From an uncultured bacterium (GTDB lineage Bacteria; Patescibacteriota; Minisyncoccia; Moranbacterales; GWC2-37-73): a stretch of 64,000 nucleotides of DNA. Location: positions 37,574 through 101,573 of the forward strand of contig CAINNK010000014.1 in the NCBI GenBank assembly GCA_903851135.1, in the 5' to 3' direction. This document shows positions 1-64,000 of this stretch, piece by piece (position 1 is the stretch's first letter; each line of letters opens with the position of its first letter). Both the position numbers and the translations under genes were made by a program. The notes beneath the pieces were generated by a model. It saw only the letters and a list, made by a program, of their open reading frames with translations. It was not told where the DNA came from and did not search any database.

Positions 1-9880: not shown

Positions 9881-10378
9881 CTAGTCGTTGCTCTTGTTGA
9901 TATAAATCAAAAACAACAGCGGCAAAGTCAACCAAGAAAACTTGGCCCAAGGAGAAGTGAAATAAAACAGCGCATCCTTGGAAACATACTGCAAAAGTTG
10001 TTTATCACCCAGAAAAGTTGCTACAACGCTGAAAATCGCTCCGACCTCAAAAAAACTCATCAGGAAAATTTGCCAATAAGCCAGGCCCGAACCGGAAAGG
10101 CCAATGTCAAAAGTGTATCTACCAATTAGCGTCAGCAAGACCAATAAAATCAGAAAAATCAAAACTGGCAAATTTTTGCTGGTGCCAATCAAATCGATTG
10201 GCAAAACTTGCACCAGCGCAAATGAAAGATAGATATTCATGACTGAATTGTGTAAGCGTTTTTTTCCAACTGCCAACCAAAAAATCACTGCAATTGCCAG
10301 CATCACCAAGAGCACTGTAACCAGTTCGGCCAGTGAAGCTGACAAACCAAAACTATGAAAAATTTTTTCTAATTGCAT
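9881..10378 (-). CDS. hypothetical integral membrane protein
   Basis: ORF 9881-10444; start placed at internal MQLEKIF (ATG top 10378); alternative start at 10444. Several hydrophobic helices, no motif. Confidence 0.4.
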   Translation of the reverse strand: MQLEKIFHSFGLSASLAELVTVLLVMLAIAVIFWLAVGKKRLHNSVMNIYLSFALVQVLPIDLIGTSKNLPVLIFLILLVLLTLIGRYTFDIGLSGSGLAYWQIFLMSFFEVGAIFSVVATFLGDKQLLQYVSKDALFYFTSPWAKFSWLTLPLLFLIYINKSND

Positions 10379-10459
10379 ATTTAATTTTGTTTTAAAGTTT
10401 AGCTCAGATAGTAATATTATACATTTATTTCCCATTTGCAACAAGACTGAAAAATTTCA

Positions 10460-10497
10460 AGAAGGCTCAACCTTAGGAACACCGAAGGTTGAGCCTT
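10460..10497. promoter_or_regulatory. perfect 14-bp inverted repeat in divergent promoter region
   Basis: GAAGGCTCAACCTT-aggaacaccg-AAGGTTGAGCCTTC lies between divergent genes 9881-10444 (-) and 10530-12062 (+). Confidence 0.4.
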
Positions 10498-10529
10498 CGA
10501 CACCCATCACCTAGTGGACAAAACACAAA

Positions 10530-12062
10530 TTGAAGGCTATAATCAGAACCAGTATGGAAGATTCGCAAATACCTAAAAGAATATTCTGGTGGACCCTTTT
10601 TGTGCTCTTTTGGATTGTTTCAACCACAATCATCGGTTACGCCTTCGGCTATCGCTTCAGTTTCAAACGAGGTGTTTTTATTTATGGCGGCTCAATTTCC
10701 ATGAAGACAACGCCTTTGGACTCGGATATCTATATCAACAACGTCCTTTATTCTTCCAAAAAATTAAACCGCATCAACAATTCCTATCACATCGATGGAA
10801 TCACGCCTGGTGATTATCTTTTGGAAGTCCGCTCTCTCGGATATGCAACTTGGTCCAAAAAAGTTTCTGTTCACAGTGGAATCTCAACTGAATTTTGGAA
10901 CGTGGTGTTGACCAAAAATGAATACAAAAAAACCAGCTACGACACCAAGGGCGCGCAACGTTTTTTCGTTTCGCCCAGGAAAAACCTCACTGCTGTGGCT
11001 CAACAAAATGGCAACGATTTTGCCGTCAACATTGTCAGTGCCCAAGACAACACCGTCACCAACATTTTCAGTTCAAATGAATATGTCTTTACTGACAACG
11101 CCAAAGAAAACATTGAATGGACGCCTCAAGCGCATCGAATCATCATTCCAGTCATCAAGAACGACACTCAAAAAGAAAACTATCTCATCGCCGACGTTCC
11201 AGCTGACAAGTTTCTCAACTTGCAAGAACTGGCGCACACTGACGACCTTTCTCACGTGCGTTGGGACCCGAAAACCAAAAACGCTCTGTTCTACATGTCT
11301 GGTGGTAATCTTTATCGCATTGATTTAGACTCGCCAACAGAAATTCGCCAAGTTGCCCAAAACATTGCTAGCTATGAATTGGCTTCTAGCGGACTTTATT
11401 ATTTTCAACTTCCAGAAGGCCTCGTTTACAAAACCAACACTGATGGCACCGACAACCCCACGCAAATCACTTCTTCGGCTCCTTCTCACATGAGCGACCC
11501 AAATTACCAAATCATCGTCTACGACAAAGATAGAATGGTTTTTTTGAATCCAAGTCATGATCTTTATGTTTATAACCAAGGCGAAGACAATGACTATTTT
11601 CAAGAACTTTCCAGCAACGCGCTTGGCTCACAATTTTCAGATGATGGCAAAAAACTGCTTTATTGGAATGAACATGAGGTCAGTGTTTATTTCGCCAGAA
11701 AATGGGACGTGCAACCAATGAGAGCTGAAAATGAAATCTTGCCCATCACGAGATATTCAGATGTCATTTCCAATGTCCAATGGTCACGCGACTATGAACA
11801 CGTTATTTTTTCAACCGGTAAGCTCGTCAAATTTATTGAAACTGATCAGCGCGATCACCGCAACCTCATGGATCTTTTCAAGCTAAATTCCGACAACAGA
11901 CAAATCACCAACAACAATTCCGATGGTTTGATTTATTTCACTGATACCAATGCCGATGGTGCTACCACTCTCAACACTATTGAGTTCCCAGAAAAAACAA
12001 CCTTGTTACAAGGTTTTTTCCCTGGCACCACCAAGACGCCGCCAAGTGCTAACCCACAATAA
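10530..12062 (+). CDS. membrane-anchored PEGA-domain / beta-propeller-like hypothetical protein
   Basis: 510 aa; N-terminal TM helix, PEGA-like beta-sandwich segment (SDIYINNVLY...GDYLLEVRSLGYATW), C-terminal region with WD/TolB-like repeats. Confidence 0.5.
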   Translation: MKAIIRTSMEDSQIPKRIFWWTLFVLFWIVSTTIIGYAFGYRFSFKRGVFIYGGSISMKTTPLDSDIYINNVLYSSKKLNRINNSYHIDGITPGDYLLEVRSLGYATWSKKVSVHSGISTEFWNVVLTKNEYKKTSYDTKGAQRFFVSPRKNLTAVAQQNGNDFAVNIVSAQDNTVTNIFSSNEYVFTDNAKENIEWTPQAHRIIIPVIKNDTQKENYLIADVPADKFLNLQELAHTDDLSHVRWDPKTKNALFYMSGGNLYRIDLDSPTEIRQVAQNIASYELASSGLYYFQLPEGLVYKTNTDGTDNPTQITSSAPSHMSDPNYQIIVYDKDRMVFLNPSHDLYVYNQGEDNDYFQELSSNALGSQFSDDGKKLLYWNEHEVSVYFARKWDVQPMRAENEILPITRYSDVISNVQWSRDYEHVIFSTGKLVKFIETDQRDHRNLMDLFKLNSDNRQITNNNSDGLIYFTDTNADGATTLNTIEFPEKTTLLQGFFPGTTKTPPSANPQ

Positions 12063-12087
12063 CGAAACACTATCGACTATTTAAAAA

Positions 12088-12114
12088 AGCGCAGATTTGT
12101 TCTGCGCTTTTTTA
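12088..12114. terminator. bidirectional rho-independent terminator
   Basis: AAAAAAGCGCAGAtttgtTCTGCGCTTTTTT between convergent genes. Confidence 0.7.
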
Positions 12115-12125
12115 ATATGCTTTCT

Positions 12126-12297
12126 GACTAAAAAGTATCTTTAAATTTTTACGAGCTTGCTTGCTTTTTGGGCCTTTGAGCGACAGCTTCTCTGAGCTCT
12201 TGATTACAACTCCTAACCAAAAACATATCCTAAAAAGTAAATAAGGGAAATGAAAATTGTTAACTTAGTTTTTGAAAGTCATAAATTACGTATGACC
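12126..12297 (+). repeat. intergenic repeat family 1, copy A (~172 bp)
   Basis: Shares ordered blocks with copies at 46545-46720, 49826-49999 and (inverted, truncated) 48695-48785: TAAATTTTTACGAGCTTG, CTTTTTGGGCC, GAGCGACAG, CTCTGAG, AACAAGGGAA.TAAAAATT, ATAATTTACGYATGACCC. Confidence 0.7.
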
Positions 12298-12305
12298 CTA
12301 AAAAA

Positions 12306-12995
12306 CTATTTAACAACTTTCACTTTAACAATAAGATGATTTTTTCCTTGGACGACGCTTTGAAATTTTACTTTCTTGGCGCCCAGCAAATCAAAACCTT
12401 CACCGTCAACCAAAGTTGCAGCGTCGCGGCCGCCAATAATCAAATCTCCAATCTTCAAACGAATTTCGTCCACCAAGTCTTTTTCCAAAAGTGATGCATT
12501 TAGTTCTCCGCCGCCTTCAACTAAAATAGTTTTGATCCCTTCTTCAAAAAGAAAAAACATCATTTTTTCCAAATCGACAATTTTCTCGCCCAAGACATAA
12601 ACTTTTGCTTTTTTTCTGATTTCCTCAATTCTTCTGTCTGTGGTTTTGGCGGTCGTGAAAATCATTTTGTCACCCTCCCCTTCCGTGAAAAATTTTCCAT
12701 CCAAATCCAAACTGCCAGCATTGGAAACAACCGTAATCTTGATTGGCTCAGCACTTTTGCCAGCTCTGATTCTGTCATTTTTGCGTTTCTGTGTCTTGAG
12801 TGTCAAACTTGGATCATCTTGCCTCAATGTGTTTCCGCCAACCAAAATTGCATCCGCCTCCGCGCGCGCGTCCAAAAGCATCTCCTTGTCATTGTCAGAA
12901 GAAATGGGTATCTGCTCGCTTTTATAATTGCTAATCTTTCCATCCAGCGACATCCCCGCGCAGATGAAAACAAAAGGACGATTTTTTGATGACAT
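12306..12995 (-). CDS. RibD C-terminal domain reductase (diaminohydroxyphosphoribosylaminopyrimidine reductase / DHFR-like)
   Basis: Start taken at MSSKNRPFVFICAGMSLDGKI (avoids a 20-nt overlap with the HIT gene). Glycine-rich NADPH-binding segments GGNTL and EGGG. Confidence 0.65.
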   Translation of the reverse strand: MSSKNRPFVFICAGMSLDGKISNYKSEQIPISSDNDKEMLLDARAEADAILVGGNTLRQDDPSLTLKTQKRKNDRIRAGKSAEPIKITVVSNAGSLDLDGKFFTEGEGDKMIFTTAKTTDRRIEEIRKKAKVYVLGEKIVDLEKMMFFLFEEGIKTILVEGGGELNASLLEKDLVDEIRLKIGDLIIGGRDAATLVDGEGFDLLGAKKVKFQSVVQGKNHLIVKVKVVK

Positions 12996-13014
12996 ATTTT
13001 TTGGAAAAAATAAT

Positions 13015-13488
13015 TTATAATCCCCAATTTTCAAGACTATATTTTTCTTGTTGCAAAACTATTTTGATTTGCTTTTGAATTTCTTTTATATCTTCGTCAT
13101 TTAGGGGTTCAAAATTATCGTAAAACCCAGTTTCTCTTTGCGGAAAATAACACGCATCCCCATATTTATGAGTTTTTGCACTTTTAGCTCTCCCATATAG
13201 ATGGAGATGAAAATATGGTCCCTCGGGTTTGAAAACACTCCAATTTCCATTGTCTTGATAATTAATCCGACCAATATCAACTCCGCGATTATTCAAACCC
13301 ATGGTCATTGCTTCACCAATCAACATTGTCAAACGCATATATTCGATTGCCATTTGAGGTGAAAGCTGGGTTCGGTCAACTAAATGCTTCTTTGGCGCAA
13401 TCTTAATATGTCCACCATCCAATCTATCAACATGTGGCTTTTCAAATGCCTCAACAATAAAATTTTCTGTTTCGTAAATTTGAGTCAT
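13015..13488 (-). CDS. HIT-family (histidine triad) nucleotide hydrolase
   Basis: 157 aa; histidine triad HLHLY in PYFHLHLYGR. Confidence 0.75.
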   Translation of the reverse strand: MTQIYETENFIVEAFEKPHVDRLDGGHIKIAPKKHLVDRTQLSPQMAIEYMRLTMLIGEAMTMGLNNRGVDIGRINYQDNGNWSVFKPEGPYFHLHLYGRAKSAKTHKYGDACYFPQRETGFYDNFEPLNDEDIKEIQKQIKIVLQQEKYSLENWGL

Positions 13489-13500
13489 AATTAATTAGTC

Positions 13501-14067
13501 TTAAAAGTTTTTTGCATCTTTAATATACTTCTTTAATGTAACATAATATTCTTCCAATTCTTGCTTACAAATATCTAACGACAAGATGGCATATTTCTCA
13601 TCCATTTTTTCTTCGGCACTTTTTAGGCATTCCAAAAAGATTGGATTTCTTTTACCCAAAATTGTCAGGAATAAGAAAAAACCTTTTGGATGAATGAAGC
13701 GATAACAATCAGCATTTGCGCAAATTTCAGCTTCCAAGCATTCGAAAGGAACTTTGCCATGATGGGCTTCAACACAGTTTAAAATTTTTGTTTTTGAAAA
13801 TTCATCCAATTCAAATTTCTGCAAAAATTCTGCTGCAGCGTCCACGCTCATTTTAACATGTTCGGCAACCCTATTTTCCGAAGCAGCCTGTCCGAGTTTC
13901 AAATCCATCAGATAAACTCCGATTTGAACGATTTCTTTGTCAGCACCAAGTTTTTCAGCCAATTCAATGGCTTTTTTCTCAGAAATTTCGAAATGAACCA
14001 ATGATGGCAAGCCAAATTTTTCAATCTCAGCTAACGCATATTTTTTTGATTCTTGGATGATGTCCAT
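13501..14067 (-). CDS. HD-domain phosphohydrolase (YfbR-like 5'-nucleotidase candidate)
   Basis: 188 aa; H...HD-like residues (VAEHVK...EAHHGK), size typical of standalone HD nucleotidases. Confidence 0.55.
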   Translation of the reverse strand: MDIIQESKKYALAEIEKFGLPSLVHFEISEKKAIELAEKLGADKEIVQIGVYLMDLKLGQAASENRVAEHVKMSVDAAAEFLQKFELDEFSKTKILNCVEAHHGKVPFECLEAEICANADCYRFIHPKGFFLFLTILGKRNPIFLECLKSAEEKMDEKYAILSLDICKQELEEYYVTLKKYIKDAKNF

Positions 14068-14069
14068 AA

Positions 14070-14648
14070 TTATTTCTTTAAAAAGTTATTAATTTTTTCA
14101 AACAATTTTTCATGATCAACTTTTCCAAAGTCAGTTGTGTCAAATTCGAAAACATCAACTCCAATTTCAAGTGGCTGGTTAACTTCGTGCAAATTTTGCA
14201 TAAACTTTTTGTCATGCATTTTGATTGCATCCCTGTGCCCAAGGTGGCGCGAATTTGAAACAGCTCTTTCTTTGAAACGTTTTTCAACAGCTTCTTTGTT
14301 AGTTCTACAGTAAATATAAAAAACTTCAGCACTATTTTCCGATATCATGGTTTTTATTCTTTCATTATTCCAATCTGGATGAAAATTGCCTTCAACTACA
14401 GTTGCTATCGGTGATTTCAAACAAGATTGCAAAACATAGTAAAGCAATTCAAAACTCGTCTTCCCCATATCCTTGAGCGTTTTTTCTGCCAATCCTTTCC
14501 ATTGCAAACCATCATACATGACTTCTTTGATTGCATCACTGCCAAAAACTGGCAAAGCAAAACGCTCGGCAATTTTTTTCGAAAGTGTCGTCTTTCCCGA
14601 AGCCGGCGGACCAGAAATGAGGATGAGTTTTGGGTTATTTTTATTCAC
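14070..14648 (-). CDS. P-loop kinase (AAA_33/zeta-toxin/nucleoside-kinase-like)
   Basis: 192 aa; Walker A ILISGPPASGKTTL at N-terminus; 3-bp spacing to downstream HD gene. Confidence 0.65.
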   Translation of the reverse strand: MNKNNPKLILISGPPASGKTTLSKKIAERFALPVFGSDAIKEVMYDGLQWKGLAEKTLKDMGKTSFELLYYVLQSCLKSPIATVVEGNFHPDWNNERIKTMISENSAEVFYIYCRTNKEAVEKRFKERAVSNSRHLGHRDAIKMHDKKFMQNLHEVNQPLEIGVDVFEFDTTDFGKVDHEKLFEKINNFLKK

Positions 14649-14671
14649 AATTTGTACATTAATAAAAATGC

Positions 14672-15434
14672 TTATTTATGACTAACTACAAAATCCACAA
14701 CATCTTGAATCATTTTCTGAAAATCTTCCGGTTTTGAAAAATAATGGTCAGCGCCGGGAAAAATTTCAAGTTTGCAATTTTCAACAAGGCTGGAAAATTT
14801 TTGGGCTTCTTTAATTGTAACATTTTCATCTCGATCGCCAACTAGAATGATTGTTGGTGCTTTTATTTTTCCGCCGACTTCCCAAGTGTTGTTATTTTTG
14901 AAATCCTCAACAAAAGAATATTTCAAGTCTCGAAACTTTTCCATCTCTGTTTGTATGCTCAATATAGCCTAATTTCTGCCAATTTTCCATCCCAGTCTCA
15001 CCTCTGAACCTAAATTCATTTTGGAAATAATCGATAACAGGCGATTTTAGCACGAGCACAAACAAATTACTTAATTTTGAGGCTTCCATGATTGAAGCAA
15101 CTCCGCCGAAACTGGCGCCCAGCAGACCGATTTTAGAATATCCCAACGCTTTCAAAAATTCAATTGAACTCTCGATGTCCCTGACAGCCTGTGAAATCGT
15201 CAAATCTTCAATGTTTCCTTCACTTTCACCATGCCCGAAAAAATCAAAACGAAAAGTCGAAATGTCTTTTTGATTCAAAGCCTTTTCAATGGAAACATAA
15301 GTCCTGCTGTCCTTACCGGAAAAATTTCCATGGCAAACAACGACAACTGGTTTACCCTTGTCATCTGAGGGGTTAGAAATAATTCCGCAAAGTTTCAACC
15401 CTTCCTTGTTTTTAAAAAATATTTTTTCTTGCAT
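14672..15434 (-). pseudogene. alpha/beta hydrolase interrupted by a +1 frameshift (at poly-A run ~14937-14940)
   Basis: ORF 14907-15434 carries the nucleophile elbow GASFGG. ORF 14672-14962 (TTG-initiated in track) carries Asp (GDRDENV) and His (ADHYF). The two overlap by 56 nt in different frames. Confidence 0.6.
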
Positions 15435-15444
15435 AAAAATCTCT

Positions 15445-16116
15445 TTACTCCCTTGTGCTTAATGCAACTTTAATCCCGAGCAAAATCAGGGCGGCGCCGG
15501 TTAGGCGTTCAAGCCAGTGTCCAATCTTTTTGATTTTGCTTTTCAATGCATCATTTGAAAACAACATCGCTACAATCACAAACCAACTGCCAATTACAAA
15601 CGCAACTTCCAAACCGAGTAAAACTTGAATCAAAAATGGCGTGCCAGTTGAAATAAATTGCATGAAAAGACTCAAAAAGAAAAGAGTCACTTTCGGATTA
15701 AGCGCATTCGTAGCGATGCCAGAAAGCATCGCTTTTGCCGGTGAAATATTTTTTGCCTTGTCACTTTCCTTTTCAATTTCATTTTTCTGAAATTGCGGCT
15801 TGGCGCTGATCGATTTGAGCCCAAGATAAATCAAATAAATTGCTCCAACGTATTTGATTAAATTAAACAGAAGAATTGATTTGGAAATAATCAGGCCAAT
15901 TCCAGCCAAAGTATAAAAAACGTGCACCAGAACCCCGAGTCCGATTCCAATAGCCGTGAAAATTCCGATTTTGCGAGAGTGCACCAGGGAATTTCTCGTG
16001 ACCAACACAAAATCCGCTCCCGGACTCATCGCTCCCAAAAGTGCAATCGTTGCAAGGCCTATAAATTGTGGTAAATATTGCATAAGATTATTTTTTAATA
16101 ATTCCCCCTCCTCCAT
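15445..16116 (-). CDS. LysE/RhtB-family amino-acid exporter
   Basis: 223 aa, 6 predicted TM helices, LysE-like N-terminal pattern. Confidence 0.7.
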   Translation of the reverse strand: MEEGELLKNNLMQYLPQFIGLATIALLGAMSPGADFVLVTRNSLVHSRKIGIFTAIGIGLGVLVHVFYTLAGIGLIISKSILLFNLIKYVGAIYLIYLGLKSISAKPQFQKNEIEKESDKAKNISPAKAMLSGIATNALNPKVTLFFLSLFMQFISTGTPFLIQVLLGLEVAFVIGSWFVIVAMLFSNDALKSKIKKIGHWLERLTGAALILLGIKVALSTRE

Positions 16117-16223
16117 TCACTTCTCTTCTGATGCATTCTTTCATTGAAGCCTCCTTGCTGGACAAAATCAACGCTCTTTTTTCACATCCATTTTAACACA
16201 AAAAGCAAGAAAAATCTCAACGT

Positions 16224-16246
16224 TCTTGCATTTTGCATTCTTGCAT
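16224..16246. repeat. three tandem CTTGCATT direct repeats
   Basis: cttgcatt ttgcatt cttgcatt, about 110 bp upstream of the LysE-family gene start (minus strand). Confidence 0.4.
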
Positions 16247-16480
16247 TCCCCTCCGCACATTGCGCAGTGCGTAGGTAAAAGACGAGTGATGAGCGTTAAG
16301 AAATTTTGAAACGCAGTGAGGTCAGCAGACCGAACGGAGTGTAAATTTTAGCGAAGAGTGAAGTCTTTGCCCCAGCAACAAGCACGTGTCGGGAGATTTT
16401 CACCCAAAGGGTGATCATCCTCTGGATGACTTTTGTAACTTTTCTATTAAAAGAAAAGTTAACCCTGAATTTTCAACAAA

Positions 16481-16512
16481 AGAGTCCCGAAAAAATCGGG
16501 ACTCTTTTCGAA
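16481..16512. terminator. bidirectional rho-independent terminator downstream of dnaK
   Basis: AAAAGAGTCCCGAaaaaaaTCGGGACTCTTTT. Confidence 0.7.
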
Positions 16513-16514
16513 GC

Positions 16515-18434
16515 TTATTTCTTTTCTTCTTCTTTCTTCTCACCTTCAACCTCCGCATCTTTTACCTCTGGTTCGCCTTCCTTCTTCGGTTCGGCGCCTT
16601 CAGCTGCAGTTCCTTCAGCTCCAGGTTGTGGTTGCGCGGCAGCGTAAAGTTTTTCACCAATCTTTTGGGCGGCTTGTGAAAGAGTTTCTGACTTGGCTTT
16701 GATGGCGCTCAAGTCTTCGCCGTTTTTCACTTTATTGAGTTCCTCAATCGCTTCTTGGACAGGTTTTTTCTCATCTTCCGTGAGTTTGTCACCAGCATCG
16801 CGCATCGCTTTTTCAGTTGAATACACAAGCGTGTCAGCCATGTTGCGAGCTTCGACAAGTTCTTTCTTAAGCTTGTCTTCTTCGGCATGCATCTCGGCAT
16901 CCTTGGTCATCTTTTCAATTTCTTCTTTGGAAAGTCCAGAGGAAGCTTCAATTTTGATTGATTGTGATTTGCCAGTCGCTTTATCCTTGGCAGTAACATT
17001 CAAAATTCCATTAGCGTCAATGTCAAATTCAACTTCAACTTGCGGAATGCCTCTTGGAGCTGGTGGAATTCCATCCAAAATAAATCTTCCAAGAGTTTTG
17101 TTGCCGGAAGCCACTTCGCGTTCGCCTTGGAGCACGTGGATTTCAACGCTAGGTTGATTGTCAGCGGCTGTTGAAAACACCTGAGATTTTGAAGTTGGAA
17201 TAGTTGTGTTGCGATTGATCAGTGGAGTTGAAATTCCTCCCATCGTTTCGATTCCGAGGGTCAGCGGGGTCACATCCAGCAAAAGCACATCTTTGACTGA
17301 ACCTTCCAACACTCCACCTTGAATGGCAGCACCGAGCGCCACAACTTCATCGGGATTGACGGTGATGTTTGGTTTTTTGCCAAAGAATTTTTCCACAGTT
17401 TGCAAAACCAGTGGCATGCGAGTCATGCCTCCCACCATCACAACTTCGTTGATGTCCGAGGTTGAAAGTTTGGCATCTGCAAGTGCCTTTTTTACTGGCT
17501 CTAATGTCTTTGTGACCAAGTCACCCACCAGTTCTTCCAGTTTGGCGCGAGTCAGTTTCATCACCAAATGTTTTGGACCTCCAGCATCAGAAGTGATGAA
17601 CGGTTGGTTGATTTCACTTTCCATCGCAGTTGAAAGTTCAATTTTGGCTTTTTCAGCTGCCTCTTTGATTCGTTGCAGTGAAAGCGGATCATTGGAAAGG
17701 TCGATGCCTTCTTGCTTTTTGAATTCAGAGATAATCCAAGCAATGATCACTTGGTCAAAGTCATCGCCACCAAGATGCGTGTCACCATTGGTTGATTTCA
17801 CTTCGACAGTATCGCCGCCAACTTCCAAAATGGAAATATCGAAAGTTCCACCACCCAAATCATAAACCGCAATTTTTTCATCTTGTTTTTTGTCAAAACC
17901 ATATGCTAATGCTGCCGCGGTTGGTTCATTGATGATACGACGGACATTGAGGCCCGCAATTTCACCAGCTTCTTTGGTGGCTTTGCGTTGAGAATCATCG
18001 AAATAGGCAGGCACAGTAATCACCGCATCTGTGATTTTTTCGCCCAATTTTTCTTCGATATCACTTTTGATTTTTTGCAAAATCATCGCGGAAATTTCTT
18101 GCGGAGTGTAGTCCTTGTCACCCATGGTCACTTTGACAGTCTCGCCAGCGTGCACGATTTTGTACGGCATCGTCTTTTCATCACGTTGAACTTCCGCGTC
18201 GTGATAAGAACGTCCAATCAAACGTTTGATGGAAAACAAAGTGTTGCCTGGATTGGTCACCCCTTGGCGTTTGGCCAAAAGTCCCACCAATCTTTCACCC
18301 GACTTTGAAATAGCCACCATTGAAGGCGTCGTGCGATTGCCTTCTTTGTTTTCAATAATTTCCGGTTTACCACCCATCACGACTGCAAAAGCCGAGTTGG
18401 TGGTTCCCAGATCAATTCCAATAATTTTACTCAT
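16515..18434 (-). CDS. dnaK: molecular chaperone DnaK (Hsp70)
   Basis: [18 protein letters not shown] and full Hsp70 architecture. ATG at 18434 preferred over the GTG at 18452 used by the ORF track. Confidence 0.95.
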
Positions 18435-18856
18435 ATTGTTTTTTAAACCCACAAATCTACAAATCAGCTACAAATCCACAAATTAAATTCGCAGACTGTT
18501 TATAAAATTGTACGTTAAATTATTTATTACTTACTTATTTTTTAAATTAATACCTCATTATGTGTCATTCTGAACTTGTTTCAGAATCTGCTTTCTTTAT
18601 TTCTTGCAGTTTTCTGTAACAGAGATGCTGAAACCCTCCAAAAGCGGACAGGCAAGTTCAGCATGACATTGTTTGTCGTCTTTTTTATATTGTTCGCTGT
18701 TTATTGTATTTTGACTATTGAGTGTGCTACAATAATTTTAGAGCTTGGCACATCGTTTGCCAGTTTTGCCCCTCGGGATTTTTGAACCATGCCCGCTGGG
18801 GCTTTTTTCTTTCCCTACGCTCTTCTCCCTAAAATCTAACATCTATAATCTAAAAT

Positions 18857-19483
18857 CTATTCCACGACCACTCTCGCCGCTCTAATAACTTTGTCTCCAA
18901 TCTTATAGCCCTTCATCATCACGGTCTTGATTTTATTTTTAAATTTCTCTTTTTCCTTCTCTTTCTCGCAATCGCAGTGGCCGCATCCACATTCCTTGTC
19001 CGCAATAGCTTCATGGAAAACCGGATCAAAGGTGTCACCAACTTTTGGCGCAATTTCCTCAATGCCATTTTCGATCAGCACCGCTTCCAGTTGCTTTTGA
19101 ATATACATAATCCCCGTCACCCAGCCGCCATCTTTCTGATCCTCGGGAATATGAGCAGTCGACATTTGAAAATTGTCCAACACTGGGATAATCTGCAAAA
19201 TGATGTTTTGCGTGGCATATTTGATCAAATCTTTTTGCGACTCCGCCTGCATGCGCTTGTAATTTTCAAAATCAGCTTGCGTCCGTTTCCAGCCTGCCAA
19301 ATTTTCTTTGGCCTGTTTTTCAAAATTTGTTTCACCGCTTTCTGCCTCATCGGCAGATAAGTCTGCTTCATCGGCAGATAAATCTTCGGTAACTTCATTT
19401 TCAACATCAACCACCTCTTCAATCTTCTCTTTCTCGGCGATGTCTTTTTCCAATTCCTCTTTTTCCTTTGTTTGTTTTGTCAT
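18857..19483 (-). CDS. grpE: nucleotide exchange factor GrpE (with acidic N-terminal repeat and Cys-rich C-terminal insertion)
   Basis: GrpE core ...NLAGWKRTQADFENYKRM...IPVLDNF...; insertion ECGCGHCDCEKEKEKEK before the terminal beta-domain. Confidence 0.9.
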   Translation of the reverse strand: MTKQTKEKEELEKDIAEKEKIEEVVDVENEVTEDLSADEADLSADEAESGETNFEKQAKENLAGWKRTQADFENYKRMQAESQKDLIKYATQNIILQIIPVLDNFQMSTAHIPEDQKDGGWVTGIMYIQKQLEAVLIENGIEEIAPKVGDTFDPVFHEAIADKECGCGHCDCEKEKEKEKFKNKIKTVMMKGYKIGDKVIRAARVVVE

Positions 19484-19640
19484 AAAATTTTTTATTCCTA
19501 CGAAATTACAAAATTATACAAAAATACAAAAACTTGCAAACTTACTTTAGGTCTAGCTGTGAACTAGCAACCGTGAACTGTAAACAATCTTGCACCCTAA
19601 CAATATAACAATTTAGCAATGTAACAATTTCAAATTTTTT

Positions 19641-20399
19641 CTAAAAAACTACAAAACTAATGCTTGATAAGCTAATCACTATTACTATTGAAGCACCAAG
19701 GAGCTTCTTCACATATTCAAGCATGGATTTGTTCTTGGCATATTCCATTCTTTTTGGACCAATCAGCGCCAGAATGCCTTTCTCGCCGGAACTGAGTTTA
19801 TATGGTGACACAATCATGGAACAATTTGAAGCGGCTTCAATAGGATTTTCCTGACCAATAAAGATTCTGGTCTCGCCTTCTTTCATGTTCTTGGTTAGCT
19901 GATCAAATTTTTCGTCGACATAGTCCAACATTTCAACCAGGCGACACATTTCATCCAATTCTTTGAACTCTGGTTCTTCCATGAGTTCCCGCATGCCGAA
20001 ATCAGAAAATTCATCGTTGTCAATCAAGCCACTGATGGCAAAATTTCCACTGACATGTGAAAGAAGTTTGGCCGTCGTGCGAGTCAGACGAGTGTTCTGG
20101 GCTTTCAGTTTCAAAAATTCCCGCTGCATTTTTTGTTGCTCATCCTTGGAAAGAATTTTGTCTTTCATCACTTCTTCCACAAAATAGCGATAACCTTGAT
20201 CAGTTGGGATTCGACCAGCGCTGATGTGCGGTTGATAGAGATAGCCATCTTCTTCCAAAGTGGTCATGTCGTTGCGGATGGTGGCGGGGCTGACTTTGAA
20301 TTTATATTTCCCAACCAAAATCTGCGAGCCAACTGGCACTGCTGTTTGGGTGTATTCCTCAATCACCGCCGCTAAAATTTTTTGTTGCCTTTCGTTCAT
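19641..20399 (-). CDS. hrcA: heat-inducible transcription repressor HrcA (short form, 252 aa)
   Basis: N-terminal wHTH MNERQQKILAAVIEEYTQTAVPVGSQ typical of HrcA; hrcA-grpE-dnaK order. Confidence 0.85.
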   Translation of the reverse strand: MNERQQKILAAVIEEYTQTAVPVGSQILVGKYKFKVSPATIRNDMTTLEEDGYLYQPHISAGRIPTDQGYRYFVEEVMKDKILSKDEQQKMQREFLKLKAQNTRLTRTTAKLLSHVSGNFAISGLIDNDEFSDFGMRELMEEPEFKELDEMCRLVEMLDYVDEKFDQLTKNMKEGETRIFIGQENPIEAASNCSMIVSPYKLSSGEKGILALIGPKRMEYAKNKSMLEYVKKLLGASIVIVISLSSISFVVF

Positions 20400-20526
20400 A
20401 ATATTGCCGATGCGAAACTACGAATAAAATTCGAATCTACGAATAAAATTTTACATAAATCAATCACGTGTAATCAGTTTAATCAGAAACTAATCAGTGG
20501 TTTGTATTTTTATTATATATTATGTG

Positions 20527-20553
20527 TTAGCAGTCGTCAAGTCCGAGTGCTAA
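20527..20553. promoter_or_regulatory. CIRCE operator (HrcA binding site)
   Basis: TTAGCAGTC-GTCAAGTCC-GAGTGCTAA versus consensus TTAGCACTC-N9-GAGTGCTAA (1 mismatch); about 130 bp upstream of the hrcA start. Confidence 0.8.
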
Positions 20554-20603
20554 CTGCTTAAAATACTACGTCTTATTTTAAATTTTATTGCATTAAAAAA
20601 TAT

Positions 20604-20926
20604 CCGTCATTGCGAGGATTTTTGTACTCGAAAATCCGAAGCAATCCAGGATTTTATAAAGTCCTGGATTGCTATGCATGATTACATGCTCGCAAAGACG
20701 TTATAAAAAAAGATTTTGTCATTCCCGACAGCAGCCTGTCCGCCTTTAGAGGAATCGGGAATCCAGACCCGTATTTTATATCCCTTGCATTAATGCATAA
20801 CCCAGATTCCCGTTTTCACGGGAATGACATAATATAATAAAATTTTCCCATAAAAAAAGCCTGGGCTTTAATAAAGTCAGACTTTGAAATTTTTCAATTA
20901 AGGTCGCACCGTTGCGACCTTAATTG
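20604..20926. ncRNA. candidate structured RNA / hairpin cluster (unclassified)
   Basis: Closing helix GTCATTGCGAG(20606-16)/CTCGCAAAGAC(20689-99) encloses three hairpins including an 11-bp stem GCAATCCAGGA/TCCTGGATTGC. Repeated ATTCCCGA..TCGGGAAT and ATTCCCG..CGGGAAT hairpins; 12-nt palindrome TGCATTAATGCA; perfect 14-bp stem CAATTAAGGTCGCA/TGCGACCTTAATTG (20895-20926). No ORF. Confidence 0.3.
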
Positions 20927-20945
20927 AGTTGAGAAAAAAACATTT

Positions 20946-21851
20946 TTACCTGAGTGCTTGTTCAAGTGCTGTTCCGGCATCGGTCTTGCTGTCACGATAT
21001 TTCTTGATTAAAGCAACATAACCTGAAAGTCCATATTCTTCAGCAAAGGAGCCCTTAATCTGCCGAGAACCAGCAATAACAACTGCTCCTGCAGGAATGA
21101 TAAGGGGATTTTCTTTTGTCCCTTTGTAGATTTTTGCCTCGACAAGGTCGTAAACAGTTATTGACCTATTCAACATGACCCCAGTACCGATAACCGACCG
21201 CTCCTTGACAATAGTGCCTTCGTAGATACCGCAGTTGCCTCCCACCATGACATCATCCTCGATGATGACCGGCATGGCGCCTATCGGTTCGAGCACACCC
21301 CCGACCTGAACGCCGGCCGAAAGATGACACTTCTTGCCAACTTGGGCGCAGCTTCCGACAAGGGCATGAGAATCAATCATGGTGCCTTCATCAACATAGG
21401 CTCCCACATTAACATAGGCCGGCGGCATCATCACAACCCCGGAAGCCAGATATGAACCGTCGCGAACTGCCGATCCTCCGGGAACAATGCGGACATTATC
21501 TGCCGGAATGAATTTTTTAAGTGGCCAGGTATCCTTGTCAAAAAACTCCCAACCTAAGGCCTCCTGTGAAGGGAAAGCTCCCAACCCAAAAAAAATCATG
21601 TATTCCCGAAGCCTGCCAAGTCGCATACCGAGCAGAATCCCTTCCTTAACCCAAGCATTAACTACCCAGTCATCACCCCGCTTTTCAGCAGCCCGAATTT
21701 TTCCTTCATTTAACAATTTTTTGAAATGGTCAAAATCACTCCGCGCCTCTGCATAAGTTTCAGGTCTACGCAAATCATCTACCGTAAGTTTTGAGTGATT
21801 AATGATGGATTGCTTAATAAGACCAATAGCAAAATCCAAGCCTGTATTCAT
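20946..21851 (-). CDS. dapD: 2,3,4,5-tetrahydropyridine-2,6-dicarboxylate N-succinyltransferase
   Basis: Hexapeptide-repeat block [43 protein letters not shown]...IIEDD is near-identical in pattern to E. coli DapD. Confidence 0.85.
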
Positions 21852-21907
21852 AACACATCTCCATTAAAATTACAAGAAAATAGAAATCTAAGAAAAAATT
21901 GCAACAA

Positions 21908-22423
21908 TCAGTTAAAAATTTTGACCCTCACTCCCTCTTCATTGTCAGAAGTCAAAAGCAGAAAAAGATTGCGATGTTTGTTTTCACGGGCAACTTCACA
22001 GGTCTCATCTTCAAAGAAGGCCATGGCTAATTCTTTGCACAATTTTCCTTTGAAAAGAATGGTGAAAGAATCAATGTCTTCATTCTCATGTTGGACAACA
22101 AGAGAAAATACAAACAAAAAGATTGCCATATAAAAGCTTCCTTCTTTAACCTCAACTTTATCCTCTTTCTCAAGACCAATCTGAAAGCCGCTCATTTTCT
22201 GCGAAATTTCTTCCACAGAAAAAATATGCAGGAGTTGGCAAAAAGTCTGAGCACTTTCCTTCATATTATTTCTCGAACACAGCCGAATGAGATCAAGCAC
22301 TGATTTAACGTCCGGCGGAAAATGTCTTGTTGGCATAATTGAATTTCTCCGATTAAATTGACAAGGTAACAATTTTAAATGCCTTCTTTGTTTACCAGAA
22401 AATTCAATGACGGTCAAGACCAA
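21908..22423 (-). CDS. hypothetical protein
   Basis: 171-aa ORF immediately upstream of dapD on same strand; no motif recognised; true start may be the internal MPTRHF. Confidence 0.35.
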   Translation of the reverse strand: MVLTVIEFSGKQRRHLKLLPCQFNRRNSIMPTRHFPPDVKSVLDLIRLCSRNNMKESAQTFCQLLHIFSVEEISQKMSGFQIGLEKEDKVEVKEGSFYMAIFLFVFSLVVQHENEDIDSFTILFKGKLCKELAMAFFEDETCEVARENKHRNLFLLLTSDNEEGVRVKIFN

Positions 22424-22521
22424 AGCCTTGACAAAAACAAGTTTTTTTGTTAATTTTTAATTTAGCTTTTTTAAAATTTTATAGTTCAGAATATCTCCAA
22501 AACAATCTAAAATCATAGAAA

Positions 22522-22890
22522 ATGCAAACGCAACCATCCTTCTGGGTTCCAATTTTGATGGACGTTGGATTATTCGGTATTGCATTTAATGCAACCTACA
22601 TAGCAGTAGAAACCGAATTGAAAAAATGCTGGCTAACTTTTGGCCTAGCTTTAATTCTCTCGCTCATGACCACTGTCCTAAGCTTTTCGTTGATCATTTC
22701 AGTTCCACTGATTCTTTCTCACTCGAAAATTTTGCTCTTGAGCTTGGGAGCAATCACGTCTTTGATTTCTTTTCCAATGACAACCAAGAAGTCAAAAGAA
22801 GAAGCTTTTACGCTCATGCTTTTCTGGCTTTTATCTTTCTTTTTTGGTATCTTTCTCATGTCACTTTATTTTGCTCCTCATTTAAATTAA
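22522..22890 (+). CDS. hypothetical small membrane protein
   Basis: 122 aa, 3-4 hydrophobic helices. Confidence 0.4.
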   Translation: MQTQPSFWVPILMDVGLFGIAFNATYIAVETELKKCWLTFGLALILSLMTTVLSFSLIISVPLILSHSKILLLSLGAITSLISFPMTTKKSKEEAFTLMLFWLLSFFFGIFLMSLYFAPHLN

Positions 22891-22951
22891 TGAAAGAAAA
22901 CATTTCTAACCCGCTTCAAGCTGAAGCAAAAACAATAAAGGAGAATTTAGT

Positions 22952-23116
22952 ATGAAAAGTAAGATGTTTTTTGGCGGACTTTTTTTTGCAGGTGGCTGTT
23001 TCCTTGCGTTTAAAGCTTTCTCAAAGATCCTTGAGGAAGTTAGTATGGCAATAACACTTGCCACTATTTCAGGCATGCCACCAGTGATGGGAATTAAGAA
23101 GGAAACTCAAAAAAAG
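22952..23116 (+). CDS. small hydrophobic peptide (54 aa) with strong Shine-Dalgarno
   Basis: Below ORF-track size cutoff. AAGGAG sits 8 nt upstream of the ATG; product MKSKMFFGGLFFAGGCFLAFKAFSKILEEVSMAITLATISGMPPVMGIKKETQKK. Confidence 0.45.
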
Positions 23117-23260
23117 TAGGTTTCGGGGTTTTTATTTTGCGGAAGAGAAAAGAAAAGATTAAACAAACTTTTCTCTTCCAAAAAGCGACATTATTCTCAT
23201 GTAATGGCGCTTTTTTTAATTCTTTTTTGACGATTTCATTTTTTTCAAATACTAATTGTT

Positions 23261-23330
23261 CCACTTTTCTCTCAAATATTTTTGCTCGCCGAGAAATTGG
23301 CGGTAGCGCTGAAATTTTTTTGAGTTTCAA
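23261..23330. repeat. direct repeat R1 flanking AbiE module
   Basis: About 86% identical to R2 (24778-24846); has one extra A in the A-run relative to R2. Confidence 0.8.
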
Positions 23331-23331
23331 A

Positions 23332-24117
23332 TTATTTTTTTTGTAAACTCAGTTTTGATTCTATAAAATCCTTAAACCCAAGCACCCGGGAAACCTGATC
23401 AACTTGGATCAAAAACGGCTCCACATCTTTAGCTAGAAAAGCAAAATCAAACTCTTCACAACGTGCTAACATTTTTTCACTAAATTCAGCTCTTGAAAGA
23501 TTTAGGGTTTTTTCAATATAAGCAAAATCTGGCTGAGTTTTGCCATAAAGATAACTGACATCATAAAAATCTCTTCCCTTTTCTCTTTTGCGACCAAGAA
23601 TCGCCATCATTTTTTGCGCAAGCAATACTTCGATGGGATTAACTAAAATATCCCGATAGATGTCAAATTTGTTCAAGGTAAGAACCTGGGGCTGGAACAA
23701 TTTTTCTTTTTTGACAGTGTCGATTCGCACAAGAATTTTTTCATTCGGTGCCGAACCAAGATTGGCTTCCTGAAGAATGTGAGGAAATTTTATATAGCAA
23801 TGATATGCGCCCTTTTCAATCAAACGCGCTTCCATAGCAAAACCCTTAATTTTCATATCATCAACAACTTCATTCATCAGTTCTTGAAATTCATCAAAAG
23901 ATAGTCCAAAATTATCAAAGTCCAAGTCTTCCGAAAAACGATTTCCACCGAAGGCAATTCGAATCGCCGTGCCACCAATAAAACTTAGCTGCGCGCTTTT
24001 CTTTTGCTTAAAAATCGAATCAAGAATTTCATATTGCAAATATTCCACCAAAATACTTTTTGAAGGATTACTTTTAGAATCAGTATAATATTTTTTCAAT
24101 TGATCAAAGGTTAGCAT
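23332..24117 (-). CDS. AbiEii/AbiGii-family nucleotidyltransferase toxin (type IV TA / abortive infection)
   Basis: 261 aa; DUF1814 signature SFIGGTAIRIAFGGNRFSEDLDF. Confidence 0.75.
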   Translation of the reverse strand: MLTFDQLKKYYTDSKSNPSKSILVEYLQYEILDSIFKQKKSAQLSFIGGTAIRIAFGGNRFSEDLDFDNFGLSFDEFQELMNEVVDDMKIKGFAMEARLIEKGAYHCYIKFPHILQEANLGSAPNEKILVRIDTVKKEKLFQPQVLTLNKFDIYRDILVNPIEVLLAQKMMAILGRKREKGRDFYDVSYLYGKTQPDFAYIEKTLNLSRAEFSEKMLARCEEFDFAFLAKDVEPFLIQVDQVSRVLGFKDFIESKLSLQKK

Positions 24118-24716
24118 ATTTCAAATAGCTTATGCACGATTTTAGTTAGTTTTTCAATCTTAAACTCTTCAAGATACTGTTCTATTTTTTTTCTATCTAT
24201 AATTCGCTTAAGTTCACTGCCGTTGATTCTCAATTCCTCAAGGTCTGTTTGATTGTTGAGCTTGCCTAAATTAAAATAAAAATAATCCAGCAAAGCCTTC
24301 TCCGGCTGCGCTATGAGATATTTTCCAAATTTTGTTTCAATTGGATTGTATCCGAAAAAAAGTTCAGACTTAATATGTCGAAATGTGAAAACTCCAAAAT
24401 CATTGGAAAATTTCCTAGTGGTTTTTGTGGTAACGCAAGTTTGAGCATGCACCATTTCGGGAATCAAGCCATAATAACTCAGCATAGTTTCCATAGATAA
24501 ATAGCTCGGCTGATAAATCAAAAAGGAGATTTCCTGCGCCGATATTTCTGCTCGCTTCTCAACAAAGAAATACATTCCCTTTTTTAGACGAGCCAAATAG
24601 CCTCTTTTTTGCCACAAAGACAGTTGATAATTATAAACATTAAGCTTTTTGAGCAAAATATCCAAATTAGTAAAATATGGCTTATTTAAAGCATTTTTGA
24701 ATTCTTGATATTTCAT
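24111..24716 (-). CDS. AbiEi-family antitoxin/transcriptional regulator
   Basis: 201 aa, size and position typical of AbiEi; 7-nt overlap with the AbiEii gene; N-terminal wHTH-like segment. Confidence 0.65.
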   Translation of the reverse strand: MKYQEFKNALNKPYFTNLDILLKKLNVYNYQLSLWQKRGYLARLKKGMYFFVEKRAEISAQEISFLIYQPSYLSMETMLSYYGLIPEMVHAQTCVTTKTTRKFSNDFGVFTFRHIKSELFFGYNPIETKFGKYLIAQPEKALLDYFYFNLGKLNNQTDLEELRINGSELKRIIDRKKIEQYLEEFKIEKLTKIVHKLFEIC

Positions 24717-24753
24717 AAAATTATTAAATTTAATAATCTACTGAAATTATAGC

Positions 24754-24864
24754 TCAATTTAAAAAATAGTCAACCAACCACTTTTCTCTTAAATATTTTT
24801 GCTCGCCAAGAAACTGACGATAACGCTGAAGTTTTTTGAATTTCAGAAATTTCAGAGGTGCCAA
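24754..24864 (-). CDS. candidate 36-aa upstream small ORF (TTG start) containing repeat R2
   Basis: MAPLKFLKFKKLQRYRQFLGEQKYLREKWLVDYFLN, ends 38 nt upstream of abiEi. R1/R2 substitutions are codon-periodic in this frame (see findings). Confidence 0.3.
   Translation of the reverse strand: MAPLKFLKFKKLQRYRQFLGEQKYLREKWLVDYFLN
24778..24846. repeat. direct repeat R2 flanking AbiE module
   Basis: CCACTTTTCTCTTAAATATTTTTGCTCGCCAAGAAACTGACGATAACGCTGAAGTTTTTTGAATTTCAG versus R1. Confidence 0.8.
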
Positions 24865-24891
24865 GAATTTGTATTTTTTTATTTAGCAAAT

Positions 24892-27800
24892 CTACTCAGC
24901 AAGCCTTTCATCAATTGCCCTTAAGAAATTAGATTGAAATAAATCAAATGTTGATGTACTTAAATATCTTTTTCTAGCTTCCTGACCGATAAGTATTAGC
25001 GACTGTGGATTATCTATAATCTTAATTATTATACTTTTTAATTGTTCCACATTATTAGTTTCTATAACAAAACCAGTCTTACCATCTTCAATAATATATT
25101 TAGCACCAACATTTTGACTAATTATAGATGGTCTGCCAAGCATTGCACCTTCAATAGCAACGATTGATGTTGGTTCCTCACGAGATACAACAACAAATAC
25201 ATTGGTTTCGGTAAAAATCTTCTTTTTTCTGTTTTGATCGATAATCAAACCATGCCATATTACATTATCAATACCATTGGTTTTTTCCTTCAGTTTTAAT
25301 GCAAAACTATCAAAAGCCTGCTCGTTGCCGATAATATTAAATACTGCCCTTTGCCTATAATCAACCGGCAATTCCAAAATAGCAGCAACAAAAACATCCT
25401 GAGCTTTTCTTTCTTCAACTGTTCCTACCATACTAAATTGAATCTTACCATCAATTTTCATTTCTTCATTACAATACTGGTCGTCGAAACCCATGCTTAA
25501 AACTTTTACATTGTTTAAATATTTTACAACTGCTTCTTTTGAATATTCACTAGCAACATAAACTGACGCCTTCGTATTTTTTAAAACATATTCCAAAGAA
25601 GGTTTTTTCATACTAAAATGAGGGATAAAAAAAGATTGAATATTCCATGCCTCATGAATAAACCATATAATCGGAACCAACCCCTCCATCGCATAAACTG
25701 CTGGATACGTAACCACTGTATTTGCTATAATAATATCAAAATTTTTTGCAAAGTATTTAAATATAAAATCATTATCTTGAGCAAAATTATTTACAATAAC
25801 TACTATATCCAATTCTTCAAATGCCGCCCTAAACGGTCCATCGACGTATGAATAAACAACAGGATAACCTCCACTATTAATAACTGATCTTGCCATATTG
25901 AGAGCGACCATTGGTGCTCCCGTCATTGTTAATTCATGAACAACAATTAGCGCATCAAATTTATGTTCTATAAGGTTTTCCTGATGAGAAAAAATCCCAA
26001 ATTGTTCAGGAAGATAGCCCTCCAATTGGGCTCTCATACTTTTAGTATAATAAGGATCATTTGAAACATATTTTCCCCATCTTTTTAGCACAAAAATATC
26101 AGCCTTATCTTTTTCTATGTGCCAAGAATGATTTCCAATATGATGAAGCGTTGAATAGGGTGTGTAAACACACCTATAGCCCTTGTCTCTTAACCTGAAA
26201 CTCAAATCTAAATCACTATGTCCTGCTGGTGTATTCACAGCATCAAATCCACCTACTTCAAAAAAAACTTTCTTTCTGATTGCAAAACATGCTCCGCTTA
26301 GTATTGAGACATTGCGAACCCTATTTGCAAGTGGTTCATTTTTATTTTTTCCATTTAAAAAAGTTCCACAAAATGGCTTAGAATTCGTTGTCATCCCAGC
26401 ATATTGAATAGTATCGTTCTCCCACAACAATTTAGGAGAGACAGATCCTATTTTTCTATCAAAATACAAAAACTCAATCAAATTCATTATCCAATCATCA
26501 CTAATTGGGAACACATCATCATTTAAAAATATCACGATTTCGCCAGTTGCAACATCAGCACCTTGATTACATTTATCAGAAAAATTGTATTTCTTATCAT
26601 ACGTTGAAAATACTAAATTATTTGCTTTATTAGCATAATAAAGTTTTAATTCTCCTGCCAGTGCTGAATTAGTAACAATAACGATTTCTAATTTTGTATA
26701 ATTTGTTTTTTTAATAATTGAGTTTATTGATTTTTTCAGATTATCACCAGAATCAGATGGTATAACTATTGAAACTTTTTCATTAGGATTAAATAAAATT
26801 TCTGCACGATTTGCAACACTATTTCCTGTTACTTTTACATCAAATCCGCGCCTCCTCATTGCATCTTCTAGCGCTAACAGATTAGTTTTCTGTGCAAAAT
26901 CCTTTCCTCCCGCAGCAGCTGAACCAGGTATCTGACGCCAAAAATAAAGTACTTTTTCTACATGAAAAATTTTATCAGTAACCTCGCTAACACGTAACGC
27001 AAGATCATAATCCTGAGAATAATTATAGTCAGACCTAAAAAATCCAACTTTTTCTACAATTTCTTTCTTGTATACACTAAGATGTCCAGTATACATGTCA
27101 TTTAGAAGATATTCCGGACTCCAGTCTGGCTTAAAAATAAAATCTGTATACCTGTTATCGATTGTTTTTTTACATTCATCCGTATAAACTAAATCAACAT
27201 CATGATGCAAGTTAATTTCGTTAACAATCCAATAAAGAGCATCCTCCTTAATTTCATCATCATTGTCCAGGAGTGCGATAAATTCACCAGTTGCATTTTT
27301 TAACGCCTCATTTGATGCTCCAGAGATATTTTTATTCTCCTTTCCATAGATTATCTTTATTCTTGAATCGATGTTTTCCCAGCTTTTTAAACAATTTAGC
27401 GTTTCCTTTTTTGTGGATGCATCGTCATAAAGACATAATTCCCAATTAGTATAAATTTGCGCCCTAACTGATTTGATGCATTCATTAAGCCATCTAGATT
27501 CAACATTATAGACTGGAGTTATAACTGAAATTTTAGGTTTGTGCTTGAATTCTTCGATATTATTTCTTAATTTTTCGACTTCATTACTTGTCAACTTAAG
27601 CAACCATCTACCAAAATCAATTGAGCTGGAATTTATCAAATCTTTATTTAAAACCCCCTTGCCATATACAATAAAATTAAAGGAACGCAAGAGTGCAACA
27701 CTTAAACCCTCTTTTTTAATAGAACTCACACCTGTCCTTAGAAGATTTTTTAATTTATTTGCTAATAGCTTTTTGTAAGCAACAACCTTATGAAAAAAAC

Positions 27801-27942
27801 AGATGAATCCATATTTTTTTATAACCAAAAAAATAGAAACTGGAATATTCCAAATTGAAATCTTTTCATCCCTAATGGAATAATTAGTCTCTTTATTTTT
27901 TTCATCTATTATATTTATATTATCTTTTTCAGTATTCTTCAT
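24892..27942 (-). CDS. three-domain glycosyltransferase (GT2 + GT2 + GT4)
   Basis: 1016 aa; two GT2 cores (...YDDASTKKETL...LDNDDE...; ...FLNDDVFP...) then a C-terminal GT4/GT1 domain (...EPTSIVAIEGAMLGRPSIIS...GKTGF...). Confidence 0.8.
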   Translation of the reverse strand: MKNTEKDNINIIDEKNKETNYSIRDEKISIWNIPVSIFLVIKKYGFICFFHKVVAYKKLLANKLKNLLRTGVSSIKKEGLSVALLRSFNFIVYGKGVLNKDLINSSSIDFGRWLLKLTSNEVEKLRNNIEEFKHKPKISVITPVYNVESRWLNECIKSVRAQIYTNWELCLYDDASTKKETLNCLKSWENIDSRIKIIYGKENKNISGASNEALKNATGEFIALLDNDDEIKEDALYWIVNEINLHHDVDLVYTDECKKTIDNRYTDFIFKPDWSPEYLLNDMYTGHLSVYKKEIVEKVGFFRSDYNYSQDYDLALRVSEVTDKIFHVEKVLYFWRQIPGSAAAGGKDFAQKTNLLALEDAMRRRGFDVKVTGNSVANRAEILFNPNEKVSIVIPSDSGDNLKKSINSIIKKTNYTKLEIVIVTNSALAGELKLYYANKANNLVFSTYDKKYNFSDKCNQGADVATGEIVIFLNDDVFPISDDWIMNLIEFLYFDRKIGSVSPKLLWENDTIQYAGMTTNSKPFCGTFLNGKNKNEPLANRVRNVSILSGACFAIRKKVFFEVGGFDAVNTPAGHSDLDLSFRLRDKGYRCVYTPYSTLHHIGNHSWHIEKDKADIFVLKRWGKYVSNDPYYTKSMRAQLEGYLPEQFGIFSHQENLIEHKFDALIVVHELTMTGAPMVALNMARSVINSGGYPVVYSYVDGPFRAAFEELDIVVIVNNFAQDNDFIFKYFAKNFDIIIANTVVTYPAVYAMEGLVPIIWFIHEAWNIQSFFIPHFSMKKPSLEYVLKNTKASVYVASEYSKEAVVKYLNNVKVLSMGFDDQYCNEEMKIDGKIQFSMVGTVEERKAQDVFVAAILELPVDYRQRAVFNIIGNEQAFDSFALKLKEKTNGIDNVIWHGLIIDQNRKKKIFTETNVFVVVSREEPTSIVAIEGAMLGRPSIISQNVGAKYIIEDGKTGFVIETNNVEQLKSIIIKIIDNPQSLILIGQEARKRYLSTSTFDLFQSNFLRAIDERLAE

Positions 27943-27948
27943 ATTGGA

Positions 27949-28959
27949 CTAATCATTACGAATTTTATTTTTTAACTTAATGTATTTTTCTCTTAATTTC
28001 CAAAATTTTGATGATTTTATAAATTCAATTTCTTGCTTTTTTTGTAAAATACTTTTATCACATACTTCAATATCTTGTTTTAGTTGGTCTACAGACTTTT
28101 TTAATAAAACATTTTCATTTTCATAACTGCCACTTGACTCCAATAAGAATGATTCCAAAAAAGCATTATTTTTTCTTATACACAACAAATTGCAATAATC
28201 GTTTTCATTAAGCGAATTCTTCCATAAGCAAACATTTTCTGGTAGTTTTATTAATTTTTTTTCATTTTCTTTAATTATGATTATAATAAACCCTAATTTT
28301 GATATTCTTTTTAGAAAATCTGCTGGATCCGTATTTGCATTTTTTAAACACTTTGGATTAAATTCAATTAATAACTTTATGTCTTCATTATTTTTAATGA
28401 CCTTCTCCATTCCATTAAGAACAAACAGCTCATGACCTTCGGTATCTATTTTTATGACATCTATTTTTACATCACCAAAAAAATCATCTAGTGATACAGC
28501 TTTAACGATCCTTTTTTCCAATATCTCAGTGTTAGGATGCTCGTAAAAACCAGACGAATCAGAAGCTTCTGTTACATTAAAGTTCTTTTCTCCTGAATCA
28601 TCAGAAATTGCCAGATTAAATGTTTTAACATTTAAAAAGTCATTTTCCTTAATATTTTTATTTAAAACATCAAAATTTTCCTTAACTGGTTCAAAAGAAT
28701 ATACCACTCCGCTTTTATTTTTTGTTGCTGCAAGCAAAGAATAGTAACCATAATTAGCACCAACATCAACAACTGTCGAATCTTCTTTTATGTAATTTAA
28801 AAACAAATCAGAAGAAAATTTTTCATATTCATTTTCGATATAATGTTCTTTATATCTTTTGGTTACATTAATAACGAAATCTGCAAACCTAACACTGATA
28901 AGATTATTTATATCATAATCGTGTGGAAATTTATTTTCTTTTTTTGTTATATTTTCCAT
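27949..28959 (-). CDS. FkbM-family SAM-dependent methyltransferase
   Basis: VVDVGANYGYYS and KIDTEGHE motifs; C-terminal coiled coil. Confidence 0.7.
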   Translation of the reverse strand: MENITKKENKFPHDYDINNLISVRFADFVINVTKRYKEHYIENEYEKFSSDLFLNYIKEDSTVVDVGANYGYYSLLAATKNKSGVVYSFEPVKENFDVLNKNIKENDFLNVKTFNLAISDDSGEKNFNVTEASDSSGFYEHPNTEILEKRIVKAVSLDDFFGDVKIDVIKIDTEGHELFVLNGMEKVIKNNEDIKLLIEFNPKCLKNANTDPADFLKRISKLGFIIIIIKENEKKLIKLPENVCLWKNSLNENDYCNLLCIRKNNAFLESFLLESSGSYENENVLLKKSVDQLKQDIEVCDKSILQKKQEIEFIKSSKFWKLREKYIKLKNKIRND

Positions 28960-30179
28960 TCGTGTTCAATATTTATTATCCCTTCAGTGACACCTTCGGA
29001 TGTTACCTTAAATGGAGCCTTGGAATAATACTCTTCATATAAATGATTAAAACTCTCACCGGCTAGCAATATCTTTATTTTATATATTCCATTAATTAAT
29101 GGAATATTTTTAAAAGAAATAGTAAATGACTTTTTAATTAATATGTCCTTAGTATTAATATGATCAAAATTATTATTTAAACCAATAATGTAATTTCTCT
29201 CTCTATCATAAATAGAAACTGAAACATTAAAGGATTTATTATCTTTTAGCAGAATTTCTATTCCCTCTCCTTCTATTTCAACAGTCATAATCATCTCATC
29301 TCCAAAATGAAAACTATTTGTTTTTTCTCCCTTTGAGTTAAACAAAAGTAAATCTTTCACTTTAATTTTGTTCACCTTTTTATTAATGCTAACGCTTTCC
29401 TTCTCTTGAATCTCATTCTTAATAATTTCATTCTCTCCGTCTGACATATTTTGTTTAATATATTCACTTCCAACTTCCTGTGGGTCACCAATCAATTCAA
29501 TCTCCCCATTTCGAAGAAGCATTAAACGATCGCAATATCTTTGGGCTGTTGATAAATCATGAGTGACTAAAATAACTGTCTTACCTATTTCTCGATATCT
29601 AACAAACTCCGAAATACATTTTGCCTGAAAATTTGAGTCTCCCACAGCTAAAACTTCATCCATCAACAAAATTTCGCGATTAGCATGGATGGAAACCGAA
29701 AAAGCCAAGCGCACTTGCATACCGGAAGAATAATTTTTGAGTTTTTGATCGATGAAACGTTCCAGCTCAGAAAATTTCACAATAGAATCAAATTTCTGAT
29801 CAATTTGCTTTTTGGTCATTCCTAGCACTGTAGCATTGAGATAAACATTATCGCGACCAGAAAGTTCTGGATTAAAGCCAATTCCTAATTCCAAAAACGG
29901 TGAAATGCGCCCATCAATTTTAATTTTTCCCTTGTCAGTTTGATAAATCCCAGCCAAAATTTTTAATAATGTGCTTTTACCACTCCCATTCCTGCCGATA
30001 ATCCCAAAAAATTCACCCTTTTTAACCTCAAAAGAAACATCATCAAGCGCCTTAAATTCCTCATAGCCACCTTTCTTGAAAGCATTCACAGCCGCACCGC
30101 GCAAAGAAGACACCTTTTCGTGAGGTATCCTAAAAGTTTTGCTGATATTTTTAACACTAATGGCAATATCTTTTTCCAT
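28947..30179 (-). CDS. polysaccharide ABC exporter ATP-binding protein (Wzt/TagH-like) with C-terminal extension
   Basis: Walker A GRNGSGKST, signature YSSGMQVRLAF, Walker B LLMDE; about 160-aa C-terminal domain, possibly glycan-binding. Confidence 0.85.
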   Translation of the reverse strand: MEKDIAISVKNISKTFRIPHEKVSSLRGAAVNAFKKGGYEEFKALDDVSFEVKKGEFFGIIGRNGSGKSTLLKILAGIYQTDKGKIKIDGRISPFLELGIGFNPELSGRDNVYLNATVLGMTKKQIDQKFDSIVKFSELERFIDQKLKNYSSGMQVRLAFSVSIHANREILLMDEVLAVGDSNFQAKCISEFVRYREIGKTVILVTHDLSTAQRYCDRLMLLRNGEIELIGDPQEVGSEYIKQNMSDGENEIIKNEIQEKESVSINKKVNKIKVKDLLLFNSKGEKTNSFHFGDEMIMTVEIEGEGIEILLKDNKSFNVSVSIYDRERNYIIGLNNNFDHINTKDILIKKSFTISFKNIPLINGIYKIKILLAGESFNHLYEEYYSKAPFKVTSEGVTEGIINIEHEWKI

Positions 30180-30359
30180 CTGTAATTTTAGATTGAACTA
30201 TTAAAATAAAATCAGTCTCGGTTGAGACTTTCAATTACTTGTTAATTTTATCACCAAAAATGCCCAAGCGCAATGCTTTAAATCCTTTGTTTTGTTTGTT
30301 TTTAAATCAAAAAAATGGTAAGATAATATAGCTAAAGACGCCTTAAAATAAACAAAGCA

Positions 30360-32144
30360 ATGAAAAAAAATATCAAAATTTTACTTCTAGCTCTACTAGT
30401 TTCGATCACAGCATTCGCTGGGAAAAAAACTTTCGCAGCAGGAACCTATTCTGATGAGGGTATCGCCTTCTATGCGCAGGCTTCTTCTTCTGGCTACGCA
30501 AGTGAAGGAATCGCTTTTTATGCCTATGATCCTCAAGTTTCCAAGCCTAGCAGCACGGTTAATGTTTATAGATTCTATAACACCTCAACGGGTGATCACC
30601 TTTATACTGCTTCAGAAGATGAGAAGAACACTATAAATAACAACCCACAATGGGGCTATAATATTGAGGGAATTGCATTTTATGCTTATGATAGCCAGCT
30701 CCCTAAGCCAGATGGAGCAATTAATATCTATAGATTTTATAATTCTTCTACGGGCAATCACTTTTATACTGCTTCAGAAAATGAAAAAATAAGCATCTCA
30801 CAAGTCCCAATTTATCGTTTTTATAATCCCAATAGTGGAGATCACTTTTATACTGCTTCAGAAAATGAGAAGAGCATTTTGGCTAACACTAATAAAAGTG
30901 GATACTTGATCGAGGGTGTTGCTTTTTATGCTTACAATTCACAAATAACCAACACTTTACCAGTTTATCGCTTTTTTAATTCAGCTAATGGGGATCATTT
31001 TTATACAATTTCAGAAGATGAAAAAAAATCTTTAATTGACAATCCACAATGGGGTTATTCATATGAAAATATAGCTTTTTACACTTATAACTCTCAACTC
31101 ATAGGATCTTTACCGATATATAGATTTTACAATTCAACCAATAGTGATCATCTTTACACAATTTCACTTGATGAAAAAAATAGAATTTTGACACCGGCGC
31201 TCGGACCCGAAATCTCAGTCGGGCTTTGGTACTATTCCAAGACCGACCTTCAAAATTCAAATTTTCAAATTGATGCCAACAAACAATATAACATTAGAAA
31301 TTCTAGCGGAAATATCTTAGCCCAAGCAGGAGGAAGCTCCACTACCAATGTTAGCTATAACGACAAACAAAATCAACTTACAGTGACACAAGGGAATTTA
31401 AACCAAGTTCTGGCTGGCACAAATATAACCTTTGATGCTGCTGATGGTGACAATTCAACATTGCGCTTCAACACTCATCGTTCAAATTATGTGCCGAGCG
31501 ATTGGCGCGGCAAAATTAATAATTACCGCGGAAAAATAAAGATCCAATACTATCGCGGCTATGATATTGCCGGTGGAGCCGCTCCAGGTTCGGCTGATGT
31601 AACTCAAATTTGGGTCGACAACATTGTGCCATTAGAACAATATGCTTGGGGGTCAGCCGAGACTTCCGGCACAGGCAACCTCAACCACACCGAGGTGATG
31701 AGCACGATTTTCCGAACCTATGGTTTTTGGTACATCAAATACGCCAACAAATATTCTCCTCTGGGATTTAAAATTCGCAGCGACAGTGGTTCTCAAAATT
31801 ATGGCGGCTATGATTGGGAAACTGCCCATCCAAATGTGAAAATTGCGGCGCAAAATACTCGCGGAGTCATCGCAACTTATGCCAATGATGTTGCAATCAC
31901 ACCCTATTCTTCTTGGAGCGATGGCCGAACGAGAAGTTGGCAAGAAAAATGGGGTGGGAATGATTATCCGTGGTGCCAATCAGTTTCCGATCCATATGGA
32001 AAAAACGTCGCTCAGTCTGGTGGCAGTCATATGGTTGGATTGATTGCCAATGGATCACTTAATCTTGCGACAAATTATGGTTGGGACTGGCAAAGAATTC
32101 TGCATTACTATTACACCAACATTAGCCTGCCGACAAATTATTAA
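30360..32144 (+). CDS. secreted SpoIID/LytB-domain protein with N-terminal tandem repeats
   Basis: Signal peptide; 7 or more repeats of GIAFYAYD..YRFYN.S.GDHFYT.SE.EK (DUF5648-like motif); C-terminal SpoIID-like region (VPLEQYAWG..E). Confidence 0.6.
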   Translation: MKKNIKILLLALLVSITAFAGKKTFAAGTYSDEGIAFYAQASSSGYASEGIAFYAYDPQVSKPSSTVNVYRFYNTSTGDHLYTASEDEKNTINNNPQWGYNIEGIAFYAYDSQLPKPDGAINIYRFYNSSTGNHFYTASENEKISISQVPIYRFYNPNSGDHFYTASENEKSILANTNKSGYLIEGVAFYAYNSQITNTLPVYRFFNSANGDHFYTISEDEKKSLIDNPQWGYSYENIAFYTYNSQLIGSLPIYRFYNSTNSDHLYTISLDEKNRILTPALGPEISVGLWYYSKTDLQNSNFQIDANKQYNIRNSSGNILAQAGGSSTTNVSYNDKQNQLTVTQGNLNQVLAGTNITFDAADGDNSTLRFNTHRSNYVPSDWRGKINNYRGKIKIQYYRGYDIAGGAAPGSADVTQIWVDNIVPLEQYAWGSAETSGTGNLNHTEVMSTIFRTYGFWYIKYANKYSPLGFKIRSDSGSQNYGGYDWETAHPNVKIAAQNTRGVIATYANDVAITPYSSWSDGRTRSWQEKWGGNDYPWCQSVSDPYGKNVAQSGGSHMVGLIANGSLNLATNYGWDWQRILHYYYTNISLPTNY

Positions 32145-32228
32145 AAATCTTGCAGCATTGTTGAATTTTTGTATCTTGAATCTTGAATTTTGAATTTTCA
32201 CTGCCCAATTTATTAATCTCAAAATAGT

Positions 32229-32855
32229 ATGCTTAAACATCTTTATTCAAAAGTCGCTTTGACCGCATATTTACTCATCGCCATCAGCCTAGGCATTTGG
32301 GGCTATACCATTTTCAAACAACGAAGTGGAAAAATTCCGGCCGCGAGCAATCAACAAAACAAGGCTGACAAGAATTCAAACGCTGAAACCACACTACCCA
32401 CTGCCCCACCTGCCGATAAAGGCAGCAATACTGAAACCAGCAACAATGCAACAAGTCAGACTAACAGTGAAAACACCCCGGCTACCACAGACAACAGTGC
32501 AAATGATAATACGACTCCATCATCAACAACTAGCAACAAAACAGCGCCAGTAAGCACTGAAACAGATGTCACAGGTTCCGTAGCGGCTCACATCACTTCG
32601 CAACATTGCAATTCAAATTGCCAAGCCTTTGCCAATGATTTGTCTTTGCTGGAATATTGCCAAGAAGTTTGCGGCATCTCGCCAGTCAAAAATGTGACTA
32701 TTTGCGACAGCAAAAAAGGCCTGCAAAAAGATTATTGCAACAAAGATCTTGCCATCAACAAAAAAGATGCCTCGCTGTGTGACAAAATCCAAGACGCCAA
32801 TCTCAAGCAAGCTTGCAAAAACCGAATTTCCCAAGATATTATTGAAAGTTTATAG
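32229..32855 (+). CDS. membrane-anchored hypothetical protein with T/S/N-rich linker and Cys-rich C-terminus
   Basis: N-terminal TM helix, about 90-aa low-complexity linker, C-terminal 10-Cys domain. Confidence 0.45.
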   Translation: MLKHLYSKVALTAYLLIAISLGIWGYTIFKQRSGKIPAASNQQNKADKNSNAETTLPTAPPADKGSNTETSNNATSQTNSENTPATTDNSANDNTTPSSTTSNKTAPVSTETDVTGSVAAHITSQHCNSNCQAFANDLSLLEYCQEVCGISPVKNVTICDSKKGLQKDYCNKDLAINKKDASLCDKIQDANLKQACKNRISQDIIESL

Positions 32856-32927
32856 CCAATAATTGACACCTGAAGAACTCGGAGATATAATCCAAGCATA
32901 GAAATTTGTAAATTTAGAATAAAGAGT

Positions 32928-33221
32928 ATGAAAAACAAAAAAGAAATAACGCTTGAAGATTTAGCAGCAATAGTTCAAAATAGTTTTATTGACCTTAAAG
33001 CTGAACTAAAAACCGATATTAAAGAACTTCGGACCGACTTTGCTGAGTTGAAAACTGATGTGGCCGAACTTAAAGTTGATGTAGCTGAGCTTAAAACTGA
33101 TGTGTCCGAACTTAAAGTAACTGTTGATAATATTGAGGCTAATCTCAACAAAAAAGTAGACAAGATTGAGTACAACACACTTGAACATCGAGTTGAGAAA
33201 CTAGAAGAAAAATTCGCCTGA
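32928..33221 (+). CDS. coiled-coil protein with 7-aa (21-nt) tandem repeats
   Basis: AELKTDV / AELKVDV / SELKVTV repeats. Confidence 0.45.
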   Translation: MKNKKEITLEDLAAIVQNSFIDLKAELKTDIKELRTDFAELKTDVAELKVDVAELKTDVSELKVTVDNIEANLNKKVDKIEYNTLEHRVEKLEEKFA

Positions 33222-33228
33222 CAAAAAA

Positions 33229-33300
33229 TCAAAACAGAACTTGCCTCTGTTTTTTTAATAGCTCAAGAAAAAAGGCCGCTTTGTTTAGCGGCCAATGTTT
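33229..33300. terminator. pair of convergent rho-independent terminators
   Basis: AACAGAacttgccTCTGTTTTTTT (plus strand) and GGCCGCTaaacaaAGCGGCCTTTTTT (minus-strand reading). Confidence 0.6.
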
Positions 33301-33317
33301 TTTGTTTCAAAAAAATT

Positions 33318-33707
33318 CTACTTTTTTCGCAACCATTCATCGGTTCCTTTTGGTGCAGATTTAACTTGAACCTCAAGCTCTTCTAGTGTATCACGATACC
33401 AGATAATAGCATCCCTGACTTCAGCTTTTTCACTAAAAGTGAGACTTTCCTGATTAAGCAGGGTTTTCCTAAAGGTTGGAATTTCAAGTGGCATTTTTGC
33501 ACACTTTTCTTCAAGTTCGTCCTTTTTAACATTTAATTGTGGGCTGATTGAAAAATAGAACCATTTCTCAAGATCTTTACCATTTCGCTGTGCAATGTTA
33601 AGATCTTTTTTTGCGTTATTGAGAAAATTTTTATAAACATTAAAGTCACTTATTAAAGCTGCCAGATAATTCAATACTCTGACTTGAAACTTTTTGTCGT
33701 AAGCCAT
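33318..33707 (-). CDS. hypothetical protein
   Basis: 129-aa ORF with its own terminator; no motif. Confidence 0.4.
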   Translation of the reverse strand: MAYDKKFQVRVLNYLAALISDFNVYKNFLNNAKKDLNIAQRNGKDLEKWFYFSISPQLNVKKDELEEKCAKMPLEIPTFRKTLLNQESLTFSEKAEVRDAIIWYRDTLEELEVQVKSAPKGTDEWLRKK

Positions 33708-33817
33708 GTTACCGCTCCTTTATGATTTGCAAAGTTTTTCTATTAAGATAAAAATAACTAAAAAAGACTAGCAAAACCATAACATGCTAGCTACTTTTTG
33801 TAAAGATTTTCCAGGTT

Positions 33818-34594
33818 TTAAATCTCTTCGGCGATGCGTGGCGCAAGTTTGTTGTAGGAAAAAGCGCCAAGGGCAAAGAAGGCTAAGATGGTAATGATGA
33901 AAACAAAAGTTTTCCAGGGATCGGCAAAGTGATTGTTGATGAGTCCTTCTTTGGAAAAATGAATGATGAAAGCCATTGGATTGAGCAGCATTATTTTCTG
34001 AATTTTCTCCGGCATCATTTGCAGAGAATAAACAATCGGACTGGCGTAAAACAGAATTGAGAGCAAAACTTCCCAAATCATCGAAAGATCTCGGAACTTC
34101 ACATATAGCGGGGCGGTCAGCAAGGAAAATCCCACAATAATGACATAGGTGAAAAGCAGAAACATCACGAAAAGCGCCATCGCCTGCAAGCTTGGCAGAA
34201 ACCTGTAGAGCGCAAAAAAGAAAATGATAACCAAAATGTTCATCAAGAAAACCAAGGCGGAATTGATGGTTGAAGCGATGATGATTGTCCAGCGCGGGAC
34301 ATAAATCTTGGTGACCAATTGCGATTTCGAAAGCAAAGAACTCATGCCGGCCATGGTGCCTTCTGAAAAAAAGTTAAACAAAATAATGCCGACCAGCAAT
34401 TGCAAAGAATAGTATGGGATGCCGTTTCCGCGAGAATTGAACAAAGAGGAAAAAACAAAATTCAAAATTGAAAACATTAGCAATGGCTTGAGAATCGCCC
34501 ACAGATAACCCAGCACCGATCCATGGTACCGAAGTTTAAAATCAGTTTTGGCCAGAGCCCAAATCAATTCGCGATAATTTTCGTGTTGTTTCAT
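33818..34594 (-). CDS. ABC-2 type polysaccharide exporter permease (Wzm/TagG-like)
   Basis: 258 aa, 6 TM helices; N-terminal ...TDFKLRYHGSVLGYLWAILKP... typical of ABC-2 permeases. Confidence 0.8.
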   Translation of the reverse strand: MKQHENYRELIWALAKTDFKLRYHGSVLGYLWAILKPLLMFSILNFVFSSLFNSRGNGIPYYSLQLLVGIILFNFFSEGTMAGMSSLLSKSQLVTKIYVPRWTIIIASTINSALVFLMNILVIIFFFALYRFLPSLQAMALFVMFLLFTYVIIVGFSLLTAPLYVKFRDLSMIWEVLLSILFYASPIVYSLQMMPEKIQKIMLLNPMAFIIHFSKEGLINNHFADPWKTFVFIITILAFFALGAFSYNKLAPRIAEEI

Positions 34595-34604
34595 ACTTTA
34601 TATA

Positions 34605-35678
34605 TTATACATTTTCTAATTTCTTATACCAATCAGGCATCAGCTCAAAAATCTCCACTTGCCTCTTGACTCCCTCCTCATATTTCATGAGCGGCTCATA
34701 ACCCAACATAGTCTTTGCTTTTGTAATATCCGAGCTAGTTGCAATATCGCCTGGATCAGCCTCAACAATTTCATATTTGACCTCTTTCCCCATGGCCTTC
34801 CCAACAGCATTAAACCAATTTTTCATCGCAATCGCATCGGAGGTTCCTATGTTATAAGCGTTATAACCAAGATTTTTGTCCAAACAAAGCAGCAGCCCAT
34901 TTACTTCATCATCAATATAGGTAAAATCCTTAGCCGTTTCCAAGCCCTTAATGCCATAAACTGTGACAATTTTTTCATTATGAACATAGTTAATTACTCG
35001 CTGGATTAACATCCCATAAGGTCTTTGAAGTGGACCATAAATAGGTCCAAAAATTCTAGCAATTGCCACATTAAAACCAAACAGTTTATAAAAAGCGTGA
35101 CTTATCGCCTCGACTGCTGATTTTGTAGCGCCATAAATAGACCAAGGATAAGAAACTCCTTCTTCCTCTTTCACCTTGTGATCTTTTTGTCCATAAGCTG
35201 AAGCAGTAGATGCAAAAACAAATTGTTTGACACCAAAATCCTTGGACAATTCCAACAAATTGACTGAACCATCAACATTCACACTAGTATAAAGTCTTGG
35301 TTTTTTGGCTGACAGTGGCACGCCAGCCATAGCTGCCAGATGAATGATTGCATCAGGTCTATGTTTCTCAAATATTTTTTTCAATCCTTCAAAATCAAGG
35401 ATATCAATTTCCTCAAATTCAAATTTGCCTAATTCTGCTTTATCTGAGGGATAATAAGTGCAGAGTTTTTCATACACAGGCGCCAATTCTTCTTTTTCGG
35501 CAAATTGGATAGGCTGCTTTGCACTAAGATTGACCAAGTCCAAATTAAATTCTTTGCAAACTCGAGGATAGTAATCATCGAAATTATCAATCGCAATGAC
35601 ATCGTCACCTCTGCGAACAAGCGCTCTTGAAACAAAACTTCCAATAAAACCAGCGCCACCAGTAACTAAAATTTTCAT
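34605..35678 (-). CDS. NAD-dependent sugar epimerase/dehydratase (GalE/UDP-glucuronate epimerase-like)
   Basis: MKILVTGGAGFIGS Rossmann motif; YxxxK within SDR-extended architecture. Confidence 0.8.
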   Translation of the reverse strand: MKILVTGGAGFIGSFVSRALVRRGDDVIAIDNFDDYYPRVCKEFNLDLVNLSAKQPIQFAEKEELAPVYEKLCTYYPSDKAELGKFEFEEIDILDFEGLKKIFEKHRPDAIIHLAAMAGVPLSAKKPRLYTSVNVDGSVNLLELSKDFGVKQFVFASTASAYGQKDHKVKEEEGVSYPWSIYGATKSAVEAISHAFYKLFGFNVAIARIFGPIYGPLQRPYGMLIQRVINYVHNEKIVTVYGIKGLETAKDFTYIDDEVNGLLLCLDKNLGYNAYNIGTSDAIAMKNWFNAVGKAMGKEVKYEIVEADPGDIATSSDITKAKTMLGYEPLMKYEEGVKRQVEIFELMPDWYKKLENV

Positions 35679-35731
35679 TGTATTTTAAATACGTTCTATA
35701 AGACATACGGGTCAGATAGGACATATGATAC

Positions 35732-36922
35732 TTATTTTTTTAACTTAGTTCTTAAATAGTCATAATACTCCTGGGTGTGACTATGCTTGGTCGTGTAGTC
35801 CCGCAACGTTTTTTGATTGGCTTTTTCTCCCATGCTTTTTCTGAGTTCACAATTTTCAATCAAATTGGAAATTTTTTCAACCCATTCATCTTCACTTTCA
35901 GCTAAATATCCGTTTTCGCCATCAATAATAACTTTCGCATAGGTGCTGTTTCGCACTGCCACAATCGGCACTTTTAGCAAGCCTGCCTCGGAAAATTTCA
36001 ATTCAGATTTGCCTTCACTGAAAACATCTCTCTCCAGCGGTGCTAGAATAATATCGCAAGCAAAGATATTTTCAAAATGTTTTTTTCTTGGAGCATATAT
36101 CGAACGCACAATTCTTTCGGAAAATTCAGCCATTTTCTTTTCCAGCTCCAAGGGCCCTGCCAAAAAAATTTCCACTTGAGGATATTTTTTCAGAACCTTA
36201 ATAAGAGCATCAGAGATTGTGGCAAAATCCTTGTTGTGTCCAATGGTTCCACTGAAATATCCGATGCGAATTTTTTCGTGACCTTCTTTTTGTTTAGGCG
36301 GAATCTTCAAAAGCTTTTCAGTTATCTCAACCCATTGATTGGAAAGTTTATTAGTGATAACAAAAACTTGCTTACCATATTTTTGCAAAATTGCTGCGAT
36401 AAATTCAGTGCTAGTTGTGCAAACTTTCACATACGGATCCTTAAGAATTTCCTCTCCAATGCCTTTTTCATATTGTTTTTTTTCAAAATGTGACATCCGA
36501 GCATAATGGTCTGTTTGCTGAATGTATTTCACATCAAAAACCAAATCATCTGTGTCAAAAATAATTTCGCCGTTTTGCTTTTTAATAGCTGCTCTGAATT
36601 TGTCAGTCTTGGCTGTTTGCAAGGTCCGGTTGAAAACAAAGATTTTGAATTTTTTCGATAAACTCAGCAGAAAAGGATTATCTTGCATGGTAACAGAAAC
36701 CCTAAAACCATGCGTGCGAAGTTCCTCAGCTTGATTATGCGCCCGATACAGCGCACTATCGCCAACTCCGGCAGTTATAAAAAGAATATCGCCAGCCTTA
36801 ACGCTGACAATACTTTTAAAATAATCGGCCACGAAAAGAAGGACCCTTGTTCCGCCCTTAATCAGTCCGTCTCGTTGAATTGTTTTATAACTTTTTCCGA
36901 CTTTAATAAAGAATAGTTTCAT
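35732..36922 (-). CDS. glycosyltransferase family 4
   Basis: 396 aa; C-terminal GT4-like segment (...EGKSELKFSEAGLLKVPIVAVRNS...GENGYL...). Confidence 0.65.
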   Translation of the reverse strand: MKLFFIKVGKSYKTIQRDGLIKGGTRVLLFVADYFKSIVSVKAGDILFITAGVGDSALYRAHNQAEELRTHGFRVSVTMQDNPFLLSLSKKFKIFVFNRTLQTAKTDKFRAAIKKQNGEIIFDTDDLVFDVKYIQQTDHYARMSHFEKKQYEKGIGEEILKDPYVKVCTTSTEFIAAILQKYGKQVFVITNKLSNQWVEITEKLLKIPPKQKEGHEKIRIGYFSGTIGHNKDFATISDALIKVLKKYPQVEIFLAGPLELEKKMAEFSERIVRSIYAPRKKHFENIFACDIILAPLERDVFSEGKSELKFSEAGLLKVPIVAVRNSTYAKVIIDGENGYLAESEDEWVEKISNLIENCELRKSMGEKANQKTLRDYTTKHSHTQEYYDYLRTKLKK

Positions 36923-36998
36923 AAGTTATGTCATTTAAACATTGAAACATGCAAACATTGATATCAAATTTTATTGAATATTGTTTCTTGTTTTTTGA

Positions 36999-38423
36999 TT
37001 AATTCTTGTATTGCAAATTCAAATCATTAAGCAGGGTTTGCTGCTGCGTATATTCTTTACCATCTTTCATTTTGATATGCACATTTACTGGCACATTACC
37101 CGCGCCTGATTGTTTTTGAATCAATAATTTATAATTATCCGAAGTGATTGAATCTGGCAAAGTATAAACAATCTGACCATCAACCTGCGTGCCCATCACC
37201 ACATCAACTTTGAAACCAAAATAGGTTTTGCCGAATTCATTTGCAGTATTGAGATGACTTACCATGTGGCTGGAAACAAAAGTTGAGCCTTGCGGAACAT
37301 AAGTGCGCAAATAAGCGTGATAGTCGCTGGTTCGCCAGTCTCCACCAGGCGCCGTGTTTTTGTATTTGATATTCAAGGTCACTGTTGGTTTTTCCTGAGT
37401 AAAATCAATGTCGTAGTTCATTTCGCGGCGCATATAGAAATCTGTTTTGAGCGCGCCCATGTTGGCATCAACCGCCATGAGATAGTCATTTGTCCAATCT
37501 TTTGGAATCGTGCCGTCCCAATGCACACTGGCTGCCGCTTGTTGAAGATTTTGGTCATTGAAATTAAGCATCACGTTTCTGTTTTTCATTTCATTGTGAA
37601 ACAAGTCCGCAATTTTGGTGACATTGCCCAAGGTGAGCAATTTTTGCATAATCATTGGAGCCATGGTTTTCAAAATTGCTTTGCGATTTTGCGTGTCCAA
37701 TTCCGGATTCATGATATAAGCTTTTTCCACAATTTCTTCCAGTTTTCTAGAGGCGTTTTGACTGTTAAACTCTCCACTATAGCCTGGCACCGTGATCGGA
37801 CCAGTCAAATTGAAAAGATCATCGAAAACTTGCGAATTAACTGCCACTACCCCATCAAATTGCTGACTGTTGCCACCAGCCAAGCGAAAAAAATATTTGG
37901 CTTTGTCCACGTTGGTTGGAAAATCCGGAGAAAAATTTGAATCGCGAAATTTCCAATTTCGCAGTTGCATCATTCTTTCAAAAGGAAATGGGGTCAAAAC
38001 TTTGGCGGTGATGCGTTGATCAAGCAAATTGGCATCTTCAACTTTTGTGGAAACAACATCACCATTCTTGATTGTCACGACAGCATATTGTCCCAAAAAT
38101 CCGCCACCCGGACGAAGCTCGGCGTTGTTTTGCAGCAAAATCAAAAAAGTTTTTTCTTTATTATCGTTGGCAGTGAAAGTTGAAACAATAGAGTTAAGCA
38201 CTTCGATTTCTTTTTTCTCATCAGCTGGAATTGGCAAAAATTTTGACACACTCCCGATTGCAGAAAGCGAGGTCTTGAGCACAAACTGCTTGTTTGTCAT
38301 CAAATACTTGAAAGCCAAATAGCCACCGACCAGAATTACAATGATTATCAACGAAATTTTAACTTTTTTGTTGGCCAAAAAAGTCTTCAATTTCTTTTTG
38401 CTTTCTCCATTATTTTTTTCCAT
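36999..38423 (-). CDS. DUF4012-like membrane-anchored protein
   Basis: N-terminal TM helix; NAELRPGGGFLGQYAVV motif characteristic of DUF4012 proteins found in polysaccharide loci. Confidence 0.5.
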   Translation of the reverse strand: MEKNNGESKKKLKTFLANKKVKISLIIIVILVGGYLAFKYLMTNKQFVLKTSLSAIGSVSKFLPIPADEKKEIEVLNSIVSTFTANDNKEKTFLILLQNNAELRPGGGFLGQYAVVTIKNGDVVSTKVEDANLLDQRITAKVLTPFPFERMMQLRNWKFRDSNFSPDFPTNVDKAKYFFRLAGGNSQQFDGVVAVNSQVFDDLFNLTGPITVPGYSGEFNSQNASRKLEEIVEKAYIMNPELDTQNRKAILKTMAPMIMQKLLTLGNVTKIADLFHNEMKNRNVMLNFNDQNLQQAAASVHWDGTIPKDWTNDYLMAVDANMGALKTDFYMRREMNYDIDFTQEKPTVTLNIKYKNTAPGGDWRTSDYHAYLRTYVPQGSTFVSSHMVSHLNTANEFGKTYFGFKVDVVMGTQVDGQIVYTLPDSITSDNYKLLIQKQSGAGNVPVNVHIKMKDGKEYTQQQTLLNDLNLQYKN

Positions 38424-38430
38424 TTTTATG

Positions 38431-39609
38431 TTAAATTATTGAATTATAAATTTGCTCAATTTTTTTGGCCGAAATTTCCCAACTGAAATTCTTGACTCGA
38501 ATTCTGTTAAACTCGCCTTTCTTTCTCATTTGCTCTGAATTGTCAGCCAAAGCAAGAATTTCGCCAGCCAACCCTTGGGCAGAAATTTCGTGCGCAAATT
38601 GACCACCCTGATCCAAATAAGTCCGGTTGTTTTGGCGATCAAAACAAACCACCGGCAAGCTCGCTGCCATATATTGCAAAATCTTCCCGCTGGCTTGACG
38701 GACCGATGAATCCTTGGGATCCACCCCAATGTCGCTGGCTGCCAGAATTGCTGGCAATTTGAAATAACTCAAAGGACTAATAACTCTCACACTTGTTTCA
38801 AGTTTATTTTGCGCCACAAATTCACTCATATCCTCAGCCGGAAATCCAGCTATAACAAAGAAAATATTTGGATTTTTTTGCAAAACAGCCAAGATCGCTT
38901 CTTTCAAATATTGCACCCCTTTGTTCGGCACCAGCGCTCCAGTGTAGGTCACAATCACTTTGTCAGCCGGCAATTCAAATTCGATTTTCAAAGCACTTTT
39001 TGAAGGAAGTTTTTCGAAATAGAAAAGATTTGCGCCATCAAGAACCGTTTGGACTTTGTGATCTTTGCGAATATGTTCAATTTCCTGGGTGTTTTCCGCA
39101 GAACTTGTCAGTGCGGCATCACCCATGTTGTTGATCCATTTTTCTGCCCAGGAGAAAAGGCCTTTCAAGAATCCGCCGTTCAAATAACTATGCGAAACCA
39201 TTTCCTTAGTCAAACTTCCGTGAAAATCGGCTACTAATTTTATTTTTCGCCAAAAAAGACATTTTTGCACAATCCAACCCAATGCCACACCTTCGTGAAT
39301 ATGCGCATGAATAATATCTGGCCTCTGAACATAAGCCAGATAAAGAGCTTTTCTAATCAAAAGCAAATCAAGCAAGATTTTTTGCCAATCCGGGCCAGCT
39401 TCTAATTTGGTGTACCAAAAAAGCCACCGCCTGATTCGACGGATGTCAATGTTTGTTTCAACCTCACTTTGGATGTCCTTTCCGATATGATAAGTCACAA
39501 TTGTAATTTCGTGACCAAGTTTCTCCAAAGCAAGCGATTCTTCCAAAATTCTAATATGAGTTCCCCGGTCTGCAAAAAATGGAGTTGGGGCAATGACTAG
39601 TATTTTCAT
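38431..39609 (-). CDS. glycosyltransferase family 4
   Basis: 392 aa; GT-B fold pattern MKILVIAPTPFFADRGTHIRIL... Confidence 0.75.
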   Translation of the reverse strand: MKILVIAPTPFFADRGTHIRILEESLALEKLGHEITIVTYHIGKDIQSEVETNIDIRRIRRWLFWYTKLEAGPDWQKILLDLLLIRKALYLAYVQRPDIIHAHIHEGVALGWIVQKCLFWRKIKLVADFHGSLTKEMVSHSYLNGGFLKGLFSWAEKWINNMGDAALTSSAENTQEIEHIRKDHKVQTVLDGANLFYFEKLPSKSALKIEFELPADKVIVTYTGALVPNKGVQYLKEAILAVLQKNPNIFFVIAGFPAEDMSEFVAQNKLETSVRVISPLSYFKLPAILAASDIGVDPKDSSVRQASGKILQYMAASLPVVCFDRQNNRTYLDQGGQFAHEISAQGLAGEILALADNSEQMRKKGEFNRIRVKNFSWEISAKKIEQIYNSII

Positions 39610-39653
39610 CTAGTAATGATTGGTATTGAAATTAAATATTTCAGAATAAACAA

Positions 39654-39790
39654 TTAGAACTTATGCGTTTGATCGAAAATTACTTACAACCGGTTTTCTT
39701 AGCGAGAGAGCCTTGAAGTAGACCAGGGGCAGCCTTCTTAGCAAAGAAATTACGCTCTAGGAATTTGAGAGCAGGCGCATAAGTCCTAAT
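39654..39790. mobile_element. MITE-like element E1 with ~19-bp terminal inverted repeats
   Basis: Left ATTAGAACTTATGCGTTTG / right CAGGCGCATAAGTCCTAAT (16 of 19 complementary); no ORF. Confidence 0.55.
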
Positions 39791-39923
39791 TGTTTTAGCA
39801 TAACTTCTGTTTCAAAAAAACGGCAGTGATTTTCAAGTTTTCACCACCGCTTGAATGTGTCAATATTAACAAAATATAGCTAAAAAATCAAACTCTTGTA
39901 TGTTTATCAAGAATTTTTTTCAC

Positions 39924-42371
39924 TCAAAGCTCTATCTTGATTTTCTCCCCATTTGATGCTTGCCCAGCGATGATTTTTTTGGCCACCAAGTTTTCCACCG
40001 TGTCTTCAATATAGCGATTGAGAGACCTGGCTCCAAAAATTGGATTATAACCTTTTTCAATTATTTTTTCCGCAATATTTTCCTCAAAATCAATTTGAAT
40101 ATTTTTCTCTTTGTCCAAACGATTGGCAAAATTCTGAAGTTTCAGCCAAACAACATCAATAAGCTCCTTTTGATTTAGCGGTCTAAAAAAAATAACCCCG
40201 CTAAAACGATTCAGAAATTCCACCTTGAAAATGTTATTTTTAACTGTATAATCAATCACGGCTTGTTTAATTTGCTCAGCTTTTTCCTGCCCTTCAACCA
40301 TTTTTTTGATGAGCGCAGCTCCAGCATTAGAAGTGGCAATAATCATGCAATTACGGAAATTTATTTTTTCGCCAAAAGCATCAGTCACAAAACCTTCATC
40401 CAAAATTTGCAAGAAAATATCCAAAATATCCGGATAAGCTTTTTCAATTTCATCCAGCAGCAACAAGGAATAAGGATTGTCCTTAATTTGCGTCACCAGC
40501 CTGCCTTGCTTGTTCAATTGACTTGAACCCAAGAGTCTGTCGATGGAATTTGGCGTTTGAAATTCACTCATATCCAAACGAATCACATGCTTTTCGTCAC
40601 CAAAATAAACTTTGGCCAGCGCTTTGGCAGTTTCAGTTTTTCCAACTCCGGTTGGGCCCAGGAATAAAAAGCTTCCGATTGGTTTTTCATTGTCGCCAAT
40701 TCCACTACGCGCTCTTCGCAGCGCCTCCGCCACTTGGCTGACGGCTTGCTCCTGCCCAACCACCTGACGATGCAAGGTGTTTTCCAATTTCAAAAGTTTT
40801 TTGCGCTCACTGTTGTCAATGCTACCTTGTTTGATTCCGGTTTTGAAAGATAAATAGGCATCAACAGTTTTTTCAGTAACAAATTGTTCAGTCGGTTCCT
40901 TTTCCCAAAACATCAAGGTGTCCATCATCAAATCCAGAGCTCGTTCTGGCAGTGGAACACTCCAATTATGCTTGGATGAACTGCTGACAATTTCTCTTAG
41001 GGCGCCATAAGTAAACAAAACTTTTTTTTGCTCATATTTTTCCAGCTGTTGCTGCATGATTTCAATAGCTTCTATTTCCGACGGCTGGGTAACTTCAATT
41101 ATTTCAAAATATTTTACGAGTTGTTGTTTTTTTTCGATCAATTGATGATATTCTCCAGGAGTTGAAGTACAAATCAAATGAAAAGAAGGCATTGCCAAAA
41201 AATCAACCAACACGGCTGAAACATCCGGATGAAGCAGATTACCTTCTCCGCCCAAATAGTGCTCAATGTGCTCAATAACCAAAATAATGTTGCCGGCCCA
41301 AGCTGCTTCATGAAAAACTACGCGCAATTGATTTTCAACATCTTGTCCGCGATTGATTGCGTCAGAAATCACCCGACCAAGATCAAGCAGCATGATCCTG
41401 GCATTCTGAAACAAGTCTTGAGCTTGTCCGGTTCGGATTTCGCGGGCCAAACCATGAATCAAAGTTTTTCGACCAATTCCGGCATTACCAACCAACAGGG
41501 CGCAATTTTGATCCGGTCTGGTTAAAATCAATTTCAAAATTTCGCGCTCGCTACTTCTGCCAATCAATTCAGCCTTGGCATATTCACTTGCGTCAACCTC
41601 AGATAAATCATGAGCGTAGCGGTCCAAGTGAACCGTGTAGCCATAACGCCATTGCATGCCAATAGGAATGACTCTTTTCAAATTTTCCCAAGTCCAAAAT
41701 TCTTTCTCCGCTTTTTGCTGTTGCATGCGCACCAGTTCCCATTGTTTAATTTGTTGATATTCTGCCAGCGTAATGCCGCGGATCTTCAAAAATTCAGTGA
41801 GCATCGCCTGATTTTCCAAAATTTCCCCTGGAAAATTTTTGCCAACCAGGCCCAAGCGATTGCAAATTCTTTCAAACATGGAGTGCTTGATAAATTCCGC
41901 TCCAATCATTTCCAAAAGTGGAGTGGCCGTATCATACTCATAACAAAAAAGCGTAAAAGCTATCCAAGCCAAGAGCGGGACAATTGCAATCAAATTAAGC
42001 TGCCCTCGCAAAATTAAACTCAACAAAAAAATCACCAAAAATGGTCCACAAATCCAAAGTAACACTGCGCCAAGTCCGACAGCAAAAACTGCAACAAAAA
42101 AAATCAAGCCGATTGAAATCACTACCAAGCGCACAATCAACCCGATCAAACGTGAAAAAAAATTTTCAATCAACATCTCGCTTGAACGAAGAGGATTCCA
42201 ACCTCGCCAATTGCGGATTTCAACGTCTCGATGCCAAGGAGCAAAAAGGGTGAGCAAAAGTTCAGCCACGGAAAAATAACGCCAACTGAAAAACAAAAAG
42301 TTTTTCCAAATTTCCAAGACCTGTTGAAGACCTTTATTATAATACCAAGCGAAAAAAAATGGACGTTTCAT
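39924..42371 (-). CDS. membrane-anchored ClpB/ClpC-like AAA+ ATPase (degenerate D1, intact D2)
   Basis: About 170-aa N-terminal hydrophobic region with 4-5 helices. D1 has GNAGIGRKT (inserted R in Walker A) and VIEHIEH in place of DExx. D2 has GPTGVGKTE and LLLLDEIEKA plus a ClpB-like C-terminal small domain. Confidence 0.7.
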   Translation of the reverse strand: MKRPFFFAWYYNKGLQQVLEIWKNFLFFSWRYFSVAELLLTLFAPWHRDVEIRNWRGWNPLRSSEMLIENFFSRLIGLIVRLVVISIGLIFFVAVFAVGLGAVLLWICGPFLVIFLLSLILRGQLNLIAIVPLLAWIAFTLFCYEYDTATPLLEMIGAEFIKHSMFERICNRLGLVGKNFPGEILENQAMLTEFLKIRGITLAEYQQIKQWELVRMQQQKAEKEFWTWENLKRVIPIGMQWRYGYTVHLDRYAHDLSEVDASEYAKAELIGRSSEREILKLILTRPDQNCALLVGNAGIGRKTLIHGLAREIRTGQAQDLFQNARIMLLDLGRVISDAINRGQDVENQLRVVFHEAAWAGNIILVIEHIEHYLGGEGNLLHPDVSAVLVDFLAMPSFHLICTSTPGEYHQLIEKKQQLVKYFEIIEVTQPSEIEAIEIMQQQLEKYEQKKVLFTYGALREIVSSSSKHNWSVPLPERALDLMMDTLMFWEKEPTEQFVTEKTVDAYLSFKTGIKQGSIDNSERKKLLKLENTLHRQVVGQEQAVSQVAEALRRARSGIGDNEKPIGSFLFLGPTGVGKTETAKALAKVYFGDEKHVIRLDMSEFQTPNSIDRLLGSSQLNKQGRLVTQIKDNPYSLLLLDEIEKAYPDILDIFLQILDEGFVTDAFGEKINFRNCMIIATSNAGAALIKKMVEGQEKAEQIKQAVIDYTVKNNIFKVEFLNRFSGVIFFRPLNQKELIDVVWLKLQNFANRLDKEKNIQIDFEENIAEKIIEKGYNPIFGARSLNRYIEDTVENLVAKKIIAGQASNGEKIKIEL

Positions 42372-42404
42372 ATTTTATTTTTTGTAATTTTTTGTTTTTA
42401 CTTT

Positions 42405-42558
42405 TAGGACTTACGCGCTTGCCTTTTGAGGACCATGTTTGAAGGCGACTACAATTTCTAATATATAAATATTTAAATTATGTGTCAGGACCTTCTTTTT
42501 GGTACGAGCTATGAGCGCCGGAAAGTGGACCGGAAAAAGGTAAACGCGTAAGTCCCAA
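42405..42558. mobile_element. MITE-like element E2 (same family as E1)
   Basis: Left TTAGGACTTACGCGCTTG / right AAACGCGTAAGTCCCAA; an internal GGTACGAGCT..TGAGCGCC block resembles family-1 blocks. Confidence 0.55.
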
Positions 42559-42747
42559 CGTTTTCAAGAAATATTTTACTCTCTTAATTTATTTTACCTC
42601 AACAAAACACGCTTTGCAAATGAGAAAAATTTCAGTATAATCAAGATAATGAATCCGGCAGTGAGAATTCAAAAAAAGGCCAGATTTCGTTTTTTAAGCA
42701 AGCAAAACGGTATTTATAATTAATTAGATTCTGGGAGTTAAACTCCT

Positions 42748-44565
42748 TTGAATTTCTACTACTGGATGAATAAACAACAATTACCGCAAACCGACTACTA
42801 TATCTTTACGACCAAGTCTCTCTTGTGGCTTGTTTTTGGTTGGACAGCTTTCTTGCTCACCCTGGCTGGCTTTTTTTATACCTGGCTCGTTTGGGCTATT
42901 TTTCTAGCCGGCGCAGCCGCTTTGACTTTTCATTTGATCAAAAGAAAGTCTGGCCTGAAAATTTCCAAAGAATTACTTCTGGTAAGCATCGGTCTGGTTA
43001 TTTTTGTCACAGCTCTTTCTTTCTTTGTAACCCCGACTGTTTTTTCCGGACGAGACCAGGGTTCAATCAGTCAAGCTGCCGCCGAACTTGCGCAAAATCA
43101 CACCCTGACCTTTGCAACGCCTGCTAGTGATGCCTTCTTTAAATTGCATGGCGCTGGGCGCGCACTCAATTTTCCTGGCTTTTTCTACACCAGCACCGGA
43201 GAACTCACCACGCAGTTTCCGTTGGTCTACATCTCTTGGCTAGCTGCTTTTTACGGAGTGTTCGGCACGCTTGGTTTTATCGTTGCCAATGCTGTTCTTT
43301 CACTCTTGTTTTTATTCACTTTTTACTTTTTAGCCAGATTTTTCATGCCAATGAAAGGTGCGCTCATTGCCATTTTGTTTGCAAGCACCTCACTTTCCGT
43401 TTTTTGGTTTCCCAAATACACTCTGAGTGAAAACCTGGCTTTGCCGCTTGTGTGGCTGGCAATTTTTGCCACACTTGTTTTCTTGAAAAAACAAAACAGT
43501 TTGAATCTATTGCTATTGCTAGCGGCTTCAATTTTGCTCATTTTCACTCGCATCGAAGGCATCGCTTTTTTTCTGGTTTGCGCCTTTATCGTTTTTTACA
43601 ACAAAAATACTCGTGCCTATCTAAAGAGCTTACTGGATTGGAAATTTTTTGCCTTGTTGGGTTTTCTTTTTCTGGTTTTGCTAGCCAACACTTTTCGAGA
43701 CATCAATTTCTACAAGGAAATAGTCAAGGCTGTTATTCCACCAATAATTCCGCCTCAAGCAACTTCCCTGGGAGAAGTTGGTGACCCAACTGTTTCAAAT
43801 TTTTATCTACTTAAGATTTTCTATCTTTACGGCCTGCTAAGTTTTTTTATCATATCAGCCATTGCTTGCATTTTTTACGCAAGACAAAAAAATACAGCCA
43901 AACTTATTCCTTTTTTCATAGTCGCCCCAACTTTGATTTATTTTTTCAATTCACATATTTCACCGGATCATCCTTGGATGTTGCGCCGGTTTGCTTTTTC
44001 ACTTTTACCTGGAGCAATTTTCTATTGCGCTTTGCTCATCAGTGATTGGCAAAAATCATTAAGTGCAGCCAAAACAAATCCAATATTCAAACTAGCGCCA
44101 GCAATTTTGACTATTGTTTTAGTGATTGGAAACCTACCGGCTTTTCTGAATTTTGCAACTTTTTCTGAAAACAAAAATTTGCTCAGTCAAACCGAAAATT
44201 TAAGCCAGCAATTCTCTGCCAAAGATTTAGTCTTGATTGATCGACTAGCAACCGGCGATGGTTGGTCCATGCTTGCCGGGCCAATGAATTTTCTGCAAAG
44301 AAAAAATGCAGTTTATTTTTTCAACCCCGATGACCTTTCCAAGCTTGACCTAAAAAACTTTGAACATATTTACCTTGTTGCTCCAGACAATGAAATCGCC
44401 TATTATACCAATAGCACTATTGGTAGCCGATTGACCGTAAACAACCACTACACCCTTGCAACAGCTCGCTTAGAATTAGGTCCGGAGGCAAGCAGCTTGA
44501 TGAATATTTTCCCAGCAAAAAAGTTAGTCAGTTCAGCTATTACCGTTTTTAATGTTTCAAGATGA
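42748..44565 (+). CDS. polytopic membrane protein (GT-C-like glycosyltransferase / O-antigen-polymerase-like candidate)
   Basis: 605 aa with more than 12 hydrophobic helices; sits in a glycan locus; no sharper motif. Confidence 0.4.
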   Translation: MNFYYWMNKQQLPQTDYYIFTTKSLLWLVFGWTAFLLTLAGFFYTWLVWAIFLAGAAALTFHLIKRKSGLKISKELLLVSIGLVIFVTALSFFVTPTVFSGRDQGSISQAAAELAQNHTLTFATPASDAFFKLHGAGRALNFPGFFYTSTGELTTQFPLVYISWLAAFYGVFGTLGFIVANAVLSLLFLFTFYFLARFFMPMKGALIAILFASTSLSVFWFPKYTLSENLALPLVWLAIFATLVFLKKQNSLNLLLLLAASILLIFTRIEGIAFFLVCAFIVFYNKNTRAYLKSLLDWKFFALLGFLFLVLLANTFRDINFYKEIVKAVIPPIIPPQATSLGEVGDPTVSNFYLLKIFYLYGLLSFFIISAIACIFYARQKNTAKLIPFFIVAPTLIYFFNSHISPDHPWMLRRFAFSLLPGAIFYCALLISDWQKSLSAAKTNPIFKLAPAILTIVLVIGNLPAFLNFATFSENKNLLSQTENLSQQFSAKDLVLIDRLATGDGWSMLAGPMNFLQRKNAVYFFNPDDLSKLDLKNFEHIYLVAPDNEIAYYTNSTIGSRLTVNNHYTLATARLELGPEASSLMNIFPAKKLVSSAITVFNVSR

Positions 44566-44679
44566 TTTTAAAATAAAAGGATACCCTAAAAAAACAAGCC
44601 AGTAAAAATGTTAAGCAGTAAATTCGGAATTCTTAAAAACACAACTTACACATAACCCAAATTATCTTCACCATACTAT

Positions 44680-46011
44680 ATGATCAATCTCACCAGGAAA
44701 GTAATTTTGCAAACGAAATGGAAAAAAATTTATCTTGCCTTAAAAACTCTCCTATACGTTAGTTTCCTCTTGACTGCTTTATTCGTAGTTTATCAAATTT
44801 TATTCCCAGAAATATCATTGGACTATTCTTTTAGCAACGTAAATTCACTCAAAAATACTTTATTTTCAGCTCGCACAACTTCTCAAAATCCAGCCAAAAA
44901 TGGAACAGTTGGTGGCAATGACACCCTTTCCTTTGATGCTAATCCCTTGGGAAATTTTGAAGATGCCAAGCTAAACTTTGTTTTGAATAAAAATTCAGCA
45001 ATTCCCAAAAAAATATCAGTCAAAGTCCGCAAATCTTATAGCGCTTTTTTCTATCCCCAGACAACACCACTTGGTTTTGCAAACGGTTCGCTTTTGAGTG
45101 TTAACGGGGTTTATTATATCATTTCCAATGGAAAAACTCGTCAGTTTGTTTCCGGATCAGCCTTAGATCAACTCGGGTATTCCAGGTCAGCTTTTTTGCG
45201 AATTTCCCCAACTGATCTAAAGTATAATCCACCTGGAGAAAACATTTTAAACGCTGATTCTTATCCTGACGACACCCTCATAGTCATTGGCAATCAATAT
45301 TATCAATTTAAAAATCAACAACTCATCCCCTTTGTGAGCGAAAGAGCTTTCCTTTCAAGATATCAACCCACTCAAGCTATTCCTAAAAATGAAGATTTTC
45401 TAAAAGACAAAACCGTTTCTGAAAATTTTGTGGGTTTTGCAGATGGAACTCTGGCATCTTCCGACCAGTCAGTTTTTATTCTCAGCAAAGGCAATAGTTA
45501 TCCTATTGCCGATTCAGCGACTTTTGTCGCAATGGGATTTGATTGGAATAATGTCCTGTCTTTAACTCCGGCAGAAATCAATGCCTACAAAAGACAAAAG
45601 CAATTCACTATCAACCAACCTCATCCGGATGGAACACTCTTTTACGATAAAAATGAAGATAAATATTTTTTCATAGACAGTGGCTTTAAATATCCAATTG
45701 AAAATAAACTAATTGCCAGCACCTACACTAAAGTTTCGCCCGTGCTAATAAATACTGAAAGCCTCGAACAAAATATTTCTTGCAGCCCAACCAAAGCGCC
45801 CCTGACATTTCGTACTTTCACTTGCCAACTTAGTCTCAACAGCATAGATAGCTTGCTTGGTAATGACTACCAATTCGAAACAAGTTTTGGAAATGACGTG
45901 AAATTAGCATCAGTCAATGTTGTTTTCTACACAAAACTCAATCAAACAAATGTCCTGAGCTCACTTTCCATCATTAAAAACCGTCTCCAAAACAACTATG
46001 TCAAAAACTAA
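44680..46011 (+). CDS. membrane-anchored hypothetical protein
   Basis: 443 aa, single N-terminal TM helix, large extracytoplasmic domain. Confidence 0.4.
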   Translation: MINLTRKVILQTKWKKIYLALKTLLYVSFLLTALFVVYQILFPEISLDYSFSNVNSLKNTLFSARTTSQNPAKNGTVGGNDTLSFDANPLGNFEDAKLNFVLNKNSAIPKKISVKVRKSYSAFFYPQTTPLGFANGSLLSVNGVYYIISNGKTRQFVSGSALDQLGYSRSAFLRISPTDLKYNPPGENILNADSYPDDTLIVIGNQYYQFKNQQLIPFVSERAFLSRYQPTQAIPKNEDFLKDKTVSENFVGFADGTLASSDQSVFILSKGNSYPIADSATFVAMGFDWNNVLSLTPAEINAYKRQKQFTINQPHPDGTLFYDKNEDKYFFIDSGFKYPIENKLIASTYTKVSPVLINTESLEQNISCSPTKAPLTFRTFTCQLSLNSIDSLLGNDYQFETSFGNDVKLASVNVVFYTKLNQTNVLSSLSIIKNRLQNNYVKN

Positions 46012-46447
46012 CAATCACTTACAAACTTTTTACACAACCCAAGCTAAAATAAAAAGTCTCTGGGCAAATAGGAATTTCCTAACTTTGATATATAAACTTT
46101 TGCACGACGTTCTCTTTATTTTGCTTTTTTCTTTCACTGGAATTTTAGTAATCGAAGGATTACTTCCCGGTCTAGCAAGTTCCCATCTAAGTTTAGCCAG
46201 ATTAGCAATCGCCTTAGTTACGATTTTGGCGGGCATTGTTTTTCTTGGGAAAAAGCTTGGCTATGAATATCCGAAGACCAGATTAAACAAAAGCAAATTA
46301 CTTCCAATTTTAATCACCATTTCATTTTTGCTGCTAGGCAATTCCCTTTTACGATTCAAACTCTGGGAAAATATCATCATCACGATTTTAACTTTATTCG
46401 TGTTTGTTCTCTTTTATCATCTGCTCATGTCCAACAAAACTGAATAA
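45998..46447 (+). CDS. hypothetical membrane protein
   Basis: 149 aa, 4 hydrophobic helices; overlaps the upstream gene by 14 nt. Confidence 0.35.
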   Translation: MSKTNNHLQTFYTTQAKIKSLWANRNFLTLIYKLLHDVLFILLFSFTGILVIEGLLPGLASSHLSLARLAIALVTILAGIVFLGKKLGYEYPKTRLNKSKLLPILITISFLLLGNSLLRFKLWENIIITILTLFVFVLFYHLLMSNKTE

Positions 46448-46544
46448 CAAGACAAGAAAAAATAGCATCATTGGAATGCTATTTTTTCTTGCAATTTTTC
46501 AAGCTTTCAAATAAGTATTAGATTATAAGCAATTCACGGCTTCA

Positions 46545-46720
46545 GCTAAAGATTGCCTCTAAATTTTTACGAACTTGTTTGATTTTTAGACCATTGAAGC
46601 GACAGTTTCTCTGAGTCATTGGCCATTGATTTCGGCCAAGAGGAGCGCGCCCAAAAATTAAACAAGGGAAGTAAAAATTTCTAATTTAGTTTTCGAGAAT
46701 CATAATTTACGCATGACCCC
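46545..46720 (+). repeat. intergenic repeat family 1, copy B
   Basis: See copy A; adds an AGCGCGCCCAAAAA block shared with copy C. Confidence 0.7.
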
Positions 46721-46738
46721 GAGTATTACTCAAAAACC

Positions 46739-48628
46739 TTAGTCAAAAAAAGCGATAAACCAATGTTCCAACATAATAAGTGACCACAGTTTTTGTGCGT
46801 GACTGATCTTGGTGTTGCAATGTTCATCAAGTAGTCTCTCCACTTCTTCTTTTTTGAAAATATTGCGACTATTGGCCTTGTCAGACAAAAGCAGTTTGTA
46901 AGCATAGTCTTTCAACTCGCCACGCAGCCAGCTTTCAATCGGAACCCCAAATCCCATCTTCTTGCGATAAAGAATGTTTTTAGGGATAAGATCTTCCAGC
47001 GCTTTTTTGAGAATGTATTTTTTATTGCTGAGTCCTTTGATCTTAAACTTATTCGGAATCTTAGCCGTCAGTTCCAAAAATTCATGATCCAAAAAAGGAC
47101 TGCGTGATTCCAAAGAAACCGCCATGGTGTCAATGTCAGTTTTGGCCATCAAGTCATCTGGCAAATAAGTCATGAAATCAGCAAACAAAGTTTGATCAAG
47201 TTTATCTTTGGAACCAGAGTGCTTAAATTGCTCAGCGATAATGCCATAGGAATTAATCTCCGAAATTTTTTGTCTAAACTCATCGTTATAAATTTTATTC
47301 TTGGCTTCGTTTGAAAAAATGCAAATATAGTTAGCGTAACGATAATTGTATTTATCTGCCATTGTTTTGGCAAACCACTTCACTCGCTGAAAAAAAGTAT
47401 TTTTGAAAAGCAAAGCTGCCAGCCTGGCTAGCGGTAATATGATAATTTTGTGGATCAAAGAAAATTTTTCATACCACAGCGCAAATTTTTGGATACTATG
47501 ACGCTGATAGCCAGCAAAATTCTCATCACCACCGTCACCATTAAGCGCTACCGTCACAAAATCATGCGTTTCTCGACTGACATAATAAGTTGGCAAGGCG
47601 CTTTTATCAGAATATGGTTCTTCAAAATGTCGAGCTAGCAGCGGCAAGATTTTCACAGCTTGAGATTTGACCACAAACTCAGTGTGCTGGGTTTTGAATT
47701 GATTGGCAATTTGTTTGGCGTATTCCAACTCGTTGTACTTTTCTTCTTCAAAGCCGATGGTGAAAGTCTTGACCGGCTCTTTGCTAAGCTTGGTCATCAA
47801 GGCCACCACCGCACTGGAATCAATGCCACCAGAAAGAAAAGCCCCGATCGGCACATCGGAAATCATGCGAAGCTTGATTGATTCTTCCAATTTTTCCATA
47901 ATACGCTTTTTCCACTGATTTTCAGAAAGCTGCAACTTCTGGGAATAATCCAGCTTCCAATAACATTGCTTTTCGGTTTGTTTAGTTTTTAAATCTACCA
48001 AAAGCCAGTGAGCTGGCTCAAGTTTTTTGATGCCTTTAAAACCAGTCAGTGGCGCCGGACAATATTGCAAAGTCAAAAAATGATGAATCGCCAGATAATC
48101 AGGTTCTTTTTTGTATTCCGCTTGGGTCAAAATCGCTTTCAACTCTGAAGCGAACATAAAAACATTTTCATCTAAATAATATTTGAAAGGCTTTTTACCA
48201 ATCCGATCTCGCACACAAAAAACGGTTTGTTCTTGTTGATCATAAATGGCAAAAGCAAACATTCCGCGCAAATGCTGCAGGCATTCTTTGCCAAACTTGG
48301 CATACAAAGCCAAAATAACTTCCGTGTCGGATTTTGATTTGAACACGTAGCCGTCTTTTTCCAGCATTTCCCTCTTCTCTTGAAAATTATAAATTTCACC
48401 ATTAAAAACTATTTGATATCTTTCCAAATAGCTCATTGGTTGATGTCCCAGCGGAGAAAGATCAATAATCGAAAGTCTACGATGCCCTAAACCCACCTTT
48501 TTATCTGCTGAAATATAAACCCCACCATCATCTGGACCGCGATGAATAATAGCCTGATTCATCTTTTCGATGTCATTTTCCAAAACAAAATCCCCGTTGA
48601 AATATATTTTTCCCGTTATTCCACACAT
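46739..48628 (-). CDS. asnB: asparagine synthase (glutamine-hydrolysing) / amidotransferase
   Basis: Start at MCGITGK (Ntn Cys2). SGGIDSS PP-loop. The ORF-track N-terminal extension overlaps repeat D. Confidence 0.85.
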   Translation of the reverse strand: MCGITGKIYFNGDFVLENDIEKMNQAIIHRGPDDGGVYISADKKVGLGHRRLSIIDLSPLGHQPMSYLERYQIVFNGEIYNFQEKREMLEKDGYVFKSKSDTEVILALYAKFGKECLQHLRGMFAFAIYDQQEQTVFCVRDRIGKKPFKYYLDENVFMFASELKAILTQAEYKKEPDYLAIHHFLTLQYCPAPLTGFKGIKKLEPAHWLLVDLKTKQTEKQCYWKLDYSQKLQLSENQWKKRIMEKLEESIKLRMISDVPIGAFLSGGIDSSAVVALMTKLSKEPVKTFTIGFEEEKYNELEYAKQIANQFKTQHTEFVVKSQAVKILPLLARHFEEPYSDKSALPTYYVSRETHDFVTVALNGDGGDENFAGYQRHSIQKFALWYEKFSLIHKIIILPLARLAALLFKNTFFQRVKWFAKTMADKYNYRYANYICIFSNEAKNKIYNDEFRQKISEINSYGIIAEQFKHSGSKDKLDQTLFADFMTYLPDDLMAKTDIDTMAVSLESRSPFLDHEFLELTAKIPNKFKIKGLSNKKYILKKALEDLIPKNILYRKKMGFGVPIESWLRGELKDYAYKLLLSDKANSRNIFKKEEVERLLDEHCNTKISHAQKLWSLIMLEHWFIAFFD

Positions 48629-48660
48629 AGCAAATTCAAACTTAAAAAGTGACTTAGAAT

Positions 48661-48785
48661 TTTTACAAGCTTGCATCCTTTTTTGAGCACGCACTTAGCC
48701 TAAGACTATGACTAAGCGCTCTGAATCGCTGTCGCTCATATGGCCAAAAAAGAATGCAAGCTTGTAAAAATGTTGCTGAAAAGAA
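48661..48785 (-). repeat. intergenic repeat family 1, copy D (inverted, truncated; bounded by 16-bp inverted repeat)
   Basis: Reverse complement ATTTTTACAAGCTTGCATTCTTTTTTGGCC.TGAGCGACAGCG..CAGAGCG matches blocks 1-4. TTTTACAAGCTTGCAT (48661-76) and ATGCAAGCTTGTAAAA (48758-73) are inverted copies. Confidence 0.55.
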
Positions 48786-48825
48786 ATCAATAATTTTCAA
48801 AACTATAAATTAAGTATAACCTTAT

Positions 48826-49770
48826 TTAGTTTATATTTTTCTTTCTCACGACATATATCGGACGACCAATAACTTCTTTGTGAATATTGGCAACATAAAG
48901 AGCCAACAATCCGATTGAGGTCAGCAGGATTCCCACTAAAAACAAAATCAAAATGGCTAGATTCTCAGAATCAGAAAAAGTTGAAGCAAATTGCGTATGA
49001 AAAAAATATTTACCCAGCAAAATGTAGAAACCCGAAATACCGGCAAAAGTGGTAATAATTATCCCGAGATAACCAGCCAACTTGAGCGGCACTAAACTCA
49101 AGGAAATGAAACTATTCATTGCTAGACCAAACAATTTCCAAAAACTATAGCTAGCCGTGCCGTGAAGTCTTTCATTGGCATCAAAATAAACATAGTCACG
49201 CTTGAAACCCAACCAATCAATGAGCGCCCTAGTCATGCGGCTTGATTCTGTAAAACGATTAAACTCCTCTACTACCACCTTATCAATAAGTCTAAAGTCA
49301 GTCGCGTTTGGAACCACTTTCACTTCGGCTATTTTATTGATAATACTATAGAACATTCTCGAGCCAATTTTTTTCAACCAAACGTCACTCTTACTTTTGT
49401 TTCTAACTCCAACTACCACCTCAGCGCCTTTTTCCCATTTGGTAATAAACTCCGCAATAAGCTCCACGGGATGCTGCATATCAGCGTCAACCATAATACA
49501 AGCATCAGCTTTACAACTATTGATTCCAGCAGTGGTAGCTACTTCTTTGCCAAAGTTTCTTGAAAAATCCAAATATTTAACAGTCTGATCAGAGCTAGCC
49601 AGTTTTTCAATTTCACCAAGTGTGTTGTCCTCGCTGCCATCGTTGACGAACAAAATTTCAAAGGCATACAAACTTGCAAAAGGCGCAAAAACCTTTTTAA
49701 GGGCATCATACACCGGCTGAATATTTTTTTCTTCATTATAAGCCGGGATGACAATAAGAATTGATTTCAT
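48826..49770 (-). CDS. GT2 polyprenol-phosphate glycosyltransferase (GtrB/ArnC/DPM1-like)
   Basis: VIPAYNEE...VNDGSEDNT...DADMQHP plus two C-terminal TM helices. Confidence 0.8.
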   Translation of the reverse strand: MKSILIVIPAYNEEKNIQPVYDALKKVFAPFASLYAFEILFVNDGSEDNTLGEIEKLASSDQTVKYLDFSRNFGKEVATTAGINSCKADACIMVDADMQHPVELIAEFITKWEKGAEVVVGVRNKSKSDVWLKKIGSRMFYSIINKIAEVKVVPNATDFRLIDKVVVEEFNRFTESSRMTRALIDWLGFKRDYVYFDANERLHGTASYSFWKLFGLAMNSFISLSLVPLKLAGYLGIIITTFAGISGFYILLGKYFFHTQFASTFSDSENLAILILFLVGILLTSIGLLALYVANIHKEVIGRPIYVVRKKNIN

Positions 49771-49825
49771 AGGGTTAAATTAAAAAATGTAAGCTTTCAT
49801 TGGATCATACTTAATTTATAGTTCT

Positions 49826-59039: not shown

Positions 59040-59498
59040 ATGGCGCATCGTAAAGCTGGTGGATCTACCTCCCTTGGTCGAGATTCACGTTCGCAAAGAC
59101 TTGGAGTCAAGATCTTTGGAAATCAAAAAGTTAAAACTGGAAACATCATCATCCGACAACGCGGAACCAAATGGCACGTTGGAAAAAATGTGAAGCGTTG
59201 CAATGATGACACCTTGATGGCATTGGTTGATGGAACGGTGGTGTTCTCATCCAAAAAAGTTCGCAGCTTCACTGGACAACTGGTGACTCGCAAATATGTT
59301 AGCGTGGTCAAATCTGACACTCCAGTGGTGCTTAAACCGAAAAAAGTTGTGCTCAATCGTGTGACTTCTGCTCGCAAACTTCATCCAGGCAACAAACCTG
59401 GCAAACGAAGTGGAGCCAAGAAAGTTGCTCGCAAACCAAACATGCGCAAAACAGTTCGCAAGCATTTGGTTGCTAGAGAAGCAAAGAAGAACAAATAA
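59040..59498 (+). CDS. rpmA: 50S ribosomal protein L27 with ~65-aa Lys-rich C-terminal extension
   Basis: [51 protein letters not shown] core, then a K/R-rich tail. Confidence 0.85.
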
Positions 59499-59560
59499 TT
59501 TTTCTACGGATATATACGGATTGATGACGGATTTTCACGAATCACGGATCAATCTAAAAA

Positions 59561-59591
59561 AAGAAACTTCGAGAGAAGTTTCTTTTTTTGT
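59561..59591. terminator. bidirectional rho-independent terminator
   Basis: AAAAAAAGAAACTTCgagaGAAGTTTCTTTTTTT between rpmA and the convergent NUDIX gene. Confidence 0.75.
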
Positions 59592-60143
59592 TTAGGATAT
59601 TTTTTTCAAGAGATCTTTTTTAACCAGAAGCAATTCACTTATTTTAATTCCCCATTGAGTTGGATCATCTCCTATAGCTTCTTCAATTGCCTCAAAACTT
59701 TGCCACTTGATTTGTTGAATTTCATCATCACCGAAAGTCAATTTCTTAATATCACCCTCATATAGCAAATAAACAATAATACTGTACTCACAATTAATTA
59801 TACTGTCGTATGTTATATAATACTTGGCATTAAATCCACTAATTAAATCTTCGAACTTAAAATCTAGACCTATCTCCTCTTTGAGCTCGGTTATAATTGT
59901 TTCTTCAATGTTTTCACCGCTTTTAATATGGCCACCAAATGAAGCAGTCCACATATGCGGGTTTGCTTTTCTTTTGATCAAGAATGAATGTGCCAATAAT
60001 TCAACCTCGCTGTTTATTTTTCGAAACAAGTAAATACGCACGGTCCGATGCCATAAACCTTTAGCGTGGCAAACACTGCGAAGCTCTTTTTCACCAGTCA
60101 AATTCCCATTTTCATCAACAAGGTCGAGATATTCTTCGGACAT
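59592..60143 (-). CDS. NUDIX hydrolase
   Basis: 183 aa; GGHIKSGENIEETIITELKEEIG Nudix box; KGLWHRT as in the partial NUDIX at 1-345. Confidence 0.7.
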   Translation of the reverse strand: MSEEYLDLVDENGNLTGEKELRSVCHAKGLWHRTVRIYLFRKINSEVELLAHSFLIKRKANPHMWTASFGGHIKSGENIEETIITELKEEIGLDFKFEDLISGFNAKYYITYDSIINCEYSIIVYLLYEGDIKKLTFGDDEIQQIKWQSFEAIEEAIGDDPTQWGIKISELLLVKKDLLKKIS

Positions 60144-60156
60144 GCAATTTAAAAAG

Positions 60157-60630
60157 CTATTTATTTAATGCACCTTCATTTCTAATTAAAATATCGGCGA
60201 GCTCTTTCTCCTTTAAAGTAAACGGCGTATCTGGGTGATATACAAAAATTCTTAAATCTATTTTTGAGAAAGGAAGTTCAAATTTATTTGCTTTTTGTTC
60301 CACGCTAATATCTTTAGTATAAGCATTTTCGGCATCTAAAATAAGAACCTCTCCATGCCTTGGAAAGTCTCCTTTAAACATTAGCAAACTCGTATCTCCA
60401 CACCATTTTAATTCAATAAATTTTTCGCTTAAAGCCTTACCAATTAGGCCTGAAATAAAAGTTTTTCCAACATCAAAACTACTTCCAGTGATTGACACTA
60501 TTACACCCTTTTGGCCTTCTTGAGTTTTTAGTAAGTTTAAAATAATAGAGACGCTTTTTTGCACGCCATCTTCAACTGAGTATTCCTTCTTTTCTTGATG
60601 TTGTTCAAAATGTTGTTCATTATACATCAT
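60157..60630 (-). CDS. small P-loop protein (hypothetical)
   Basis: 157 aa; Walker A-like GSSFDVGKT. Confidence 0.4.
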   Translation of the reverse strand: MMYNEQHFEQHQEKKEYSVEDGVQKSVSIILNLLKTQEGQKGVIVSITGSSFDVGKTFISGLIGKALSEKFIELKWCGDTSLLMFKGDFPRHGEVLILDAENAYTKDISVEQKANKFELPFSKIDLRIFVYHPDTPFTLKEKELADILIRNEGALNK

Positions 60631-60640
60631 ATTGGATATA

Positions 60641-62296
60641 CTAAAACTTCACATTATTTGCCTGATTTCTCTTTTTCGCAGCGCTGACAAAACCGAAGAA
60701 AAGTGGATGGGCTTTGAGTGGGGTTGATTTAAATTCTGGGTGGAATTGTGAGCCGACAAAGAAAGGATGCTTGGAGGCTGGCAACTCAATAATTTCCATC
60801 AATTTTCCATCGGGAGATTTGCCAGAAAAAACCAGGCCAGCAGTTGCGATTTTTGAAATATATTCGGGGCTAACCTCCCAACGATGTCGGTGACGCTCTG
60901 AAATTTCTGCTTGGCCATATAAACTTTTGGCAATAGTTCCCTCTTCGAGCTTGGCAGGATAAGCACCAAGTCTCATGGTAGCTCCATAGTTGCCATCTTC
61001 CAAATTCTTTTTTTGCTCTGGCATAATGTCGATCACGGGACTAGAAGTGTTGCGATTAACTTCAGTGGTGTTAGCATCGGTTAGATTCAAAACATTACGG
61101 GCATATTCAATCACCGCCAATTGCATGCCATAGCAAATTCCCAAAAATGGAATTTGATTTTCGCGGCAAAATTGGATGGCTTTAATTTTCCCTTCGATCC
61201 CTCGTCCGCCAAAGCCGCCTGGCACCAAAACTCCGTCATATTGCGAAAGTGACTGCAATTTTTCCGGCTCTTTTTCAAAAAGTTCACTGTTGATCCAATC
61301 GATTTTGGTTTTGACATCGGCTTTATATCCAGCGTGCTTGATAGCTTCGATTACTGACATGTAGGCATCCGACAAAACAAAATCTCCCGTGCCAAAATAT
61401 TTTCCCACAATTCCAATCGTGACACTGTCTTTGGTAGCTTTGATTTTTTCCACCAAATTTTTCCAAGCTGAAAGATTTGAAGTTCTGGTTTCAAGACGCA
61501 ATTTTTTCAAAATTGTTTCCGAGAGATTATCTCTTTCGAAATTTAGCAACACCTCATAGACGTTGTCCACATCTGGCGCGCTGATAACATACTCCTGCCC
61601 AACATTGCAAAACATGGAAATTTTTTCTTTGCGTTTTTGGTCCATCGGAACTTCACTGCGAGCGATAATAAAATCAGGTTGAACTCCCGCACTGTTGACC
61701 GTTCGCACAGCATATTGAGTTGGCTTGGTTTTCATTTCACCAATCTTGTTTGGCATTGGCACATAACTAACCAACACTGAAAGTATATCGTCCGGATGTT
61801 TGATTTTCATCATGCGAATCGTTTCCAAGAAAAGCACATTTTGATATTCACCCACCGTTCCACCAATTTCAATCATGGTTATTTCAGACTTATCTTTTTC
61901 CGAAGCTTTCACGATTCTGTCTATTACTTCCAAAGGAATGTGAGGCACCACTTCCACGCATTTTCCACCATATTCCAAATTACGTTCACGGTGAATCACG
62001 GACTCATAAACCCTGCCAGTGGTCATATAGTTTTCCCGAGAAAGTTGGATGTCCATAAAGCGTTCATAGTTTCCCATGTCCTGATCAGTTTCGTCTCCAT
62101 CATTAAGCACAAAAACTTCGCCATGTTCAGTTGGGTTCATAGTTCCAGCGTCTACATTGACGTATGGGTCGATTTTGAGTGCCGTCACTTTGTAACCCCT
62201 GGCTTTCAAAATTGCGCCAATTGAAGAAGTTGTAATCCCCTTTCCAACTCCACTCATAACGCCCCCCATGACAAAAATGTATTTTCTGTTTTCCAT
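60641..62296 (-). CDS. pyrG: CTP synthase
   Basis: N-terminal synthetase domain YIFVMGGVMSGVGKGI; C-terminal glutamine amidotransferase with GICYGMQ and HPEF. Confidence 0.95.
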   Translation of the reverse strand: MENRKYIFVMGGVMSGVGKGITTSSIGAILKARGYKVTALKIDPYVNVDAGTMNPTEHGEVFVLNDGDETDQDMGNYERFMDIQLSRENYMTTGRVYESVIHRERNLEYGGKCVEVVPHIPLEVIDRIVKASEKDKSEITMIEIGGTVGEYQNVLFLETIRMMKIKHPDDILSVLVSYVPMPNKIGEMKTKPTQYAVRTVNSAGVQPDFIIARSEVPMDQKRKEKISMFCNVGQEYVISAPDVDNVYEVLLNFERDNLSETILKKLRLETRTSNLSAWKNLVEKIKATKDSVTIGIVGKYFGTGDFVLSDAYMSVIEAIKHAGYKADVKTKIDWINSELFEKEPEKLQSLSQYDGVLVPGGFGGRGIEGKIKAIQFCRENQIPFLGICYGMQLAVIEYARNVLNLTDANTTEVNRNTSSPVIDIMPEQKKNLEDGNYGATMRLGAYPAKLEEGTIAKSLYGQAEISERHRHRWEVSPEYISKIATAGLVFSGKSPDGKLMEIIELPASKHPFFVGSQFHPEFKSTPLKAHPLFFGFVSAAKKRNQANNVKF

Positions 62297-62568
62297 GCGA
62301 ACATAAAGTTCGAATCAACCCTAATTAAACTCGAATTATCGCCAATCTCTACACTATTAATTCGTGATTATTAGTGAGAAAATTCGTGAAGATCAGAGAT
62401 TTATATCATTAGTTTTGAATTCGCATTGATTAGTGATTTAACTACACAAAAAGTCGCTAACTAAAAGCGACCCCCACCGCCGCCTGTACTGCGACGCCAA
62501 GCGCTGCAAACAGGCTTTCTTAATATTACTAAAAGATACTTCCCCTACAAATCATTATATACTTTTTT

Positions 62569-63006
62569 TTAAGCTTGTTCAACTAGCACATTAACAGTGA
62601 CAATTATGCCATGCTCTAGGGTTATTTTCACTTCATGCGACCCAAGTTCTCTGATGTGTCCGGCAGAAATTGCCTTTTCTGGAACTTCTAATTTTAATTT
62701 TCTGATTTCAGCTGAAATATCTTTAGCCGTGATTGATCCAAAAAGTTTGCCGTCTTTAGAGCGAGCTTTAACAAAGATTTGTTTCTTGTTTAGCGCCTCA
62801 GCCAACTTCTGAGTTTCAGCTTTCTGTTCTTTTAGGAGAAGTTGCTTTTTTTCTTCTTCTTTTTGAGCTATCACCACCGCTCCCGGAGTTGCGACATTAG
62901 CAAGCTTTTTGGCTAGCAAAAAATTGCGCGCGTAACCATCCGGCACTTCTTTGATTTGGCCTTTTTTCCCGATATTCTTAACGTCTTGCAAGAGAATTAT
63001 TTTCAT
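62569..63006 (-). CDS. rplI: 50S ribosomal protein L9
   Basis: Start at [30 protein letters not shown]. Confidence 0.85.
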
Positions 63007-63077
63007 AAAATAGTAATTTATAAACTTATCGCTAAATATTAACACCTCATCTAGCATACATCAGCCCTGGCTTTCTT

Positions 63078-63812
63078 TCAAGCCACAACTTCTTGGCTAT
63101 TTTGAGTTTCCAATTTGCTCTGTTTGCGAACGCTCTTTTTTTTCTTTTTATTGATTAACATGAAAAGTGATAATGCCTGCATAGCGAGGACTCGCATTGT
63201 TTCAAGATCATCATTGTTGCGCTGGGAACCATTTTTTCTCAAAATTATACAAGAATATACATTATCCATCGTCTTAGGTGAAGGCACGGCAATCATTTGT
63301 TGATCTTCAAAAATATGCAAACTGGCATCGCAATTTTTCTGAGGAAAATTTATCACTACATTACTTTTACTTTTAATTTCTTTCAGAATTTCCCCATTTA
63401 ACATATTAACGAAACGAATTTGAAATTCTCCCGATTTACCGAACAATTGAATGGCCTCCATAATCGAATCATAAAGTTCCCGTTGTTTTCTGGGCGTGAT
63501 GTGCGAACTCTCGGGAAAGCCGGTTGCAATGTTCATCAGAATATCCAATTTTCTGTTTATTTCGCCAATGTATGAATATGAATTTGTTAGTTCCTTGTTG
63601 GTTCGGTTCATTTGACCAATCATTTTGATTTTTTCTTTTTCATCTTTTCGCAGCCGTCGTTCCAACAAAGTAAACAAGCCAAAAGCGAGAATTCCCAAAA
63701 ACAAAATTGCATATTCCTGGCTTTGGATTACCGTAAAGCCAAAAAAACCCTTTGAGATAGAAGAGGGAACAAAAACAATCAGCCCGAAAATGATGAAATA
63801 TATCCAATACAC
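63078..63812 (-). CDS. hypothetical membrane protein
   Basis: 244 aa, two N-terminal TM helices and a cytoplasmic domain; positionally upstream of rplI. Confidence 0.4.
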   Translation of the reverse strand: MYWIYFIIFGLIVFVPSSISKGFFGFTVIQSQEYAILFLGILAFGLFTLLERRLRKDEKEKIKMIGQMNRTNKELTNSYSYIGEINRKLDILMNIATGFPESSHITPRKQRELYDSIMEAIQLFGKSGEFQIRFVNMLNGEILKEIKSKSNVVINFPQKNCDASLHIFEDQQMIAVPSPKTMDNVYSCIILRKNGSQRNNDDLETMRVLAMQALSLFMLINKKKKKSVRKQSKLETQNSQEVVA

Positions 63813-64000
63813 GCCTTTAGTTCCATTAATAATTGGCTAATTATTATTTCACAATTACCCCAAAAAGTCAATTTCACATTTCATCTTCAGAGCTGAAATA
63901 TTTATTCTTAAATTCCTAATACAATTCCCTTACTAAAAAAGTTTCGCTTGGTCTGCTTCTGACTTTTCTCGCTAAAAAGTCAGCTGCAAATAATTTCCAA

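Follow-up and report, generated by a model that had tools for sequence, protein, structure and literature searches.

The spacer between hrcA and dapD, which lies in the 64-kb stretch of bacterial DNA analysed here (the window), is dense in predicted hairpins and raises the question of whether these represent a structured RNA, a transcription terminator or dispersed repetitive DNA. Both neighboring genes are encoded on the minus strand, and the identities given to them in a first-pass annotation were borne out: hrcA (252 aa, Pfam HrcA) and dapD (THDPS_N_2 and hexapeptide repeats). The block between them had been described as noncoding, and no ORF of at least 30 aa was detected inside positions 20562-20893. 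The hairpins fall into two separate parts, 20605-20829 and 20852-20927. In our reading, to which we assign a probability of roughly 0.8, the spacer combines a terminator module with a gap-filling cluster of four repeat units, which would be putative targets of Ssn-type nucleases, arranged in pairs that would be miniatures of a gene cassette and carried as selfish or domesticated DNA.

Folding of the block on both strands

All of the stems attributed to the block by the first-pass annotation were recovered in place. The proposed closing helix of the first part is formed by GTCATTGCGAG (20606-20616) and CTCGCAAAGAC (20689-20699), which form 10 pairs over 11 positions, the remaining one being an A.A mismatch; a flanking C-G pair lengthens the helix to 20605/20700. 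Within it are the hairpins GGATTTT/AAAATCC and GCATG/CATGC, together with a perfect 11-bp stem, GCAATCCAGGA/TCCTGGATTGC. Further along, two hairpins are present, ATTCCCGA..TCGGGAAT (20721-20762) and ATTCCCG..CGGGAAT (20806-20825), as are a long-range pairing of GTCATTCCCG (20718-20727) with CGGGAATGAC (20819-20828) and the palindrome TGCATTAATGCA (20786-20797). When folded, the perfect stem of 14 bp at 20895-20926 extends to 15 bp; it lacks a directly adjoining U-run on either strand. The GC content, described as locally elevated, is indeed higher (0.40-0.41 over 20600-20800) than that of the adjoining spacer (0.26-0.31), but equals that of coding DNA.

The predicted folding energy of the plus strand was -123 kcal/mol, versus -71 +/- 5.6 for shuffled sequences (z -9.3), and that of the minus strand was -126 versus -80 (z -8.4); on neither strand was the native value attained by any of 100 shuffles. 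Since both strands fold far better than the shuffles, the block points to palindromic DNA rather than to a strand-specific RNA.

This result bears on the suggestion that the block encodes a locus-specific structured ncRNA, either an sRNA or a cis-regulator of hrcA/dapD, with 20606-20699 as its functional fold. The very low folding energy would suit such an RNA, and its architecture is partly conserved, with altered inner hairpins, at a related locus (L010); a weak sigma-70-like match (9/12) also has its -35 at the end of the first repeat pair described below. However, folding is equally strong on both strands, promoter-like sites in the block are no more numerous than in shuffles, and, in the direction in which these genes are read, the block comes after a dapD terminator and before the hrcA promoter. 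Rfam, proposed in the first-pass annotation as a check, yielded no family matching the block: the scan of the window returned three tRNAs and nothing else, and at E <= 10 the region gave sub-threshold noise, the best being FtrB (21.5 versus 66 bits), which touches the ATTCCCG hairpin. Likewise, 18 canonical members of the repeat family described below gave no Rfam matches, and a literature search with raw sequence words of the block returned unrelated primer matches or none. The ncRNA reading thus finds no support in the equal folding or in Rfam, and the dispersal of the same units in many phyla and unrelated contexts, as described below, makes it very improbable.

The dapD 3' module and the hrcA promoter

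The following features, all on the minus strand, delimit the spacer.

20894-20927, minus strand: T1, a perfect 14-15 bp hairpin, 19 nt past the dapD stop codon, without an adjoining U-run
20852-20886, minus strand: T2, a branched hairpin followed by U7, resembling an intrinsic terminator
20540-20512, minus strand: hrcA promoter TTGACG-17-TATAAT, with 11/12 consensus matches, conserved at the related loci L010 and L137

T2 is absent from the first-pass annotation; on the minus strand it follows the 14-bp stem at a distance of 8 nt. An intrinsic terminator is taken here as a G+C-containing hairpin followed directly by a U-run, a form that T2 has and T1 alone lacks. From this model, T2 is the probable end of the dapD transcript, and T1 is probably a hairpin that protects its 3' end or causes pausing. 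A simple terminator scan (loop limit 8 nt) detected no terminator, and T2 was probably missed because its hairpin is branched and its loop exceeds 8 nt. Both T1 and T2 are kept at the same positions, with different sequences, in the two related lineages. In L010 and L137 the position of T1 is occupied by another hairpin (ATGCCACG/CGTGGCAT) and that of T2 by one of 9 bp, which includes three G.U pairs and precedes a U8 run; the T2 structure is thus both strand-specific and conserved. Taken together, 20852-20927 is most simply read as a terminator module, T1 plus T2, at the 3' end of dapD. The view that the block is something other than a simple terminator therefore holds for the repeats but not for its 3' part, in which the 14-bp stem is followed by a hairpin with U7. 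T1 was also considered as a possible repeat and rejected; among the fetched loci it was found in orthologues only.

On the opposite side of the spacer, the -35 of the hrcA promoter falls within the CIRCE operator (20527-20555), which has one mismatch relative to TTAGCACTC-N9-GAGTGCTAA, which we take to be the consensus. The repeats stop ~65 nt upstream of this -35, and the layout predicts that hrcA transcription begins near 20505.

Two inverted pairs of tagged repeats

The segment between the terminator module and the hrcA promoter resolves into two pairs of units, termed pair A (20605-20700) and pair B (20717-20829).

20605-20648, plus strand: A-left, tag CGTC, then ATTGC GA GGATTTT TGTACTCG AAAATCC GAA GCAAT as its single-unit fold, and CCA
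20649-20664: pair A spacer, 16 nt, with complementary ends GGA/TCC
20665-20700, minus strand: A-right, tag CGTC, then TTTGC GA G-CATG TAAT CATG-C ATA GCAAT, and CCA
20717-20765, plus strand: B-left, tag TGTC, then ATTCCCGA, a 26-nt loop, TCGGGAAT, and CCA
20766-20801: pair B spacer, 36 nt, holding the palindrome TGCATTAATGCA (20786-20797)
20802-20829, minus strand: B-right, tag TGTC, then ATTCCCGT GAAA ACGGGAAT, and CTGG; 8-bp stem with a 4-nt loop

The four units have a common layout, comprising an unpaired (C/T)GTC tag, a hairpin and a C directly after it. The tags (CGTC at 20605 and, on the minus strand, at 20700; TGTC at 20717 and, on the minus strand, at 20829) are unpaired in single-unit folds. 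The stem starts with AT in three of the units and with TT in A-right, while the tail is CCA in three (A-left, A-right and B-left) and CTG in B-right. Both pairs are inverted, with the tags facing outward, and the spacers measure 36 nt in pair B and a slightly short 16 nt in pair A.

These properties recall the CGTC REPs, of which four families have been published and which are defined by a CGTC tag (TGTC and CCTC being allowed), a stem starting with AT and a CCA tail (Di Nocera et al. 2013, BMC Genomics 14:522, PMC3733652). According to the same description, the stem is 8-9 bp long with A-T and T-A as its first two pairs, the loop is 4-5 nt with some exceptions in length, and most of the elements form inverted dimers with spacers of 20-100 bp, some of which hold small stem-loops (PMC3733652). 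The cluster in the window shares the unpaired tag, the AT stem start, the CCA-type tail, the inverted pairing and the short spacers, that of pair B including a small palindrome. It is extragenic, downstream of a gene and between co-directional genes, and REPs in general are described in that text as lying downstream of genes, between co-directional or convergent ones (PMC3733652).

B-right has exactly the published stem and the exact format of the CGTC-1 family, with an 8-bp stem, ATTCCCGN, and a 4-nt loop. The stem of B-left is of the same type and is also 8 bp long, but its 26-nt loop is atypically large, and its single-unit fold is no better than that of shuffles (z -0.7). As the CGTC-1 family is equated with Neisseria dRS3 and Rickettsia RPE-6 (PMC3733652), pair B is, judged by its sequence, of the CGTC-1 / Neisseria dRS3-NTS / Rickettsia RPE-6 type. 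The A units differ from this format, insofar as the published description allows comparison, in having a 5-bp ATTGC/GCAAT stem (in A-right its first pair is broken), an internal loop that is conserved (GA / GAA) and a second, variable hairpin; since the stem is interrupted, they fall outside the published 8-9 bp criterion. CGTC REPs have also been reported in Chlorobi, namely in Chlorobaculum parvum and Chlorobium chlorochromatii (PMC3733652).

Typical REP-rich genomes carry hundreds of copies, whereas a repeat search and a covariance model revealed no further copy of either repeat in the 64-kb window. With one cluster in this length of DNA, the genome may contain few such repeats, and those seen here may be relics.

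Dispersal of the A-type units

The A family was collected with a search pattern that consisted of the termini of A alone. At least 120 stretches matched, and the matches listed span Alpha-, Gamma- and Deltaproteobacteria, Bacteroidota, Patescibacteria, Chloroflexi, Planctomycetota, Cyanobacteria and Zixibacteria. Internal boxes located outside the search pattern, CGAAGCAATCCAG ... CTGGATTGCTTCG, are common to pair A of the window and the 123 extracted elements. Among the matches listed, GTC is preceded by C in 83 of the 123 elements and by T in 33, and the commonest tail after GCAAT is CCA (60/113). A covariance model (R1) built from the 123 members scores 20605-20700 at 51.7 bits (E = 1e-11), with no second match in the window. 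On these sequence grounds, pair A is a member of a family found across many phyla.

Related lake contigs of low GC carry identical or near-identical units at many loci unrelated to this one. In L150 (7248-7291), one such locus, the 44-nt A-left recurs as a singleton, exact but for the first base of the tag (TGTC), and in other copies its loop, TGTACTCG, remains constant while the inner stem covaries. Contigs from lake metagenomes contain units nearly identical to A-right at over 15 further loci, and one A-right-like unit is located directly upstream of a GIY-YIG gene (L157). As for pair B, a unit identical to B-right occurs at L139 (475-497). A pattern for the A subfamily retrieved 26 metagenome loci with singletons, inverted pairs and tandem arrays; singletons are seen in L150 and L139, and same-orientation arrays of A-type units in L149 and L156. 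The supposed closed multi-stem domain at 20606-20699 is consequently nothing more than two repeat units facing each other, which exist independently elsewhere. The alternative designation of the block as a REP-like cluster fared well for 20605-20829, in view of the tags, the inverted pairs, the members in many phyla and the identical units at unrelated loci. This segment is, with high probability, a CGTC-tagged REP cluster beside the dapD terminator, of a REP kind that is already known.

Inverted pairs of this size might instead be MITEs of an insertion sequence with a DDE transposase, or REPINs mobilised by a RAYT (an IS200/IS605-type tyrosine transposase). The dimensions fit either, as pair A measures ~96 bp and ends in inverted repeats of 11-12 nt, and pair B measures 113 bp with inverted termini of 10-11 nt. 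No target-site duplication is evident, however, the flanks being ATATC / TTATA for pair A and GATTT / TAATA for pair B, and the occurrence of units singly or in same-orientation arrays is the behavior of REPs. The tag is CGTC/TGTC and not the GTAG of RAYT-associated REPs, and Di Nocera et al. (PMC3733652) report that no transposase linked to CGTC REPs was found. Among ORFs of at least 120 aa, no transposase family recurs near 120 loci of the family among the matches listed, and the gene that lies between such units, as described below, encodes a GIY-YIG nuclease. We regard mobilization by either route as scarcely credible. The Coxiella elements QMITE1/2 were also considered; QMITE2 carries a GTAG REP and represents a different family.

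Conservation beside hrcA and a possible insulator role

The comparison of orthologous spacers called for by the first-pass annotation gave a divided picture. Pair A and the positions of T1 and T2 are kept in the related lineages, but pair B is not: at its position both L010 and L137 have one tag-less hairpin, and B-left, which lacks an equivalent in either, appears to be lineage-specific. In the window, L137 and L010, which represent three lineages, pair A and the GGATATTTTTT that follows it are kept beside the hrcA promoter; no dapD homologue was found upstream in L137. A further A-type copy, which shares the inner hairpins of the first, lies between hrcA and grpE in L010, so that the conservation of pair A can reflect the subfamily consensus. 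An A-to-T change shared by the window and L010 (in CTCGCAAAGAC) was considered as a mark of orthology and rejected, the same variant being present at many loci and hence a feature of the subfamily.

The repeats could, in addition, have been co-opted as a transcriptional insulator, which would give them an added local role and not an alternative identity. Together with T1/T2, the two long palindromes would then serve as back-up terminators on the minus strand or as exonuclease barriers, so that transcription reading through dapD would not enter the hrcA-grpE-dnaK operon, which HrcA and CIRCE control. A T-run comes after each pair on the gene strand (GACA-AAATC-T7 for B and GACG-GATA-T6 for A), but these runs begin 4-5 nt past the stems, a spacing poorly suited to intrinsic termination; a spacer of 26-31% GC commonly contains T-runs, and other copies of the units have none after them. 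Two G.U-compatible substitutions in L010 keep the pairing on the minus strand only, and the retention of pair A and GGATATTTTTT next to the hrcA promoter would also agree with such a role; the latter may, as noted, mirror the subfamily consensus, and pair B is not conserved. The location reported for REPs in general suits an insulator, as does a rough count of gene orientations around the 123 A-family elements (17 convergent versus 8 divergent, among the matches listed), although this count is too crude to carry weight because ORF calling was naive and the 38 elements scored as "inside" genes probably reflect spurious ORFs. Finally, T2, upstream of the repeats, already looks like a competent terminator. 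We therefore consider co-option as an insulator unlikely, although less so than the ncRNA and MITE/REPIN readings.

Proposed link to Ssn-type GIY-YIG nucleases

The layout of the units resembles that of the Neisseria Transformation Sequence (NTS) of Neisseria meningitidis, which is reported to be bound and cut, in single-stranded form only, by SsnA, a single-domain GIY-YIG nuclease of 94 aa (Chenal et al. 2025, Nat Commun 16:2388, PMC11893778). As described there, cutting requires three bases before the palindrome, and binding requires the C after it (PMC11893778). In all four units of the window a GTC stands directly 5' of the palindrome and a C directly 3' of it. Because this is the layout that SsnA binds and cuts, the four units may be read as putative target hairpins of Ssn-type nucleases.

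For Ssn-related motifs (SRMs) the search pattern HGTCWYN(0-2)YYVSBRHN(0-5)WNVSBRGN(0-2)RNCYNB has been published (PMC11893778), and it has a single match in the 64 kb, namely B-right (20802-20829; 0.1 expected). B-right agrees with the NTS consensus, CGTCATTCCCGCGMAVGCGGGAATCYRG, at 25 of 28 positions, and two of the three differences form a compensatory pair. The pattern matched neither A-left, A-right nor B-left, and captured none of the 123 A-type pairs among the matches listed.

A regular expression for GIY-YIG proteins gave matches in L155 and L157. The latter encodes a single-domain GIY-YIG protein of 99 aa (Pfam E = 1e-13), and A-type units lie on both sides of its gene, their tags outward. 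Seven homologous loci were then fetched by protein alone, and each had A-type units on both sides, within 170 nt. Overall, A-type units thus flank a ~97-aa (95-99 aa) Ssn-like GIY-YIG gene in 8 of 8 loci, in the manner of the "repeat - ssn - repeat" architecture of the Ssn system. A further A-associated nuclease gene is that of the Thiobacillus sdhA-sdhB cassette (L162). The domain family of SsnA (NMV_0044/NMB0047) is cd10448 (GIY-YIG_unchar_3), of which the L157-type proteins are candidate members; they may otherwise form a sister family, such as one within cd10456 (UPF0213). A PDB sequence search gave weak UPF0213 matches only, and tblastn with E. coli YhbQ, for which an approximate query sequence was used, gave weak matches only. 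In the 64-kb window itself, no ssn-like gene was detected by tblastn (E <= 1), a difference from the NTS/SsnA system. The 8-kb flanks of 120 A-family loci contained generic families and no recurrent nuclease or transposase among ORFs of at least 120 aa, a limit that makes the test blind to genes of Ssn size.

We infer that an Ssn homologue of this organism would cut these particular sites, and further that the inverted pairs would derive from cassettes; any effect of the repeats on the expression of dapD or hrcA belongs to the same inferred layer. Green sulfur bacteria are not known to use NTS/SRM-type sites.

Comparison with other repeat systems

The cluster also shares features with the REP/BIME and REPIN-RAYT systems of E. 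coli, which likewise consist of short extragenic palindromes clustered in the 3' regions of genes. As in BIMEs, the inverted pairs can fold separately or as one long hairpin, and as in the REPIN-RAYT system a single-copy maintaining gene is proposed. In contrast, the tag is GTAG in those systems and CGTC here, and the place of the HUH tyrosine transposase is taken by an associated GIY-YIG nuclease. BIMEs are known to bind Gyrase, IHF and Pol I. The NIMEs of Neisseria consist of repeat units bounded by dRS3, palindromes of the ATTCCC-N8-GGGAAT type; the arrays of A-type units in L149 and L156 resemble NIMEs and Correia elements, given what we take to be the composition of NIMEs, while the window carries two pairs and no array.

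A model for the spacer and its implications

In the model that we favor, the dapD transcript, read from the minus strand, would end via T1 and then T2. The region between this terminator and the hrcA promoter (20605-20829) would be a small BIME-like cluster of two inverted pairs, whose four units would be putative target hairpins of Ssn-type nucleases. The pairs would represent gene-less miniatures of a "repeat - ssn gene - repeat" cassette, and the repeats would spread and persist as selfish or domesticated DNA, acting at the DNA level once a strand is unwound, e.g., during uptake, replication or repair. The persistence of pair A beside the hrcA promoter in three lineages could also reflect a local function and not passive persistence. 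An annotation of the spacer would accordingly name a dapD terminator plus a REP/Ssn-motif cluster, instead of a candidate RNA that regulates the heat-shock operon.

A broader proposal, which we advance tentatively and at somewhat less than even odds, is that the A-type unit (CGTC-ATTGC-GA-[variable hairpin]-GAA-GCAAT-CCA) defines a distinct, pan-bacterial class of Ssn targets that is missed by the published SRM pattern, with its own subfamily of ~97-aa GIY-YIG proteins and with pairs that are gene-less miniatures of the cassette. The ATTGCGAG...GCAATCC subtype occurs in many phyla and brackets a small GIY-YIG gene in 8/8 loci examined, and the window offers a clean example of two CGTC-tagged repeat subtypes side by side. 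If the proposal is true, these elements would constitute a replicator system similar to REPIN/RAYT, in which a single-strand GIY-YIG nuclease replaces the tyrosine transposase, and would supply the mobilising or maintaining gene that Di Nocera et al. (PMC3733652) did not find for CGTC REPs. Should the pairing of gene and repeat hold genome-wide, the 2025 discovery of Ssn would be extended to a repeat class that its search pattern misses, and new pairs of nuclease and site would become available for single-stranded-DNA tools.

Gene context and the dapD terminator

The block at 20560-20940, in the DNA of an uncultured bacterium, is surrounded by genes that are all encoded on the minus strand:

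16515-18452, minus: dnaK (Pfam)
18857-19483, minus: grpE (Pfam)
19641-20399, minus: hrcA, short, 252 aa (Pfam)
20540..20512: best sigma-70-type match, TTGACG-17-TATAAT, 11 of 12 consensus positions
20527-20555: CIRCE inverted repeat, containing the -35 of that match
20852-20886, minus: T2, branched hairpin followed by U7, starting 8 nt past T1 (fold)
20894-20927, minus: T1, perfect hairpin after the dapD stop codon (fold)
20946-21851, minus: dapD (Pfam)

This gene order, together with the promoter position, places the block 3' of dapD and 5' of the hrcA promoter. The -35 hexamer of this strong match lies within the 9-nt spacer of CIRCE, such that repressor binding would occlude the promoter directly. 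HrcA of the related lineage L010 is of the same length (252 aa). The DapD protein occurs in identical form on lake-metagenome contigs, and its best named relatives are from Chlorobium, Chlorobaculum and Chlorobiaceae (64-71% identity). Gene content just upstream of dapD differs among relatives, which suggests a variable region; an AbiEii toxin gene adjoins the neighbours of dapD.

All of the stems listed in the first-pass annotation were found in place within 20560-20940, and no ORF of at least 30 aa is present inside 20562-20893, as had been claimed. The closing helix at 20606-20699 carries a single A.A mismatch, and an extra C-G pair lengthens it to 20605/20700. The reported rise in GC content holds against the adjoining spacer (0.40-0.41 in 20600-20800 versus 0.26-0.31), but not against coding DNA (0.40-0.45); the window as a whole has 37.7% GC.

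The dapD-proximal part of the block is the terminator module of dapD. Two lineages served for comparison: L010 (DapD 78% identical, dapD-hrcA synteny shared) and L137 (~88% nucleotide identity across hrcA and dnaK). In both, the T1 position is occupied by another hairpin, ATGCCACG/CGTGGCAT, and the T2 position by a 9-bp hairpin that includes three G.U pairs and precedes U8. Owing to the G.U pairs, T2 is strand-specific. T1 was checked as a possible dispersed repeat and is not one. The 14-bp stem described earlier as lacking a U-tract indeed has no U-run of its own, but the next hairpin, T2, has one.

Four tagged hairpin repeats

The remainder of the block is a cluster of four CGTC/TGTC-tagged hairpin repeats, arranged in pairs A (16-nt spacer) and B (36-nt spacer, which includes a small palindrome):

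in 20605-20700: A-left, CGTC-ATTGC-GA-[GGATTTT TGTACTCG AAAATCC]-GAA-GCAAT-CCA
in 20605-20700, strand opposite to A-left: A-right, CGTC-TTTGC-GA-[GCATG TAAT CATGC]-ATA-GCAAT-CCA
in 20717-20829: B-left, TGTC-ATTCCCGA-[26 nt]-TCGGGAAT-CCA
20802-20829, strand opposite to B-left: B-right, TGTC-ATTCCCGT-GAAA-ACGGGAAT-CTG

When folded singly, all four units leave the 4-nt tag and 3-nt tail unpaired, and each retains GTC 5' and C 3' of the palindrome (4/4). The pairings formerly described as a closed multi-stem domain and an alternative long-range pairing exist, but both are the product of two units facing each other.

Folded as single-stranded RNA, the block reaches -123 kcal/mol on the plus strand (z -9.3) and -126 kcal/mol on the minus strand (z -8.4), with 0 of 100 shuffles as low in either case. 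Equal stability of both strands is expected of palindromic DNA and provided a first warning against a strand-specific RNA. A structured ncRNA, one of the two original proposals, is not supported, since the fold is strand-symmetric, Rfam gave no match, the units are modular and dispersed, and the block falls outside any predicted transcription unit. The other proposal, a REP-like cluster, is borne out by the two inverted pairs of such tagged hairpins.

Dispersal in related genomes

The pattern of the A-right subtype, ATRATTACATNCTCRCAAAGAC, was detected in 26 metagenome stretches. One of these, L137, holds the orthologue of pair A; the remainder appear to represent different loci, a few on more than one contig. 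Units of this subtype occur as singletons, in inverted orientation to either of two partner types, and in tandem arrays (L149, L156). An exact 44-nt copy of A-left, with TGTC replacing CGTC, stands as a singleton 58 nt past an unrelated gene in L150, 600 nt from another pair. The inner stems covary from copy to copy (GGATTTT/AAAATCC, GCATTTC/GAAATGC, AGATTT/AAATCT), while the loop TGTACTCG is constant. B-type units recur in low-GC lake contigs, including one identical to B-right (L139, 475-497). No further copies of A- or B-type units were found within the 64-kb window.

In the tandem arrays (L149 6800-8840, L148 1970-2540, L156 60-430), A-type units alternate with other short repeats, in a manner resembling the Neisseria intergenic mosaic elements. 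Array GC is ~0.5; the arrays of L149 and L148 repeat every 315 bp, that of L156 every ~123 bp.

Possibly, the pairs act locally, as additional terminators or as an insulator ahead of the heat-shock promoter: three lineages retain pair A at this site, and both pairs have a T-run after them on the gene strand. The geometry is poor for such a role, however, and the T-runs are absent from other copies.

A pan-bacterial family that brackets GIY-YIG genes

The two units of pair A are of a pan-bacterial type found on both sides of small GIY-YIG genes. The two termini alone (GTCATTGCGAG-N45-75-CTCGCAAWGAC) were searched in a species-representative genome collection, where ~1 match was estimated by chance; at least 120 stretches were found. 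The matches listed include Alpha-, Gamma- and Deltaproteobacteria (with many Bradyrhizobium and sphingomonads), Bacteroidota, Patescibacteria, Chloroflexi, Planctomycetota, Cyanobacteria and Zixibacteria. Although absent from the search pattern, the internal boxes CGAAGCAATCCAG ... CTGGATTGCTTCG are common to the 123 extracted elements; variable hairpins separate the boxes, and pair A is laid out alike. The base 5' of GTC is C in 83/123 and T in 33/123, and the commonest tail after GCAAT is CCA. A covariance model built from these elements matched 20605-20700 on either strand (51.7 bits, E = 1e-11) and nothing else in the 64-kb window. The same model scored the L010 orthologue of pair A at 24.4 bits and revealed a paralogous second A-type copy in the L010 hrcA-grpE spacer.

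A 99-aa protein with GIY-YIG as its single domain (Pfam E = 1e-13) is encoded at one of the metagenome loci, L157, which is also represented by L155; it has thousands of homologues of 95-100 aa. Its gene has A-type units on both sides, tags outward, the upstream one being of the same subtype as A-right. Seven homologue loci were picked by protein alone, including Patescibacteria, a Thiobacillus cassette and a locus beside a diversity-generating retroelement; in all 7, A-type units flank the gene to either side at no more than 170 nt. Inverted pairs like pair A have the architecture of a GIY-YIG cassette minus the gene. No homologue of the nuclease was found within the 64-kb window.

In the Thiobacillus contig (L162/L163, 1458-1843), sdhA and sdhB are separated by an insertion of the cassette (A-unit, GIY-YIG gene, inverted A-unit), which argues for mobility of the cassette. 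The upstream unit stops 12 nt short of the start codon, placing the hairpin within the 5' leader of the GIY-YIG gene. In contigs L164-L167 (about 530-3260; lake-metagenome assemblies and one MAG), the bAvd accessory gene and the retroelement reverse transcriptase enclose a GIY-YIG (Ssn-like) gene of 98 aa with several A-type units around it; the collection lists this protein on 160 contigs.

Other repeats in the window

A tandem short word, ATTCGTAG/TTTGTAG (pattern TTYGTAGWTTYGTA), was observed at the following sites:

20411-20444, 19499-19530 and 18450-18482, minus: last ~60 nt ahead of the hrcA, grpE and dnaK start codons
51235-51281 and 57715-57757, also 15706 and 44781: further sites

There are 7 occurrences of ATTCGTAG (0.9 expected) and 10 of the double word (0.25 expected). 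Heat-shock genes are not its sole location: it also precedes a glycosyltransferase gene, adjoins a DUF1003 gene in opposite orientation, and stands ahead of genes in L150 and L010. In this lineage it may serve as a leader, translation-enhancer or operator motif.

Downstream of dnaK lies a dispersed element of about 200 nt (16248-16462), for which Rfam gave nothing at gathering score. Over 83 nt it is 98.8% identical to an unrelated locus (L150, 7387-7468), and the end of the element (TTTTGTAACTTTTCTATTAAAAGAAAAGTTAA) directly adjoins A-type units in L139 and L134. At 9553-9646 there is a 46-nt inverted repeat (76% complementary), in which the 3' portion of a tRNA gene (9625-9697) is duplicated in opposite orientation, possibly a scar left by an integrated element. 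At 12, 46-50 and 23-25 kb, genes and their surroundings carry several diverged paralogous blocks (12128-12306, 46517-46727, 48642-48771, 49799-50011; 23261-23320 / 24778-24837; 23332-24117).

Relation to published repeats and their nuclease

The CGTC-tagged REPs carry CGTC (or TGTC/CCTC) as a terminal tag and have 8-9 bp stems that begin with AT, 4-5 nt loops and a CCA tail; they form mostly inverted dimers with 20-100 bp spacers and are known in five phyla, Chlorobi among them (Di Nocera et al. 2013, PMC3733652). The same authors equated CGTC-1 with Neisseria dRS3 and Rickettsia RPE-6, found no dedicated transposase, and listed the peptides VIPAKAGI and DSRFRGND for intragenic CGTC-1 copies. 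These peptides are translations of GTCATTCCCGCGAAAGCGGGAATC; B-right translates as VIPVKTGI.

SsnA, a 94-aa single-domain GIY-YIG nuclease (cd10448), binds and cuts the Neisseria Transformation Sequence (NTS), CGTCATTCCCGCGMAVGCGGGAATCYRG, as single-stranded DNA only; cutting needs the three bases 5' of the palindrome and binding the C 3' of it, and SsnA reduces transformation by DNA that carries the NTS (Chenal et al. 2025, PMC11893778). Bacterial ssn genes are typically flanked by their own hairpin repeats, the Ssn-related motifs (SRMs) (Chenal et al. 2025, PMC11893778). The published SRM pattern has one match in the 64-kb window (0.1 expected), B-right at 20802-20829, which departs from the NTS consensus in three places, with a compensatory pair accounting for two. 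B-right is of the NTS/SRM type. The pattern matched neither A unit and 0 of the 123 A-type pairs.

Both repeat types fall within the published superfamily, and the nuclease link was already published in 2025. What is possibly new is the association of the ATTGCGAG...GCAATCC type with Ssn-like genes, although the published search pattern misses this type, a suggestion to which we give somewhat less than even odds. The four units are probably recognition hairpins of Ssn-type single-strand nucleases, and the inverted pairs may represent miniature derivatives of ssn cassettes, which would occupy the gap between terminator and promoter because insertions there are presumably harmless.

Follow-up and report, generated by a model that had tools for sequence, protein, structure and literature searches.

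Diverged fragments of neighbouring genes bracket some abiE cassettes in Candidatus Moranbacteria and relatives, suggesting entry by insertion with target duplication

Known insertion routes and the abiE cassette

Integration of circular DNA through a single segment of homology (insertion-duplication, or Campbell-type integration), a mutagenesis tool in transformable streptococci and Bacillus, leaves the insert between two direct copies of the homology segment. Integrative elements such as prophage e14 in the E. coli gene icd likewise typically duplicate a gene end, in a diverged form whose differences are mostly synonymous. A third precedent comes from gene units that move with no integrase or transposase of their own: insertion with long target duplication was reported for restriction-modification genes (Nobusato et al. 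2000, Gene 259:99, as cited in PMC2654758) and treated further by Furuta, Abe and Kobayashi 2010 (PMC2853133), who describe repeats that can extend across a start or stop codon, together with a bias toward naturally competent species. A “virus-like life cycle” of such units has been proposed, never demonstrated (Furuta et al., PMC2853133).

The locus described here, together with its relatives, resembles the restriction-modification cases in that a small self-contained defence or addiction unit with no called integrase or transposase lies between direct repeats of local target sequence, tens to hundreds of bp long (69, 70, 75 and 273 nt here, all above the >30 bp used to define long target duplication), in that the insertion can fall within an operon, and in that repeats often span a neighbour's start or stop so that the neighbouring gene stays intact. 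It differs in cargo (an AbiE toxin-antitoxin or abortive-infection pair versus restriction-modification genes), in host (Candidatus Moranbacteria, Patescibacteria) and in the decay of the target gene at the present locus. The main departure from the compared published cases is that the repeat copies are diverged, with 83–88% identity and mostly synonymous differences against 44/46 to 47/47 matching positions.

Within the window (the whole 64,000-nt stretch of DNA that we analysed), the cassette consists of the following features.

24111-24716, minus strand: abiEi, antitoxin/regulator, 201 aa (PADLOC AbiEi)
23332-24117, minus strand: abiEii, nucleotidyltransferase toxin, 261 aa (Pfam PF08843; PADLOC AbiEii)
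24746-24773, minus strand: predicted abiE promoter, with -35 box TTGACT (24773-24768), 16-nt spacer and -10 box TATAAT (24751-24746)
24710-24747, minus strand: inverted repeat with palindrome ATTATTAAA-TTTAATAAT, between the -10 box and the abiEi ATG

From its sequence, this cassette is predicted to be an ordinary AbiE type IV toxin-antitoxin/abortive-infection pair, autoregulated at a palindromic operator. The two genes form a bicistron (24716-23332, minus strand) with a 7-nt overlap. AbiEi is matched over its full length by PADLOC (residues 1-199, E = 6e-61) and falls below the cut-offs of Pfam AbiEi_4 (E = 1e-3, 19.5 bits against 25) and NCBIfam TAA_AbiEi (E = 4e-10, 39.8 bits against 150); AbiEii lies above the cut-off of PF08843 (E = 4e-22), matches PADLOC along its full length (E = 7.5e-83) and shows the nucleotidyltransferase motif FIGGTAIRIAFGG...SEDLD. 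The first-pass annotation of this DNA had thus correctly recognized an overlapping AbiEi/AbiEii pair (PADLOC supports both proteins, PF08843 the toxin) and both coordinate ranges, but had listed the names in reverse order. The predicted promoter matches 11/12 consensus positions, and its boxes are kept at equal distance from the ATG in most aligned related cassettes. The palindromic inverted repeat is likewise conserved in related cassettes and is a probable candidate for the AbiEi operator, binding being suggested by the known autoregulation of AbiEi. AbiE of Streptococcus agalactiae and Lactococcus shares the overlapping bicistron, the toxin motif, an N-terminal winged-helix region in the antitoxin and an inverted repeat between promoter and start codon, a likeness that is at the family level only. 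No compositional anomaly of the cassette was found.

Glycosyltransferase relics at both cassette edges

The cassette is bracketed by two copies of a short repeat, R2 upstream and R1 downstream, in the following setting.

24778-24846, minus strand: repeat R2, upstream copy, ~23 codons, the end of the 32-codon glycosyltransferase relic
23261-23330, minus strand: repeat R1, downstream copy, same glycosyltransferase tail fragment, ~23 codons, starting directly after the abiEii stop
24778-24873, minus strand: glycosyltransferase relic, 32 codons (YKFLAPLKFLKFKKLQRYRQFLGEQKYLREKW), identified by tblastn with proteins P0130 and P0131 and by phmmer
24892-27942, minus strand: 1016-aa glycosyltransferase with two GT2 domains and a GT4/GT1 domain, outside the cassette
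23136-23184, no strand assigned: hairpin with 17-nt arms, an inverted repeat between the convergent abiE side and a 55-aa gene

R1 and R2 align without gaps over 60 nt at 88% identity (23261-23320 with 24778-24837) and with one indel over 69 nt at 87%; direct repeats around abiE, as first annotated, were therefore borne out, with almost exclusively synonymous differences. The 64-kb window contains only two copies (none are expected by chance), which excludes the generic intergenic repeat at many loci that had been considered beforehand. Translated from the minus strand, each copy gives LK(F/L)KK(L/F)QRYRQFLGEQKYLREKW, and their differences, all transitions, fall at codon positions 1/2/3 in the ratio 3/0/6, changing two amino acids among 23 codons and none at the six differences in an 18-codon core. 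The codon periodicity noted earlier carries much less weight than the chance figure of 1/243 attached to it: in simulation, randomly placed transitions look as coding-like in some open frame with p ~0.016–0.019. What establishes the coding origin is the match to genuine glycosyltransferases. Two further details of the first annotation hold as well: R2 sits inside an intact 36-codon TTG ORF (24754-24864), and R1 is frame-broken, with 7 A against 6 A in R2 in a homopolymer and a frame closed by stops.

The unique DNA between R2 and R1 runs exactly from the -35 box to the abiEii stop codon, the promoter starting 4 nt past the end of R2. Reading the sequence directly gave no fusion of R1 to abiEii, R1 being in the wrong frame. 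We also rejected R as a Wzm N-terminal motif (unsuitable spacing) and an R1 hairpin as a terminator (weak, and on the plus strand only).

When the 36-aa ORF was searched by phmmer against 1.84 billion proteins, it matched P0130 (E = 6e-6) and P0131 (E = 3e-5), the match lying in the C-terminal tail, 15 residues short of the stop. Conversely, tblastn of P0130 against the window returned the R2 region (81% across 32 aa, E = 6.5e-15; 72% for P0131), and tblastn also found R1 (62% across 21 aa). P0131 is a GT2 protein (PF00535, E = 1e-24) and shows that single-copy homologues of the repeat exist within intact genes elsewhere. On this homology, R1 and R2 are identified as leftover copies of ~70 nt of 3' coding sequence that once belonged to a family-2 glycosyltransferase. 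Neither window copy continues into the expected last 15 codons of the enzyme; a weak hint of these codons ~30 nt after R1 (p ~0.06) is marginal at best. The 42-aa R2 frame brought up no candidates in a word-index search of proteins, and a degenerate DNA pattern for FLGEQKYLREKW gave 0 matches in the metagenome and viral collections, the former evidently lacking this species. Elsewhere, locus L111 holds this glycosyltransferase tail too, in a truncated copy of 103 aa.

The genomic setting agrees with such an origin in outline. The 1016-aa glycosyltransferase is the last intact gene of a wzt-methyltransferase-glycosyltransferase operon, and P0131 closes a polysaccharide operon, with a two-domain GT2 gene immediately before it. 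Its position is analogous to the window's, but its neighbour is not orthologous to the 1016-aa glycosyltransferase; the P0131 locus (L109) was accordingly rejected as a syntenic empty site, the 672-aa neighbour being only 25% identical.

Recurrence in related cassettes

To place the locus among its relatives, we compared eight related cassettes with both flanks, from Candidatus Moranbacteria and relatives. The window's own host was placed in Candidatus Moranbacteria through its DnaK, at 96% identity. Direct repeats of 69–273 nt, 83–87% identical, bracket four of the eight, and the source of the repeat is a different local gene each time (a glycosyltransferase tail in the window, the start of wzt, the start of a glycosyltransferase gene and the end of uvrB).

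L096: 273-nt repeat, 85% identity, from the 5' end of wzt
L112: 70-nt repeat, 86% identity, from the first 23 codons of a GT2 gene
L117: 75-nt repeat, 83% identity, from the last 24 codons of uvrB
L103: 22-nt hairpin on both sides only

Three of the four repeats are 69–75 nt long (window 69, L112 70, L117 75), and the duplicate re-creates the stop or start of the adjacent gene in L117 and L112. Among random control segments of 1450 nt, 0/600 had flank repeats at E<1e-10. About half of the cassettes in this comparison thus lie between duplicated pieces of adjacent genes, an arrangement that we infer reflects a route of entry without a recombinase of their own.

Pooled over the four repeat pairs, differences at codon positions 1/2/3 number 15/7/41 (41/63 at third positions), a distribution that departs from a uniform spread (P = 3e-7) and, under a model whose rate assumptions are rough, poorly compatible with one copy decaying neutrally in place (P = 2.5e-3). 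The amino acid is altered in 17 of the 50 differing codons, and the L096 repeats contain codon switches for serine (AGT/TCC) and arginine (CGC/AGG). Largely synonymous divergence of this kind points to transfer between lineages rather than simple local duplication.

Pfam listings showed no integrase, transposase or other mobile-element gene called among the neighbours of the window, L096, L098, L100, L103, L112, L117 and L118, and inspection revealed no shared motif at the repeat ends, whose junctions derive from four unrelated genes. Viral contigs searched with an AbiEi alignment yielded distant relatives only, lacking flank repeats, and those searched with the operator motif yielded no matches.

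We found no cassette-free allele or empty site, since every contig of the species carries the cassette with identical repeats. The repeats at 15 same-species loci, and at two more with a 99%-identical AbiEi variant, are identical to those of the window and therefore add no evolutionary information. A scan of the genome collection with the adjacent dapD-like gene gave, at best, Chlorobiaceae matches at 71% with no synteny. Because no empty site was found, “insertion” is read here from architecture alone.

Route of entry and competing explanations

We consider it probable that the repeats are functionless scars, left when a minimal abiEi-abiEii cassette entered by insertion with long target duplication (insertion-duplication). 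The first-pass annotation had offered, as its second idea, cassette boundaries inherited from diverged homologous genes, and the recurrence in related cassettes supports it. In the sequence of events that we propose, a family-2 glycosyltransferase gene would once have followed the 1016-aa glycosyltransferase in the polysaccharide operon, and the entering unit would have been a minimal abiEi-abiEii cassette bounded by its own promoter at one end and its stop codon at the other. The two copies would probably derive from two alleles or orthologues, the recipient's own gene and one brought with the cassette from a related donor, because both copies look diverged under protein-level selection. The recombination mechanism can be sketched from sequence features: the simplest route would be uptake of donor DNA followed by single-crossover (Campbell-type) integration, into the recipient's homologous gene, of a circularised piece comprising the cassette and ~70 nt of donor flank; a homology-anchored illegitimate join would be an alternative. 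Decay of the target glycosyltransferase would later have left the 32-codon relic, and since the larger part of this gene is gone, the scheme calls for additional deletion steps.

Campbell-type integration accounts for the geometry at the other loci as well, a 5' fragment leaving the downstream gene copy intact (L112 and L096) and a 3' fragment the upstream copy (L117). It normally needs homology longer and more identical than 70 nt at 85%, however, and 70 nt at 87% identity is a poor substrate for RecA-type recombination; furthermore, a pure homology model does not predict three similar repeat lengths (69–75 nt). More speculatively, promoter-to-stop defence cassettes in Patescibacteria might have a recombinase-free cycle of their own, looping out as small circles with one host-gene fragment, passing between species by DNA uptake and re-entering by homology at the orthologous gene, which would leave diverged, synonymously differing repeats; we regard such a cycle as unlikely on present evidence. 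Movement of two-gene defence and toxin-antitoxin modules lacking a recombinase is poorly understood, and this locus with its relatives offers sequence-level evidence for one route, in which a cassette would bring a short piece of a neighbouring gene and leave a diverged gene fragment on each side, the neighbouring gene often surviving. A phenomenon known from restriction-modification would thereby also cover an abortive-infection system and would reach the candidate phyla radiation, whose members have small genomes and probably depend on DNA uptake.

The strongest competitor, although we think it unlikely, is a true long target-site duplication, namely a single old insertion at a ~70-nt staggered break, with no donor copy and with identical copies that diverged in place. 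The architecture is exactly that expected of target duplication, the restriction-modification precedent is described in such terms, and three independent cases of 69–75 nt suggest a mechanistic length. Under this explanation at least one copy would be a pseudogene and should vary at all codon positions, contrary to the pooled distribution (P ~2.5e-3) and to the finding that only about a third of differing codons (17/50) change the amino acid. Neither window copy lies in a live gene, yet none of the six core changes alters the protein, and a synonymous divergence of ~0.4–0.6 (a rough estimate) would mean that useless 70-nt fragments were long kept in a very small genome.

Less probable still is that the repeats serve as attachment sites for an integrative element that is non-autonomous, relies on a site-specific recombinase acting in trans and carries a replacement end for its target gene. 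The mostly synonymous gene-end duplicates do resemble those of e14-type elements, in which inserted DNA is likewise flanked by a duplicated gene end, and the L117 and L112 duplicates restore the neighbour's stop or start. Elements of the e14 type, however, bring their own integrase and keep to a single target gene, whereas four closely related cassettes here sit in four unrelated targets (GT2 tail, wzt start, GT2 start, uvrB end), with no repeat-end motif in common on inspection, no recombinase gene called at any locus and a cassette of only 1.45 kb. A site-specific element in either form considered (attachment sites or an integron cassette) fits poorly with the absence of a called recombinase and with the differing junctions from four unrelated genes.

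We give very little credence to the proposal, first made in the initial annotation, that a conserved small protein or leader peptide regulating abiE is encoded by the repeat and duplicated at both cassette ends. The 36-codon ORF at R2 is intact and the R1/R2 differences are synonymous, but the peptide is a piece of a GT2 C-terminal tail (P0130 81% over 32 aa, P0131 72%), internal to a 275-aa enzyme family, and R1 is frame-broken. The ORF (24864-24754) lies upstream of the abiE -35/-10 boxes with no Shine-Dalgarno sequence before its TTG, and is therefore off the cassette's own transcript; nor does it carry a gene call at the places listed for any of the assemblies. No R-like sequence or peptide accompanies seven other related cassettes. 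A short open frame with coding-like conservation beside a defence cassette can be the relic of a gene, and its annotation as a micro-protein is to be avoided.

Two unrelated remnants of old glycosyltransferase genes, flanking the cassette by chance, are equally implausible even in a mosaic polysaccharide locus (compare the truncated tail copy at L111), given that both copies share the same last codon (TGG), that the downstream copy begins exactly at the cassette edge, and that the bracket geometry recurs with other genes at three more loci and in 0/600 controls.

The 55-aa gene at 22952-23119, earlier proposed to belong to the same islet, found no support as a member: it is convergent and lies beyond the hairpin, and none of the other cassettes has a homologue of it nearby. 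The hairpin itself (23136-23184) marks the end of the minus-strand operon region.

The AbiE pair and its setting

The gene pair between direct repeats R2 (24778-24846, upstream) and R1 (23261-23330, downstream) is securely assigned to AbiE in both members on sequence matches, and lies next downstream of a polysaccharide operon.

Features of the AbiE locus
28947-30179, minus strand: wzt, member of the polysaccharide operon
27949-28959, minus strand: methyltransferase, same operon
24892-27942, minus strand: three-domain glycosyltransferase of 1016 aa, same operon
24773-24768, minus strand: -35 box (TTGACT) of the abiE promoter, with a 16-nt spacer and -10 box TATAAT (11/12 consensus positions)
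24111-24716, minus strand: abiEi, full-length PADLOC AbiEi match (E=6e-61)
23332-24117, minus strand: abiEii, Pfam PF08843 (E=4e-22) and PADLOC AbiEii (E=7.5e-83)

The two genes overlap by 7 nt, and the AbiEi matches in Pfam and NCBIfam fall under the curated cut-offs. As a cassette this is an ordinary AbiE pair, and its interest lies in its mode of arrival. The repeats enclose exactly one unit running from promoter to stop: the -35 box starts 4 nt past the end of R2, and R1 starts at the base following the abiEii stop codon. Most of the aligned relatives share the promoter and a perfect palindrome (ATTATTAAA/TTTAATAAT) between the -10 box and the abiEi ATG (window 24710-24773); conservation ends at the -35 box, beyond which the flanks are unrelated. 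The palindrome is probably the AbiEi autoregulatory operator.

A search for an empty site was negative: every contig of this species examined carries the cassette with identical repeats, and a scan of the genome collection returned no syntenic relatives. Five independent assemblies (contigs L002, L003, L005, L006 and L007) end 10-80 nt into the 5' end of abiEi (window ~24640-24707), immediately downstream of the palindrome and R2 in a stretch of 27% GC; these breaks may reflect upstream strain heterogeneity or assembly trouble in this stretch. Elsewhere in the window, DnaK shares 96% identity with a Moraniibacteriota protein, placing the window in Moranbacteria, and a dapD-like hexapeptide transferase gene (20946-21851; GC 0.48-0.52 versus ~0.33 in its surroundings) has its best relatives among species-representative genomes in Chlorobiaceae (71%), with which synteny is not shared; this gene may have been acquired horizontally.

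Glycosyltransferase origin of the repeats

R1 and R2 are 88% identical over 60 nt ungapped and 87% over 69 nt with one indel, and are the only two copies of this sequence in the window (chance expectation, none). On the gene strand both encode LK(F/L)KK(L/F)QRYRQFLGEQKYLREKW, and their nine substitutions, all transitions, fall 3/0/6 at codon positions 1/2/3 and alter two residues. R1 carries one additional A and its frame is shut by stops; R2 lies within a 36-codon TTG ORF. The gene matches, repeat alignment and codon counts thus agree with the first-pass annotation, which had described an AbiE pair bracketed by repeats with codon-periodic differences; its chance estimate for that periodicity was too generous, simulation giving p ~0.016-0.019 for an equally coding-like pattern in some open frame.

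A word-index protein search with the R2 frame and exact-pattern scans of metagenome and viral collections gave no match. Exhaustive phmmer comparison of the 36-aa ORF with 1.84 billion proteins returned three matches at E up to 0.001. P0129, a low-complexity repeat protein (30% identity), was disregarded; P0130 and P0131 showed 73% and 69% identity. P0131 is a family-2 glycosyltransferase (GT2) of 275 aa (PF00535, E=1e-24), and the ORF aligns within its C-terminal tail, which reads ...YKLLAPIKFLKFRKLERYRKFLQEQKYMRKRW-GSEIANDPFYDEKFI before the stop. Searched back against the window, P0130 matched 24873-24778 (32 aa, 81%, E=6.5e-15) and also R1 (21 aa, 62%), both matches terminating at the same TGG codon. 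By these alignments, a glycosyltransferase gene has left a relic of 32 codons, of which R2 is the end, and R1 repeats that stretch in shorter form; the synonymous pattern is there because the DNA formerly belonged to a real enzyme gene. The last 15 glycosyltransferase codons are not clearly present after either copy; there is a marginal hint only: a weak likeness at window 23190-23230, ~30-67 nt 3' of R1 on the minus strand (SEKIKNDPFYNE versus KKELKKAPLHEN), which is unreliable since the region is A-rich (shuffle test p ~0.06).

In its own genome P0131 is encoded by the final gene of a polysaccharide operon, directly downstream of a two-domain GT2 gene, a position resembling that of the window relic, although the adjoining genes are not orthologous. 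The nearest relative to the repeat peptide, P0130 (L111:163-474), is itself a remnant: it covers just 103 aa from the 3' end of a GT2 gene, and upstream of it there is no GT2 domain. Other genomes thus also carry relics of this tail. The R2 ORF (24754-24894 region) is in frame with the 1016-aa glycosyltransferase, with two stops between them (TAG 24892-24894, TAA 24883-24885), probably a coincidence with a 1-in-3 chance.

The proposal that the repeats hold a conserved micro-ORF or leader peptide is rejected: the promoter lies downstream of R2, so the R2 ORF is outside the cassette's own transcript, no Shine-Dalgarno sequence precedes it in the window, and no R-like peptide was found beside related cassettes.

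Flanking repeats in related cassettes

AbiEi relatives (49-77% identity) came mainly from Candidatus Moranbacteria, and for every related cassette with both flanks available, 1.5 kb upstream was compared with 1.5 kb downstream.

Flanking repeats of AbiE cassettes
Window: direct repeat, 69 nt, 87%; glycosyltransferase tail
L096: direct repeat, 273 nt, 85%; 5' end of wzt, with a third, intact wzt copy following
L112: direct repeat, 70 nt, 86%; 5' end of the downstream GT2 gene (start and first 23 codons)
L117: direct repeat, 75 nt, 83%; 3' end of uvrB (last 24 codons plus stop)
L103: only a 22-nt hairpin on both sides
L098, L100, L118: no flanking direct repeat in the 1.5-kb flanks

At all four repeat-bearing loci the copy on the upstream side stops at the abiE promoter, and its downstream partner begins 0-40 nt past the abiEii stop; at L112 and L117 the duplication preserves an intact adjacent gene. 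As a control, 600 random 1450-nt segments were drawn from 1.3 Mb of other loci, and flank repeats at E<1e-10 were seen in none. The pooled pairs show 63 differences, distributed 15/7/41 over codon positions 1/2/3 (P=3e-7 versus an even spread), and 33 of the 50 differing codons are synonymous, with codon switches at L096 for Ser (AGT/TCC) and Arg (CGC/AGG). The annotation's other suggestion, that the boundaries came from diverged homologous genes, is upheld, and the pattern recurs at L096, L112 and L117; the small peptide gene (55 aa) that it had tentatively placed in the same islet is not part of the unit.

Related cassettes repeatedly lie within or beside cell-surface polysaccharide clusters (L098, 3068-6648; L096; L112; L118; window 23332-30179); at L098 the cassette sits between ABC transporter permease and ATPase genes, the next start codon just 9 nt away. 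Directly past the displaced uvrB fragment, a second toxin-antitoxin-like pair (Gp49/HigB-like and HTH_3 proteins; L117:1987-2591) is found, and this site seems to gather such modules.

Proposed mode of insertion

Kobayashi's group has reported insertion with long target duplication in restriction-modification units, which are defence genes lacking mobility genes and flanked by long, variable direct repeats of target sequence (PMC2853133). Start or stop codons often fall within those repeats, operons are among the insertion sites, and naturally competent species account for most cases; the mechanism is unexplained (PMC2853133). The AbiE cassettes share this geometry, but their repeat copies are 12-17% diverged and coding-like. 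The proposed insertion is of a known, mechanistically unexplained kind; what is new is the abortive-infection cargo, the candidate-phyla host and the diverged repeats.

We favour a model in which one repeat copy would be the recipient's own and the other would have been brought with the cassette by a related donor, most economically through single-crossover integration of a circularised fragment or, alternatively, through an illegitimate join anchored by homology. Had both copies instead arisen at insertion and then diverged locally, one or both would have been pseudogenes, with changes at every codon position; for that course a rough model predicts at most ~47% third-position changes, against 65% observed in the four pairs (P ~2.5e-3), and it is this excess that leads us to prefer a donor-derived copy. 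Against donor-copy crossover stand the short, poor homology that 70 nt at 87% offers for recombination, the similar length (~70 nt) of three repeats, and the unclear continuation of either window copy into the enzyme's final codons.

At L096, the downstream copy matches intact wzt at 88% over its first 125 nt and the upstream copy at 72%, and identity between the two copies reaches 96% in their middle parts; the copies are mosaic, and later recombination therefore reshaped these repeats. Three GC-rich in-frame insertions (~27, 39 and 21 nt), absent from the intact wzt copy (L096:6437-6700), are common to both truncated wzt 5' copies (L096:3590-3900 and L096:5413-5700), and one of them is a small hairpin.
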